The notes beneath the pieces were generated by a model. It was not told where the DNA came from. It did not search any database and worked only from the letters and a program-made list of their open reading frames with translations. Below are positions 1 to 64,000 of a stretch of DNA of 64,000 nucleotides, one piece after another; the first letter of the stretch is position 1, and each line of letters begins with the position of its first letter. The DNA comes from Mobula birostris. Its lineage: Eukaryota. Made by a program: the position numbers and the translations under genes. The stretch spans positions 63,934,008 through 63,998,007 of the forward strand of contig NC_092379.1 in the NCBI RefSeq assembly GCF_030028105.1, written 5' to 3'.

Positions 1-780
1 ATTGTCCTGCAGAGTGCTCAAGGTGGGTAACATGATCTAACAAGGCATTAGGTCCCTGATGAGGCAAAGAGGTCAAGATCATCAGGATCACAGGAAGAGT
101 TAAACTGGATTTGCCCACTGGCATGATTCAACCAAATAATGGTGGCAGACAGATTTAATAGATCTTCAATCACACCATGCTGAAAAAAGTAACAGCAGTC
201 TGCCACCCAGCTTCTTGACAGTAATGTTGAATTGAAATTCTGGTGTTGAGATGTTATAAGAGCTCTGTTTGTTATCAAACCATAGGCTGTTTGAAATACA
301 ATTTCTGGGTGACTCACATCGAATGTGAAGCATAAAACTGCTCCATTCTCAAAGAATATAACAGTTTGGATGAGAACAGAGATTAAAATGAAAAATAAAA
401 TGAGCAGTCAATGGAAGGAAAAGTTGACAAAAAAAACATAAGCTTTAATTTGTAGCAGTAGAGTTGCTAGGACTTGATGTTAAAGTAAAGATACAAGCCT
501 TTTTTCATTATAAATCCTTAGTGTATTTTGCCCCTTCCTTGTAAAGGACTGCACCATTTTCATTCTGTTTGCTAAGATGAGAGATTGATTATTGAATGAA
601 ACTGAGGATTTTCACAGACAAGATGCACCTGCTGATAATGACTAGTTGTCCAGGCTAACTGTCACAGCAGTTTATCACACCCAGATCATTAGAACAGCAC
701 TGCACTGTGTCAAGAAGAACAAATCAGCAGTATAATTAACTCTGCCGTTCTTCATTGCAATCTGTTACAAATTGAAACTG

Positions 781-909
781 TCAAGGTATCTGGGATGAAT
801 GCAGGCAAGTGGCACTGAAATCAGATTTCAGCCATGATCTTATTGAATACAAAGTGACAGAGATGGGCTGAGTGGCCTTCTGCTTCTGTTTGTCATGTCC
901 TTACATTCT
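781..909 (+). mobile_element. Degenerate CR1 LINE 3' tail
   Basis: tcagccatgatcttattgaat...gatgggctgagtggcct...ttctgtttgtcatgtccttacattct resembles the CR1 3' UTR tails at 28630-28696 and 62110-62180. Confidence 0.6.
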
Positions 910-912
910 AAT

Positions 913-2300
913 GCCTCAGGCCAGTTACTTTTCATTAGGACTGGTAATAGATCGAATTATACTGATTATTTAAGTGTAGAATAAGGTAGAAGAGAAGGAG
1001 AGAAGAAAAAGGAAGCTCTGTGATTGGATGGGATGGAGAAGAAAGTAAAAAACATGAATAACAATTAACTGAAATTACCAAAAGAATTGGAAGGAATGCT
1101 GAAAATTTGGAAAAATAAATCTCAGGAATGTACTTGAAATGGTTAAATTGAGAGTATGGTTTATAACAGGCTGTAAATTGTGTGGTCAGAAGATGACATG
1201 CTGTCCTTCAAGCTTTGATAGAGCAGTAAGAGAGCAAGGACACAGTGGTCAGTGGAGCAGAATTAAAATGACTGACAACCTGAAGCTTCCAGACTGATTG
1301 AAGATATTCTGCAGAGCTACTCTTGGACTCCCCAGTGTGGAGGGAAAAATTCAACACTCTTACTTGAAAGAGAAACAGGTAAATTAGATTAAATTAGATT
1401 ATGAGGACACTCAGTCCTCGTTTATTGTCATTTAGAAATGAATGCGTTAAAAAATGATACAATACTCCTCCAGTATGATATCACAGAAACACAAGACAAA
1501 TCAAGACTAAAACTGACAAAAACCACATAATTATAACATATAGTTATAACAGTGCAAAGCGATACTGTAATCTGATAAGAGCAGACCATGGGCACAGTAA
1601 AAAAAAAGTCTCAAAGTCCCAATAGCCCATCATCTCATGCAGATGGTAGAAGGAAGAAAAACTCTCCCTGCCATGAACCTCCAGTGCCCCAAACTTACTG
1701 ATGCAGCATCCTGGAAGCACCCGACCACAGTCTGACTCTGAGTCCGTCCAAAAACTTCGAGCCTCCGTCCAGCCCTCCGACACCGAGCACCGAGCACCAT
1801 CTCTGCCGAACACTTTGACCCCGGCCCCGGCCGCCAAGCAACAGGCAAAGCTGAGGATTCAGGGCCTTCTCCCCCGGAGATTTCGGATCACACAGTAGCG
1901 GCGGCAGCGAAGCAGGCATTTCAGAAGTTTCACCAGATGTTCCTCCATGCTCTCATGTCTGCCTCCATCAGATCAGAATTGTGCATGGTATCCTACTTGA
2001 CAGATAACAGATATCATCACCAGAGAGGCCGTGCGCGCTGCATCATGCCGCCATCTTCTCCTCCCGCCTATGATTGTCTTCCATGGAAAAAGAGCTTGGG
2101 CCCTAGATATAATGACAAGATATATAGGCAAGTGATACATCCCCTGCAAAGGCATGTGTAGGCACCAGTGAATGGGGAATAGGTATTGGTGGAGAAGATT
2201 GGTTGAACTCGGGCAAACCAGAGAGAATGGATATTTGGAATGCTGACAGAGAGGAGAGGGAAGGATGCACCTGTAGGTGGCACTGCAGGTGGAGGCTCAT
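913..2300 (-). mobile_element. Old Penelope-like element 3' part (GIY-YIG region, 3' UTR, decayed hammerhead), split by the insertion at 1381-2065
   Basis: Collinear with the young Penelope at 44535-45420: gaattaaaatgactgacaacctgaag vs gaattaaaatgtgtggccactggaag; aaacaggtaaatt|gattgtcttccatggaaaaagagcttgggccc vs cacaggtgaagtgttgcctcacctggaaggactgtttggggccc; ttcattaggact vs ttcctcaggact. Confidence 0.7.
1381..2065 (-). mobile_element. Non-autonomous LINE-derived (SINE-like) element with GC-rich head and AATAAA plus short-repeat tail
   Basis: Minus strand starts GGGAGGAGAAGATGGCGGC and ends AATAAACGAGGACTGAGTGTCCTCATAATCTAATTTAATCTAATTT; no RT ORF; it interrupts a Penelope relic. Confidence 0.75.
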
Positions 2301-2589
2301 CCTCCACCTGAATAGGAATGCCAGTGAGGTGGGAATTGCGGACAAGGAGAAGCCTCTGATTCTTGGAGTGCAGTGCACTCAGTTGAGGGGCTCATCACTT
2401 TGGTAACAGAGAAAATAGGAACAGCTGAAAGCATTGCTTTTTTTTGTATTCCAAGTCATAGTTTGTAAAATTGCTGCACTGTCTGTTTAGAAGATGAAGA
2501 AATAAGCCATAGTGGCTCAGCCAGGCTTCTGGATGGTCCCATCACCTGAAACTCTGATAGACAATTTACAAAATTCGCTGCAGTTTCTT

Positions 2590-2890
2590 GCTTGGTCTTC
2601 TCCAGCAACGCCTCTCAAACCCGCAGTCTCTGCCATCCAGAAACACAGCTGCTGAAAGGGCTTATGAGTGCAAGTTCTCCCCCAGTCTCACAAAGTACTC
2701 ACCTGGAAATATATTCACATTCCTTCATCAGCCCTCTGTCTCTGTCCCAGCACTCCCCAGGAAATAACACTGTGGAAGCACCTTCACCAAAAAGATTGCA
2801 ATGCTTCAAGAAGGCAACTCACCACCTTCTCAAAGGCAATTGGGTGTGAGCATTAAACATCGGCCTTGCTGGGTATATCCAAAACCTGGA
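2590..2890 (+). mobile_element. Ancient CR1/L2-clade LINE 3' end
   Basis: ttcaagaaggcaactcaccaccttctcaaaggcaattgggtgtgagcattaaacatcggccttgc; a reverse copy of the same tail lies at about 21615-21690. Confidence 0.6.
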
Positions 2891-4117
2891 ATTCAAATTG
2901 TGATCAATAGTTGAAGAAGATGGCTTTCTGCTAACTTCTTAGGGCAACAGTAAACGTTCAATCGATTGCCAAAAACTATACAATGAACAGAATATTTTTT
3001 GTCATTTTTAACTATGTTTGCCCAAGTTCTGAGCTACATGCTGATCATGGCCACTTGTTACTTACAGAAATATTGATTTGTAGAACATTGAGGCTGCAAC
3101 TGAAATCAAATAAAAAATTTACTTATGTTCATTTAAATCTGAATCTCCTGAAAATAAGACATCTGGATGATCTTCATGGGTGTTCTTAGACTACTAATCT
3201 GTGAATGCATCTATGACATCGGTTGTAACCCATTAGTACCACACCCATACCACTCCAGAAATAGGAGACCTAAGTTTTAAATGAACATTGCAGTGCAATA
3301 TTGAAGAGGAAATGAAGCACAATGCTTATTTTATACACTGTTTCGTAATGAGCTCAGTTTCTCACACTGTGCTCTGAATAGAACTGAGGGAACCTCCACG
3401 GTGATGGGATTTTAAAAAGATGAAGGAATTTTTAGCTATTTGCCATTATTTCAGACTTTAAAGTGCACTTTTTTTTTACTTTTTGAGACATATATTGTTA
3501 TAAATATGTTTAATTTTTTGTTTTGGAGAATCTTCAATTCCCAGTGATGATGTGATGACAAATACTATTATTTGGTTTACAGGAAGGCTAAGTTCAGTTG
3601 AAAAGAACTGAAAAAAAGGGAAAACATCAAAGGGAACTATAATACAAACATTCATAGTGGTTCTAACAGAGAGGAGCCTATTACAGAGTTCCAGCTAATT
3701 AGAAAGACAAATTGAATTGAAAGGAGAATTGATTATGAAGCATTCAAAATAGTCTCTGAAGCTTTAAGTGGTGGAAGATGGAAGAAAGCATGTCAAAGAG
3801 ATGAACTGTATTCTAAAGCATCCTGTCACAATGCCACCAATGTCTTTCCAGGGCTTGACACATCTACTTGGTAACAATCAAGATAGCTGTTAAATCTTGG
3901 CACTGGGGCACCAGGGAGTTAGATAGATACAAATTCATCTCCAGCCAACCTCAGCACGAAGTCTGGACTGCTGACACAGGTCAAACCCGACTGTTTGGCC
4001 GCCCCTTCTACTAAACCAGCCATAGGATTAACTGTAGTATAAACCAATACGCTTATCTATCTATCAATTATGTACCTGTCATAGTGGTAAATGTGGACTC
4101 TGAGTCTCTCTCCCAGA

Positions 4118-4169
4118 TATAGGTATGGTCTCAAAGCTGGGTTGGAGCAGCTATGGGACCATACCTATA
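4118..4169. repeat. Inverted repeat: 22-bp stem, 8-nt loop
   Basis: TATAGGTATGGTCTCAAAGCTG-ggttggag-CAGCTATGGGACCATACCTATA; one G-U pair and one mismatch. Confidence 0.85.
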
Positions 4170-4265
4170 CAATAAATTAGACATCTATACAATAAGTAAG
4201 ATATCTATACAATAAACAAGACATCTATACAAGAAATGAGACATCTATAAAATAAATGAGACATC
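4166..4265. repeat. Minisatellite, 20-bp unit x5
   Basis: Consensus tatacaataaatgagacatc repeated five times with few substitutions. Confidence 0.9.
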
Positions 4266-4691
4266 CCAGTGATAAGAAAAGTTGATGAAGTAACTAGATT
4301 CAGTGACATAACACATGCTGCAGAGAAACGTCTAGAAAAATATGGAATCAGCTGTACTGAAAACTTCGCTGAACATTTACACATATATAATTGATTGTAT
4401 AAAAATACAAGCAACCAAAGGAAAAGTTAGACTACATGAAAAATAACAATTTTACGTTCTAATCCAACAGATGTCGACGTGAAAATGAGAATTCTGAAAT
4501 CATACCCAGTGTCCATTTGATCAGTGAGAATAAAGAATTATTGCTGCAGAAGATAGTGTGACTTTGTTGTGCAATATGTGTCTGTGTGAGTGATGATAGT
4601 AAGTAAAAATGAGAACAACATGGCATTCGTGCTGAATATGTGAAGGTCTGGTAGTTTAATTTGACTGTGGTCTTCAAGAATAAAAGTGAGA

Positions 4692-4727
4692 AGTCCTGAC
4701 GAAGGGTCTCGGCCTGAAACGTCGACT
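4692..4727 (+). ncRNA. Minimal type I hammerhead ribozyme motif
   Basis: Stem I AGTC/GACT, core CTGACGA (4696-4702), stem II AGG..CCT, GAAAC (4716-4720), GTC cleavage triplet (4721-4723), palindromic ACGT stem III. Confidence 0.8.
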
Positions 4728-4824
4728 GCACCTCTTCCTAGAGATGCTGCCTGGCCTGCTGCGTTCACCAGCAACTTTTATGTGTGTTGCTTGAATTTCC
4801 AGCATCTGCAGAATTCCTGTTGTT
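4692..4824 (+). mobile_element. Short Penelope-derived non-coding insertion (terminal repeat segment)
   Basis: Nearly identical to the reverse complement of 44473-44570; flanked by TSD tgagaagt (4687-4694 and 4825-4832). Confidence 0.9.
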
Positions 4825-5501
4825 TGAGAAGTAAACTAGGTGCTTTTCCAAAGTTAATCTTGGGCAATTTTGACTCTTCTCTAATACAGACCATTTCCTT
4901 GGGTAGGCAGAGGTCTAGCCTTAAGCTGCACATGCCAAATGACAAAGGAGTACACAGACTCCAGAAGATCTTGTGGCCATACATAGTATAAAATGACCAA
5001 GACTTCTTTGTACTTCTTCTAATTTTTGTTCATTCTTTGTTCTTATATTGGTTATGTGTGCAAATTGTGTGATGACATTATATTGTAAAGGCTCTTAACT
5101 GTAAATTCCATTTGAAACAAATATACTGTACGTATAGGGCTTCAGAAAGCTTAACATTGAGTTAGAGTTGGTGTGAATTGCCAGCAGGTACTGAAAAGTC
5201 CAATTACATGATCTGAGATTATTAACTTATTAATGTGTGATATTTTATTCCTTGCTCTTGCACTCTGTGGGGTATTTCCGGTGGCTCCCTCTGACTGCCA
5301 AACATGCAGCTTTGTTGCATCTGGGCAAGGGTCCTTTGAGTGCCAGTTCTTTCTACACGTCTCCTTGCATCTGGGCCCTTCTCCATTTTCTATTTACAAA
5401 CTCCACTTCATGCTTTTCATTGGAGCCGTTTGTTTTTTAGTACATCAGCATTTTCATGTTCTGTGCAGTGTCTTTGTTAGAAAAGCTATAAAATGCATGT
5501 A

Positions 5502-6124
5502 CCAGGGGTGATTGGTAAGTTCATGGCCTAAGGTAGAAGGAGTCAATTTTAGAAAACCTAGCATATTTATTTTTCAACATAGTCCCCTCCTACACGTACA
5601 TAGTTAGTCCAGTGGCCGTGGAGCACACGGATCCCTTCTTTGTAGAAGTGGTCCACAGCAGGGGTGATTGATAAGTTTGTGGCCAAAGGTAGAAGGCGAT
5701 GAGTTATTAACTTCAAACTTTCTGCATTATCACTCAAAGAGTTGAACTGCACGTGCATGCAACAAGAGCGTCTTGGACCTCCAGGTGGTCCACAACAGGG
5801 GTAACTGATAAGTTCATGGCCTAAGTTAGAAGGAGATGAGTTATACAGCTCTTATTACATGCACATGCAGTTCAACTCTTTGAATGAAAATGCAGACAGT
5901 TTGAAGTTAATAACTCATCTCCTTCTACCTTAGGCCACGAACTTATCAATCACCCCTGCTGTGGACCACTTCTGCAGGTCCAAGACACCGACTTCTACAA
6001 AGGAGGGATCCGTATGCTCCATGACTGCTGGACTAAGTGTGTAAATATAGGAAAAGTAAATGTGCTAGGTTTTCTAAAATTGACTACTTCTACCTTAGGC
6101 CATGAACTTATCAAATACCCCTCG
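5502..6124. mobile_element. Mariner-derived foldback MITE
   Basis: TA TSD (5500-5501 and 6125-6126); TIRs c(c/g)aggggt..tt g(g/a)taagttcatggcctaaggtagaag; both arms carry the mariner transposase C-terminus remnant (FYKEGIRVLHGHWTNYVRVGGDYVEK* on minus). Confidence 0.9.
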
Positions 6125-6948
6125 TAAATACCCTGCAGTCTTTGAAAAGGGCAAAACAAATTTATGCCAGTGAATTACTTTAAATAAATGGTTGTAGGCT
6201 CCTGTGCCCCAGTCTTCCAGAGTTAACAACAGAATTACACATTCACCACACGGAGTCAATCAAGGTAAACCTCAAGGTAGCAGATTTAGATGTCAATAAA
6301 CATTGAGTGGAATAGACAGAATTATATTTAACTAGGTTAAAGTTCAAGCAAATTGCATAAAATATGTATCTCCAAATAAATAGAAATCAGACTGATTATT
6401 TAAACTACGAATGCTTAACTATTTTCTATAGAATGTATCTCCCCGCTCATTGCAAGATAACTGAAGATTTTATGTGTTACAGTTGCACACCAGGATGTTT
6501 ATTAATTAATCCAACTAGCAAAAGAACATCAGGTGAAGTTGCACTGCAAGGTTTCGATTGAGACCTGGATTTGAATTTTAGAACCAGAGACCACCTTACA
6601 GACAGTGAGTGGTGTTTAACCCTTCAATACTGACAGGGCTTTATGGCTGGCAGAGAGCTTGTTGAGAAATACAGGCCACAGGCTTGACACTGACTGTTTT
6701 TAGTGTTTATGGGAATTCAAACTTAGTTATTAAAATAATGCAATTTCCTGAAAGAGGAATGAAGATTTCTAAGGCCTAAACATAGCACATAAGCATTTCA
6801 TTAATTTAAGTATATTATACTGTTGGGAACAAGTGTGTGAGAATGCAATTGTGACTCTGGCACATCCTCTGAACATTGGTTTCACTTCTCTGGCATAGCT
6901 ATAAGATATCAATCTGAGCCCAGTGATAGCCCCAGGGCCTCTGAGTCA

Positions 6949-7460
6949 AGACCATAAGACTATAAGACATAGGAGCAGAATTAAGCCATCTGGCCCATCG
7001 AGTTTACTCCACCAATCAATCATGGCTGATCTTTTTTCTCTCCTCCTCAACTCCAGTTCCTGGTCTTCTCCCCATAACCTTTGATGCAGTGTCCAATCAA
7101 GAACCTATCAATCTCTGCCTTAAATACACCCAACAACCTGGCCTCCTCAGCTGCATGTGGCAACAAATTCCACAAATTCACCACCCTTTGGCTAAAGAAA
7201 TTTTTCCGTATCTCTATTTTGAAAAGGTGCCCCTCTATCCTGAGACTGTGCCCCCCCCCTTGTCCTAGACTCTCCCACCATGGGAAACATCCTTTCCACA
7301 TCTACTCTGTCTAGGCCTTTCAACATTTGAAAGGTTTCAATGAGATCCCCACTTCTGAACTCCAGCAAGTACAGACCCAGAGCCATCAAACGTTCCTCGT
7401 ATGATAACCCTTTCATTCCTGGAATCATCCTTGTGAACCTCCTCTGGACCCTCTCCAATC
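6949..7460 (-). mobile_element. 5'-truncated CR1 LINE (RT C-terminus and 3' tail)
   Basis: ERVQRRFTRMIPGMKGLSYEERL, FFSQRVVNLWN; tail repeats accataag/actataag. Confidence 0.92.
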
Positions 7461-7534
7461 AAAAGACCATTCCAATGATTTAAGCACCAAGTTATGCTGA
7501 CATGCCATTAAGTTACTGAAGGATAGGTGGACCC

Positions 7535-7835
7535 TTAGTCATTAAGATATTTGAATGAGTTCTTAAACTGAAGCACCACTCATCCTTTCTGATGAACTCA
7601 GTAATTTCTTTCAAAGAAGTATATGGGAGCTCTCCCCAGTGTCTCACCGAATAATTATCCTTCCACCAGTGTAACTGAACACAAATCATCGAATCATTTA
7701 TTTATCTGTTCTTTGTATGACCTTGGTGTGTGCAAATTGGTGACAATAGTAATTCCATTTTAAAAGTACTTAATTGCCTTTCTAGCACAATGTGGTTGTG
7801 AAAGGGCACGATATCATTGTAAATTCTTTCTTTCA
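7535..7835 (+). mobile_element. Ancient DeuSINE (SacSINE1/AmnSINE1-like) Deu domain and tail
   Basis: gggagctctccccagtgtc...tatccttccaccag...ttggtgtgtgcaaattgg...aaaagtacttaattg...gtgaaagggcacgatat...ttctttctttc follows the Deu-domain consensus order. Confidence 0.65.
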
Positions 7836-8371
7836 TTCGTTTTTTTCTTGGGATATACACAGTGATTTTTCTGCCCCTTACAATAATGAAACTGTTGAGA
7901 TATTCCTATTGGGGAGGTATTCATGAATCAAAAATTCTGGACAATTGTATTATATTTAGTACATAAATTTTGGGGTCAGAAACACTGAGGCTTGGTATTA
8001 ATTTTTTACTTTAGATCGAAGATGTCTGGCATTGAGTGACAAGTGCCCAGCATGAAGCAAATGTTTCTCTTTAAATCCCTTTAAAAAAACTGCGGGGTAC
8101 CTGTAACAAACTGTGACATCTCGTCATCAAAGTGGTAAAATACAGAAGCACTTTGGAGGACTTTTCTATGTTCTTGTTGAACATGTGTTTGCCTGATGAT
8201 AGGAACACTGTGTGCCATTTGGAATCCATCATGAATGAGTATACTATTGTGAAAATTGTGGCATTGCACTATACCTGACAATGGGCTTTATATAATTCAT
8301 TGTCTTGGTGTTCAGAATGAAGGTACTGCACATTAAAGTATAAGAAACAAAAAAAATGCAAAAGATATTTT

Positions 8372-9168
8372 AAAGTTCAAAGTTCTGAGTTAATTTTTAT
8401 CGAAGTACATGTACCTGAAATTAATTTCCTTGCGGGCATACTCAGTAAATCTATAATAGAATAATAACTATAATAGAATCAATGAAAGAATGAACCAACT
8501 TGGGCTTTCAACCAGTGTAAAACAGACATCAAACTGTGCAAATAGAAACAGAAAGAAATATTTAAAAAATAAATAAATATGTAATAAATATGGAGAACAT
8601 TAGATGAAGAGTCCTTGAACGTGAGTCCATAGGTTGTGGGAAACTTTCAATGATGAAGTGAAGATGAGTGAAGTTGTCCCCTCTGGTTCAAGAGCCAGAT
8701 GCTTGAAGGGTAATAACTGTTCCTGAACCTGGCGGTGTGATCCTGAGGTTCCTGTACCTTCCTCCTGATCGTTGCAGCAAGAAGAGAGTATGTTCTGAAT
8801 GGTGGGCATCCCTGATGATGGATGCTGCTTTCCTGTGATAATGCTTCATGTAGATGTGCTCAATGGTGGGGAGAGCTTTGCTCGTGATAGTCTGGGTGGT
8901 ATCCATTACATTTCGTAGGATTTCCCATTCAAAGGCATTGTTGTTTTCATACCAAGCAGTAATGCAGCCAGTCAATGTACTCTCCATGACACATCTACAG
9001 AAATCTGTCAAAGCTTTTGATGCCATGCTCACCCTTGCAAACTCTTAAAGAAATCGAGGCACTGCCGTGTTTTTTTCATAATTGCACTTTTGTGCTGGGC
9101 CCAGAACAGGTCCTCCAAAATAATAACACTGAGGAATCTAAAGATTTTCAGTCTCCCTCCTATATGCT
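8372..9168 (-). mobile_element. Rex1/Babar LINE, 3' part
   Basis: ESTLTGCITAWY, KAASIIRDAHH, SGGRYRNLR; tail (gaacttt)n; ends in AYRRETENL next to the CR1 insertion. Confidence 0.88.
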
Positions 9169-9359
9169 TGAGGCACAACTGCATAGGCGCATGGACATCA
9201 GCAAGTTAGGACAGTGGGAAGAGTTCAAAAGGAGGAGAGCTTTATAGAGCGGGTGACAGAGTAGAGGGAGTCAGAGTAGGAGGGCTTTGACTCAATGGGG
9301 CTTTAGCACTAATGGATCAAGGAGATGTAAGTTACATGTGAAGGATAAGAATAGAAAGT

Positions 9360-10282
9360 ATGTCTGTGAGGCTGGTGTTCTGTACTGGGTGTCAGATGTG
9401 GGATGTCCGTGAGACTCCCAGCTTCCCGGATAGCCACATCTGCACCAGGTGCGTCGAGCTGCAGTTCCTTAGGGACCGGGTGAGGGAACTGGAGATGCAG
9501 CTCGATGACCTTCGCCTGGTCAGGGAACGTGAGGAGGTGATAGAGGGGAGCTATAGCCAAGTAGTCACACTGGGGCCTAGGGAGACAGAGAAGTGGGTAA
9601 CAAACAGGAGAGGAAAGGGCAGGAATCAGATAGTAGAGAGTACCCCAGTGGCTGTCCCCCTGAACAATAACTACTCCTGTTTGAATACTGTTGGGAGGAC
9701 AGCCTACCTGGGGGAAGCAACAGTGGCCGCGCCTCTGGCACGGAGTCTGGCCCTGTGGCTCAGAAGGGTAGGGAAAGGAAGAGGAGGGCAGCAGTGATAG
9801 GGGACTCTATAGAGTTAGAGGGTCAGACAGGCGATTCTGTGGATGCAGGAAAGAAACACGCAGTTTGCCTCCCAGCTGTCAGGTCCGGGACATTTCTGAT
9901 CGTGTCCATGATATCCTGAAGTGGGAAGGAGAACAGCCAGAGGTCGTGGTATATATTGGTACCAACGACATAGGTAGGAAAAGGGAAGAGGTCCTGGAAA
10001 CAGACTACAAAGAGTTAGGAAAGAGGCTGCAAAGCAAGACCTCAAAGGTGGGGATTACTACCTGTGCCTCATGACAGTGAGTATAGGAATAGAGTGATGT
10101 GGAGGATAAATGCATGGCTGAGGGATTGGAGCAGGGGGCAGGGATTCAGATTTCTGGATCATTGGGACCTCTTTTGGGGCAGGCGTGACCTATACAAAAA
10201 GAACGGGTTGCGCTTGAATCTCAGGCGGACCAACATCCTGGCAGGGAGCATTGCTAAGGCTATTGGGGAGAGTTTAAACTAG
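9360..10282 (+). pseudogene. CR1 ORF1p: zinc finger, leucine zipper, SGNH esterase (frameshifted)
   Basis: CTGCQMW...HICTRCVELQFLRDRVRELEMQLDDL; VIGDS; VVVYIGTNDIGR; FRFLDHWDLFWGRRDLYKKNGLRLN. Confidence 0.9.
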
Positions 10283-10419
10283 AATCCCTGGGGGGTGGGA
10301 ACCAAACAGAAGAGACGGAGGAAGAGGCAGTTGGCTCACAAATAGAGATAACTTGGAGACAGTGCGAGAGGGAGAATAGGCAGGTGATAGAGAAGGGATG
10401 CGCTGAGACTGATGGTTTG

Positions 10420-13190
10420 AGATGTGACTTTTTAATGCAAGAAGTATCATGAACAAAGTGGATGAGCTTAGAGTGTGGATCAGTACTTGCTATGGCCATT
10501 CCAGAGACTTCAATGGCTCAGAGGCAGGAATGGCTACTTAGAGTGCCAAGCTTCAGATGTTTCAGAAAAGACAGGGCGGGAGGCAAAAGAGGTGGGGGTG
10601 TGGCACTGCTGATCAGAGATAGTGTCGCGGCTGCAGAAAAGGAGGAAGTCATGCAGGGATTGTCTATTGAGTCTCTGTGGGTTAAAGTTAGAAAGAGGAA
10701 GGGGTCAATAACTCTACTGGGTGTTTTTTATAGACCATCCAATAGTAACAGGGACATCGAGGAGCAGATAGGGAGGCAGATTCTGGAAAGGTGTAATATT
10801 TCTGTGCTATAGTCTATAACTCTAATGCAATAACAGGATTGTGGTGGTAGGCGATTTTAATTTCTCCAGTATTGATTAGCATCTCCTAGAGCAAGAGCTT
10901 TAGATAGGGTAGAGTTTGTTAGGTGTGTTCAGGAAGGTTTCCTGACGCAGTAGGTAGATAAGCCTACAAGAGAAGAGGTTGTACTTGATCTGGTATTGGA
11001 AAATGAACCTGGTCATGTGTCAGGTCTCTCAGTGGGAGAGCATTTTAGTGACAGTGATCACAATTCTATCTCCTTTACTATAGAATTAGACAGGGATAGG
11101 AACAGACAAGTTAGGGAAGCGTTTAACTGGAGTAAGGGGAAATATGAAGCTATCAGGCAGCAACTTGGAAGCATAAATTGGGAACAGATGTTCTCAGGGA
11201 AATGTACAGCAAAAATGTGGCAAATGTTCAGGGATATCTGTGTGGTGTTCTGCATAGGTACATTCCAATGAGACAGGGAAAGGATGGTAGGGTACAGGAA
11301 CCGTGGTGTACAAAGGCTGTTGAAAATCTAGTCAATAAGAAGAGAAAAGCTTACCAAACGTTCAAAAAACTAGGTAATGATAGAGATCTAGAAAATTATA
11401 AGGCTAGTAGGAGGGAGCTTAAGAATCAAATTAGGAGAGCCAGAAGGGGCTATGAGAAGGCCTTGATGAGCAGGATTAAGGAGAACCGCAAGGCATTCTA
11501 CAAGTATGTGAAGAGCAAGAGGATAACACATGAGAGAATAGGACCAATCAAGTCTGACAATGGAAAAGTGTGTATGGAACCGGAGGAGGTAGTGGAGGTA
11601 CTTAATGAATACTTTGCTTCAGTATTCACTACAGAAAATGATCTTGGCGGTTTTGGGGATGACTCACAGTGGACTGAAAAGCTTGAGCATATAGACATTA
11701 AGAAAGAGGATGTGCTGGAACTTTTGGATAAGTCACCGGGACCAGACGAGATATCCCCCAGGCTACTGTGGGAAGTGAGGGAGAAGATTGCTGAGCCTCC
11801 AGCAATGATCTTTGCATCTTCAATGGGGATGGGAGACATTCCGGAGGACTGGAGGGTTGCAGATGTTGATCCCTTATTCAAGAAAGGGAGTAGAGATAGC
11901 CCAGGAAATTATAGACCAGTGAGTCTTACTTCAGTGGTTGGTAAGTTGATGGAGAAGATTCTGAGAAGCAGGATTTATGAACATTTGGAGAGACATGATA
12001 TGATTAGGAATAGTCAGCATGGCTTTGTCAAAGGTAGGTCATGCCTTACAAGCCTGATTGAATTTTTTGAGGATATGACTAAACACATTGATGAAGGAAG
12101 AGCAGTAGATGTAGTGTATATGGATTTCAGCAAGGCATTTGATAAGGTACCCCATGTAAGGCTTATTGAGAAACTAAGGAGGCATGGGATCCAAGGGGAT
12201 CTTGCTTTGTGGATCCAGAAATGGCTTGCCCACAGAAGGCAAAGAGTGGTTGGAGATGGATCATATTCTGCATGGAGGCCGTTCACCAGTGGTGTGCCTC
12301 AGGGATTTGTTCTGGGACCCCTTCTCTTTGTGATTTTATAAATGACCTGGATGAAGAAGTGGAGGGATGGGTTAGTAAGTTTGCTGATGACACAAAGGTT
12401 GGGGGTGTTGTGGATAGTATTGAGAGCTGTCAGAGGTTACAACGGGATACAAAACTGGGCTGAGAAATGGCAGATGGAGTTCAACCCAGATAAGTGTGAG
12501 GTGGTTCATTTTTTTAGGTCAAATGTGATGGCAGAGTATAGTATTAATGGTAAGGCTCTTGGCAGTGTGGAAGATCAGAGGGATCTTGTGGTCCAAGTCC
12601 ATAGGACACTCAAAGCTGCTGCACAGGTTGACTGTGTGGTTAAGAAGGCATACGGTGCATTGGCCTTCATCAACCGTGGGATTGAGCTTAAGAGTTGAGA
12701 TGTAATGTTATAGTTATATAGAACCCTGGTCAGACCCCACTGGGAGTACTGTGCACAGTTCTGGTCACCTCAGTACAGGAAGGATGTGGAAACTATAGAA
12801 AGGGTGCAGAGGAGAATTACAAGAATGTTGCCTGGATTTGAGAGAATGCCTTATGAGAATAGGTTGAGTGAACTCGGCCTTTTCTCCTTGGAGTGACGGA
12901 GAATGAGAGGTGACCGGACAGGGATGTATAAGATGATGAGAGGCATTGATCATGTGGATGGTCAGAAGCTTTTCCCCAGGGCTGAAATGGCTAACACCAG
13001 AGGGCACAGTTTTAAGGTACTTGGAAGTAGGTACAGATGAGATGTCAGGGGTAAGTTTTTTACTCAGGGAGTGGTGAGTGTGTGGAATGGGCTGTCGGCG
13101 ATGGTGGTGGAGGCAGATACAATAGGGTCTTTTCAGAGACTCCTGGACAGGTACATGGAGCTTAGAAAAATAGAGGGCTATGGGTAACCC
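10420..13190 (+). pseudogene. CR1 ORF2p: APE endonuclease and reverse transcriptase (frameshifts and stops)
   Basis: GGGVALLI, GVFYRP, SDHNSI, NYRPVSLTSVVGKLMEKIL, YMDFSKAFDKVPH, GVPQGFVLGPLLF, KFADDTK. Confidence 0.95.
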
Positions 13191-13281
13191 GAGGTAATTT
13201 CTAAAGTAAGTACATGTTTGGCACAGCATTGTGGGCTGAAGGGCCTGTATTGTGCTGTAAGTTTTCTATGTTCTCTGTTTC

Positions 13282-14900
13282 TATGCTGATCCACCACCAC
13301 CTTTGATACAGCCAACGATACTGATGTCATCAGCAAACTTAATATGGCATTGGAGCTGTGCTTATCCACACAGTTGTAAGTGTTCAGTGAGTAGAGCAGG
13401 GGGCTAAGCATACAGCTCTGTGGTGCACCTGTGCTGATGGAGATTGTGGAGGAAATGCTGTTGCCTTTCTCAACTGACTGGGGTCTGCAAGTGAGGAAAT
13501 CCAAGACCCAGTTGCACAAGGAGGTACTGAGACTAAGGACTTCAAGCTTATTGATTAGATTTTAAGGGATAATGGTACTGAAAGCTGAGCTGTTGTCGAT
13601 AAAGAGCATCCTGACATATGAATTTTTGCTGTCTAGATGTTCGAGGTTTGAGTGAAGAGACAGTGAGGTAGCATCTGCTGTGGACCCCTTGGTCTGGTAG
13701 GCAAATTGGAGCAGATCCTCAGACCGGAGCTGATATGTTTCATCCTAAACCTCGAAAAATAATTCGTCACTCGGGATGTAAGTGCTGCTGGACGATAGTC
13801 TTTGAGGCAGGTTACCACTTTCTTCTTCTGCACTGGTATAATAGAAACCTGCTTGAAGCAGGTGAGTACCTCCAACTGCCGAAGTGAGAGGTTAAAGATC
13901 TCAGTGAACACTCTAGCAAGTTGATCAGCACAACTTTTTAGTACATGGACAGGTACCAAGTCCGGTCTGGATGCTCTTTGTGGGTTCATCCTCCTGAAGG
14001 CTGCTCGCACATCAGCCTCAGAGGCTGAAATCACAGGATCATCAGGGGCTGTGGGAGTTCGTGATGATTTATCCATGCTTAGACGGTCAAAGCGAGCATA
14101 GTCGGCATTGAGCTCATCTCAGTCTGAAGCCCTGCTGTCTCCTACGTCGCTTGATTTAACTTTTTAAGAGGTGATCGTATTCAAGCCCTATCACAACTGT
14201 TGAGCATACTTTGTTGCTTCAAGTTTAGTCCAGAAATATCACTTCACCCATGAAATGGGTTTCTGGAGATTGTACCTGGACTTCTTGTAACTTTCCTGGT
14301 CACCAGACTTGAATGCCACTGATCTGGCCCTCAGCAGGTTGTGGATCTTATGGTTCATCTAGGCCTTCTGGTTGGAGAAGACTCTGAATGATTTTGTGGG
14401 GATGAATTTATCTAAAATCATTTTAATAAAGTCTGTGACAACCATGGTGTGTTCATTCAGATCCAAAGATGAGTATTTGAGCACAACCCAGATCACCGAC
14501 TCAAAGCTCTCCTGTCGCCACTCCTACGCCTCCTGCGACCATGTCTTTGTGTTCCTAATCTCTGGAACTTTGCGCCTTAGCCTCTGCCTGTGTGCAGGTC
14601 AGAGAAGGACAGCCAAGTGATCTGATTTACCAACAGTCTGGGAGTGGAGCAGTAGGTATTCCTTATCTTAGTATAACAGTGGTCTAGTGCGCCGGGTCCT
14701 CTGGTGCTACTGGTTATATGCTGATGGTAATTGGGCAGGGTTTTCTTCAAACAATCTTAATTGTAATCACTGACTATTGACTATGTTTCTTGTTTGGAGA
14801 TGGCATCATGCATAAATATTTATCTACTTCACTTAAGTCAGAGACCTACAGTCAAAGCGAATTGGAGCAAGATTAAGACAGTGATTATTGGTTAAATGTC
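13282..14900 (-). mobile_element. Rex1/Babar LINE, 5' part (APE end and RT), continuation of 8372-9168
   Basis: [65 protein letters not shown]. Confidence 0.88.
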
Positions 14901-15184
14901 TTAAATTTAGATCTGCTTAGGCATGCAGGTGATTTACTTGCATGTTCATTGTTTTTAATTTGTTTTCGCTTAGAAGTTTGTGACTGTTGTTCTTACTACG
15001 TCAATGCAAACATATGACTGTTTCCCTTGTTGATGTTAACAGATGATGTGACCCATTTCAAACATAATGATTTTCAATGTAGAAAGATTATGTTAAGAGT
15101 TAATTCTATCATGTTGCTCAAAATGGCTCCACTCAGTATACGAAAATCAAAAGAAGTCTGAATGCTCAAATAAAGTCAAGAAGA

Positions 15185-15520
15185 GAGCTGGAGACACTCA
15201 GCAGTCAGACAGTATGCATGGAAAAAGTTGTTATTTGAAAGCTGATGACAAAAGCCAGAGATGAAATGTTAACTGGAGACATAAGTGACTGCAGATGCTG
15301 AAATATGAGGAAAAATCGAACTGCTGGAAGAATGCGATGGGTCGAGCAGCATCGTTATACAGGGTCTTCACTCAAAACACTGGCAGTTTCTTTCACTCAC
15401 AGATGCTGCCTGGCCCACTGTGTTCTTCCAGCAGATTGTTTTGGCCTCCAGAATGTTAACTCTATCTTTTTTTAAACAGATGCTGCTGAACTACCGAGTG
15501 GCTCCATTAAGTGCTTTCTT
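15185..15520. mobile_element. Two nested decayed Penelope-derived terminal elements
   Basis: Outer copy CTGATGA...GAAATGTTAACT...acagatgctgc is split by an inner inverted-repeat copy (15275-15451); TSD aatgttaact at 15265-15274 and 15452-15461. Confidence 0.7.
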
Positions 15521-15732
15521 CGTTTTACTCTGCTTTCCTTCCATGGTTTCCTCCAATCCTAAACCTTTCCCAAAGAAGCCAACATGTCACTGCCATAAAT
15601 TGTGCAAACGTCTACATTGTGTGAAACCTTACCTCAGTGCTCCCTTTACACAGAGAGTAGAATGCTGCAAAGCAGGGGCTTTGCTGACAGACTTCATCCT
15701 GACGATGGCCAATGAGGGTCACAGGGTGGCGA

Positions 15733-17530
15733 TCATAAGACCATAAAATATAGGAGCAGAAATTGGCCATTTGGCCCATCAAATCTGCTTCACCATTTGA
15801 TCATGGCTGATCCATTTCCCTCTAAACTTATTCTTCTGCCTTCTTTCCATAACCTTTCATGCCCTAACTTATCAAGAATCTATCAATTTCCACCTTAAAT
15901 ACCTGGCCTGTAGCAATGTATTCCATAGATTCATCACCCTCTGGCTAATAAATTCCTCCTCAACACCATTCTAAATGGATGTCCCTCTATTCTGTGATTG
16001 TGCCCTCTGGTCCTAGACACCCCACGACAGGAAATATCCTCTCCATATCCACTGCTCGACACTACCTGCCCCTCCACCATCTTCATATCATCCGCAACAT
16101 GGCCACAAAGCAATAAATTCTGCCATCCAAATTATTGGCATATAACGGTAAAGAAAACAGTCCCAACACCAAAGTCCGCTGAACACCACTAGTCACTGGC
16201 AGCCAATCAGAAAAGGCTCTTTTTATTCTCACTCTTTGCCTCCTGCCAATCAGCCAATACTCCAGCCCTGCTAGTATCTTTCCTGGAATATCATGAGCTT
16301 TTATTAAGCAGCCTCATGTGCAGCACCTGGTCAAAGGCCTTGTGAAAATCCAAGGACACAACATCCACCCAGCCCCTTTGCCTACCTGTCTGCCCCTTCG
16401 ATATAATGTGCATACCTAGATGTTAAGCTCCCAGCCACAATCTTCTTTCAGCCATGACTCAGTGATGCCCACAACATCATACCTGCCAATCTCTAACTGT
16501 GCTGCAAGATCGTCTATCTTATTCTGTATACAGTTTGTACAGGTCATACCTTCCCCAGAAGAGATTCAAATGATCCTGAAATATGAACCCCTGTCACCTG
16601 TACCTTTTCCTTAGCCATATATTCACCAGCCAAATCGTCCTATTCTTCCCCTTAGTGGCACATGGCACAGGCAGCAAACTAGAGATTACTACCCTGGAGG
16701 TCCTGCTTTTCAGCTTTCTATCTAACTCCTGAATTCTCTCTTCAGGGCCTCCTTGCCTTTCATATAAGTATCATTGGTGCCTATATGTACCAAGATTTCT
16801 GGCTGCTCACCCTCCCTCTTTAGAATACTGTGAACCCAGTCTGAGATGTCCCTGACCCTGGTACCTGGGAGGCAACAACCATCCAGGTCTCTCTATCGCA
16901 TCCACAAAATCTTGTGTGTACTCCTCTAACTGTGGAATCCCCTAGTACAACAGTCGTCCTCTTCCCCCAACGTCCCTGCTGAGCTACTCAGTGCTAGAGA
17001 CCTGGTTGTTTCCGCTACCACCTCCCCCCCCCCCAACCGCAGTTTGACCCCCTCAACAGTATGTATATTATTGAGGGGAGTAGTCATAGGGAATCTCAGC
17101 ACTGACTGCCCATTTCCTTTCCCTATCCCTATCCTGACAGTCACTCAGGTACCTATCTCCTGCACTTAATGGTGACGCCCTTTATCTCCAACCTATCACC
17201 GTAGTGTCCTGTATGAGCCAAAGGTCACTGAGCTGCAGTTCCAGTTCCTTAACACGTTCTCTGAGGAGCTGCAGTTCGGTGCACCTGGCGCAGATGTGGT
17301 TATCTGGGATGGTGGAGGTTTCCCAGAATTCCCACAAAGAACACAGCACAGCCCCTGGAGTCATCCTCACTGCTCTAACTATGTGCTAACAGATAAAGAA
17401 TGAAGAATGAAGAAAAAAGCAATTTACCAGATACCTTGTCCAAACTTGTTCAAGCCTGTTGAGCCAAAGCTTCCCCCCTCTAACACTGGTCCACTCACAC
17501 AATGGCCACTCCAAAAATGGCTGCTTCATT
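15733..17530 (-). mobile_element. Internally deleted CR1 LINE (5' UTR, ORF1, short APE and RT pieces, 3' tail)
   Basis: CSLWEFWETSTIPDNHICARCTELQLLRERVKELELQL; esterase remnants; DFHKAFD and ADD remnants; tail cataagaccataa. Confidence 0.88.
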
Positions 17531-17852
17531 TGTCCCTACTTTATTTTTATTTTCTCTTGTAAATGAATCACTGTTTGATTGGGTCGCTGGAAAATACTAA
17601 AAGCCTGTGAACGTACCTTCTTAAAACCCCATTCGTTGACCTGTAAATTGCCTCCTCCCTCTCCCGATTTGAATGGACCACTGAAATAATGTCGAAAACC
17701 CATGAACACTTTTTTTAAAATCTCAATGGTCTCATGCAACAGTTCTCTCAGATAATTCTGAGGAAAATTGCTGTTGTGTGATACATGGCTGTTACTCTGG
17801 TGTGTGTAACTTATATATAGAAGTATATATTCTATATTTATAGAACAATATA

Positions 17853-18993
17853 AACAACACACACAAAATGCTGGACAAACTCAGCAGGCCAGGCAACATC
17901 TATGGACAAAAGTACAGTCGATGTTTCAGGCCGAGACCCTTTGGCAGGAAGCCCTAGACACTGCCTGGCCTGCTGAGTTCCTCCAGCATTTTGTGTGTGT
18001 TGCTCGGATTTCCAACATCTGCAGATTTTCTCATAGTCATAGTCATACTTTATTGATCCCGAGGGAAATTGGTTTTCGTTACAGTTGCACCATAAATAAT
18101 TAAATAGTAATAAAACCATAAATAATTAAATAGTAATATGTAAATTATGCCAGGAAATAAGTCCAGGACCAGCCTATTGGCTCAGGGTGTCTGACCCTCC
18201 AAGGGAGGAGTTGTAAAGTTTGACGGCCACAGGCAGGAATGACTTCCTATGACGCTCTCTGGCTGAACGTACTCCTGTGCCCAACCAGTACATTATGTAG
18301 TGGATGGGAGACATTGTCCAAGATGGCATGCAACTTGGACAGCATCCTCTTTTCAGACACCACCATCAGAGAGTCCAGTTCCATCCCCACAACATCACTG
18401 GCCTTACGAATGAGTTTGATTCTGTTGGTGTCTGCTACCCTCAGCCTGCTGCCCCAGCACACAACAGCAAACATGATCGCACTGGCGACTACAGAGTCAT
18501 AGAGCATCCTCAGCATCGTCCGACAGATGTTAAAGGACCTCAGTCTCCTCAGGAAATAGAGACGGCTCTGACTCTTCTTGTAGACAACCTCAGTGTTCTT
18601 TGACCAGTCCAGTTTATTGTCAGTTCGTATCCCCAGGTATTTGTAATCCTCTACCATGTCCACACTGACCCCCTGGATGGAAACAGGGGTCACCGGTACC
18701 TTAGCTCTCCTCAGGTCTACCACCAGCTCCTTAGTCTTTTTCACATTAAGCTGCAGATAATTCTGCTCACACCATGTGACAAAGTTTCCTACCGTAGCCC
18801 TGTACTCAGCCTCATCTCCCTTGCTGATGCATCCAACTATGCCAGAGTCATCAGAAAACTTCTGAAGATGACAAGACTCTGTGCAGTAGTTGAAGTCCGA
18901 GGTGTAAATGGTGAAGAGAAAGGGAGACAAGACAGTCCCCTGTGGAGCCCCAGTGCTGCTGATCACTCTGTCGGACACACTCTTTCTCGTTTG
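17853..18993. mobile_element. Penelope-derived short element with inverted termini, interrupted by Rex1
   Basis: 16-bp TSD tttatagaacaatata (17837-17852 and 18994-19009); inverted arms acacacacaaaatgctgg..actcagcaggccaggca / tgcctggcctgctgagt..ccagcattttgtgtgtgt; decayed hammerhead on minus at about 17915-17950. Confidence 0.88.
18033..18982 (-). mobile_element. Young 5'-truncated Rex1-type LINE
   Basis: Open frame 18247-18980: GAPQGTVLSPFLFTIYTSDF, QKFSDDSGIVGCI, LNVKKTKELVVD; tail AATAAAG(TATGAC)n; probable TSD tttctc. Confidence 0.93.
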
Positions 18994-19583
18994 TTTATAG
19001 AACAATATAGATTTGATACACAACCTGAGCTCTCAGGGGATCAGTTGCCAATCCTCCACCACTCCTGCCCAGTTCATATACTGTTCCTTTACCCGAAACT
19101 ACATTCCTCCTCCTGTGAGTCCTCTCCCACACAATATTTTGGCTTCCTCCCCAATCCCTTCTCCTCCTAAAGCCAGTGTTCTGCTCTCTTTCCCACTGAG
19201 TGACTCTTTCTCCGCATTTCCTATGAACCTCCACTGACACTTTCCTCTACCCTAACCCCCTCCACTTTATTGCTTGGTTCATTATCATCAGCAAGATCCA
19301 CCATTGATATGTTAGTTTGCAAAGCTTGTTCTATCCCTCAGGATGCACTGGGACTGGCAAGCAATATGATTTCAGTGTTGACAGACCTCAGAAGAGGCAG
19401 GCAGAGTTTAATTTGAATCTAAGAGGACAGTTGGTTTCGGTATCTGTCAATTCTATGTCAGCTCTGGGCAATTTCCAGTTGGTGCTAAATTTTAAATCAG
19501 AAATCAGAGAAATTGGATTATGGAAGGCAAGGCTTTAAAAGCTTCTGAGGGAAGTGCAAGGGATGAACTAATTTTAGAATGAT

Positions 19584-19676
19584 TCTCTCTCTCTCCTCTC
19601 TCCCTCTCTCTCTCCTCTCTCTCTCTCTCCCTTTCTCTCTCCTCTGTCCTCTCCTCTCTCTCTTCTCTCTCTCTCG
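19584..19676. repeat. Imperfect (CT)n microsatellite
   Basis: Continuous ctctctc tract. Confidence 0.9.
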
Positions 19677-19739
19677 CCAGATCTTGCCCTACTTTACTCC
19701 CTCACTTCTTTATATTTGTTATCTCTGCTCTACTCTTTT

Positions 19740-19830
19740 AGTCCAGATGAGGAACTTGACCAAAACATGAACTGTCCATTTCCCTTCACAGAAGCTGCCT
19801 GACTCAATGATGTCCTCCAGCAGTTCATTG
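19740..19830 (+). mobile_element. Decayed Penelope terminal segment with hammerhead remnant
   Basis: agtccagatgagg...aaaacatgaact...cacagaagctgcctgactc...cctccagca parallels 4692-4775. Confidence 0.6.
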
Positions 19831-20984
19831 CTTACAATGGCATGTCTTTATGCCAACAAAAAAATTAGGCACTTGGCTTTGAGTCCCATCAACAAAGTCA
19901 TTCATAAATTTGCTGAATATGAGGTTCCAACACGTTCTGAAGAATCTCTGGTCACATTCCGCCTATTTAACTACTTGTCCATTATCGCCACTTTCTGACT
20001 CCTATTGTCTAGCCATCTTAATAACTTGCCCACAATTTTGCTGAATTCAGGTATAGCTGAAAGCCTCATCCATGGTTTCTCTTATCAAGTCAATTAATTC
20101 TGCTTTTCTCTGATCAAATGAAAATTTTGAAAGTCATTACTTTCTGTATCAATTCTGGTAACAGATATTGATCTCAGATTCAGATAATAGCTCAGCTACA
20201 GATGTGAGCCTAATTATCCATAATAGCCTGGCTTCCCACTCTTAACTTCAACTAATGAACTTATAAATGGAATTTTCAAAACTATAAGCATGGTTCCTAA
20301 GTTAAAGAGAATTATTATTAGAACACTCAATTATTTTCACATCCTACCCTTAAAATCCTGTGGTGGAAAGCTACGATATTGGTGATTTTTTTTTTGAAGA
20401 TGCCATAATAATTTTGTTCAGTTAATTTGTATGTTAACTTTGGAAAGCTCAATTTTCCATTTTTTCATTATGTCTAAGATGCTACTGACCTCTTCTACTA
20501 AAGTATTCATGTTAAGTAATCACTCACCATGTATGTCCTCTCCCTAGTACATCCTGTTACAGACATTGTTTTTCGCTGGGAATGTAATGTTATATTTCTT
20601 TTTATTAATAGTATCCTTAAAAAGATTATTTTTGTGCATTTCTTTTGTAACTCTCGCTATTTTATCATCTTATTCTGTTCTTTGAATCCTTATCTTTGAC
20701 CTTAGCCCCTACCTTGCTTCCTTAGTTGTCCACAGAATTAAAGTTCACGTTCCTTCTAACTATAGACTACTGCAGCACCACAGTAAATTTATTGATCTAC
20801 AATGGGATTAGGCATTCTCAGATTTGATAATTTTATTGTGGGCAATGTCTGCTTCATTACAATCTTTGTGTTCCTCTCCTTCAAATAACAGATGGGATTC
20901 AGTCATCTCATGATCACTATTAGCTAAATGTGTCGGTTACTCACTTCTAAATACAATGTGCCACCTCCCTTGCTAGTTATGGGA

Positions 20985-21050
20985 CATAGAAACATAGAAA
21001 ACCTACAGCACAATACAGGCCCTTCAGCCCACAAAGCTGTGCTGAACATG
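20985..21050 (-). mobile_element. CR1 extreme 3' tail fragment
   Basis: acatagaaacatagaaaacctacagcacaatacaggcccttcagcccaca is the reverse complement of the tail at 13230-13281. Confidence 0.85.
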
Positions 21051-21984
21051 TAATTCCAGAAAACTATCCTGTACATCCAACATAAATGTATGATCTATCT
21101 TACATTAGTTTATTTGCACATCCAAAACATTCAGCATATTTGCCTATTTTTGCATTTATGCATTATGCTATCTTACAGCTGTTATTTGAGAACCTGTGTA
21201 CACTTCCTACTCAAAACTGATATTTAATGTTCCTTAATTCTACCCTGAAGTCTCCTCAATTACTTAGGCCTCAGTTTTCTTCATCACTCATTTCATTTTG
21301 ATTGAGGATACTCCTTTCTCTCTACCAATTTCCTTTGCTCATCTCCCCTTGAATCTTTTATTTCCACACCTGATTGAGTAGCTGTGTCTCAGCACTGACC
21401 ATCAAGCTGAATTTATGTCTGTAACGCATTTGATTTTTTCTCTATATATTCTGCTTTTGTAAAGAACATACAGATTGCATGCTATTCTGAGTATTTTATT
21501 TGCACATTTTTTTCTTCCCTGTATTAATTCCATTACATCATTTAGATTTCCCTTTATCCATCATGCTTGAAGTTTCATTTGTAGCTTTCTTTGCATGATT
21601 CATCATTAGATGAATAGGTGTTGTTGGCAAAGCTAGGATTTACTACCTATCCCTAAAAGCCTTTGAGAAGCTGATAAGTGGTATTCACTTTAGAATGAGT
21701 ATCAAAACTACCATTTCCTTCTGAACTTTCCCCTGACTTAAGAGTTTATTGACTGCCATTTAATCGTTTTTATTAGGACCTGCTCCCGATGTGGTTATTG
21801 TGTACCTTGCCATTCTCCCATGGTCATAGTCAAACAGCAATACAGCATGGATACAGGCCCTACAGCTCAACTAGTCCCCATTTCCTAAATTTGGGCCCTA
21901 TCCTTCAAGGTCTACCCCTCCATGTACCAACTCAAGTGCTTATCACATTATATTATTGTACCTGCCTCAGCCACAATCATCCAG

Positions 21985-22070
21985 TAGCACTGTGATGAAG
22001 TGCTTTCAGAGCTTGGCGATGAAGCATATCGACTCCCACCTGAGGAGCAACTTGGATCATTCCAATTTTC
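21985..22070 (+). mobile_element. Rex1/Babar RT fragment
   Basis: VMKCFQSLAMKHIDSHLRSNLD. Confidence 0.7.
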
Positions 22071-22089
22071 TGAATGTTCTAAGAGGAAA

Positions 22090-24190
22090 TAGGCGAGCTT
22101 TTGATTCTGACATTGCTCACAGTGCATTCTTTAGACCCTGGACAAACTCTTCCACCAAACCATTGTAGCTGGGTGGTATGGTGCTTATTCCATTCATTTT
22201 TAGGAGTGACTGAAACTGTTCCACAACAAACTGTGGTCCATTGTCACTGACTAAGTGTTCTGGAACACCAGTCCTTGTGAAGAGGCTTCTCAACAAATTA
22301 ATAGTGTGTGAGGCTGTTGGGAACATTTCTGTCTACTATGTAGCTGCATCCAATACTACCAGGACATTTGTGTCCATGAATGGTCTGGCAAAATCCACAT
22401 GAATCCTCTTGGCAGGGCTACGCAAGCCATTTCCACATATGGAGAGGCACTGTTCTTGGCATCAACTGGATACGTTGGCATCCCAAACAAGCTGCCTAAT
22501 CTGCTAATCTATTCCAGGCCACCCAGACAAAGCTTCGAGCCAATGATTTCATTCTGACCACACCCAGATGACCTGCCTTTAGCTCCTCCGATACTTTAGC
22601 TCTCTGCTTGGATAGTACAACAACTCTCAATCCCCTCATAAGGCAACCTCCGTTAAGGTCAAGTTCAACTTGTTAGTTTTCACATTGTAAATCTCAATGA
22701 TACCCAGTTCTGTGTCACTCTCATCAATATCAGATTTTTCATCAACGGCATGCAGATGATTTTAAAGCTGACCCTTTTTGAAACTGAAACTTGTCTTCTT
22801 ATCTTTATGTCTTCCCAGTGCAGTCCATTTATTTTTGTCTGTCCAACATGGTCTTTGTACGTATCCTACTTCAGTGGTCCCCAATCTCCGGGCTGCAGAC
22901 TGATACCGGGTCACAAAGCATGCAGGGGTGCAACGGTAGCCGGGACGCACCCAGCACATCTTTAAGAAAAAAGCCGAAATAAACAAGCTAATTAATTAGG
23001 TGCCGCCCAGCACGTAAACGTCAGCCCAGATCAGAAGCGATTGTGGCAATCGCCTACTGCTGCACCCCTGCATGCTTTGCGACCTGGTATTGGTCTGCAG
23101 CCCGGAGGCTGGGGACCACTGTCCTACTTTGTTGCCTTTTCTGCAAGTTTCGCCTTTGAGCCTGCTTTGGTCTAGTGTCTGTGAGCCCTGCTACAACAGT
23201 AATATAATTTGTTCAGCCAGGCAGGTTTCTGTTTAGACATTGCAATTTTATTCATGCTTACTTTCATTCCTGACTACAACTCAGTTCTGTCTCTGGCTGC
23301 TGTTTCTATTGATACAGCAAATTCAACTGCTCTTTTAAATTTGTGTTGTACTTCAGTTAGGAATTCCTTCTTGCAAGATTCCACAAACTAAACAATCTCT
23401 CAGTGAGTTATTAAACCCATTACTGAACTGACAATGCTCAGACAACTTCTTCGGTTCACTCCCCTTCCTCCTGATTCTATTTATGAAACCTAAAGTGTTC
23501 TGCAATCAACAATGGTTTCAGTTCTAAATGTTCCTGCATTGCTTGCATGATATCAGCAAAGCTCATTTTGGTTGGTTTGGTTAAAGCAGATAAACTCTGA
23601 TGCAAACTGTATGCCTTTGCGCCCATTGCACTTAGCAACACTGGCACTCGTTTTACATCAGCTAATTAATTAGCTTCAAATTATTGCTCAATTTGTTCAG
23701 TGTATATTGTCCTGTTGTCTGTTCTGATGTAGCCAGTCATTTCTGCAAGTTTGTTTATATATTATTATTATCACCTGGTTCTCACTGTTTATGAACCCAT
23801 GGCCATACTTGTTGCTTGTTATTTTCATCTGTTTTCTGCCTTTTTGAAAACTCGCATGTTCCCTTCCCCTTCTGAAGAAAAACATGCTGTGCTTCAAAAG
23901 GTAGGTAATCGTCTTGAGTTCATATCAAAATGCCCTTGTCACCACTATTATGTTTTGTAACTCCAGAAACTAATCAAAAGAAAAAATACAAGAGCTGAGA
24001 TACTGGTCTACTTTGTTTTTATCTTCCCTTTTTTAAGTGAGGTGCTCACATATAGCTTGGTGACATAATAAAGTGTGGCATTCACGTACTTCTTACATGT
24101 AGCCCATAATGAATTCCATAAACAAACAAAGAATGCTTAATCAATCAATATATTTGCAATATTACTCAAATATTACTGAAGTACACTACA
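22090..24190 (-). mobile_element. Gypsy/Ty3 LTR retrotransposon relic: 5' LTR (about 23946-24190), PBS, gag, integrase; protease, RT and RNase H apparently deleted
   Basis: gag YTEQIEQ*FEAN..KRVPVLLSAMGAKAYSL with zinc-knuckle remnants; integrase LRSLFTRTGVPEHLVSDNGPQF...NGLVEEFVQGLKNAL; PBS-like tggtgacaagg directly after the LTR. Confidence 0.88.
22872..23121. mobile_element. hAT-family MITE inserted in the Gypsy gag
   Basis: TIR cagtggtcccca / tggggaccactg extending into about 60-bp inverted arms; perfect 8-bp TSD tcctactt (22864-22871 and 23122-23129). Confidence 0.95.
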
Positions 24191-24700
24191 GTTCCCTTTG
24201 TCCTTGTCAAACTACATGTAACCCCAAAGGACTATATCTGGAATGTAGAAAATGTAAGTTGATCTTGACAGGGTGGTGTGTAGAGCTAACAGAGATGGGT
24301 GATGTAAAATTCTTGGAGTTTCAGTTGCTTGATCCGGACAAGATCTCTGTGGACAGAGTGTCAAATAATGAACATCACAGTACAAATTAAAGATAAACAC
24401 AGGAGATGGTTTGGGTAGGGTGGGACATTATTAATAATATCTATTATTATTAATAGACAATGCACTCTGTATTAATAGTTATTGTTAATATACGGATATA
24501 TACTGCTGTTGAGTCCAGTATAAATAATAATTGGTCAATAAGAATTTCAAGCAAAGACGTAGATCACAAATAATATTTCTCTGGATTGTAAAAGGAATTT
24601 TTTTCGGATGCCGTTGAGTGTTTTCAATTTTAAATCCAAAATAGATTGCTAGTATTTTCTAGTATATGTGATTTTAGAAATTAGACAATAGGAATCAATA

Positions 24701-25043
24701 CAGTAAAACTCTGATATCTGATGATCTTGGGACTTTAATGGTGGTGAACTGGCAGATTTTCAGACTATTAGCTTTAATATGCTGACACTTTTAATTCAAT
24801 CCTTTTCAAGATGTTACTAAATAAGTAATAAATTTTCCATAGAACCCAATGAGTTTAAGGGCAACATGCCAGAGTAGTCCTAGTGAGATTAATATGGGAA
24901 ATGGCATTCTGGAATTCAAAGAGGTGTCAGAAGACAGAGCCCTGGCAGGTTTAAAAGGGTGCGGTGAAAGGCACCCAGTGTGCTAGATGCTAGGCCATCA
25001 GGACGTCTGGACAATGGGGAGTAGATCATCAGATTTTGGTTGT
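24701..25043. mobile_element. Possible decayed Tigger/pogo-like MITE
   Basis: ta|cagtaaaactctgatatctg at the left and an imperfect inverted copy tagatcatcagattttggttg at the right. Confidence 0.3.
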
Positions 25044-28000
25044 CTGGCTAAAGTAAAAAATGTTTCATACAAGTGACCCAAGCAGTGATATGGATTGTCA
25101 CGCTTGTTCCCACAAAAAATGATGCATCTCTGCTCTTTTCTTTCTTGGTTTGCAGACTCTGTCAGAACTTTGTCTTTTGCTAAAGCTGTCATGTCTCTGC
25201 TTTTCATCGAAGAAACCAATTTTCTGAATTCCAACTTAATGTACTTTACCCTGCTACCAAAAGAAACTCACCATTCTATAATAGAATCCCCGTGCATGTG
25301 AGTAGTTGGTGTCTGAAGTGCTTCTGCTGAAATTCATTCCTGTCGTTCTGAAATGGGTCATCATGGTTTATAATACTGTTCACTCTGCATTGGCAATACT
25401 TAGAACGGCACCTGAATTCTCTCATTATGCTATTGCTTCAGGGAACTCTCAGGGCAAGCTGCTTTTGGTTTTTCATTTCACTCACCACCAATGTTCCCAT
25501 TGTGTTACACTGCATGTTGGGACCTGACCATTACTGTACTTGCAGCAGATGCCACTGGGTGCAAGTCTCGTGTTACTGGAAGAAATAGAATTGGACCAAA
25601 TGCACTACAGGGATGCCCATAAAGACTCTGGGTGAAATAGTATTGAATATCTCACAACTAAGGACAATTCTCCCACAGATTCAGTGGGCAACTCTATTTC
25701 TCTGTGGACTGGTACTAATGGAAACTAAGGTTTACCAAAGCAGTTGTGACAGAGAACTGTAGCTTTTGTGTCCTCGGGAACAGACTCCTCCTAGTGTCTG
25801 CTCTGTTTTAACCATTGAGCTCAAGATCACTAACTTGCTCACTAGCCAAACCAGTTGCTTGTATCTTATAGTTTACTGCTCACCATAGCATTGCTGAGGT
25901 TGTTGGTACTTTAGTCTGAGACTGGTGACTGCTCTGTTTTCCCTTTAAGCACTAGTATCTGCAACATTGCCAGTTTCCTCTGGATTCAAGCTGTCATAGG
26001 CTGACTCAGCCTCAGAAACTGGGTTGTGAAGAGCTGTTTCTATTTACATAGATGCCACCTGACTTGTTCAGTGTCTCTAAAGGGGGCCCTTTTGAGCTTT
26101 GTGTAATGAGACAACTATAAGGATGGGAGATTATTGGAATTGAAGCCAGTCTGATGTCTCATTGACCAATTGATTCTGATCTTCGGAACACTGTAGCCAT
26201 ATTGTAGCAATAATAAAGGACTGTTCAAATGTGGTATGAGATGTGATGGTACGTGTCTTGCTCCATTTAGTGTATGACAAGTAGAGCGACTCCTGCTTCT
26301 TTAGTAATAAGTCAACTTTGAGGTTGATCCATGAGTCATCTTTGAGATCCAGGCACTGAGTTTTAGTTGGAGACAATTCCTGATGGACTATGTTTCATAA
26401 TCAGAGTCAGAGCCCAAAGGTTTCATTATAAATGTTTATATTTCCAATAAGGCAGCATAGATAATTTTCTGCACCTCTTACAGTGGGAGACAATTGTACC
26501 CAGTTTTGACAATGGTCAGTCTGTTCAGCCCAGATAGTTGATAACAGCACTAATTATGATGTAAGCAAATGACTGGGTATTTGGTTCAATAAGTTACCAT
26601 CAAACTTCATGTTGAGAAGAATTAATCTGGTGCTTCATTGCAATATTAAAAAATTGCATAATGAATTTATCCCTCTACATTGAACAATTCCATCATTTTT
26701 TTCGCAGTTAGAAGGGAAATTTTAAACAAAAGTGTTTTCTCTGTTCAGCATAAAAGATTAAATAGAAGTAAGTGAAAATACAGTAAATTAATATAAATGA
26801 AACTTCCTGTTTCAATAGTAATATTATAAACCCTAGTGTGTATTACAGTGCCAGCTTTCCAAAGTGGATTTAACAGTCCAAGCTCTGTACCCTGATACCA
26901 TGACATGCTGAGGACAAGGCATTGAATCCTCGCAATGCCACTGGTTCTCACATAAGACTGGGTAGGTAACAGAGTGCACGCTGTGGCCCACATACTGTCA
27001 CAATAGCATCTCGACACCTGGCAATCTTGACAAACACCTCCCAGGAGGAAACTGTCAGCTTGCTTTGGGCTGCAAAGAAGCATCTGTGTGTTTCCACTGA
27101 GAAGTATTCTGCCCATCTAACACTGGCCTGCTGCTGACTCACAGGGCAGACTCACGGTTCATAGTTCGACAACAAAAATGCGATCTTAATTTGGCCATGG
27201 TGATTCTGTGTGATGTTGGCCTGTAAAATAAGGAATCAAACCATTGAAATGAACCCAAAAGATGGTTGCAAAATGATTGTGTGTAATTGGGTAAAGTGGG
27301 GGAAAGTACGGTACGGAGTATCAGTATCAGGCTGTCAGGGAAAGCTTTATATAAGAGATTATAGTGTAGTGTTAATGATAACACGTCAGCAGCAAGCGTA
27401 AGGTGTAGAGGGTTTAAATCAGCATTTTGGATCGGGTCATACAATGTTTTCCTGCTCTGCTTCATACTCAGGGAGTGTCACTCATAACTGAGTCCCCGTG
27501 TTCTTTCCTCCCAGCCAGTCTTGGATCTTCTCCTGGAAGACCTCTCTAGATTTCATCAATGACTTGAGAGTGGGACCCCTCATCTCTCCTGTCTCTTTGT
27601 TTTTTTTTTGCACCAATCTTTTTGCACAGGTTGTCATGGTGGCCTGTGTGTGTCGTACAGAGGCCGGAACTCTAATGTCAAAATTGCACTGCTGAATAAC
27701 ACAGCCTCAGCAAAACTGCAATAAATATTTTTAATAGAATGAGGCAGGGTTTGGGGAAAAAACACCAATGCATGACAACTATGCTGGAAAATTAAAAATC
27801 TTAGGAACTTTGCTCTCTTGCCCAATTTCTTCTGTTAGATCTATCAGGTCATCATTGGCCAGAATTTCAAGGTCTGCTTAAGAACCTAGAGCCTTAGAAA
27901 AGGTAAGCTTTGTAAAGTTCTACTCCTGCTGCAGACTGAACAGGAGCAGCTGATTAGAGAACAGTATCCAGACTCCTGCAGTTGGGAGTGATCCCTCCTT

Positions 28001-28386
28001 TGAGAAGTGGGGAGAAAAGGAGTTGTATGAGGAAGGGGGCTTTCGACAACCACTTTGAGAAGGGCTCTGCAACAAGGTGAAGCCCCATAGATTTTACTTT
28101 CTGGTGTATATTCTTAATGAACAGTTTATATACTTCTGAAATAAATAACACTTGGCATTTAGTATTTCCAATTACCATTGCTTTAACAGACTGCCTGTAA
28201 GGACTGTCAGCCATAAAACTTTTGATGGTGGTGGTGGTACTGATGGAGCAGTATCAATGAGTTTTACTTCTAAACTCAGAGCTACTTCAGAAAACAAGAA
28301 AGTGATCCTATTTTCTCTCACAAGTGCTGTGTACTGCTTTTGTTTTGTTTCATCTTTAAATCCATCTTTATGAGGTGAGGATATTA

Positions 28387-28422
28387 CAGCTGTAAATAAA
28401 GGGACTTCCCTAGCAACACCTG
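28387..28422. promoter_or_regulatory. Candidate enhancer motif cluster
   Basis: Overlapping CAGCTG, TGTAAATA, GGGACTTCCC, CTAGCAAC and CACCTG within 36 bp of non-repeat DNA. Confidence 0.3.
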
Positions 28423-28629
28423 TGAAACTTAACTATTTAAAAAAACGATGTGAAAAGGCATGAATTACAAAAGAACTGATTCTATTTTCTTTAATTAAAC
28501 TACTTTTGTGGGAAGTACCTGAAGCTTAACACCGACATATGGAGGAAATCGATCTGTAGTGTCATGAACTCCATTCAAAGTATGTGTTAATTTCTGTTCC
28601 TGGCTGTGGGTGGCCGGACATAAACAATT

Positions 28630-28696
28630 CCCAATCCGGGATCAACCATGATGGAATAGCGGAGCAGACTTGATGGACTGAGTGGCCTAATTCTGC
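28630..28696 (+). mobile_element. CR1 3' tail fragment
   Basis: gatcaaccatgatggaatagcggagcagacttgatggactgagtggcct, followed by aattctgctcctatgttttatggtctt. Confidence 0.8.
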
Positions 28697-29547
28697 TCCT
28701 ATGTTTTATGGTCTTACATATGAATGGAAATTCAGCAAAAACAGAAAATCGCGTATGTCAGAAGGGGATGATTTCTTCTGTCAGGAATCCAATTTTGTTA
28801 ATGGATGAGAATAAATGTCTTGATTAAGTATTCCCCAGGACTCATCTTTCAGTAGAGTCTAAGCACGTCAGAAATCTAAGCACAATGATTACTGGACTAA
28901 ATTATTTTCATCCATTTAATTTTATGCAGAGAGATTTTTCCCTACGTTTAGCAGAACCAGCCATTATTTTCTAAAGTTTGTGCATTTTGAGTGTTGCACT
29001 CTGCCACTCATTTGTGTAAGGTATTAGATCCTGGCATTTCTCTGGTATCTGACAATGGGGACAAATTAAAAATAAATAATGTGTGCACCTAGAGTGAGTT
29101 GTCAGGTGAGAGATTCACAGCTAGACAGAACTGGGAAATTGATTAACTGCCCACTTTGGCTACAGAACATTTCATTCTCTCAACCCTCAGTTATATGTTT
29201 AACTTCTGTGGAAACGGAATAAAAAATTAAAATGCCTTTAAAAATACATTAACAAGAAATATTGCAGCATTTCAATTTGCCTCCGGAATTTGCACATATC
29301 TTCTATTTTCCTCACAAGGAGGAGTGAAGATCAAGGAGGCCAAGAAGATCAACCCTCTACAGATACCCCAGTTGCTCTCCCCTCTGCATTTCACCTCATT
29401 GTGTCATTTCAGTTGAATGAATACAGGCTGATTTTTGTCCTGACCATCATGCAGTGGAAGATCATCCCTGTCCTAAAACAGGAGACCAGGTGGTCGAGTG
29501 TTGGTGTTAACCACTCACTTTGTACCTCAATGCCATTGTGGTAAAAT

Positions 29548-29735
29548 GTCAACCATGGCTGAGTGAATGGCATTCTCACTCCGAAAGCCGTGCGTTCAAG
29601 AGCAATGAACTTGAAGTTAAAGCTGGCACTCCACTGGAGTGCTACACAGTCAAAGGTGCCTTCTTTAAGGCAAACCAATTAACCGAGGCCTCACCCGCAT
29701 TCACAGGTGCAAATCAAAGAGATACAACATGGAAC
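29548..29735 (+). mobile_element. DeuSINE tRNA-derived head and start of Deu domain
   Basis: gtcaaccatggctgagtgaatggcattctcac...gttcaag (B box)...gctggcactcca...ggtgccttcttt...ttaaccgaggcc. Confidence 0.6.
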
Positions 29736-29799
29736 AAGCTCACCAAGTCCGTGCTGACCTTTAATCAGACACTTTTACACCGTTCCAACCCTAACCTAT

Positions 29800-30030
29800 T
29801 TGATGACACTCACATTTGTATCAACTCCCCCGTGATTCTATCACTGATTCCCACAGCAGGGGCAATTTGCAATAGCTCTTAACCTACAAGCCCTATATGA
29901 GGTATGGGAAGAAACCAGAGCACCTGCAAGAAATCCACGCCCCAGCAGGGAGAACATGAAGACTCCACGCAGATATCACTCGAAGTGGGGATCACAGCTG
30001 GATCCAGCTGCACCTTTCTACCAGCCACAC
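29800..30030 (-). mobile_element. V-SINE (HE1-like) fragment
   Basis: tgggaagaaaccagagcacctgcaagaaatccacgc...gggagaacatgaagactccac is the reverse of the V domain. Confidence 0.75.
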
Positions 30031-31479
30031 CCAACTGAATTAAATCATGCATAGAGCACAGCCGCCAGTTTCTCCCATTCACTTTCATGTGACTGCTGTA
30101 CTTGTGTCAAGTTTCACCTGCCGCCAGCACAACTGAGAAGTCTGCACAGGTTGCAACTGTCCCATTGGACTCTGTGAATTCTTCTGGCACAGGAAAGGTG
30201 CGCTGGGACCAACAGTCAGCCAAGCAGGAGAATGGAATTCACACTATTCTTGGCAATATACGAATCCTCGTCTGACCGATACAGCAACAGGGGAGTCGGA
30301 TTTTGCTGCAGACCTGGGATCAAGGTTATATTGAAATGGTGTGATGAAGACTCAAGGAGACATCTGTAAATCCAGAATGAAGCATCAACACCAAGACTCT
30401 TCCAAACTTGTGGCTCAGATTTGTACTGTTTTATTTTTGCATGGATTTCTTCTGGAAAACTCTTTTTAATGGGAAGAGTAGAAATTTGAACTTCTTTACC
30501 CTAGAAAGCTGCTGCTGATAGATTAATTGCAAATGGTGACACTGAAATTGAAAGATTTTGTTCAGTAAAGATATGAAGATCATTTAATAGCAAATAATCA
30601 AGATAAGTGTGTGCTTCAAGTACAGATCAACCATAATATGATTGGTGGAATAGGCTTGAGGTTTCCACTTGGCCTAATAATGTAAATTACAGAACTTACC
30701 GATCTGGTGTGTAAAGTGACAGCATTGAACAGAGTGTAAATATTAAGAGAAATGGAGAGGTGCAGACTTTCTGTATACTTATCCTACTAAATAACACCGA
30801 GGGTGTCGTGTAGGAGAAATAACCTCCCATTGCATGAGAGTAATCAAAGCCCCATAATGGCCAACATTGATACTCATAGTAATTTTGTTACAGTTTGCAA
30901 ATAACTGTGGTCATACAGCATTGGATAAATATATACTTTTTCATATAATTTCATCGGGAATTTCATGCACCATTTAATGCAAGTTATTCAGATGAAGGAA
31001 TCTTCTTTTATTAATCAGAACTAAATATGAATCTGAAATGAGAAATATTAAGGCATTAACTATCTGTGGAGGAGAAATATTTTACTCTTCAGACTCCAGT
31101 ATAGCAGCATTTAGTCTTGTGTGGATGCACCACCTGAACCAATTGATACACTCTTGGAAGCCTCCGCTAAGATTAATACACATACAAAGTTCTCAGCAGG
31201 GAGGACTGCATCCTTTCAGAGACTGCCAACTAACCAGGACCCCACCACAACTGACAAATAAACAGGACTCCATTGAAATGATAACCATATAAGACCTCCA
31301 CCTAAACTGACAAATATATATTAAAAAGACACACACCCGTTATCCCCACACACAAAACTGTCACAAACCCAAACCTAGTATCTTCAAAAGCTGCTCCCTC
31401 AGTTGCCACATATCCAGAAATTCTCCAGAAACTGGAGGTTTGTTGGCACCGACAGACAAACATCTTTAGAGAGTAATAT

Positions 31480-31915
31480 CTCCAAAGGAAGGTTGGAGAA
31501 GCATGGATTATTTTATCTGGAGTGACAGAAGCTGAAGGATTACCTGATAAAAGTACAGAAATCTATGAAATACATAGGTAGGGCAGGGTAGATAATCAGT
31601 CTTTTTCCCTGGGGTAGAAATGTCCAATACCTGAAGGCATAGCTTTTTGGCAGGAGGCTGAAAGATTAAAGAAGGCAAGTTTTTATTTCACAGTGAGTGG
31701 TAGGTTCCTGGAACATGAAACCAGGAGAAGTGGTTGAAATAGATATATTGTAGGAGCAGTGTTCAATAAATGTTTATTCAGTCACATGAGGAGGCAGGCT
31801 TTGAAAGGATACAGACCAGATGTGGGCATATGGGATTATTTTATTTGACAGTATGCTTCGCATAGACATTGTCGGCCAAGGGGTCTTTCCCTGTACTATT
31901 CTGTTCTATATTCCA
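31480..31915 (+). mobile_element. Old CR1 3' fragment
   Basis: gaagctgaaggattacctgataaaagtacagaaatctatga...tttcacagtgagtggtaggttcctggaac...tgtactattctgttctatattcc. Confidence 0.75.
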
Positions 31916-32239
31916 TATCATTACATTCATGGGACCTACGGTATGTGTGTTTCTTTAAATTAAAATTCAATGGCTGATATGTGATTAAGTTTATACAAAG
32001 ATATTGAGTTGTATTTATTCCAAAAAATTGGAATCCAAATTCTTTTCAATTTGGGAGGACCATTGTTTGGTAGCAAAATGGTATATCACTGGCCTTCTCC
32101 ACATGGACCATAAAATAAATCTTGTAAGTGTAAACCTGTTGCACACTGAATGGAAAATCTGGCCAATGGACATTCAGTGAATCACAACACCACTACCATA
32201 ATTAGTACTATTTATCTGTAATTGTGTATTCTTAAAGCA

Positions 32240-32715
32240 GAAGTTATAAGGATGTTGCCAGGTCAGGAGGACCTGAGTTATAAGGAAAGATTAAATAGGT
32301 TAGGACTTTATTCCTTGGAAAATAGAAGATTGTGAGGAGATTTGATAGAGGTATACAAAATGATGAGTGGTATAGATAGGGTAAGTGCAAGCAGGCTTTT
32401 TCAACTGAGTTTGGATGGGTCTACAACTAGAGGTCATGGGTTAAGGATGAAAGATGAAACGTTTAAGAGGAACATGAGGTGAAACTTCATCACTCTGAGG
32501 GTTGTGAGAGTGTGGTATGAGCCGCCAGCACAAGTGGTGTATGTGAGCTCAATTTCAATGTTTAGGAGAAGTTTAGATAGGTACATGGATGGTAGAAGTA
32601 TAGAGGGCTATGGTCCCAGAGCAGGTTGATGGGATTAGGCAGTTTAAGTGGTTCAGCACAGACGAGATGGGCCAAAGGACCCATTCATTGCTGTGCTTTT
32701 CTGTGATTCTATATG
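32240..32715 (+). mobile_element. CR1 3' fragment (same subfamily as 48200-48650)
   Basis: ggatgttgccagg..gaggacctgagttataaggaaag...gcaagcaggcttttt...acaactagaggtcatgggttaagg. Confidence 0.88.
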
Positions 32716-33204
32716 GAATTATGTGTTATTACGAGATAAATATGAAAACAATAATTAAAATAAACCACCGAAATTGTCTCAAACAAGGTTATTTTTTATA
32801 ATATTAAAATTGGTGTACTTGAACAGGAATGCTTTGTAAACCCTTTATTCTGTTTGATTCATTTGGTGTGTCATGCATTAAGACAGGAATGATGAATATT
32901 TATGGTTAAATCACAGTGCTGAGAAGATTAATCTTTTGATGTGGGGACATTTACAAGTTTCATGTTGGGGAAGAAAGTGATATGGTTATTTTTATGTGTG
33001 TGTGGGCAATGGTGACATTGAGAAACATGAGAGAAGTATGTGGAGGAACTGTGTGTAATACAATATTCCATCACTACACTTGTATGTAGAGGATCTGTCT
33101 GTAACACAATATTCCATGACTACACTTGAACAGATAACTAATGGCCTCAGCAACCACAGCAGATCAAAGGCTCATAAAGAACATGAAATGATTTCTGTTT
33201 GGCA

Positions 33205-33330
33205 TCTGGAAGAAATCCACCCGGTCACGGGGAGAACGTACAAACTCCTTACAGATAGTGGCGGGAATTGCACCTGGTCCACTGGTACTGTAGAGCGTTG
33301 TGCTGACCACTACGCTACTGTGCTACCCTT
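33205..33330 (-). mobile_element. V-SINE 5' fragment
   Basis: ggaagaaatccacccggtcacggggagaacgtacaaactccttacagatagtggcgggaattg...tgctgaccactacgctac. Confidence 0.8.
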
Positions 33331-33989
33331 CTGCCAACTGCCTTCCGTCATAAGTCATCCTTACACAAATAATTTCCTCAGGCGTTCCACATGGAGCGAA
33401 TCGCTAGAGCACATTGGGCACTCGTAGAATAACACACTCTTCGTAGCACAATGTTGGACTCAGATGTCAGCTTAATAAGTAAATTATAAATAAACTATCC
33501 ATTTTTGAAAATAATTATGTTGAATGCTCAGTTTTGAATTGGTGCTTTATAATGGCTTGTTGCATGAACTTATAATACTCTATTTCCTAAAATTACATTA
33601 AGAACTTTATTCATTTTAGTTTGTGTAATTTCATTCACCTTTCCCAATCTTTGTAGTGTTGTCCAAACCAAAGTTCTAATGAGTAACCGAGAAGGAAGTT
33701 GGGTTCTTGGTCTCAATGTATGAATATAAAATGTGTGATTACTCTCAGTAAATGACGTGATACGATTGTGGTTTATCAGAGTCAGCACCATTCTAACCTT
33801 TAAGCCTGATACACCATGCTCAAATGGATGGTTAGTTGAGATAAGACTATACTGCAGAACAGATCCTCCATTCTCATAGCCACGAGAGAATGATGGCTCA
33901 TTGGAATTGTCAATAACATGCCCAACTCTAGTTTCCTGAACAGACACTCAATCTGCAGCTCTGTCATGGCTTTAGATTACTAGGCTGAC

Positions 33990-34292
33990 AAAGAAAACAA
34001 TTCAACAGTGTGTTCAAAGCTTCTTTGAAAAGGTTTAACATCCCTATTGACTCCTCAGGCCCATGACCACTCAACGTGGAAAGGGATCATTTAGGAATTT
34101 TGAGGTTGTGTACTGGGAGTCCTGCATAAGCAGTGGAAAGGGGTGCACCCCTCACACACCATTCACTCACTCAGCAAGTGATCTACCACCTGCACCATCT
34201 GTGGAATAGTCTGCCAATGGCCTCATCTGTCTCCCACAATACTGGAGCGGATGAAAGTCATCCTTGATGCTGAGGGACACCTAGAAGAAGAT
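33990..34292 (+). mobile_element. RTE-clade LINE 3' end
   Basis: C-terminal CTICG..C remnant and tail gtcatccttgatgctgagggacacctagaagaaga, matching 49330-49382. Confidence 0.55.
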
Positions 34293-34579
34293 CAGGGATT
34301 TATCTATATCATTCTCCAGCTGAATGAGTTTTGACAAAGCTCAATGGCATTTGTCTGACCTTGAATATTTTTTGTACATCTCTTTACAGTATGTACAATC
34401 TCAGTATTCACTTGAAAGCTAGTTATTGTCCACAAAGGGGTTAATCGATTTGAAATCAGTGGGTTATGACATCTTTAAAAATAGTGGGAAAAGGAACCCT
34501 GGCAATCTGATTTTCAGACCACTGCAAATGACAATCACAAATGTCATGCCTTGTAACTAAAGGTCCTTGTGTACTCTAG

Positions 34580-34640
34580 AGGTCACATGACCTTTATAAA
34601 AAATGTCATCCAATTGTAGTGAGGATTTAGCCAGCCAATG
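34580..34640. promoter_or_regulatory. Candidate promoter/enhancer: palindromic E-box, TATA and CCAAT
   Basis: AGGTCACATGACCT (34580-34593), TATAAA (34595-34600), AGCCAATG (34633-34640). Confidence 0.3.
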
Positions 34641-35129
34641 AAAATTGCAGCCTCTCTAGTTTTTCCACTTAGATGAAGGATGTGTGGTTATACATGTTTG
34701 TGTGCATTAGCTTTAATTATCTTGTTAGCTCAGAGCTTGCATAATTTGTGTCTGTGACCAGCGGCAGTTTAATTAGCCTTCCTCTTTCACTTTGTTAAGG
34801 ACTTTTTTCAAGAGGCATTCCTTGATTGGATATGAAGTACTATAGATAAAAGTCATGGGGAGTTCGGAACACAGACGTTTCCCTGCCCAAGAAATAGGTT
34901 ATCTAGATAGCTTCAATTTCTTCATAAAGAGTTCTGGAACTTGAGATACCGTAGGTAAAATTAATCAAGAAGTTAATACTTGCAGGAGCAGAAAAAGAGC
35001 ATATCTACCTGGAATTACAAATGTGTAATTTCTTTCTTTTATTTCAGCATTATGCAATTAGAAATCTACTTTTCTCAGAGTGAAACATGACCATTGTTGC
35101 ATTGTTCCACTTCACGTTGAAAACTGATT

Positions 35130-35637
35130 TATATGTTTATTTATTGGGGTACAGCGTGGGATAGGCCCTCCACCCCAGCTACCCCCAGTTTTACCAAAGC
35201 CTAATCATAGGACAATTTACAGTGACCAGTTTAACCAAAGCCTAATCATGGGACAATTTACAGTGACCAGTTTAACCAAACCCGAATCATGGGACAATTT
35301 ACAGTGACCAGTTTAACCAAAGCCTAATCATGGGACAGTTTACAATGTCCAGTTTAACCAAAGCCTAATCATGGGACAATTTACAGTGACCAGTTTAATC
35401 AAAGCCTAATCATGGGACAATTTACAATGACCAGTTTAACCAAAGCCTAATCATGGGATAATTTACAATGACCAATTCACCTACCAACTGCTATGTGCCC
35501 AGACTGTGGGAGGGAACCAGAGCACCCAAAGGTAACCCAAACGGTTACAGGGAGAATGTATCAACTCTTCACAGGCAGCAGTAGGAATTGAACCCGAGTC
35601 ACCTGTTGTGCCAACCACTATGTTACCCTGCCACCCT
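35130..35637 (-). mobile_element. V-SINE with internal minisatellite expansion
   Basis: (ttta)n tail, V domain gactgtgggagggaaccagagcaccc, B box ggaattgaaccc; collinear with 50325-50632. Confidence 0.88.
35188..35474. repeat. Minisatellite, 41-bp unit x7
   Basis: gtttaaccaaagcctaatcatgggacaatttacagtgacca at 35188, 35229, 35270, 35311, 35352, 35393 and 35434. Confidence 0.95.
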
Positions 35638-35843
35638 TCTGCCAAATGCCCTCTGGCATGAGTCATCCTTGCAACCTGACATAACTTCCCCCATCATCCC
35701 ACATGGAGTGAATCACATTAGGCACTCACAGGATAAGATGCTCTTTTAGGACAGTGTTGGACTGGAATAAGTAAATTAATAACAACATAAGTAAACGATA
35801 ACTTACTTGTAAATAAATAATTAAATTATTTACCTACATCCTT

Positions 35844-37416
35844 TCTATGCACACTTTGAAAGAGAGTACAAAACTATCCCTGTGCATCTGGTGACCCTGT
35901 GATCTCTGTCTCAGAGGCTGGCATCGGAAAATCTTTCAAGGGGGTGAACCCTCACAATGCATCAGGCCCTGACGATGTACCTGGTAAGACTCTGAAAACA
36001 TGTGCCAACTAACTGGCAGGACTGTTCAAGGACACCTTCAATCTGTCACACTGTAGATGGACTTTTCCACCTGCTTCAAAAGAGCGACAGTCACACCAGT
36101 GCCCAAGAAGGGCAGGATGATCTGCCTCAATGGCTAGCACCCAGTAGCACTCACATTGAATGTGATGAAGCGCTTTGAGAGGTTGGTCGTGGATAGAATC
36201 AACTCCTGTCTCAGCAAGGACCTGGACCCACTACAGTTTGCCTAGCACCACAATAGGTCTACAGCAAATACAATTTTACTGGCTCTCCATTCAGCCTTCG
36301 ATCACCTGGACAATAGTGATATCTACGTCAGCCTGCTGTTTATCGACTACAGTTCAGCGATCAACACAATATTGCCCTTAGTTATAATCACCATGCTCCA
36401 AAACCTGGGCCTCTGAATCTCCCCCTGCAACTGGATCCTTGACTTCCTCATCAGGAGAGCAGTCTGTGCAGATCAGAAATAACACCTCCTTGCAGACAAT
36501 CAACACTGTCACACCTGAAGGATGTGTGCTTAGCCCACAGCTCTACTCTCTCCAATTCCATGACTGTGTGTCTAGGCACAGCTCAAACACTATCTATAAT
36601 TTGTGTTGACACAAAATTATTGTTGGAAGAAGTTCAGATGGTGATGAGAAAATGTACAGGAGTGCGATAGATCAGCTGGCTGAGTGGTGTTGCACTCAAT
36701 GTCAGTAAGCCCCAGGAATTGATAGTGGAGTTCAGGAAGGGGAGGTGATGGGAACACACGCTCACTGAGGGATTAGCAATGGAACAGGTGAGTAGTTTCA
36801 AGTTCATGGATGTCAACATTTTTGAAGACCTGGGCCCACCATATTGGTGCAATTACAAAGAAGGCACAACAGTGGCTTTATTTCATTAGGAGTTTGCGGA
36901 GACTTGTTACGTCACCAAAGACATTCACAAATTTCTATAGATGTACTGTGGAGAGCATCCTAACTGGTTGCATCAGCATCTGATGTAGAGGCTACTGTAC
37001 AGGATTGAAAAAGGCTGCAAGAAGCTGTAAACTCAACCAGTGCCATCTATGGACATACCCACCCCCACCCTCGCATCCAGGATATCTTCGAAAGGTGGTA
37101 CGTCAGAAAGGTGGCATACATCATTAAAGACCCCCATCTCCCAGGATATACCCTCTTCTCGTTGTTACCAACAGAAACCTGAAGATACACACTCAACATT
37201 TCAGGTGCTGCTTCTGCCCAACTACCATCATAATCTCTGAATTATAATTTCAGTATTTTCCTCAATTTTTGCACTACTTAGTTATTTTTGTATATATTCT
37301 TATCGTAATTTATAGATTTTTTATTATATATTGCAATGTACTGCTGCCACATTACAACAAATTTCACATTATATCCAGTGATATTAAACCTGATTCTGAT
37401 TCTGATTCTAATTCTG
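35844..37416 (+). mobile_element. 5'-truncated Rex1/Babar LINE
   Basis: LKTCAN*LAGLFKD, LFIDYSSAINTI, CNWILDFL, ESILTGCI remnants; tail attaaacc(tgattc)n. Confidence 0.9.
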
Positions 37417-37494
37417 CCCTCTGTGCTAAACAAAAATATAAACTCTGATAATCTCAGGCTTGATCTTCCCCTCCAGACCATAAACTCCTCTTCA

Positions 37495-37600
37495 TTCAAC
37501 ACAAGGTTGTTGTTGTGACACCACTCAACCAGCTGATCTATTTGGCTCCCATATGCCTCCTCATCACCATCTAAAATTCTGCCCACCCCAAACAGACCCA
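37495..37600 (-). mobile_element. Rex1/Babar RT fragment
   Basis: VGRILDGDEEAYGSQIDQLVEWCHNNNLVLN. Confidence 0.8.
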
Positions 37601-39779
37601 TCTCTACCACGTGTCAAACTTCCCACCCACTGATCCCGTGCAGATGTCTTACTTTCTCCCAATCTCCGCCAGAAATGGCAGCGTCTTCCCTTCTCTGAAC
37701 CTCCTCCACAAATGACATAAATCACTTCTTCCAACCCTTTCCACATCTACTGCTGTCTTCCCTCACCTCCCAGTCTCTTCCACAAATGGAAACTGTCCTT
37801 TGTCTATTTCCTCCACAAATGTTGGTGTCTTCCTTTTCACCTTTCCTCACCACAAATCCTGCTCTTCCCTTTTCCCCAGCCTAAGTACAGACCCATTGGG
37901 TGTTGTTTCTATTGACCTCCCATTGCAAACTTGGAATTTTATGTCTGGGTGGCTCGATTCCAACCTAAGATACAGAGAAGTATATATCAAAGGCCAACAG
38001 TGAAAATGGCTCATGGCAACTCACTGCCACATGAGTGTTCTGAAATCTTCTGGGCAAAGTATTGTCAAGAAAGAGTGAACAGCCTCTCTTCGTAGAGGAA
38101 ATGGAGAAATTACAATCAAGGAACCCAGTCAACTCATTGAATTGTGTGTACTAAAGAACACTTTTGAGCCCTGTTCACTCCTTCTATATCTCCCACAGCT
38201 TCTGCCATGTGTCTTCACCTGAAGGGCTCAGAGTCTAAAGCTTAAAATGTAGTCATGAGTTCTGAAACGCAGGTACCTCAAGCCCCCTGTCAGTGGAACA
38301 ATGTCTGTGCGGAGAGCCAGCCTGCAGAAATGGCAGGCAGGTATTTATCAGGTTTCAGCTTGCATATCTTCTATAAGTATTGCTCATCCTTGCAGAACTT
38401 CATGACCTCATATTTCCCGTATGTCAGACCAGCCTCGGTGAATGTTTCATGGTGGGAAGTGGGGATTGTTCCATTTCTGGTAAAGGCTTTAACACTATTT
38501 TTTTTCTCTCTCTCTCTCTCCATCTTTTGTTGTTTCAGCGAGCAGGGGATTCTATTGTTGGGGAGACAGAAAGGTAAATCTTTCCCTTCTGCTATGTTTT
38601 TTAAATAGTGATTGATTGACTGAAATGCAACAGAACTGTTTTTCCATAAGCAGAGAGCGCACTTTAATGTAAAACTACTAACTAAAGTAAAAGCACACTG
38701 TTTTAATGTTTATGATTATAAATATTTTTGAGGTGGGGTGATATAACACTAGCGGCACAAATTACTCTGCAGGATCATTTTGAGTATTAATTCATGCACT
38801 CAGAATCTGAATGCATTATTAGTCTCTTGAGTTCTGCTGCCTTGGCTACCTGAGTCATTGCTACGCCCTGGTCACGGGAGGTTTACAGAGCCTGTTAAAG
38901 CTAGATCCCCTCACTATGGAAGGAAAGATTTGCAGCGCAGGGTCACCACCCCCATTGGACAGTGCTGCATCAGGCAAAAGCAGTGTCACACTCAAATTGT
39001 TCCCCCATACGTTTGCAGCCATTGGTACTGAATGCCTTGTGAAGAGTTGTCAGAATGGGGAGCCAGAGGGGAACAATACGTAGTGCCTCCTAAACAAAAG
39101 CACAAAATGTTCAGGAAAGGAAACATGTCTGTTGAATTTTGCATTGTTACAAACCTTCAGTACAGTTCAGAATGACAGAAAACCCATACACACTGATGCA
39201 AAAAATAATTTATATTTACGCACAGATATTATTGTAGTTTTCTTATCAGAACATGACATAAAGGTCTCCGATATTTTCCTTTTCATCTCATAACTCTGTG
39301 ATTCTGAGTTACACTTAAAAATCTTGAAATCCTATTGATGTATGTGATGAGTCTTCACAAGCTTCAAACAGTATGTGATCTCTAATTAGGAATGTCCAGT
39401 GTAATTTAGAGGCTTTTCAGGGTGGAAAGCAGTCAGAAAAAAATTAATTAGAATCAAATATGACAGTCATATTTCCCACTTGCTGAAAGGTTTGGTGACT
39501 TCGAGTTTATCCACTTTCCCTCCACGTTTACATGAATTCAAATTGCAATTCACGATCATTTAAAATCTCAGTGCAAGGTTTAACTATTCCCATTCTTGTG
39601 TCAGAGCGTAGTCTTACACAGTGCTTACCTGTAGCCAGAGCTGAGTGTCAGTCCGTCATCTCAGATCATTAATCATGGGAACACCATGAACTGAGCCATG
39701 AACTGCTTCCATCTTGTGTGAGCACAAAATTTCACAAAATAGCTCTATAAACCCAGCAGTTAATCTGTAGGTAAATCAT

Positions 39780-40400
39780 AGCAGAACAGAGGAAGTACAG
39801 CACAAGAGAAGACACTCAGACCATTTGGCATCTGTAGCTATTTGATGTGCCTCATGTCCCCACATTCCTGTAACTTTTTCTCCTTTGACTGCTTATCCAA
39901 TTACCATTTGAAATCTGCCATTGAATCACCCAACTTTGAACATATTCCACACTGCAGTCTAAATCTTGACCCACTCTGTGTAAAATATTGCTTCTCTTTG
40001 ACTGGTTCATATGCACCTTAAATCTATGCTGAAAAATGCTGGCCACACTCAGTAGGTTAAAGAGCATATGTGGAAAGGGAAAAAAATATTTCCACAGATG
40101 CTGTGTGACAGGGATGTTTCCAGCATTTTCTGTTTTCACTTTAGACTTTCATTTGATCTACACATTCCTGATTCTTATTAAATCACCTGTGGGTCATCTG
40201 TTTTCTAAGTGAGAAAACCCTAATTTTCCTGGCCTATGCACCAAAGTCTTCTTTCCACGAATCATTTTAATAAATCTCTTCTGTACCTTGTTAAAAGGCT
40301 TCATCTACTTCCAATTTCCAGTACTGAGAAGTAATTGCTGCTTGCTTTGAACCTGTGCTTTATAATGATTTAACATAGTTCCCTGTCTTTTGTAAACTTT
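39780..40400 (-). mobile_element. Old CR1 3' fragment containing a Penelope-derived inverted remnant (about 40030-40150)
   Basis: CR1-like ccactctgtgtaaa and taaatctcttctgtacc; inner aaaatgctgg..tgtggaaa..tttccacagatgctg..ccagcatttt. Confidence 0.55.
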
Positions 40401-40431
40401 ATAAATAAGCACAAGCATTTTATTCAGTCAC

Positions 40432-41085
40432 ATATAGAACATAGAACACAATATAGTACAGCACAGGAACAGGCCACTCAGCAGAAAATGTTGTACCTAA
40501 TTAATTAAATTAGTAATCATATTGCCAACTAAACCAATCTCTTCTGTCTACACAATGTCCATATCCCTCTCTTTCCCTCACATTCATGTGTCCTCCTAAT
40601 CATCTACTAAGAGTCTCCAACGTTTCTGCCTCCACCACCCCAGGCAGCACATACCAGACATCCACCGCTCTCTGTGGAAAAAAAACTTGCCCCTCACATC
40701 TCCCTTAAACTTTCCCCCTCTCACCATAAACGCATGCCCTCTGGTATTGCACGTTTTTACCCTGGAAAAAAGATGCTGTCTGTCTACGCTTCTCATAATC
40801 TCATTAACCTCGATCAGATCTCCCCTCAGTTTCTGCTATCTCCAACCTCATAAGTTTCCCCAATTTCTCATTAGAGTGCATGCCCTGTGATCCAGGCAAC
40901 ATCCTGCTAAACCTCTTCTGCACCCTCTCCAAAGCCTCGACATCCTTCCTATAGTGGGGCAACCAGAAATGTTCACAATACTCCAGATGCAGCCTAAATA
41001 GAGTTTTATAAAGCTGCAACATAACTTCCTGACTTTTGAACTCAATGCCTCGATGAATAAATGCAAACATGTCATATGCTTTACC
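40432..41085 (-). mobile_element. CR1 3' fragment
   Basis: AFIHRGIEFKSQEVMLQLYKTLFRLHLEYC..WLPHYRKDVEALERVQKRFSRMLPG; tail atagaacatagaac. Confidence 0.92.
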
Positions 41086-41098
41086 AAATACCACGGAA

Positions 41099-41178
41099 CA
41101 GGGGTTCCCAACTCTGTTTATGGCATGGACCAATACCATTAATCAAGGGATCTGTAGACCCCAGGTTGGGAACCCCCG
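41099..41178. mobile_element. 80-bp hAT-type mini-MITE
   Basis: TIR caggggttcccaac / gttgggaacccccg; TSD not conserved. Confidence 0.75.
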
Positions 41179-41194
41179 CTGTAGAATATGCGGA

Positions 41195-41605
41195 CTGCTC
41201 ATGCACCCTACTCATGGACTGTTTGTCCCACTCCCATCAGGGAGGAGGCTACGTAGCATCCACGTCAGGACCACCACAATCAAAAACAGTTACTCTCCCC
41301 AAGCAGTAAGTCTGATCCACACCTCCACCCACTAACTCACCTCTCCAAACATCCAACCATCACTAATTTATCTTCTCCTGTCAGAGTCACCTTATGTACA
41401 GACCCTCCTGTGCCTAACGTCACTTTATGGACATACAGTACAATCAATCTATGTATAGAGGTTATTTTATGTACTTATATTTGTTGTGTTTTATATTATC
41501 GTGTTTTCTTTGTGCCGCATCAGATCCCGAGTAACAATTACTTGGTTCTGGTTCACGCTTGTGTACAGGAATGACATTAAATGATTTTGATGATTGAATA
41601 ATCTT
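41195..41605 (+). mobile_element. Rex1/Babar 3' end
   Basis: HPTHGLFVPLPSGRRLRSIHVRTTTIKNSYSPQAV and a 3' UTR shared with 62195-62410. Confidence 0.85.
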
Positions 41606-41919
41606 GATTGCAGTTTCTAAGATATGTGCATAAACAACAATGATTCACATTTTTTAGGGTTAAATTTCACCTACAATGAGTCCACCCATAAACCGGTCTG
41701 TTTGTGTACTCTTGGTTTATGAAGAAGTCAGTCATAAATTGGAGTTTGATCTCCTAAAGCAGATATACATCACTCACATATTTCACCTCAGTGGCTGAGG
41801 TTGGAATAACTTCAGTTCAAGAGTAAAGATGATAAGAATTTGAACAGTATCCCTGTTCCTGCTCGATTGAGTGAATAATACACTCAATGATTCAGAAACA
41901 ACTTCAGATTTCAGAACTG

Positions 41920-42055
41920 ATGAACACTACCTCATTATTCCTTTTTTTGTACTATTTATCTATTTTATCAATTTTATATCTTTTCACTGTACTGCTGCTG
42001 CAGAACAACAAAATTCACGCCATTTAAAACAATGGTAATAAACCTGATTCTGATT
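41920..42055 (+). mobile_element. Rex1/Babar 3' UTR tail
   Basis: cactgtactgctgctgcagaacaacaaaattcac...aataaacctgattctgat. Confidence 0.7.
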
Positions 42056-42064
42056 TAGAACCCC

Positions 42065-42250
42065 TTCAGCCTGTAGACTAGCTCTACCCTAGCAGGAGGC
42101 CTGTTGAATCTAAGGTGTGGTATTTGCAGCAAGGAAGATTGAGAAGACGGTTGAAGTGATAACAGAACCTTGTTTGACTTTGGTCTGCATTGAGATCGGT
42201 TCAGCAATTGACTCATTGGTTGATATCAACCTATATGTCACAGGCATGGG
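42065..42250 (-). mobile_element. RTE-clade RT fragment
   Basis: EPISMQTKVKQGSVITSTVFSIFLAA resembles the RTE motif GVKQGCVLAPTLFSIF. Confidence 0.65.
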
Positions 42251-44534
42251 CTGGAGATGAAATTCCATGAGGTAAGCCACATTTGAGAAAACCAAAGGTC
42301 CCAATGAGAAATCACAGAGAGGTGACAAAATTGTCAACTGCCTCTATTGTCCCAGCACATCTGAGGAAAAGACTGAAGATCAAGACTTTGGGCAATAGCC
42401 AATTAGAGATTGGAAATGTGAGAAGACGTAGCTCACTCAGGTTCACCAATTGAGTAGGAAAGGTATCAACTCACGGCAGATTGGTGTTTTCAGCAGTGGC
42501 CAATCAGAGTTTGGTATTGATTGGTAAGAACAAATTAAAATAAGGCAGGAACAAGCAGAGTGGCCAATATCAGAGCAGCCATAGTGTGAGTGGATAGTTA
42601 TGGTGGGGATTTTGAGGATTTAGCTCTTCAAGGCTTGAGTGAGAGAAAGCGAAAAGCTATAGGTAAATTTTTATTCCACAGTTTATTTATTGTTTCTCCT
42701 TCTATATGTTTGCCCAGTTAGAACAGTAAGGATGCTAGGCAAGATAGTTAAATGCTTCACTTGCAGGATGTGTGAAGGCAGGGAGGCCTCCATAGTCCCT
42801 GATGACTACACCTGCGAGAAGTGTGTCCAGCTGCAGCTTCTAACAATCCATGTTAAGGAGTTGGAGCTGGAACAGGATGAACTCCAGATCAGGCAAGAGT
42901 CTGAGGAGGTGATAGGTGGGACATGTAGAGAGATAGATACACCCAAGGTGCAGGACACAGGAAACTGGGTGAGAGTCAGTGCAGGACACCCATGTGGCTA
43001 GCCCCTTCAGGTATACTGTTGTGGGTGGGATGACCTAGCAGTGGAAAGTTACAGCAGTCAGGTCTCTGGCACTAGGTCTGTCTCTGTGACCCAGAAGGGA
43101 ATGGGGGAAAACAGGCAAGCAGTGGTAATAGGAGATTCATTAGTTATGGGAACAGAAAGGAGGTTCTGTGGATGAGAACGAGATTCCCAGATGGTATGTT
43201 GGTTCCCAGGTGCCAGGGTCCAGGACATCTCAAATCGATTCCTCAGCATTCTTAAGTGGGAGGGTGAGCAGCCAGAGGTCGTGGTCCATGTAGGTACTAA
43301 TGACGTAGATAGGAAGAGCGACAAAGTTCTGCAAAGTGAGTTCAGGGAGTTAGGCGCTAAGTTAAAGGGTTGGATCTCCAGGGTTTTGATCTCAGGATTG
43401 CTACCCATGCCACGTGATAGTGAGGCCAAAAATAGGAAGATTATAGAGTTTGACACATGGCTAAGGAGTTGGTGTAGGAGGGAGGATGTCAGATTTTAGG
43501 ATCTTTGGCTCTCTTCCAGGGAAAGTGGGACCTGTACAAACGAGATGGTTTGCAACTGGACTGGAAGGGGACTAATATCCTAGTGGGAAGATTTGCTAGT
43601 ACTGCACAGGGTGGGGTGGGGTTTAAACTAGAGTTCCGGGGGGGGGGGGGCGGGGTGGAAACCAGAATGCCAGAACAGACAGTGGAGAATTTGTGGAGAC
43701 AGATGTTATTAAGACCTCAGACATAGTTAGGGATCAAAAGGTTGAGCATGGTACGACTAATGTCCTGAGCAGCATATACTTCAATGCAAAAAGCATCGTC
43801 GGAAAGGCAGGTGAGCTCAGGGCATGGATCAGCACCTGCATTATGATACTGTAGCCATTAGTGAGACTTGGTTGCAGGAGGGGCAGGAATGGCAGCTCAA
43901 TATTATGATGTTCTGTTGTTTTAGCTGCGACCGAGTGGGAGGGATTAAAAGTAGAAGAGTGGTGTTATTAGTCAGCGAAAATGTCATGGCAGTGCTCAGT
44001 CAGGACAGACTGGAGAACTTGTCTAGTGAGGCGTTATGGATGGAACTGATTAATAAGAAAAGTATTACCAGGTTAATGGTCTGTGGGATTTAGAGGAACA
44101 AGTTTGTAGAGAGATTGCAGACTGTTGCAAGAAGCATGAGGTGGTTACAGTAAATGATTTTAACTTTCCACATATTGACTGGGACTCCCATACAGTAAAA
44201 GGTCTAGATGGGGTAGAGTTTGTCAAATGTGTTCAGCAACATTTCCTTAATCAGTACATAGAATTCTCTATGAGAGTGTGTGATACTTGATCTGCTGTTA
44301 GGGAATGAGGCAGGTGACAGAGTTTGCGTAGTGTTCCACTTTGCATCTAAAGATCATAATGCCATTGGTCTCAAAGTAAATATGGAAAAAGACAGGTCTG
44401 GTCCATGGACTGAGATTGTAAATTGGAGAAAGGCCAATTCTAATGGTATCAGAAAAGATCTGGCAAGTGTGGCAACACACATCAAAGTTGCTGGTGAACA
44501 CAGCAGGCCGGGCAGCATCTCTAGGAAGAGGTAC

Positions 44535-44570
44535 AGTCGACGTTTCAGGCCGAGACCCTTCCTCAGGACT
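44535..44570 (-). ncRNA. Minimal type I hammerhead ribozyme motif at the Penelope 3' end
   Basis: Minus strand AGTC-CTGAGGA-AGGGTCTCGGCCT-GAAAC-GTC-GACT. Confidence 0.8.
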
Positions 44571-44866
44571 TACTGAAGGAAGAGTTAGTAAGAGATTTGA
44601 AAGTTGGAGGAGGAAGGGGAGATCCAAAAAGATAGGAGAAGACAGGAGGGGGAGGGATGGAGCCAAGAGCTGGACAGGTGATTGGCAAAGGGGATATGAG
44701 AGGATCATGGGACAGGAGGTCCGGGGAGAAAGACAAGGGAGGGGGGAGAACCCAGAGGATGGGCAAGGGGTATAGTCAGAGGGACAGAGGGAGAAAAAGG
44801 AGAGAGAGAGAAAGAATGTGTGTATAAAAATAAATAACAGATGGGGTACGAGGGGGAGGTGGGGCA

Positions 44867-45193
44867 TTAGCGGAAGTTAGAGAAGTCAATGTTCATGCCA
44901 TCAGGTTGGAGGCTACCCAGACGGAATATAAGGTGTTGTTCCTCCAACCTGAGTGTGGCTTCACCTTTACAGTAGAGGGGGCCGTGGATAGACATGTCAG
45001 AATGGGAATGGGATGTGGAATTAAAATGTGTGGCCACTGGAAGATCCTGCTTTCTCTGGCGGACAGAGCGTAGGTGTTCAGCAAAGCGGTCTCCCAGTCT
45101 GCGTTGGGTCTCGCCAATATATAGAAGGCCACATCGGGAGCACCAGATGCAGTATATTACCCCAGCCGACTCACAGGTGAAGTGTTGCCTCAC
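44867..45193 (-). pseudogene. Penelope GIY-YIG endonuclease domain, frameshifted from RT
   Basis: FTCESAGVIYCIWCSRCGLLYIGETQRRLGDRFAEH...LEEQHLIFRLGSLQPDGMN. Confidence 0.93.
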
Positions 45194-45293
45194 CTGGAAG
45201 GACTGTTTGGGGCCCTGAATGGTGGTAAGGGGGGAAGTGTAAGGGCATATATAGCACTTGTTCCGCTTACAAGGATAAGTGCCAGGAGGGAGA

Positions 45294-46340
45294 TCAGTAG
45301 GGAGGGATGGGGGGGGGGCGAATGGACAAGGGAGTCACGTAGGGAGCGATCCCTGCGGAAAGCGGGGGCGGGGAGGGAAAGATGTGCTTAGTGGTGGGAT
45401 CCCGTTGGAGGTGGCAGAAGTTACAGAGAATAATATGTTGGACCCGGAGGCTGGTGGGGTGGTAGGAGAGGACCAGGGGAACCCTATTCCTAGTTGGGTG
45501 GCAGGAGGATGGAGGGAGAGCAGATGTGCGTGAAATGGGGGAGATGCGTTTGAGAGCAGAGTTGATAGTGGAGGAAGGGAAGTCCCTTTCTTTAAAAAAG
45601 GAAGACATCTCCCTCGTCCTGGAATGAAAAGCCTCATCCTGAGAGCAGATGCGGCGGAGACGGAGGAATTGCGAGAAGGGGATGGCATTTTTGCAAGAGA
45701 CAGGGTGAGAAGAGGAATAGTCCAGATAGCTGTGAGTGTCAGTAGGCTTATAGTAGACATCAGTGGATAAGCTGTCTCCAGAGACAGAGACAGAAATATC
45801 TAGAAAGGGGAGGGAGGTGTCGGATATGGACCAGGTAAACTTGAGGGCAGGGTGAAAGTTGGAGTCAAAGTTAATAAAGTCAACGAGTTCTGCATGCGTG
45901 CAGGAAGCAGCGCCAATGCAGTTGTCGATGTAGCGAAGGAAAAGTGGGGGACAGATACCAGAATAGGCAGGGAACATAGATTGTTCCACAAAGCCAACAA
46001 AAAGGCAGGCATAGCTAGGACCCACACGGGTGCCCATAGCTACACCTTTAGTTTGGAGGAAGTGGGAGGAGCCAAAGGAGAAATTATTAAGAGTAAGGAC
46101 TAATTCCGCTAGATGGAGCAGAGTGGTGGTAGAGGGGAACTGATTAGGTCTGGAATCCAAAAAGAGGCGTAGAGCTTTGAGACCTTCCTGATGGGGGATG
46201 GAAGTATATAAGGACTGGACATCCATGGTGAAAATAAAGCGGTGGGGGCTAAGGAACTTAAAATCATCGAAAGGTTTAAGAGCGTGAGAAGTGTCACGAA
46301 CATAGGTAGGAAGGGATTGAACAGGGGGGGATAAAACCAT
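45294..46340 (-). pseudogene. Penelope reverse transcriptase domain (YIDD changed to YIDN)
   Basis: FTMDVQSLYTSIPH, LTLNNFSF, QTKGVAMGTRVGPSYACLF, FLRYIDN, LPFLDI, VYYKPTD, YLDYSSSHP. Confidence 0.93.
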
Positions 46341-48799
46341 GTCGAGGTATGCAGAAACGAGTTTGGTGGGGCAGGAGCAAGCTGAGCCAATAGGTCTGCC
46401 AGGACAGGCAGGTTTGTGGATCTTGGGTAGGAGGTAGAAACGGGAAGTGCAGGGTGTGGGAACTATAAGGTTGGTCGCAGTGGATGGGAGATCCCCTGAG
46501 CGGATAAAGTCGGTGCGATGGGAGATCCCCTGGATTGGGACAGGCTGCTTTCTGGCAAAAGGTGCACTTGGTAAGTGGAAAGCCTTCAGAAATGAAATTT
46601 TGAGAGTACAAAGCTTGTATTTGCCTGTCAGAATATAAGCTAAAGATTACAGGTTTAGGGGACCTTGGTTTTCAAGAGATATCGAGGTCATTGTTAAGAG
46701 AAAAAATCTGTATATCTGGTATAAGCAGGTAGGAACAAATGAGATACTTATGGAGTATAAGAAATGCAAGAGAACACTTAAAGAAATCAGGAAGGCTAAA
46801 AGAAGGCATCGTGTTGCCCTAGGAGACAAAGTGAAGCAGAATGCTAAGGGATCCTAAAGACATGTTAAGAGCAAATGGATTGCATGGTACAAAATTAGTA
46901 GTCCTGAAGATCAGATGGTAATCCATGCATGGAGCCAAAAGAGATGGGGGAGAAGTTAAATGAATTTTTTTGCAGCTGTATTTACTCAGGAGATGGACAC
47001 AGAGTCTATAGAAGTGAGACAAAGTGGCATCAACTTCATGAACCCTGTACAGATTACAGAGGAGGAGGTGTTTGCTGTCTTGGGGTAAATTAGGGTGGTT
47101 AAATCCCCAGGCATGAGAAGGTGTTCCCTCAGACCCTGTGGCAGGCAACAGCAGAAATTGCCGGGGCCCTAGCAGAGAGATTTAAATCATCCTTAGCAAC
47201 AGGTGAGATACCAGAGGGCTGGAGGATAGCCAATGTTGTTCTGCTTTTTTAAGAAAGGCTCTATATAGTAAACCAGGAAATTATATGCCAATGAGCCTGA
47301 CATCAGTAGTGAGAAAGTTATTAGAAGGTGTTCTAAGGGACCGAATATATGAGTATTTGGATAGACAGGGACTGATTAGGGATAATCAGCATGGCTTTAT
47401 GTGTGGTAGGTCGTGTCTAGCCAATCTTACAAAGTTTTTTGAGGAAGTTACCAGGAAAGTTGATGAAGACAGTGGATTTTGTCTGCATGGACTTTAGAAT
47501 GGCAGTTAACAAGGTCCCACATGGGAGGTTGGTCAAGAAGATTCAGTCGCTCGGCATTCAAGACGAGGAGGCAGTAAATTGGATTAGACATTGGCTTTGT
47601 GGGAGAAGCGAGAGAGTGGTAGTAGATGATTGCCTCTCTGCCTGGAGGCCTGTGACTACTGGAGTGCCGCAGAGATTGGAACTTGGTCCAGTGTTGTTTG
47701 TCATCTATATCAACAATGTGGATGATAATACAGTAAACTGGATCAGCAAATTTTCAAATAACACCACGATTCGAGGCATAGTCAACAGTGAATAAAACTA
47801 TCACAACTTCCAGCAGGATCTGGACCAGCTGGAAAAGTGGGCTGAAAAATTACAGATGGAGTTTAATGCAGACAAGTGCAAGGTATTGCACTTTGGTAGG
47901 ACTGATCAGGATAGGTCTTAAACAGTGAACGATAGGGCACTGAGAAGTGCTGCAAAACAAAGGCACCTGGGAATACAGGCCCATAATTCTTTGAAAGTGA
48001 CTTCTTAGGTAGACAGGGTCATAGAGAAAGCTTTTGGCACATTGGTATTCATAAATCAAAGTACTGAATACAGGAGATGGGGTGTTATGTTGAAGTTGTA
48101 TAAGATGTTGATGAGGCCTAATTTGGAATATTGTATGGTCACCTGCCTACAGGAAAGATGTAAATAAGATTGATAGAGTACAGAGAAAATTAACAAGAAT
48201 GTTGTGAGGACTGGAAGACCTGAGTTATATGGAATGATTGAATAGGATAGGACTTTATTCCTTGGAATGTAGAAGATTGAGGGGAGATTCGATAGTGGTA
48301 TGCAAATTATGAAGGGTATAGATAGAGTAAACGCAAGCAGGCTTTTTCCACTGAGGTTGGGTGGGACTACAACTAGAGGTCATGGGTTAAGGATGAAATG
48401 TGAAAAGTTTAAAGGGAATGTAAGGAAGAACTTCATCACTCAGAGGGTCAGAAGGAATGAGCAGCCAGCACAAGTGGTGCATGTGAGCTCAATTTCAATG
48501 TTGAAGGAAAGTTTGGATAGATGCATGAATGGTAGGGGTATAGAGGGTTATGGCAGGTCGATGGGAACGAGCAGTTTAAATGGTTTGGTATAGACTAGAG
48601 GGGCTGAAGGGCCTGTTTCTCTGCTGTACTTTCCTATGACTCAATGACTTTTAACACAGCACACAATTTATGGTCAGCCAGGCAGCAGTGATCCTCCAGG
48701 CAGCAGTGATACCCATTATCCTATACCTTTTGAAATCTAAACTGCTCACAGCAGGCATCCAAAGCACTTAAGAGGCACCACCAACATTGTATCAGCAAA

Positions 48800-49382
48800 A
48801 TTCTCCAAGCACACTGCCAAGATAAGCAAACTAATTTCAGGCTTCTCTCTGACCCCAATATTCCCAGCTTTGAGGCTCTAATTACACTAAGTCAGTGACA
48901 TTAGATAGGCCATGCCATTCTTAGACCCAACAACTACTCCTTGGTCTGTCATGGCATGAGACCGCAAGAAGACAGTGAAATTGCTGAAAGAAGTTCCCAA
49001 CATGTATGGAAAAAGAGAAACATCTTCAACTGTACCCTAACACATCACTGCTCAAAATGGAGAAAGTATATTTGGGATGACACAGAGAATCTCTAATCTC
49101 TTTGATAAGAAAACACCCGTAGGTCAAGTGAAAATGGCAGAAGGAGCGAGGCACGTGCATCCATCTGCTACATCAGGCATCTCTGCCCACTTTTGACTGA
49201 GTCTGCAGGCCCTACACTGGCCTCTCTGGGTAGCCACTTGTGATTGACCTGGAAGATGAATTCTGTTCCTCTCACACAAAAGATTGCCCAACCCTGCTAA
49301 ACATTTCCAGCATTTTCTGAGCCCACAGAACTTAGATGAAAGCAGATCATCCTACAACTTGAGGGTCTGCCTGAGAAGAAAA
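48800..49382 (+). mobile_element. Old RTE-clade LINE 3' region, with a decayed Penelope-end piece at about 49245-49320
   Basis: NIPSFEALITLSQ*H*IGHA resembles the RTE C-terminus; tail atcatcctacaacttgagggtctgcctgagaagaa. Confidence 0.6.
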
Positions 49383-50149
49383 TCTCATACTATTTTTCTC
49401 ATTGGTTATGTAATTTAAAGTTGTGTGTTATCTGCAAATCTCAAAATTTGTTCGATACCCACAAGCTCACATCATTAATGCATATCAAGGAAGGCAGTGT
49501 TCTAAAATCAACACTATGAGTTTTCTTCCAGTCAGCTCAGTATCATCCACCACAAATTTATATTTTCTATTCTTTGGTAATGTTATCTCTGCCACTTTTA
49601 ACCTTGATCAAGATCTAATATGAGATATTTTGCTAAGCAGCTTTTTAAATCCCAATGTCCACAAGATCATCTTCATTGCCCCTATTTGTCTTCTCTGTTA
49701 CCTAATCAAAGGTCTTAAAAAGTCAGTCCAGAAAACTTTCCTCATTTAAAAATATCTGTCTGGTTCTTTGTTATTGGTTCAAATTTGTCTGAGTGGAAGT
49801 GAATTATCTGTTGTTTCTGAAATGGGTTACAGTCCTAGGGTGCCAATTCTGTATCCTAAGGAAGTTTAGAAGGTTCTAGCCAGTATCTTTACAATTTCAA
49901 CCTTTACGTTGTTCTGTCCGTATCTCAAGATGCACCTGGTTCAGACCAATTTCTGTCTGTGACCTCTCAAGGAAATACTTCTCTGGTAGCACTTACAATT
50001 AACATTTTGCTACAGAAATCATATACTGTAAAGGAGAGTCATTAAGTCCAGTGGAAGGACTGTTCAATTCTGCTATTGTCATTTTTTTTAACCATGAAGT
50101 GAGGTTCATGATTTTGAGCAATGATTTTTGTTTTAAATATCCACCTAAA

Positions 50150-50300
50150 CCACCAGACAGGATGTAGGACTTCTGTTCAGAACAAGAGCTGATAACTCTG
50201 AAATGCAGTATTCCTTCAGTACAATATTCAGCTATCAATGGATCTTAGGTATTCAAACTTTTGATTAGGAGATGAAAAAGCTGTTAACTCAGCTAACGTA
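50150..50300 (-). mobile_element. DeuSINE head remnant
   Basis: tgcagtattccttcagtac...ttttgattaggagatgaaaaagctgttaactcagc resembles the reversed DeuSINE head. Confidence 0.4.
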
Positions 50301-50324
50301 AGTAGTCCTTCAGAATCGTACAGT

Positions 50325-50632
50325 GAGGTGGCATAGTAGCATAGTAGTTAGCACAATTCTTTTTCAGAACCAGAGACCCAGGCTTAATTCCCACCACTGT
50401 CTGTAAGGAGTTTATACGTTCTCCCCATAACCGCGTGGGTTTCCTCCATGTGCTCCGGTTTCCTCCCTCAGTCCAATGATGTACCCATTGGTAGGTTAAT
50501 TGGTGACTGTAGGTTGTCCCATGATTAGGCTAGGGTTAAATTGGGGGATTGCTGGGTGGCATGTTTCAAAGGGTTGGAAGAGCCTATTCAGCACTATATC
50601 TCAATTAATCAATCAATAAATAAATAAATAAA
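50325..50632 (+). mobile_element. Complete tRNA-derived V-SINE (HE1-like)
   Basis: A box-like tagcatagtagttagcac, B box-like ggcttaattccc, V domain gcgtgggtttcctccatgtgctccggtttcctccc, (aaat)n tail. Confidence 0.9.
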
Positions 50633-50759
50633 TGTTGTGATGCGTACACTTGTGCTTCATCACCATTTGATTATATGCCATCAGAGCACAGAGGTCAAGG
50701 GCATCTGCTCTAGATAAGGTGGTAAGCCATTAAAAGCGCAGAGACAGAGTATCACTTCC

Positions 50760-52180
50760 CTCACCATTTTGAAAAATAGAGGAGACCTGGGATTTGGAAG
50801 TTGCTTTATGAAGGAAGACTGAGCAGAATGAACTTGTACTTAGGAATGTTGAAGATTAAGACTTAGTTTCATTGAAACATTCAAGCTTCTGGGAGACTTT
50901 GGCGGGAAAGATGCTGTGATGATGTTTCCTCAGGTGGTAGAACCAGGAACCAGGAGATACTGAGGAAGGAATCAGCCCTATATGACTGAGGCAAGAAAAG
51001 ACCATGTACTTGTTGTGAATCTGTGAAATTTTCTTCTGCAAAGAGTTGTTGAACATATTCAAGGCTAGGTTAACATTTTGAACCGTAGAGAAATTAAGGG
51101 TTAGGGAGCTCAGGTTGAAGCCAAAAATCAGATTAGACATAATCCCACTGGTGATCAAGACAGCTCTAGTGGCTGTATGATGTCCTTCTGCTTCTGCTTC
51201 CTATGTTCTTGTTCCAAACTCTCCAATCAGTTCTTCCCTCTGCTATAAAATGGAAAAGTTGTTGCTTTGCTTAAACTCACAGAGTGGTATAGCTTAGAAG
51301 AGGCCTTCCAGTCCATTAGACCTATGCCAACTATTTTCCTAATCCCAACTGCCTACATTAGCCCTGTCCTTCTATGCTCCATCTATTCAAGTGTCAGCCT
51401 AAATCTCTCTGAAATGTAGTGAATTTACACTGTCAACAGCGTTTCAGATGACGACCATTCTCTCTGTAAAATCCCCGCAGATCTCCTTCAAAACACCTTC
51501 CATCCACCTTAAGTGTTTATTTACTTATTTTTGACAGTTACATTTTGGGGAATAGCTTGTTTCTGCTTTTCTTTATCTACCTCTGTCAGTTCTCAGCCTT
51601 TGCTCCAGGAAAAAGAAGCCCAGCCATCCCATGCAATGTTTTCACAGGTGATTTATCAGTCTCAGAGGTAATAGAGCATGGAAGCAGACTCTGGAGCCCA
51701 ACTTGTCCTTGCCAACCACAATGCCCATCTAAGCTAATCCCAGCTGTCCACATTTGGCCCATCTCCCTCTAAAAGTTTTCCTTTCTATGTGCCTGTCCAA
51801 ATGCATTTTAACTGTTGTTATCATATTGCATCAAGCACTTTTCTGGCAGCTCGTTCCACCTACTGACCTCACTTGTGTGAAAAAGACTCTCCTAAGGTCC
51901 TTCTCAAACCTTTCCCCTCTCACCTTAAACCTATACCCTTTAGTTTTTTACATTTCCATCTTCTGGGTAAAAGACTGTATGCATCCATCCTATCTCTGCC
52001 CGTCATGATTTTATACAGCTCAATCTCCTGTAGCCCAATGAATAAAGTCTTCACCTTCCCAGTGTCCCCCTATAATTCAGCACCTCCAGTCCTGCAACAT
52101 TCTCATAAATCTTCTTTGCAGTCTTTTCAGCTCATCTTTCCCATAACAGGCTAACCAAAAATTGCACACAATACTCCAAT
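50760..52180. mobile_element. Cluster of three old CR1 3' fragments (about 50760-51212 +, 51280-51640 -, 51665-52180 -)
   Basis: CR1 tail motifs such as ttctgcttcctatgttcttgttcc, ctcaccttaaacctataccc and aattgcacacaatactcca. Confidence 0.7.
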
Positions 52181-52279
52181 AGTCCTTGTGCTCCTAAGTT
52201 CTCTATCATTTAAAATAACCTTGCCATTCTGATTTGATTCCAAGTGCCACTGATCTGGTTAGCACTGCTTTGACCTAAC

Positions 52280-52705
52280 CATGGAAAGCTTGGGGTCATC
52301 CAATTGAAGTTTCCACCTGCTACTCTTATATATTGGTTTCTAGTTAGACAAAGCTTCAATTTTAAAGTTTTTATTCTTGCTTTTAAACCTCTCCCATCAT
52401 CTCTTATGCTTCCTACCTCTGGAAATTGCTCTAGTCCTATTATCCAAGAATTCTGCACTCTTCTAATTCAAGTTCATCCCCAAATTTGATTGCCCAGCCA
52501 TGGATTGCCACACAAGTCCAAAGGTCTGCAGCTCCATCCTAAACCTTTCTGCTTCTCGACCTCTCTTTTTTCGATAAGATGTTCCTTAAAACATACCTGG
52601 CTGTATATTTGTTGATTTCTTGTATTGTAGTCTGGTGTCAGTTTTTGTTTTTGTGAGGTGTTTCAGACAACTTAAAGGGTGCTTTATAAATGATAAGTGA
52701 TGTAG
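52280..52705 (+). mobile_element. L2-clade LINE 3' end
   Basis: LIYWFLVRQSFNFKVFILAFKPL resembles the L2 LHWLPV..RI.FKIL.L.FK motif; tail aaagggtgctttataaatg. Confidence 0.65.
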
Positions 52706-52811
52706 TGCAGCTACCATAACCTCAGTGGGCAATTACATGATTTGGAAGAGTATTTGCTGATGTCGTGTAAATACTAAAACGTTCTGCACAAGTGAACTGG
52801 CACAAACAAAC

Positions 52812-53085
52812 AATCTGTTTGGTGATGTTAATTCACCAAGGTATAGATACAGTTAGATACAGGTATAGTTAATTCACTGGGGTATAGATATAGGTATCAT
52901 CAATTCACTGAGGTGTAATCTGTTTGGTGATGTTAATTCACTGGGGTATAGATATAGGTATCGTCAATTCACTGAGGTGTAATCTGTTTGGTGATGTTAA
53001 TTCACTGGGGTATAGATATAGGTATCGTTAATTCACTGAGGTATAATCTGTTTGGTGATGTTAATTCACTGAGGTATAGATATGG
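52812..53085. repeat. Compound minisatellite, 64-bp period with an aattcactg(a/g)ggt sub-repeat
   Basis: aatctgtttggtgatgttaattcac at 52812, 52917, 52981 and 53045. Confidence 0.92.
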
Positions 53086-53111
53086 GATAGTGCTCCAGAC
53101 TTACTTTAACA

Positions 53112-53595
53112 GAGAACATAGAATAGAACTGTGCGGGAGCAAGCCCTTAGGCCCACAATGCAGTGCTGAACCAGCTAAAAAGTAAATCAAAAACCCCCCA
53201 AACACTAATCCCTCCTACCTGCACAACGTCCATATCCATTCACCTTCCTCACATCCATGTGCCTATCCAATCATCTCTTAAAAGCCTCTATTGTATTTGC
53301 CTCTACCACCACACTGGGCAGCACATTCCAGGCATCCACCACTCTCTGAGTAAAAAACTTACCCCTCACATCCCCTTTGAAACCAGCCCCTCTCACCTTC
53401 AATGTATGGCCTCTGGTATCAGACATTTCCACACTGAGAAACAGATACTCTCTGTCTACTCTACCTATGACTCTCATAAACTTATAAATCTCGATCAGTT
53501 CTCCCTCAGCCTCTGCCACTCCAGAGAAAACATCCTAAGCTTGTCCAGCCTTTCATGATAGCAAATGCCCTCTAAACCAGGCAGTATCCTGGTTC
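53112..53595 (-). mobile_element. CR1 3' fragment
   Basis: GELIEIYKFMR..TRGHTLKVRGAGFKGDVRGKFFTQRVVDAWNVLP. Confidence 0.92.
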
Positions 53596-54219
53596 AGTAT
53601 TAATTTCAAAAATCACCAGCTAAAAGGAAGCAAGAACCAATTCAGGGAGAGGTAACGTTTCAGCATGGCTCCTGTGCTGGGAGGAGCAGAACTCCTTCTA
53701 CCAACGTTATCCTGATGCACATCAGCCGCTGTTCACTGCACCCTAAACCCCTAATAGAAAGACTTCAGTTCCTTCTTCCAACTAACTCACCAAACTGCTC
53801 ATCCCTCCCCTCCCCATCCCCATCCCCTCACCACACTCACTCTACTAATATCAACCGTAGCAACCTGTCAGATACAAGCTTCACACACTGTGTGGTTAAT
53901 GCTAAAAAGCATGAACCTCTGGGCTTCCTGTATAAAGTACTGCTCCTCCCCCACCCACTCATTTAAATTACCATGTCTTCTTTTGCAATGAGAGAAGAGG
54001 CTTAATTGAAATGTTCAAAATTATCATGACAGAGTAAATTGCAAAGTGACAGAGGATCAGTAACCAAAGAAAGCAGAAACCCTGAGGGATAAGGAAATTC
54101 TTCTATGATGCAATTTATTCTGCGATGAAATATTGATTCTATACCAACAGGAAAGCAGCTACACTTAAAAAGGACACATTTGTAATACACGACAGGAAGA
54201 ACTGGTGATATAGTCAATA

Positions 54220-54500
54220 TCTCTCTGAAAGTGGCAACTCAGTTAGAAAGGGTAGTAAGGAAGGTGTGTCAGTGGTTGGGGTGCCGAGTATGCAAACTGA
54301 GAAGTTATGTTGCAGCTGTATTAAAGTTCGGTTGGACCACATGCAAAGCTTTGTGTGCAGTTTGAGTTGCCACATCACAAAAGCAAAAAGGATGTGGAAG
54401 CTTCGAGGAGGATACAGAAGAGGTTCATGGGGATGCTGCTTGGATTAAAGGGTATTAGCTCTGAGGATAATTGTTTCTCTGGGATGTCAGAGGCTGAAAG
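54220..54500 (+). mobile_element. Old CR1 RT C-terminal fragment
   Basis: ctctctgaaagtggcaactcag; KKDVEASRRIQKRFMGMLLGLKG. Confidence 0.7.
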
Positions 54501-54726
54501 GCAACATGGTATTGGTTTTGTTATTGTCACATATACCGAGATACAGTGAGAAAACTTATTTTTTCAAGTCATACCTACAAATAATTTCAAAACATAAGTA
54601 CTTTCAGGTATTAGGAATAAGAGGATGTAGAGTATAGTGTTCTATTTACAGAGGAAATGGAGTGTAGATGCAAGGGCAAAGATGATGTAGATTGTAACAA
54701 TAATTATCATACGGAGCTGATGGAAG

Positions 54727-55160
54727 TACACACAGTGTGCTTCCTGGGCTTCCTGTACCTAATAAAGAGGCCACTAAGTGTATTTGATGGTCTTCTGCAG
54801 TCCATCCACTTCAAGCTTCAATATCTTGTGCATTCAAAGGTGTTCTTCTGCACACCACTGTTGTAATACATAGTTATTTGAGTTACTGTTACCTTCCTGT
54901 CAGCTTGAACCAGTCTGGCCATTCTTCTCTGACCTCTCTCATTAACAAGGCGTTCTCGCCTACAGGACTACCACTCACTGGATGTTCTTTTTTTTTGTTT
55001 TTCACATCATTCTCTGTAAACTCTAGAGACTGTTGTGCATGAAGATCCCAGGAGATCAGCAGTTTCTGAGTTACTCAAACCACCCCATCTGGTACCAACA
55101 ATCGTTACATAGTCAAAGTCACTGAGCGCACATTTCTTCCCCATATCGAGGTTTGGTTCA
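54727..55160 (-). mobile_element. Non-autonomous Tc1-like transposon with transposase N-terminus remnant
   Basis: Minus ATG at 55144: MGKKCALSDFDYVTIVGTRWGGLSNSETADLLGSSCTTVSRVYRE* (HTH); TIR-type motif gtacctaataaagaggccactaagtgta. Confidence 0.85.
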
Positions 55161-55164
55161 ACAC

Positions 55165-56450
55165 TTCACTCATCCAGGCTGCTGCCCCTACAAGCTTCAA
55201 ATCCACCACGTTCATCCCTGTTGCAGAGAACTGTACATCTTCAGAAGTAAACGATTGCCCAGTGACACTGATAACAATCATCATGAGTGCTTTGAACAGC
55301 TGATAATGGCACATATCAAATACCCCAATGCTGCCTCATTGGACACTCACCACTATGCTAACTGACAAAACTGCTCTGTGACAGATGTTAAGCAACTTCT
55401 AGAGCATTTATACTCTAGCACCTGCCATGCACCTGGCTCTGACACGCCAAGAAAACGAGGACACTTATGTCAGAATGCTGCTTCTGGATTTCAGTTCAGC
55501 ACTCAGCGCTACTGTCCCACAGAGCTTGGTGAGCAAACTCCTACTCCTCGGTCTAAATACACAACTGTGCAACTGGGTGTTGGACTCCCTAATCAACAGA
55601 CCACAGACAGGGTGCACAACCGCTTCACCCTCCCTAGCATCCTCAACACGGGTCCCTCCACCACCCCCCAGGACTGTGTGCTGAGCCCACTGCTGTACAC
55701 TCTGCTCATATGCGACTGCACGGCCAAACACCCAAGCAATCGCATTATCAAGTTTGCCGATGACACGGCAGTGATAAGGCTCACCACCAACAATGATGAG
55801 ATGGCCTACCGAGGGGTGCAAGCACTTGAGGCCTGGTGCCAGGTGAACAACCTCTTCCTTAAAGACAAAGGAGATGGTTGTCACCTTCAGGAGAACCCCC
55901 ACCACTCGCATCACCCTTTACATGCACGGCACAGCAGTGGAAACTGCAAGCAGCTTCAGACTCCTGGGAGTGCACATCTCACACAACCTCTCAGTGACGC
56001 AGAACACATCTTACACAGTAAGGAAAGTTCATCAAAGTTCTACTTCCTGGGGAGGCTGAAGAGAGCTGAACTTTGTACATCCATACTCACGTCATTCTAC
56101 AGATTTGCAGTGGAGAGCATCCTAACAAGCTGCATTACTGCTTGGGACAGTAACTGCACTGCAGTGGACAGGAAGACTCTACAGCAGATAGTCAAAACTG
56201 CCCAATGCATCACCGGACCAGCCTACCCTCCACCAAGGACATACATACAGAAGGGTGCCAGAAATGGGCCAGTAACATCATTAAGGATCCCACCCACACT
56301 GCCCGTCAACTGTTTGTCCCACTCCCATCAGGGAGGAGGCTACATAGCATCCAAGCCAGGACCACCAGACTCAAAAACAGTTACTTTCCCCAAGCAGTAA
56401 GGCTGATCAACACCTCCACCCACAAACTCCACCACTACTTTATCACTTTT
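55165..56450 (+). mobile_element. Rex1/Babar LINE RT region (frameshifted)
   Basis: [68 protein letters not shown]. Confidence 0.92.
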
Positions 56451-56701
56451 GTTCATTGGTGAGACTGCGTGAGGTTTAAAAAGAGCTCGTGGCCTTTCGG
56501 TGGGCTGCAAACATTGTGATCTTTCAGGCACTCGGCAGGGGGCAATAAAAGGAAGTGAGATGTAAAATGGAGCAGGCATTGTGTGAGAGGGCCAGTGTTA
56601 GGATGGTCAGGTTTTGGCTCAGCAGATTTAGGAGAGAACAGGAGTAGGCTAAAACTTAAGCTTGAGAAGTTAGAGGTATAACCAGTGTAGGCAGGAAGGT
56701 A

Positions 56702-57237
56702 CAGTACTGTGCAAAAGTTTTAGGTACATATACATAGCTAGGGTGCCTAGAACTTTTGCACAGTACTGTCATAATTTTATGGATTGCATTGTACTCCTGC
56801 CACAAAAAAAACAAATTCCATGAGAAATGTGAGCGGTGATAAACCTGCTTCTGATATGGGTCTCCATTATGGTCCGAGACAGGGAAGGAGGCAGGGGGAA
56901 GGAATTTATGGTTGGGAAAATGGGAAGGGAGAGGGGAGGGAGCAGGAAGTTTCTGAAGGACATTCTGTAATGATCAAAAAAATACAATTGCTTGGAATAG
57001 AATGACCTTACCTCAGGGCTGGGTGTGTCTGCACCCATGCTATCCCCCTCCCGGCCACCCCTTCTCTGCCACCTGTCCCCTGCACTTCCCATGGTCCTCC
57101 ACCCTCACCATTCCCAACATCCTTTGCTCCCACCAGATTTACAAACTCGCTCTCTGCTCCATGTTGACAAATACAGTACTGTGCAACGTCTTAGGCACCC
57201 TAGCTGTATATATGCCTAAGACCTTTGCACAGTACTG
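56702..57237. mobile_element. Tc1/mariner-type compound MITE with self-palindromic termini of about 67 bp
   Basis: ta|cagtactgtgcaaaagt...acttttgcacagtactg (56702-56768) and its reverse complement at about 57174-57237. Confidence 0.88.
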
Positions 57238-60149
57238 CAGTGGAAGGCTCCTCCTGTGAGATGTGGAATTTCAGGGTAGCTGACAGTCCCCCTGATGACT
57301 ATGTCTGCAGGAAGTGTACCCAGCTTCATCTCCTGACTGACAAGGTGAAAGAGCTGGAGCTGGAGCTGGATTTACTCAGGAACATCCAGGAGGCTGAAAC
57401 CCTGATAGAGGGCATTTTACTGAAGTGGTCATGCCCAGAGTGTAGGCTTCATATAGTAGATGGGTGACCACCTGGAGAAGCAATGGTAATAAACTGTCAG
57501 TGCAGATTTCCCCAGTGGCCATACCCCTCAGCAACAAGTATACTATACCTTTGGATACCACCAGGGCTTATGATCTGTCAGTGCTCAACAGCAGCAGCCA
57601 GGCCAGTTCTGAGTCTCAACAGGGAAGGGTACAGTCAGACCATAGTTAGGGTGACGGACAGGAGATCCTGTGGCTGCGAAAGAGATGCTAGGGTTGTCTG
57701 TTGCCTCCCAAGTGCTTGGGTCCAGGATGTCTCAGAACGGTTGCAGAAGGTTCTTAAGAGAGAGGGTGAGTAGCCAGAGGTTGTGGTGCTCATGGCACCA
57801 ATAGCATAGGCAGAAAGGAGGAAGGGGCTCTGCACTGTGAGCAGAGGGAGTTAGGGTAGAGACTGGAGAAGGACCTCCAAGGTAGTAATATCTGGATTAT
57901 TCCCAGTACCATGTCCTACTTAGGGCAGGAATAGGACGACAGCCCAGAAGAATGAATGGCGGAGGAAGTGGGGCAGGGACACAGTTTCAGATTTCTGGAT
58001 CATTGGCATCTCTTCTGGGGAAAGTATGACCTGTACAAAAAGAACATTTTATACCTGACCCTAAGGGGGGACCAATGTCTTTGTGGGCTGGTTGATTAGA
58101 GCCCTTGGAGAGGGTTTAAACTAATTTATCAGGGGGATGGGAAATGGAACGATGGGGCTGAGGATAGGACAACTGGTATACAAGTCGATGCATTGTGTCG
58201 TGAGACTGTGAGGAAGAATGGGCAAATGATAGGACAAAATTGTAGTCAGAGGGATGAGTTGAAGTGTAACATGGGGACAAACTTAAAAAGGCTGATGAAT
58301 GCAGGACCAAAGGTGTTAATTTGAATGGAAGCAGTGTGCAGAATAAGTTTGATGACTTTGTAGCGCAGTTAGAGATTGGTAGGTATGACGTTGCGGGCAT
58401 CACTGGGTTGTGGTTGAAAGAAGATCATAGTTGGGAGCTGAATATCCAAGGATGCACATTGTATCAGAAGGACAGGCAGGAAGGCAGAGGGGGTGGGTGG
58501 CTCTGTTAGTAAGAAATTCAATCAAATCCTTGTAAAGAGGTGACATAGTATCAGAAGATATAGCATCCTTGTGAGTAGAGTTAAGAAACAGCAAGGGTAA
58601 AAAGATCGTGATGGGAGTTACATCAGGATATTAGATATAAATTTACAACAGCAGATAGAAAAGCCATATAATAAGGACAAAGGAACGATAGCCATAAGGG
58701 ATTTCAATATGCAGGTAGATTGGGAAGATTAGGTTGGTGCTGGATCACAAGAGAGGGAATTTGTAGAATGCCTACAAGGTGGGTTTTTTTTTGAGCCCAC
58801 TAGGGGAAAGGCAATTCTAGATTCGGTACTGTGTAAGGAACCAGATTTGGTTAAGGAACTAAAGGTAAAGGAATCCTTAGGAGGCAGTGAACATAGTATG
58901 ATAGAATTCACCCTGCAGTTTGAGAGGGAGAAAACAAAGTCAGTGGAGTAAAGGGAATTACAGAGGCATGAGTGAGGAACTAGTCAAAAATGATTGGAAG
59001 GGAACACTGTCAGGGATGACAGCAGAACAACAATGGCTGGAGATTCTGGGGGCAACTCGGAAGGCACAGGATAGAAACATCACAAAGATGGAAAAGTATT
59101 TTAAAAGGAGGATGAGGCAACCATGTCTGACAGGGGAAGTAAAAAACAGCATAAAAACAAAAGAGATGGCATACAATATAGCAAAAATTAGTGGGAAGTT
59201 AGAGGATTGGGAAGCTTTTAAAAATCAACAGAAGAGAACTAAAAAAGCAATAAGGAGAGAAATGATGAAATATGAAGGTAAACTACACAATAGTATAAGA
59301 GAGGATATCAGAAGTTTTTTTTCAAATTGGTAAAAAGTAATAGACAGGGAAGAGTGGATATTGGCCCACTGGAAAGGTAGAAATGGAGGACAAAGAAATG
59401 GTGGATAAACTTGATAAGTATTTTGCATCAGTTTTCACTATGGAAGACACAAGAGTATGCCAGAAACTTGAGAGTGTGAGTACAGTTTCTACTACTAAGG
59501 AGAGGGTGCTTGGGAAGGTGAAAGATCTGAAAGTAGATAAGTCACCTAGACCAGATAGACTAATACCCAAGATTTGGAAAGAGGTGCTGAACTAACTGTG
59601 GAAGCATTAATTATGATCTTTCAAGAATCACTAGATTCTAGAATGGTTCCGGATGAGTTGAAAATTGCAAATATCACTTGACTCTTTAAGAAGGGAGGTA
59701 GGTGGGTGAAAGAAAATTATAAACCAGTCAGCCTGATTTCGGTGGTTGAGAAGATGTTGGAGTCCATTATTAAGGATGATGTTTCGGGGTACTTGCCTGA
59801 TAAATCTTGCCTGATAAATCTGCTGGAATCCTTTGAGGAAATAACAGACAGGGTAGACAAAGGGGAATCCCTAGAAGTTAACCTGCAAGTTGAGTTGGTG
59901 GCAAGGAAAGCAAATGTAATGTTGGCATTCATTTTGTGAGAACTAGAACATAAAGAGCACAATGTAATGCTGAGGCTTTATAAGATATTGTTCAGACTGC
60001 ACTTGGAGTGTTATGAGTAGTTTTTGGGCCCATTATCTAAAAAAAGATGTGGTGGTATTGGAGAAAATCCAGAGTATGTTCACAAGGATAATTCCAGGAA
60101 TGAAAGGGTTAATGTATGCGGAGCATTTGATGGTCATGTGCTTTTACTC

Positions 60150-61800
60150 CTATACACACTTTAAAAGGGAGAACACAACTACAGCTGTGAAGATCCCTGC
60201 TGCACCTAATGACACTGGGATCTCCGTCTCAGAGGCCGATGTTAGGCTGTCTTTAAAGAGAGTGAACCCTCGCAAGGGGGAAGGTCCAGATGGAGTACCT
60301 GGTATGGCTCTGAAAACCTGTGCCAACCAACTAGTGGGAGTACTCAAGGGCATTTTCAACTTCTCACTGCTACGGGTGGAAGTTCCCACTTGCTTCAAAC
60401 AGGCAACAATTATACCAGTGCCTAAGAAGAAGAATGTGGGCTGCCTTAATGACTATCATCACTCACATCGACAGTGATGAAATGCTTTGAGAGGTTGGTT
60501 ATGACTAGACTGAACTCCTGCCTCAGCAGGGACCTGGACCCATTGCAATTTGCATATCTCCATAATAGGTCAATGGTAGACGCAATCTCAATGGCTCTCC
60601 ACACATCTTGAGACCACCTAGACAACACATACACCTACATCAGGATGCTGTTCATCAACTATAGCTCAGCATTTAATACCATCATTCCCACAATCCTGAT
60701 TGAGATGTTGCAGAACTAGGGCCTATACCTCCCTCTGCAATTGGATCTTTGTCTTCCTAACTGGAGGACCATGATCTGTGCAGATTGGTGATAACATACC
60801 CTCCTTACTGACGATCAACTCTGGCACACCTCCGGGGTGTGAGCTTAGCCCACTGCTCTCCTCTCTATATACACATGACTGTGTGTCTAGGCATAACTCA
60901 AGTACAATCTATAAATTTGCTGACAATACAGCCATTGTTGGTAGAATCTCAGGTGGTGACAAGAGGGCGTACAGGAGTGAGATATGCCAATTGGTGGAGT
61001 GGTACTACAGCAACAACCTGGCACTCAATGTCAGTAAGACGAAAGAGCTGATTGTGGACTTCAGGAAGGGTAAGACGAAGAAACACCTACCAATCCTCAT
61101 CAGAAGTGGAGAGAGTGAGTAGCTTCAAGTTCCTGGGTATCAAGATCTCTGAGGATCTAATCTGGTCCAAACATATCGATGTAGTTATAAAGAAGACATG
61201 ACAGTGGCTATACTTTATTAGGAGTTTGAAGAGATTTGGCCTGTCAACAAATACACTCAAAAACTTCTATAGTTGTACCATGGAGAGCATTCTGACAGGC
61301 TGCATCACTGTCTGGTATGCAGGGGCTACAGCACAGGACCGAAAGAAGCTGCAGAAGGTTGTAAATCTAGGCAGCTCCATCTTGGGTACTTACCTTCAAA
61401 GTACCCAGGACATCATTAGGGAGCAGTGCCTCAGAAAGGCAGCGTCCATTATTAAGGACCTCCAGCATCCAGGACATGCCCTTCTCTCACTGTTACCATC
61501 AGGTAGGAGGTACAGAAGCCTGAAGGCACACACTCAGCGATTCAGGAATAGCTTCTTCCCCTCTGCCATCCGATTCCTAAATGGACATTGAATCTCTGGA
61601 CATTACCTCACTTTTTTTAATATACAGAATTTCTGTTTTTGCATGATTTTTAATCTATTGAATATACGTAATTGACTTACTTGTTTATTTATTATTATTA
61701 TTTTTCTCTGCTAGATTATGTATTGCATTGAACTACTGCTGCTAAGTTAACAAATATCATGTCATATGCAGGTGATAATAAACCTGATTCTGATTCTGAT
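60150..61800 (+). mobile_element. 5'-truncated Rex1/Babar LINE inserted in CR1
   Basis: GPDGVPGMALKTCANQL, IYKFADNTAIVGRI, ESILTGCITVWY, LPSGRRYRSLKAHTQRFRNSFFPSAIRFLN; tail aataaacc(tgattc)n; probable short TSD ttact. Confidence 0.93.
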
Positions 61801-62194
61801 TACTTGCTGGAGTTTAGAAGAATGAGGGGGCATCTCATTGACACCTATCGAATGTCGAAAGTCCTACATGGAGTGGATGTGGGGAGGATGTTTCCTACAG
61901 TGTGTGAGTCTTGGAGCACAGGGACGCCCATTCAGAACAGGGTTGAGGAGCAATTTCTTTAGCAAGAAGGCGGTCAATCTGTGGAATTCATTGCCAAGGA
62001 CAGCTGTGGAGGGCCACGTAGAGAGCATATTTAAAGTAGAGCTTGGTAAATTCTTGATTAATCTGGGTATCAAGGGTTATGGGAGAAGACAGGAGAATGA
62101 GATTGAGAGGGATAATAAATCAGCCATGATGGAATGGCAGAGCAGACACGAAGAGATGAATGGCCTGTTCTGCTCCTGTGACTTGTTTCCTGTT

Positions 62195-62410
62195 TGGCAC
62201 CTTACGTACAACCTAGCATCACTTTATGGACACATCATCATTCTAGCTATGTAAGCCATCTTATGTATTTATATTCATTGTGTTTTTGTTATTACTGTGT
62301 TCTTTATCTTTTGTGGTGTTTTGTGTTCCATTGGATCTGGAGTAACAATTATTTTGTTCCTTTACACTTGCATACAGGCAATGAGGTTAAATAATCTTGA
62401 ATCTTGAATC
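62195..62410 (+). mobile_element. Rex1/Babar 3' UTR tail
   Basis: Similar to 41385-41605; ends ataatcttgaatcttgaatc. Confidence 0.75.
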
Positions 62411-63409
62411 ATAGTACAGCTGTATGTTAATTTTATGTGTAATTTCACAAAAAAACATTAGCCATAAATTTGAAATAAATTTTCCCTTGAGCATACATGG
62501 TGCCTTCTTGAGCTAGCCCCATTCGCCTGCACTTGGTCCATATTCTCCGAAACATTTCCCACTTCTCCAATTGCCTTTTGAAAGTTATGATTTTTTCTCA
62601 TTTCTATCATTTCCTTTGGCGTTGCATTCCAAATACCCACTAACTTAAAAATCATTTATTTTTACTGCTTCTCAATTGTATAATATTTTCACATTTGGCT
62701 TTATCTAAGCCAGTTACCCAGAATTATGCCCTTGATTTCTCAACACCCTTACCTTCTTGTCTCGATGCAAAGACTGTCCAGTGGTGTGGTCACAGCAGCG
62801 CATGAGTTCCAGATATGCACTACAGAACCCTCCCATCCCTGAAATACACGTGAAAGCCTCGACCAAGATCTCACAAGATGGGATTAAACTATCACACAAC
62901 ATATTAATTATGTAAGTGAATGTGAGAGAAAAACCATACCTGAGGTTTCATACTCACTGGAGCTTTGCAACCCTGAAGCCTTATAATTTGTTCATGAGAC
63001 TTATTACCTCTATTCTTCCATTAATGTTCATCGTAGTTCAGAACAATTTAAGCTTAACTTATAACTTCTGGCACATTGGTCTTAGTGCCAGAATTTTATA
63101 CCAGCGAGTTAGTAAGTTACTTCATTGTCAATGCTGAAGACAACAAGATAGCAGTGCTCCTCCATTCAGTGTAAAACAGCATACTGGCAATTCAACTACT
63201 ACAAACACAACGACTAAATTTCAACTAACATCGGAGTTATTTAGAGTGACATCCGAGTTACAGCTGAATTAGAAACAAGCTGCTCTAAAATTACAAGAAA
63301 AAGTGGCTGCCTCATTCAAGAAATTGCACTTGTCTGTGTTATAAAATACAACGCTTAAATGTAAAGTAGCATCAGGAATTATGCCCATGTATTGTACTTA
63401 GAGGCTGTC

Positions 63410-64000
63410 CATTGTACCTATGGACTATGGGTGGGAGGGGGTCATTGTTCAGTTGCAGGACAGCCCTGGGGAAAAAGCTGCTTTTTTGTCTGAATGTCTG
63501 TGCAGTGATGGTTCTGTATCACCTGCCAGATAGTAGGAGATTGAACAGGTGGTCACTGGGGTGGGTAAAACCCATTATGATTTTGCAAGCCCGCAGTTGT
63601 AGATGGTTTCTCTATCCGGTAGTTGTGTCCCAGTGATGTTCTGTGAATTCTTGATCACTCATCAAAGTACTTTCTGGTTGATCTTGTTGATGCCATACTG
63701 TAACAACCAGAATGTTCTCAATTACACATAGATGAAGGTTTGCCAGCAGGATTTGGGGCAGATTAGCTCTCTTTAAATTCCTAAGGTGGGATACCTGCTG
63801 CTGAGCGTTTCCTACTATCAGGGAGGTGTTGGTGGTCCAAGGGAGCTCCTCTTAAATTTGGAGACCCATTCTACTGCTTCACTCTTTATCAGCAGTGGAG
63901 TTAGTTCTTTCTTCTTGATTTCCGAAATCGATAATCATTTCTTTGGTTTTTTTATGTTGATTGAAAGATTATGGTTACTGCACCATTCGGACAGTTTCTG
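63410..64000 (-). mobile_element. Old Rex1/Babar RT C-terminal fragment running off the window
   Basis: Minus-strand remnants KEMIIDFG, GKRSAAGIP~KAQQR, LLSGRWYR, SFFPRAV. Confidence 0.7.

Follow-up and report, generated by a model that had tools for sequence, protein, structure and literature searches.

A 135-bp insert at 4692-4826 of the window (the whole 64,000-nt stretch of Mobula birostris DNA analysed here) is a fragment of a Penelope-like element (PLE), a kind of sequence already known, and it begins at a position shared across its family: about 5,600 genomic copies with an exact hammerhead core start at the first or second base of stem I of the ribozyme motif (-4 or -3 in family coordinates). 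We explain the insert as a 5′-truncated copy for which the reverse transcriptase (RT) would have started internally and run off a discrete RNA 5′ end at the stem I edge, probably a transcription start; judging from sequence, we hold this reading with slightly better than even confidence. Taken singly, the insert is otherwise an ordinary dead repeat, and the family-wide fixed start, together with joins at the predicted ribozyme cut site, is the part worth following.

The first-pass annotation had described a stand-alone insertion with its own target-site duplication (TSD), and this was confirmed: an 8-bp TSD, TGAGAAGT, at 4687-4694 and 4825-4832 brackets the insert, with three bases (AGT) common to the left TSD and the element start and two (TG) common to the right TSD and the element end, and the control for the TSD search gave false positives in 0 of 300 mismatched flank pairings. 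Family coordinates are counted from C3 of the hammerhead core (window 4696), set to 0, which places the predicted cut between +27 and +28 (4723/4724). The features are listed below; here and throughout, published work is cited from the accessible parts of each source.

4687..4694, + strand: left target-site duplication TGAGAAGT; its last 3 nt are also the element start
4692..4826, + strand: solo pLTR plus tail of a Penelope-like element, 135 bp, family coordinates -4 to +130
4692..4727, + strand: minimal type I hammerhead motif (as defined in PMC4209133), with the cut predicted after 4723; the 5′ hotspot of the whole family is A4692
4761..4797, + strand: predicted hairpin; its 3′ arm falls at the short 3′-end class (+90..+103), a putative proximal RT start
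4791..4826, + strand: optional ~35-bp PLE tail, ending in the long 3′-end class (+120..+144), a putative distal RT start
4825..4832, + strand: right target-site duplication; its first 2 nt are also the element end
44472..46515, - strand: longer 5′-truncated, frame-broken copy of the same family
17848..18041, no strand assigned: head-to-head inverted pair of an older subfamily
15360..15439, + strand: decayed older copy (E 1.6e-9)
19721..19803, + strand: decayed older copy (E 2.8e-7)

The likeness noted earlier to a Penelope copy at 44473-44570 holds, at 95% identity over 100 nt to 44472-44571, the latter being without the final ~35 nt. That longer copy comprises part of the RT, a Cys linker, GIY-YIG, the 3′ UTR, the hammerhead and a short 3′ end without the tail. 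An earlier tally of at least six intact or decayed copies stood as to number, with six related copies at E<1e-6, and had to be narrowed as to state, since the core is intact in two only (4696 and 44566); the reversed window gave no relative below E 0.9. In the inverted pair at 17848-18041 the minus-strand arm begins ~2 nt before the (mutated) core. A tRNA search around the insert found none nearby, and the folding of the insert (z -1.17) is not unusual.

Other repeats in the window include a nested inverted repeat of ~630 bp close to the insert (5497-6129), tandem repeats at 35185-35477 (~82-bp period) and 52812-53086 (~65-105-bp periods), periods and loci being matched in the order listed, and LINE-type fragments, those at 11148-12341, 18247-19032 and 55366-56400 with RVT_1 or ALKBH8_N matches and further ones at 43058-44460 and 46530-48600. 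The long Penelope copy is flanked on both sides by LINE-like sequence. Short palindromic ends at 56701-56769 and 57173-57237, inverted and ~500 bp apart, possibly mark a MITE.

Inspection of the ribozyme motif bore out the intact anatomy that had been claimed, with stem I at 4692-4695/4724-4727, CUGACGA at 4696-4702, stem II at 4704-4715 and a loop-less ACGU at 4719-4722. All parts of the minimal type I definition are present (CUGANGA, an extra base, stem II, GAAA, a palindromic 15.2-16.2, NUH and stem I); the pair closing stem II in the window copy is G-U where G-C is usual, and G10.1-C11.1 is lacking. T occupies +19 in 105 of 131 young long copies, and C is most frequent there in the older set. 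An Rfam scan returned no hammerhead match up to E 1, and the bare CUGANGA..GAAA pattern occurs nine times in the window against 7.8 expected, not above chance; the identification therefore rests on anatomy and context. The core is conserved in older subfamilies, whereas -7..-5 and +33..+38 vary. Stem covariation, which the first-pass annotation had named as a check, was not found: among the top pair types of 57 copies there were wobble/Watson-Crick swaps only and no double changes. In the predicted monomer fold +2..+5 is paired with +24..+27 (-10.7 against -6.7 kcal/mol for an active-like fold), and for the dimer a double hammerhead reaches -10.9 against a minimum of -29.7 kcal/mol, computed without tertiary terms; by this modelling the active folds would differ from the predicted minimum. 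A reading frame opens at ribozyme position +3 (window 4699-4793; also at L208, minus strand), with ACG here and ATG in older copies, the latter like the anole element. The frame agrees with that of the main ORF apart from a single TGA near +96, and a T-run of variable length downstream shifts it among copies.

The source is probably a young Neptune-like Penelope element, with the clade assigned by the linker motif alone. Exact-pattern searches of the 4.0-Gb genome found a 34-mer over the core 22,090 times and a 30-mer 3′ of the core 65,396 times (reversed controls 0 each), so the very high genome-wide number that had been anticipated is real: the family has at least 65,396 copies. The Penelope origin was likewise upheld, as most copies continue upstream into the 3′ UTR, GIY-YIG and RT. 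Among the 129 scored matches out of 71,799 candidates in the RT search, identity is 92-95%, the window copy itself apart. A near-complete natural copy (L092) carries a single 958-aa frame with RT, a C-terminal GIY-YIG and a CX4CxxC linker, in which RVT_1 (E 4e-5) and GIY-YIG (E 0.005) both fall under the Pfam cut-off; the GIY-YIG match in the window lies above it. The linker CKRNKCYTC of protein P0001 fits CX2-5CxxC before the nuclease, a motif described for Neptune/Nematis and as absent in Penelope/Poseidon (PMC8557442), and it therefore points to the former. Complete copies are rare, since a 24-mer at the ORF start has just 65 occurrences, while partial tandems and inverted 5′ copies occur often and the optional ~35-bp tail is present. 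Seven copies (L182, L184, L186, L189, L190, L199 and L207) extend from the pLTR into the ORF start for ~250-390 nt, after which they rejoin the element at the ribozyme or upstream of it; their acceptor sites may be clustered around the protein-binding region.

To define the 5′ ends, 101 copies from the first 4.9 Mb of contig C1 were picked by the downstream 30-mer irrespective of where they begin; not all are independent, because a few pair up as the two arms of one inverted insertion. Seventeen begin in -5..-1, out of 79 that reach that far, a rate of 0.043 per nt against 0.003-0.010 in neighbouring bins, roughly tenfold above background (p 1e-10; equalled in 0 of 20,000 simulations). The 5′ end at stem I is thus non-random, and the randomly scattered ends that the earlier reader had said would count against the insertion's special start did not appear. 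Genome-wide counts of exact-core copies put the break before G(-3) in 3,233/38,567, before A(-4) in 3,343/35,334 and before T(-5) in 903/31,991, and 815 copies break before A(-8). On inspection these were true junctions in 26/30 cases for G(-3), 69/83 for A(-4) (the first 83 matches), 25/30 for T(-5) and ~19/30 for A(-8), the remainder belonging to point mutants or to members of older subfamilies. The size of the -5 class is roughly that expected if copies ending at -4 have a T next to them by chance. The 69 true -4 junctions comprise 18 simple TSD-flanked copies (8-16 bp, two doubtful ones excluded), 33 head-to-head inversions and 18 others. Among the 101 copies, a clean TSD was found in 7 of 17 hotspot copies against 11 of 84 others (p=0.012). 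Older copies taken as by-catch numbered 103, of which 51 had no usable core; in the other 52, whose core could be recognised, the start lies at the stem I edge in 8, further upstream in 32 and elsewhere in 12, which suggests that the hotspot is old. Seven independent inversions (L158, L161, L214, L297, L299, L325 and L338) have an antisense arm that ends near +14 and is joined to -4 with a 2-nt overlap.

The cut site was considered as a comparable start hotspot and rejected. Two of the 101 copies begin in +26..+30, and of 865 genome-wide matches 30 were inspected, 11 being true junctions; this leaves ~320 purine-flanked junctions, or ~1.3% per base (with a rough denominator) against ~10% at -4, so any peak of starts there is at most small.

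At the other end, the same 101 copies fall into two classes, 44 ending at +90..+103 and 51 at +120..+144, with six elsewhere; the window insert uses the distal site. For the anole element, the tail has been described as reflecting two internal RT start sites (PMC11167929).

The insert had been called a retrozyme-like unit that spreads by itself, and this did not survive comparison of short and long copies, which have the same variant mix and divergence. The four-site haplotype spectra of 171 hotspot and 175 long young copies agree (chi-square p=0.39; since the sample was picked via exact patterns that the copies share, the test has less power for divergent lineages), the best single column among 95 tested has p=0.018, no column is private, and divergence is 1.3% against 1.4%. 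The other half of the claim was upheld, in that the template was not cut at the ribozyme: the insert includes sequence 5′ of the predicted cut. A non-autonomous retrozyme- or SINE-like unit, transcribed and amplified by Penelope RT as a lineage of its own, would account for defined ends, TSDs, the lack of an ORF and thousands of copies, and animal retrozymes have been proposed as PLE derivatives (bioRxiv 10.64898/2026.07.22.740005); given the absence of private variants, the presence of both 3′-end classes among hotspot copies and the fact that these copies do not form hammerhead-delimited tandem units of 150-450 bp, we regard it as very improbable and largely refuted. Short copies show neither hammerhead-to-hammerhead tandem units nor cut-site starts, and the window insert is a solo TSD-flanked copy where a non-LTR retrozyme would carry tandem hammerheads. 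Short and long copies come from common source elements, the short ones as by-products. Ribozyme-only units of 30-45 bp do form small tandem arrays (L222, L220, L233, L261, L264 and L279), which are possible seeds of retrozyme-like satellites.

Joins in which a short ribozyme segment meets a copy starting near -4 were collected with a gap pattern for a period of 30-45 nt, which matched only 81 places genome-wide; 80 distinct contexts were parsed, and 69 loci remained after removal of same-locus and duplicated joins. The upstream pieces are themselves short, with starts mainly between -8 and +9. They end at +27, the last base before the predicted cut, in 25 of the 69, and in 17 of the 52 joins without microhomology (corrected p 3e-7 against a uniform null); other ends lie at +33/+34 (19/69), +30 (seven) and +26 (five). 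The last filler base is G in 12 of 19 tandem joins. The simplest reading of the +27 joins is that RT, on reaching an RNA 5′ end, jumped to the 5′ product of the ribozyme and resumed at the 3′ end of that product, and on this sequence pattern we give cleavage in vivo about even chances: the +33/+34 class needs a separate cause, the predicted monomer and dimer minima are not active folds, and the modelled monomer mispairing (+2..+5 with +24..+27) could itself direct joins to +27. CpG decay was rejected as the cause of the +27 joins: G28>A occurs in 18/131 copies, yet there are 10 exact +27/-4 joins to a single locus with a +28/-3 join. Linkage across -4 stays high (D′ mostly 0.7-0.9, 173 copies), which indicates that switches between subfamilies are uncommon; the test is blind to transfer within one RNA.

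In the mechanism that we favour, the GIY-YIG nuclease would nick the target, as the 8-16-bp TSDs imply, and RT would prime at ~+95 or ~+130, matching the two observed 3′-end classes by analogy with the anole element. The cDNA would copy the uncut ribozyme and halt at A(-4) or G(-3), the observed hotspot, which on this account corresponds to the RNA end. That end would then be joined through 1-6 nt of microhomology or a handful of filler bases, to a second cDNA lying head to head, or by a jump to a different RNA, all of which are junction types seen in the copies. Both -4 and -8 are a purine after a pyrimidine, and A(-4) lies within YYANWYY, which we take to resemble the initiator consensus. 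Jumps from -4 to other places and the G-rich filler of tandem joins fit an RNA end, possibly capped; against a cap, the last filler base of TSD-flanked copies is not G-rich (~3 G, 4 C, 1 A). A start inside the pLTR has been shown for the D. virilis Penelope (PMC2377424). A pure start-site model is weakened by the ORF-start copies that run upstream through the ribozyme, of which it expects more than the observed 1/12 (L199) to stop at the hotspot, and a start site gives no explanation of the +33/+34 joins. An antisense-template model has also been raised (PMC3846280).

The D. virilis element has its transcription start ~120 nt 5′ of the ribozyme and a splice acceptor at helix I (PMC2377424, PMC4209133); a pyrimidine tract and AG precede stem I here as well, so that the stop could be related to splicing. 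The RNA would then extend upstream, and RT would have been halted at the AG by proteins on a 3′ splice-site-like sequence (a branch-point-like TACTAAC, a pyrimidine tract and YAG) or by a ribozyme dimer pairing through stem I. The passage of 11/12 ORF-start copies through the site, the location of both hotspots (-4 and the minor -8) on the A of YAG, and the retention of the pyrimidine tract and AG in older subfamilies (A in 96% and G in 91% of 57 copies) all speak for such a block. It is unlikely in our judgement, as the loci examined include no spliced copy with upstream element sequence joined to the acceptor, there is no branch-point peak, and RT would be expected to halt on meeting the 3′ side of a helix, and not to reach its 5′ edge. 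Contigs of four runs guessed to be RNA showed GT..AG at 0 of the 15 joints listed on L210 (50 further joints lay beyond the listing); they are uninformative on starts and speak neither for nor against splicing. Less probable still is trimming by exonucleases down to a folded, protein-bound ribozyme, which would leave 5′ ends at -4/-3 and 3′ ends at +33/+34, where stem I has its two outer edges. The abrupt fall beyond -4 does coincide with the last Watson-Crick pair of that stem, and the +33/+34 ends of the tandem joins suit this idea, but stem I has just 4-5 bp, the predicted monomer fold is not active, and the G-rich tandem-join filler and the minor -8 start suit a capped start better. That ordinary random 5′ truncation fell by chance at stem I is scarcely credible: most copies are variably truncated and the insert's junction shows ordinary microhomology, but the hotspot statistics, with which the genome-wide counts agree, refute it at the level of the family.

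The run-off at a discrete RNA end that we prefer can be taken further, though we think it improbable that every part holds. RT would start ~100-135 nt from the RNA 5′ end, run off at the first ribozyme base and have to jump to the repeated 3′ end in a retrovirus-like manner; failed jumps would give the mini-inserts and repeated jumps the pLTR, and joins at GUC would be a record of in vivo cutting by a minimal Penelope hammerhead. Published accounts list pLTR regeneration and the role of the hammerhead in Penelope among the questions still to be answered (PMC2377424, PMC8557442). With its tens of thousands of nearly identical copies, the family offers nucleotide-level maps of cDNA starts, stops and jumps, and the fixed stem I stop and cut-site joins make sharp predictions for 5′ RACE and an in vitro PLE assay. 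They also outline a possible route to retrozyme precursors, in which a defined short pLTR unit is made repeatedly and is not yet a lineage of its own. As to the host, many of the at least 35,000 intact cores will lie in introns. Cleavage of host transcripts by a solo copy is nevertheless doubtful, because single minimal PLE hammerheads did not cleave alone in the published in vitro work (PMC4209133); the anole hammerhead is described as cleaving only with protein (PMC11167929).

A literature search, with subscription papers mostly outside its reach and figures and supplements partly covered, found no helix I 5′ hotspot or cut-site joins in PLEs. The family resembles Neptune/Nematis EN+ PLEs (PMC8557442) in its RT with C-terminal GIY-YIG, the CxxC between GIY and YIG, the CX4CxxC linker, the pLTR, partial tandems, inverted 5′ copies, a 30-40-bp tail and frequent 5′ truncation, and differs from the accessible description of them by its single-nucleotide 5′ hotspot at the ribozyme edge, which holds ~1/5 of the copies reaching the stop. 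With the minimal PLE hammerheads of PMC4209133 it shares the extra base after A9 and the palindromic, loop-less stem III, and dispersed single minimal hammerheads were attributed there to truncated PLEs; at least 35,000 exact cores here compare with ~4,000-9,000 in coelacanth and Xenopus (search methods differ), and most young copies here close stem II with G-U, not G-C, and vary little in sequence. The anole Poseidon PAc (PMC11167929) likewise has two adjacent internal RT starts giving rise to the tail, an uncut RNA template and a ribozyme overlapping the ORF frame; it belongs to another clade, the accessible text reports no reads ending at the cut site and no 5′ hotspot, and here an in-frame TGA parts the ribozyme frame from the ORF. 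Animal non-LTR retrozymes (PMC7229834; bioRxiv 10.64898/2026.07.22.740005) are also short and non-coding, with a type I hammerhead and a relation to the pLTR, but they form tandem repeats with one hammerhead per unit and circular RNAs, in contrast to a solo TSD-flanked copy with a minimal hammerhead and no lineage of its own; most PLE insertions are described as truncated to one terminal repeat (bioRxiv 10.64898/2026.07.22.740005). Unlike the intron-bearing Penelope of D. virilis, the family showed no strong splice donor or spliced copy. The two are alike in having an acceptor-like sequence directly before helix I, and a pLTR-internal promoter has been proposed for D. virilis; transcription there starts 46 nt upstream of a 75-nt intron, whereas here the ends cluster at the acceptor (PMC2377424).
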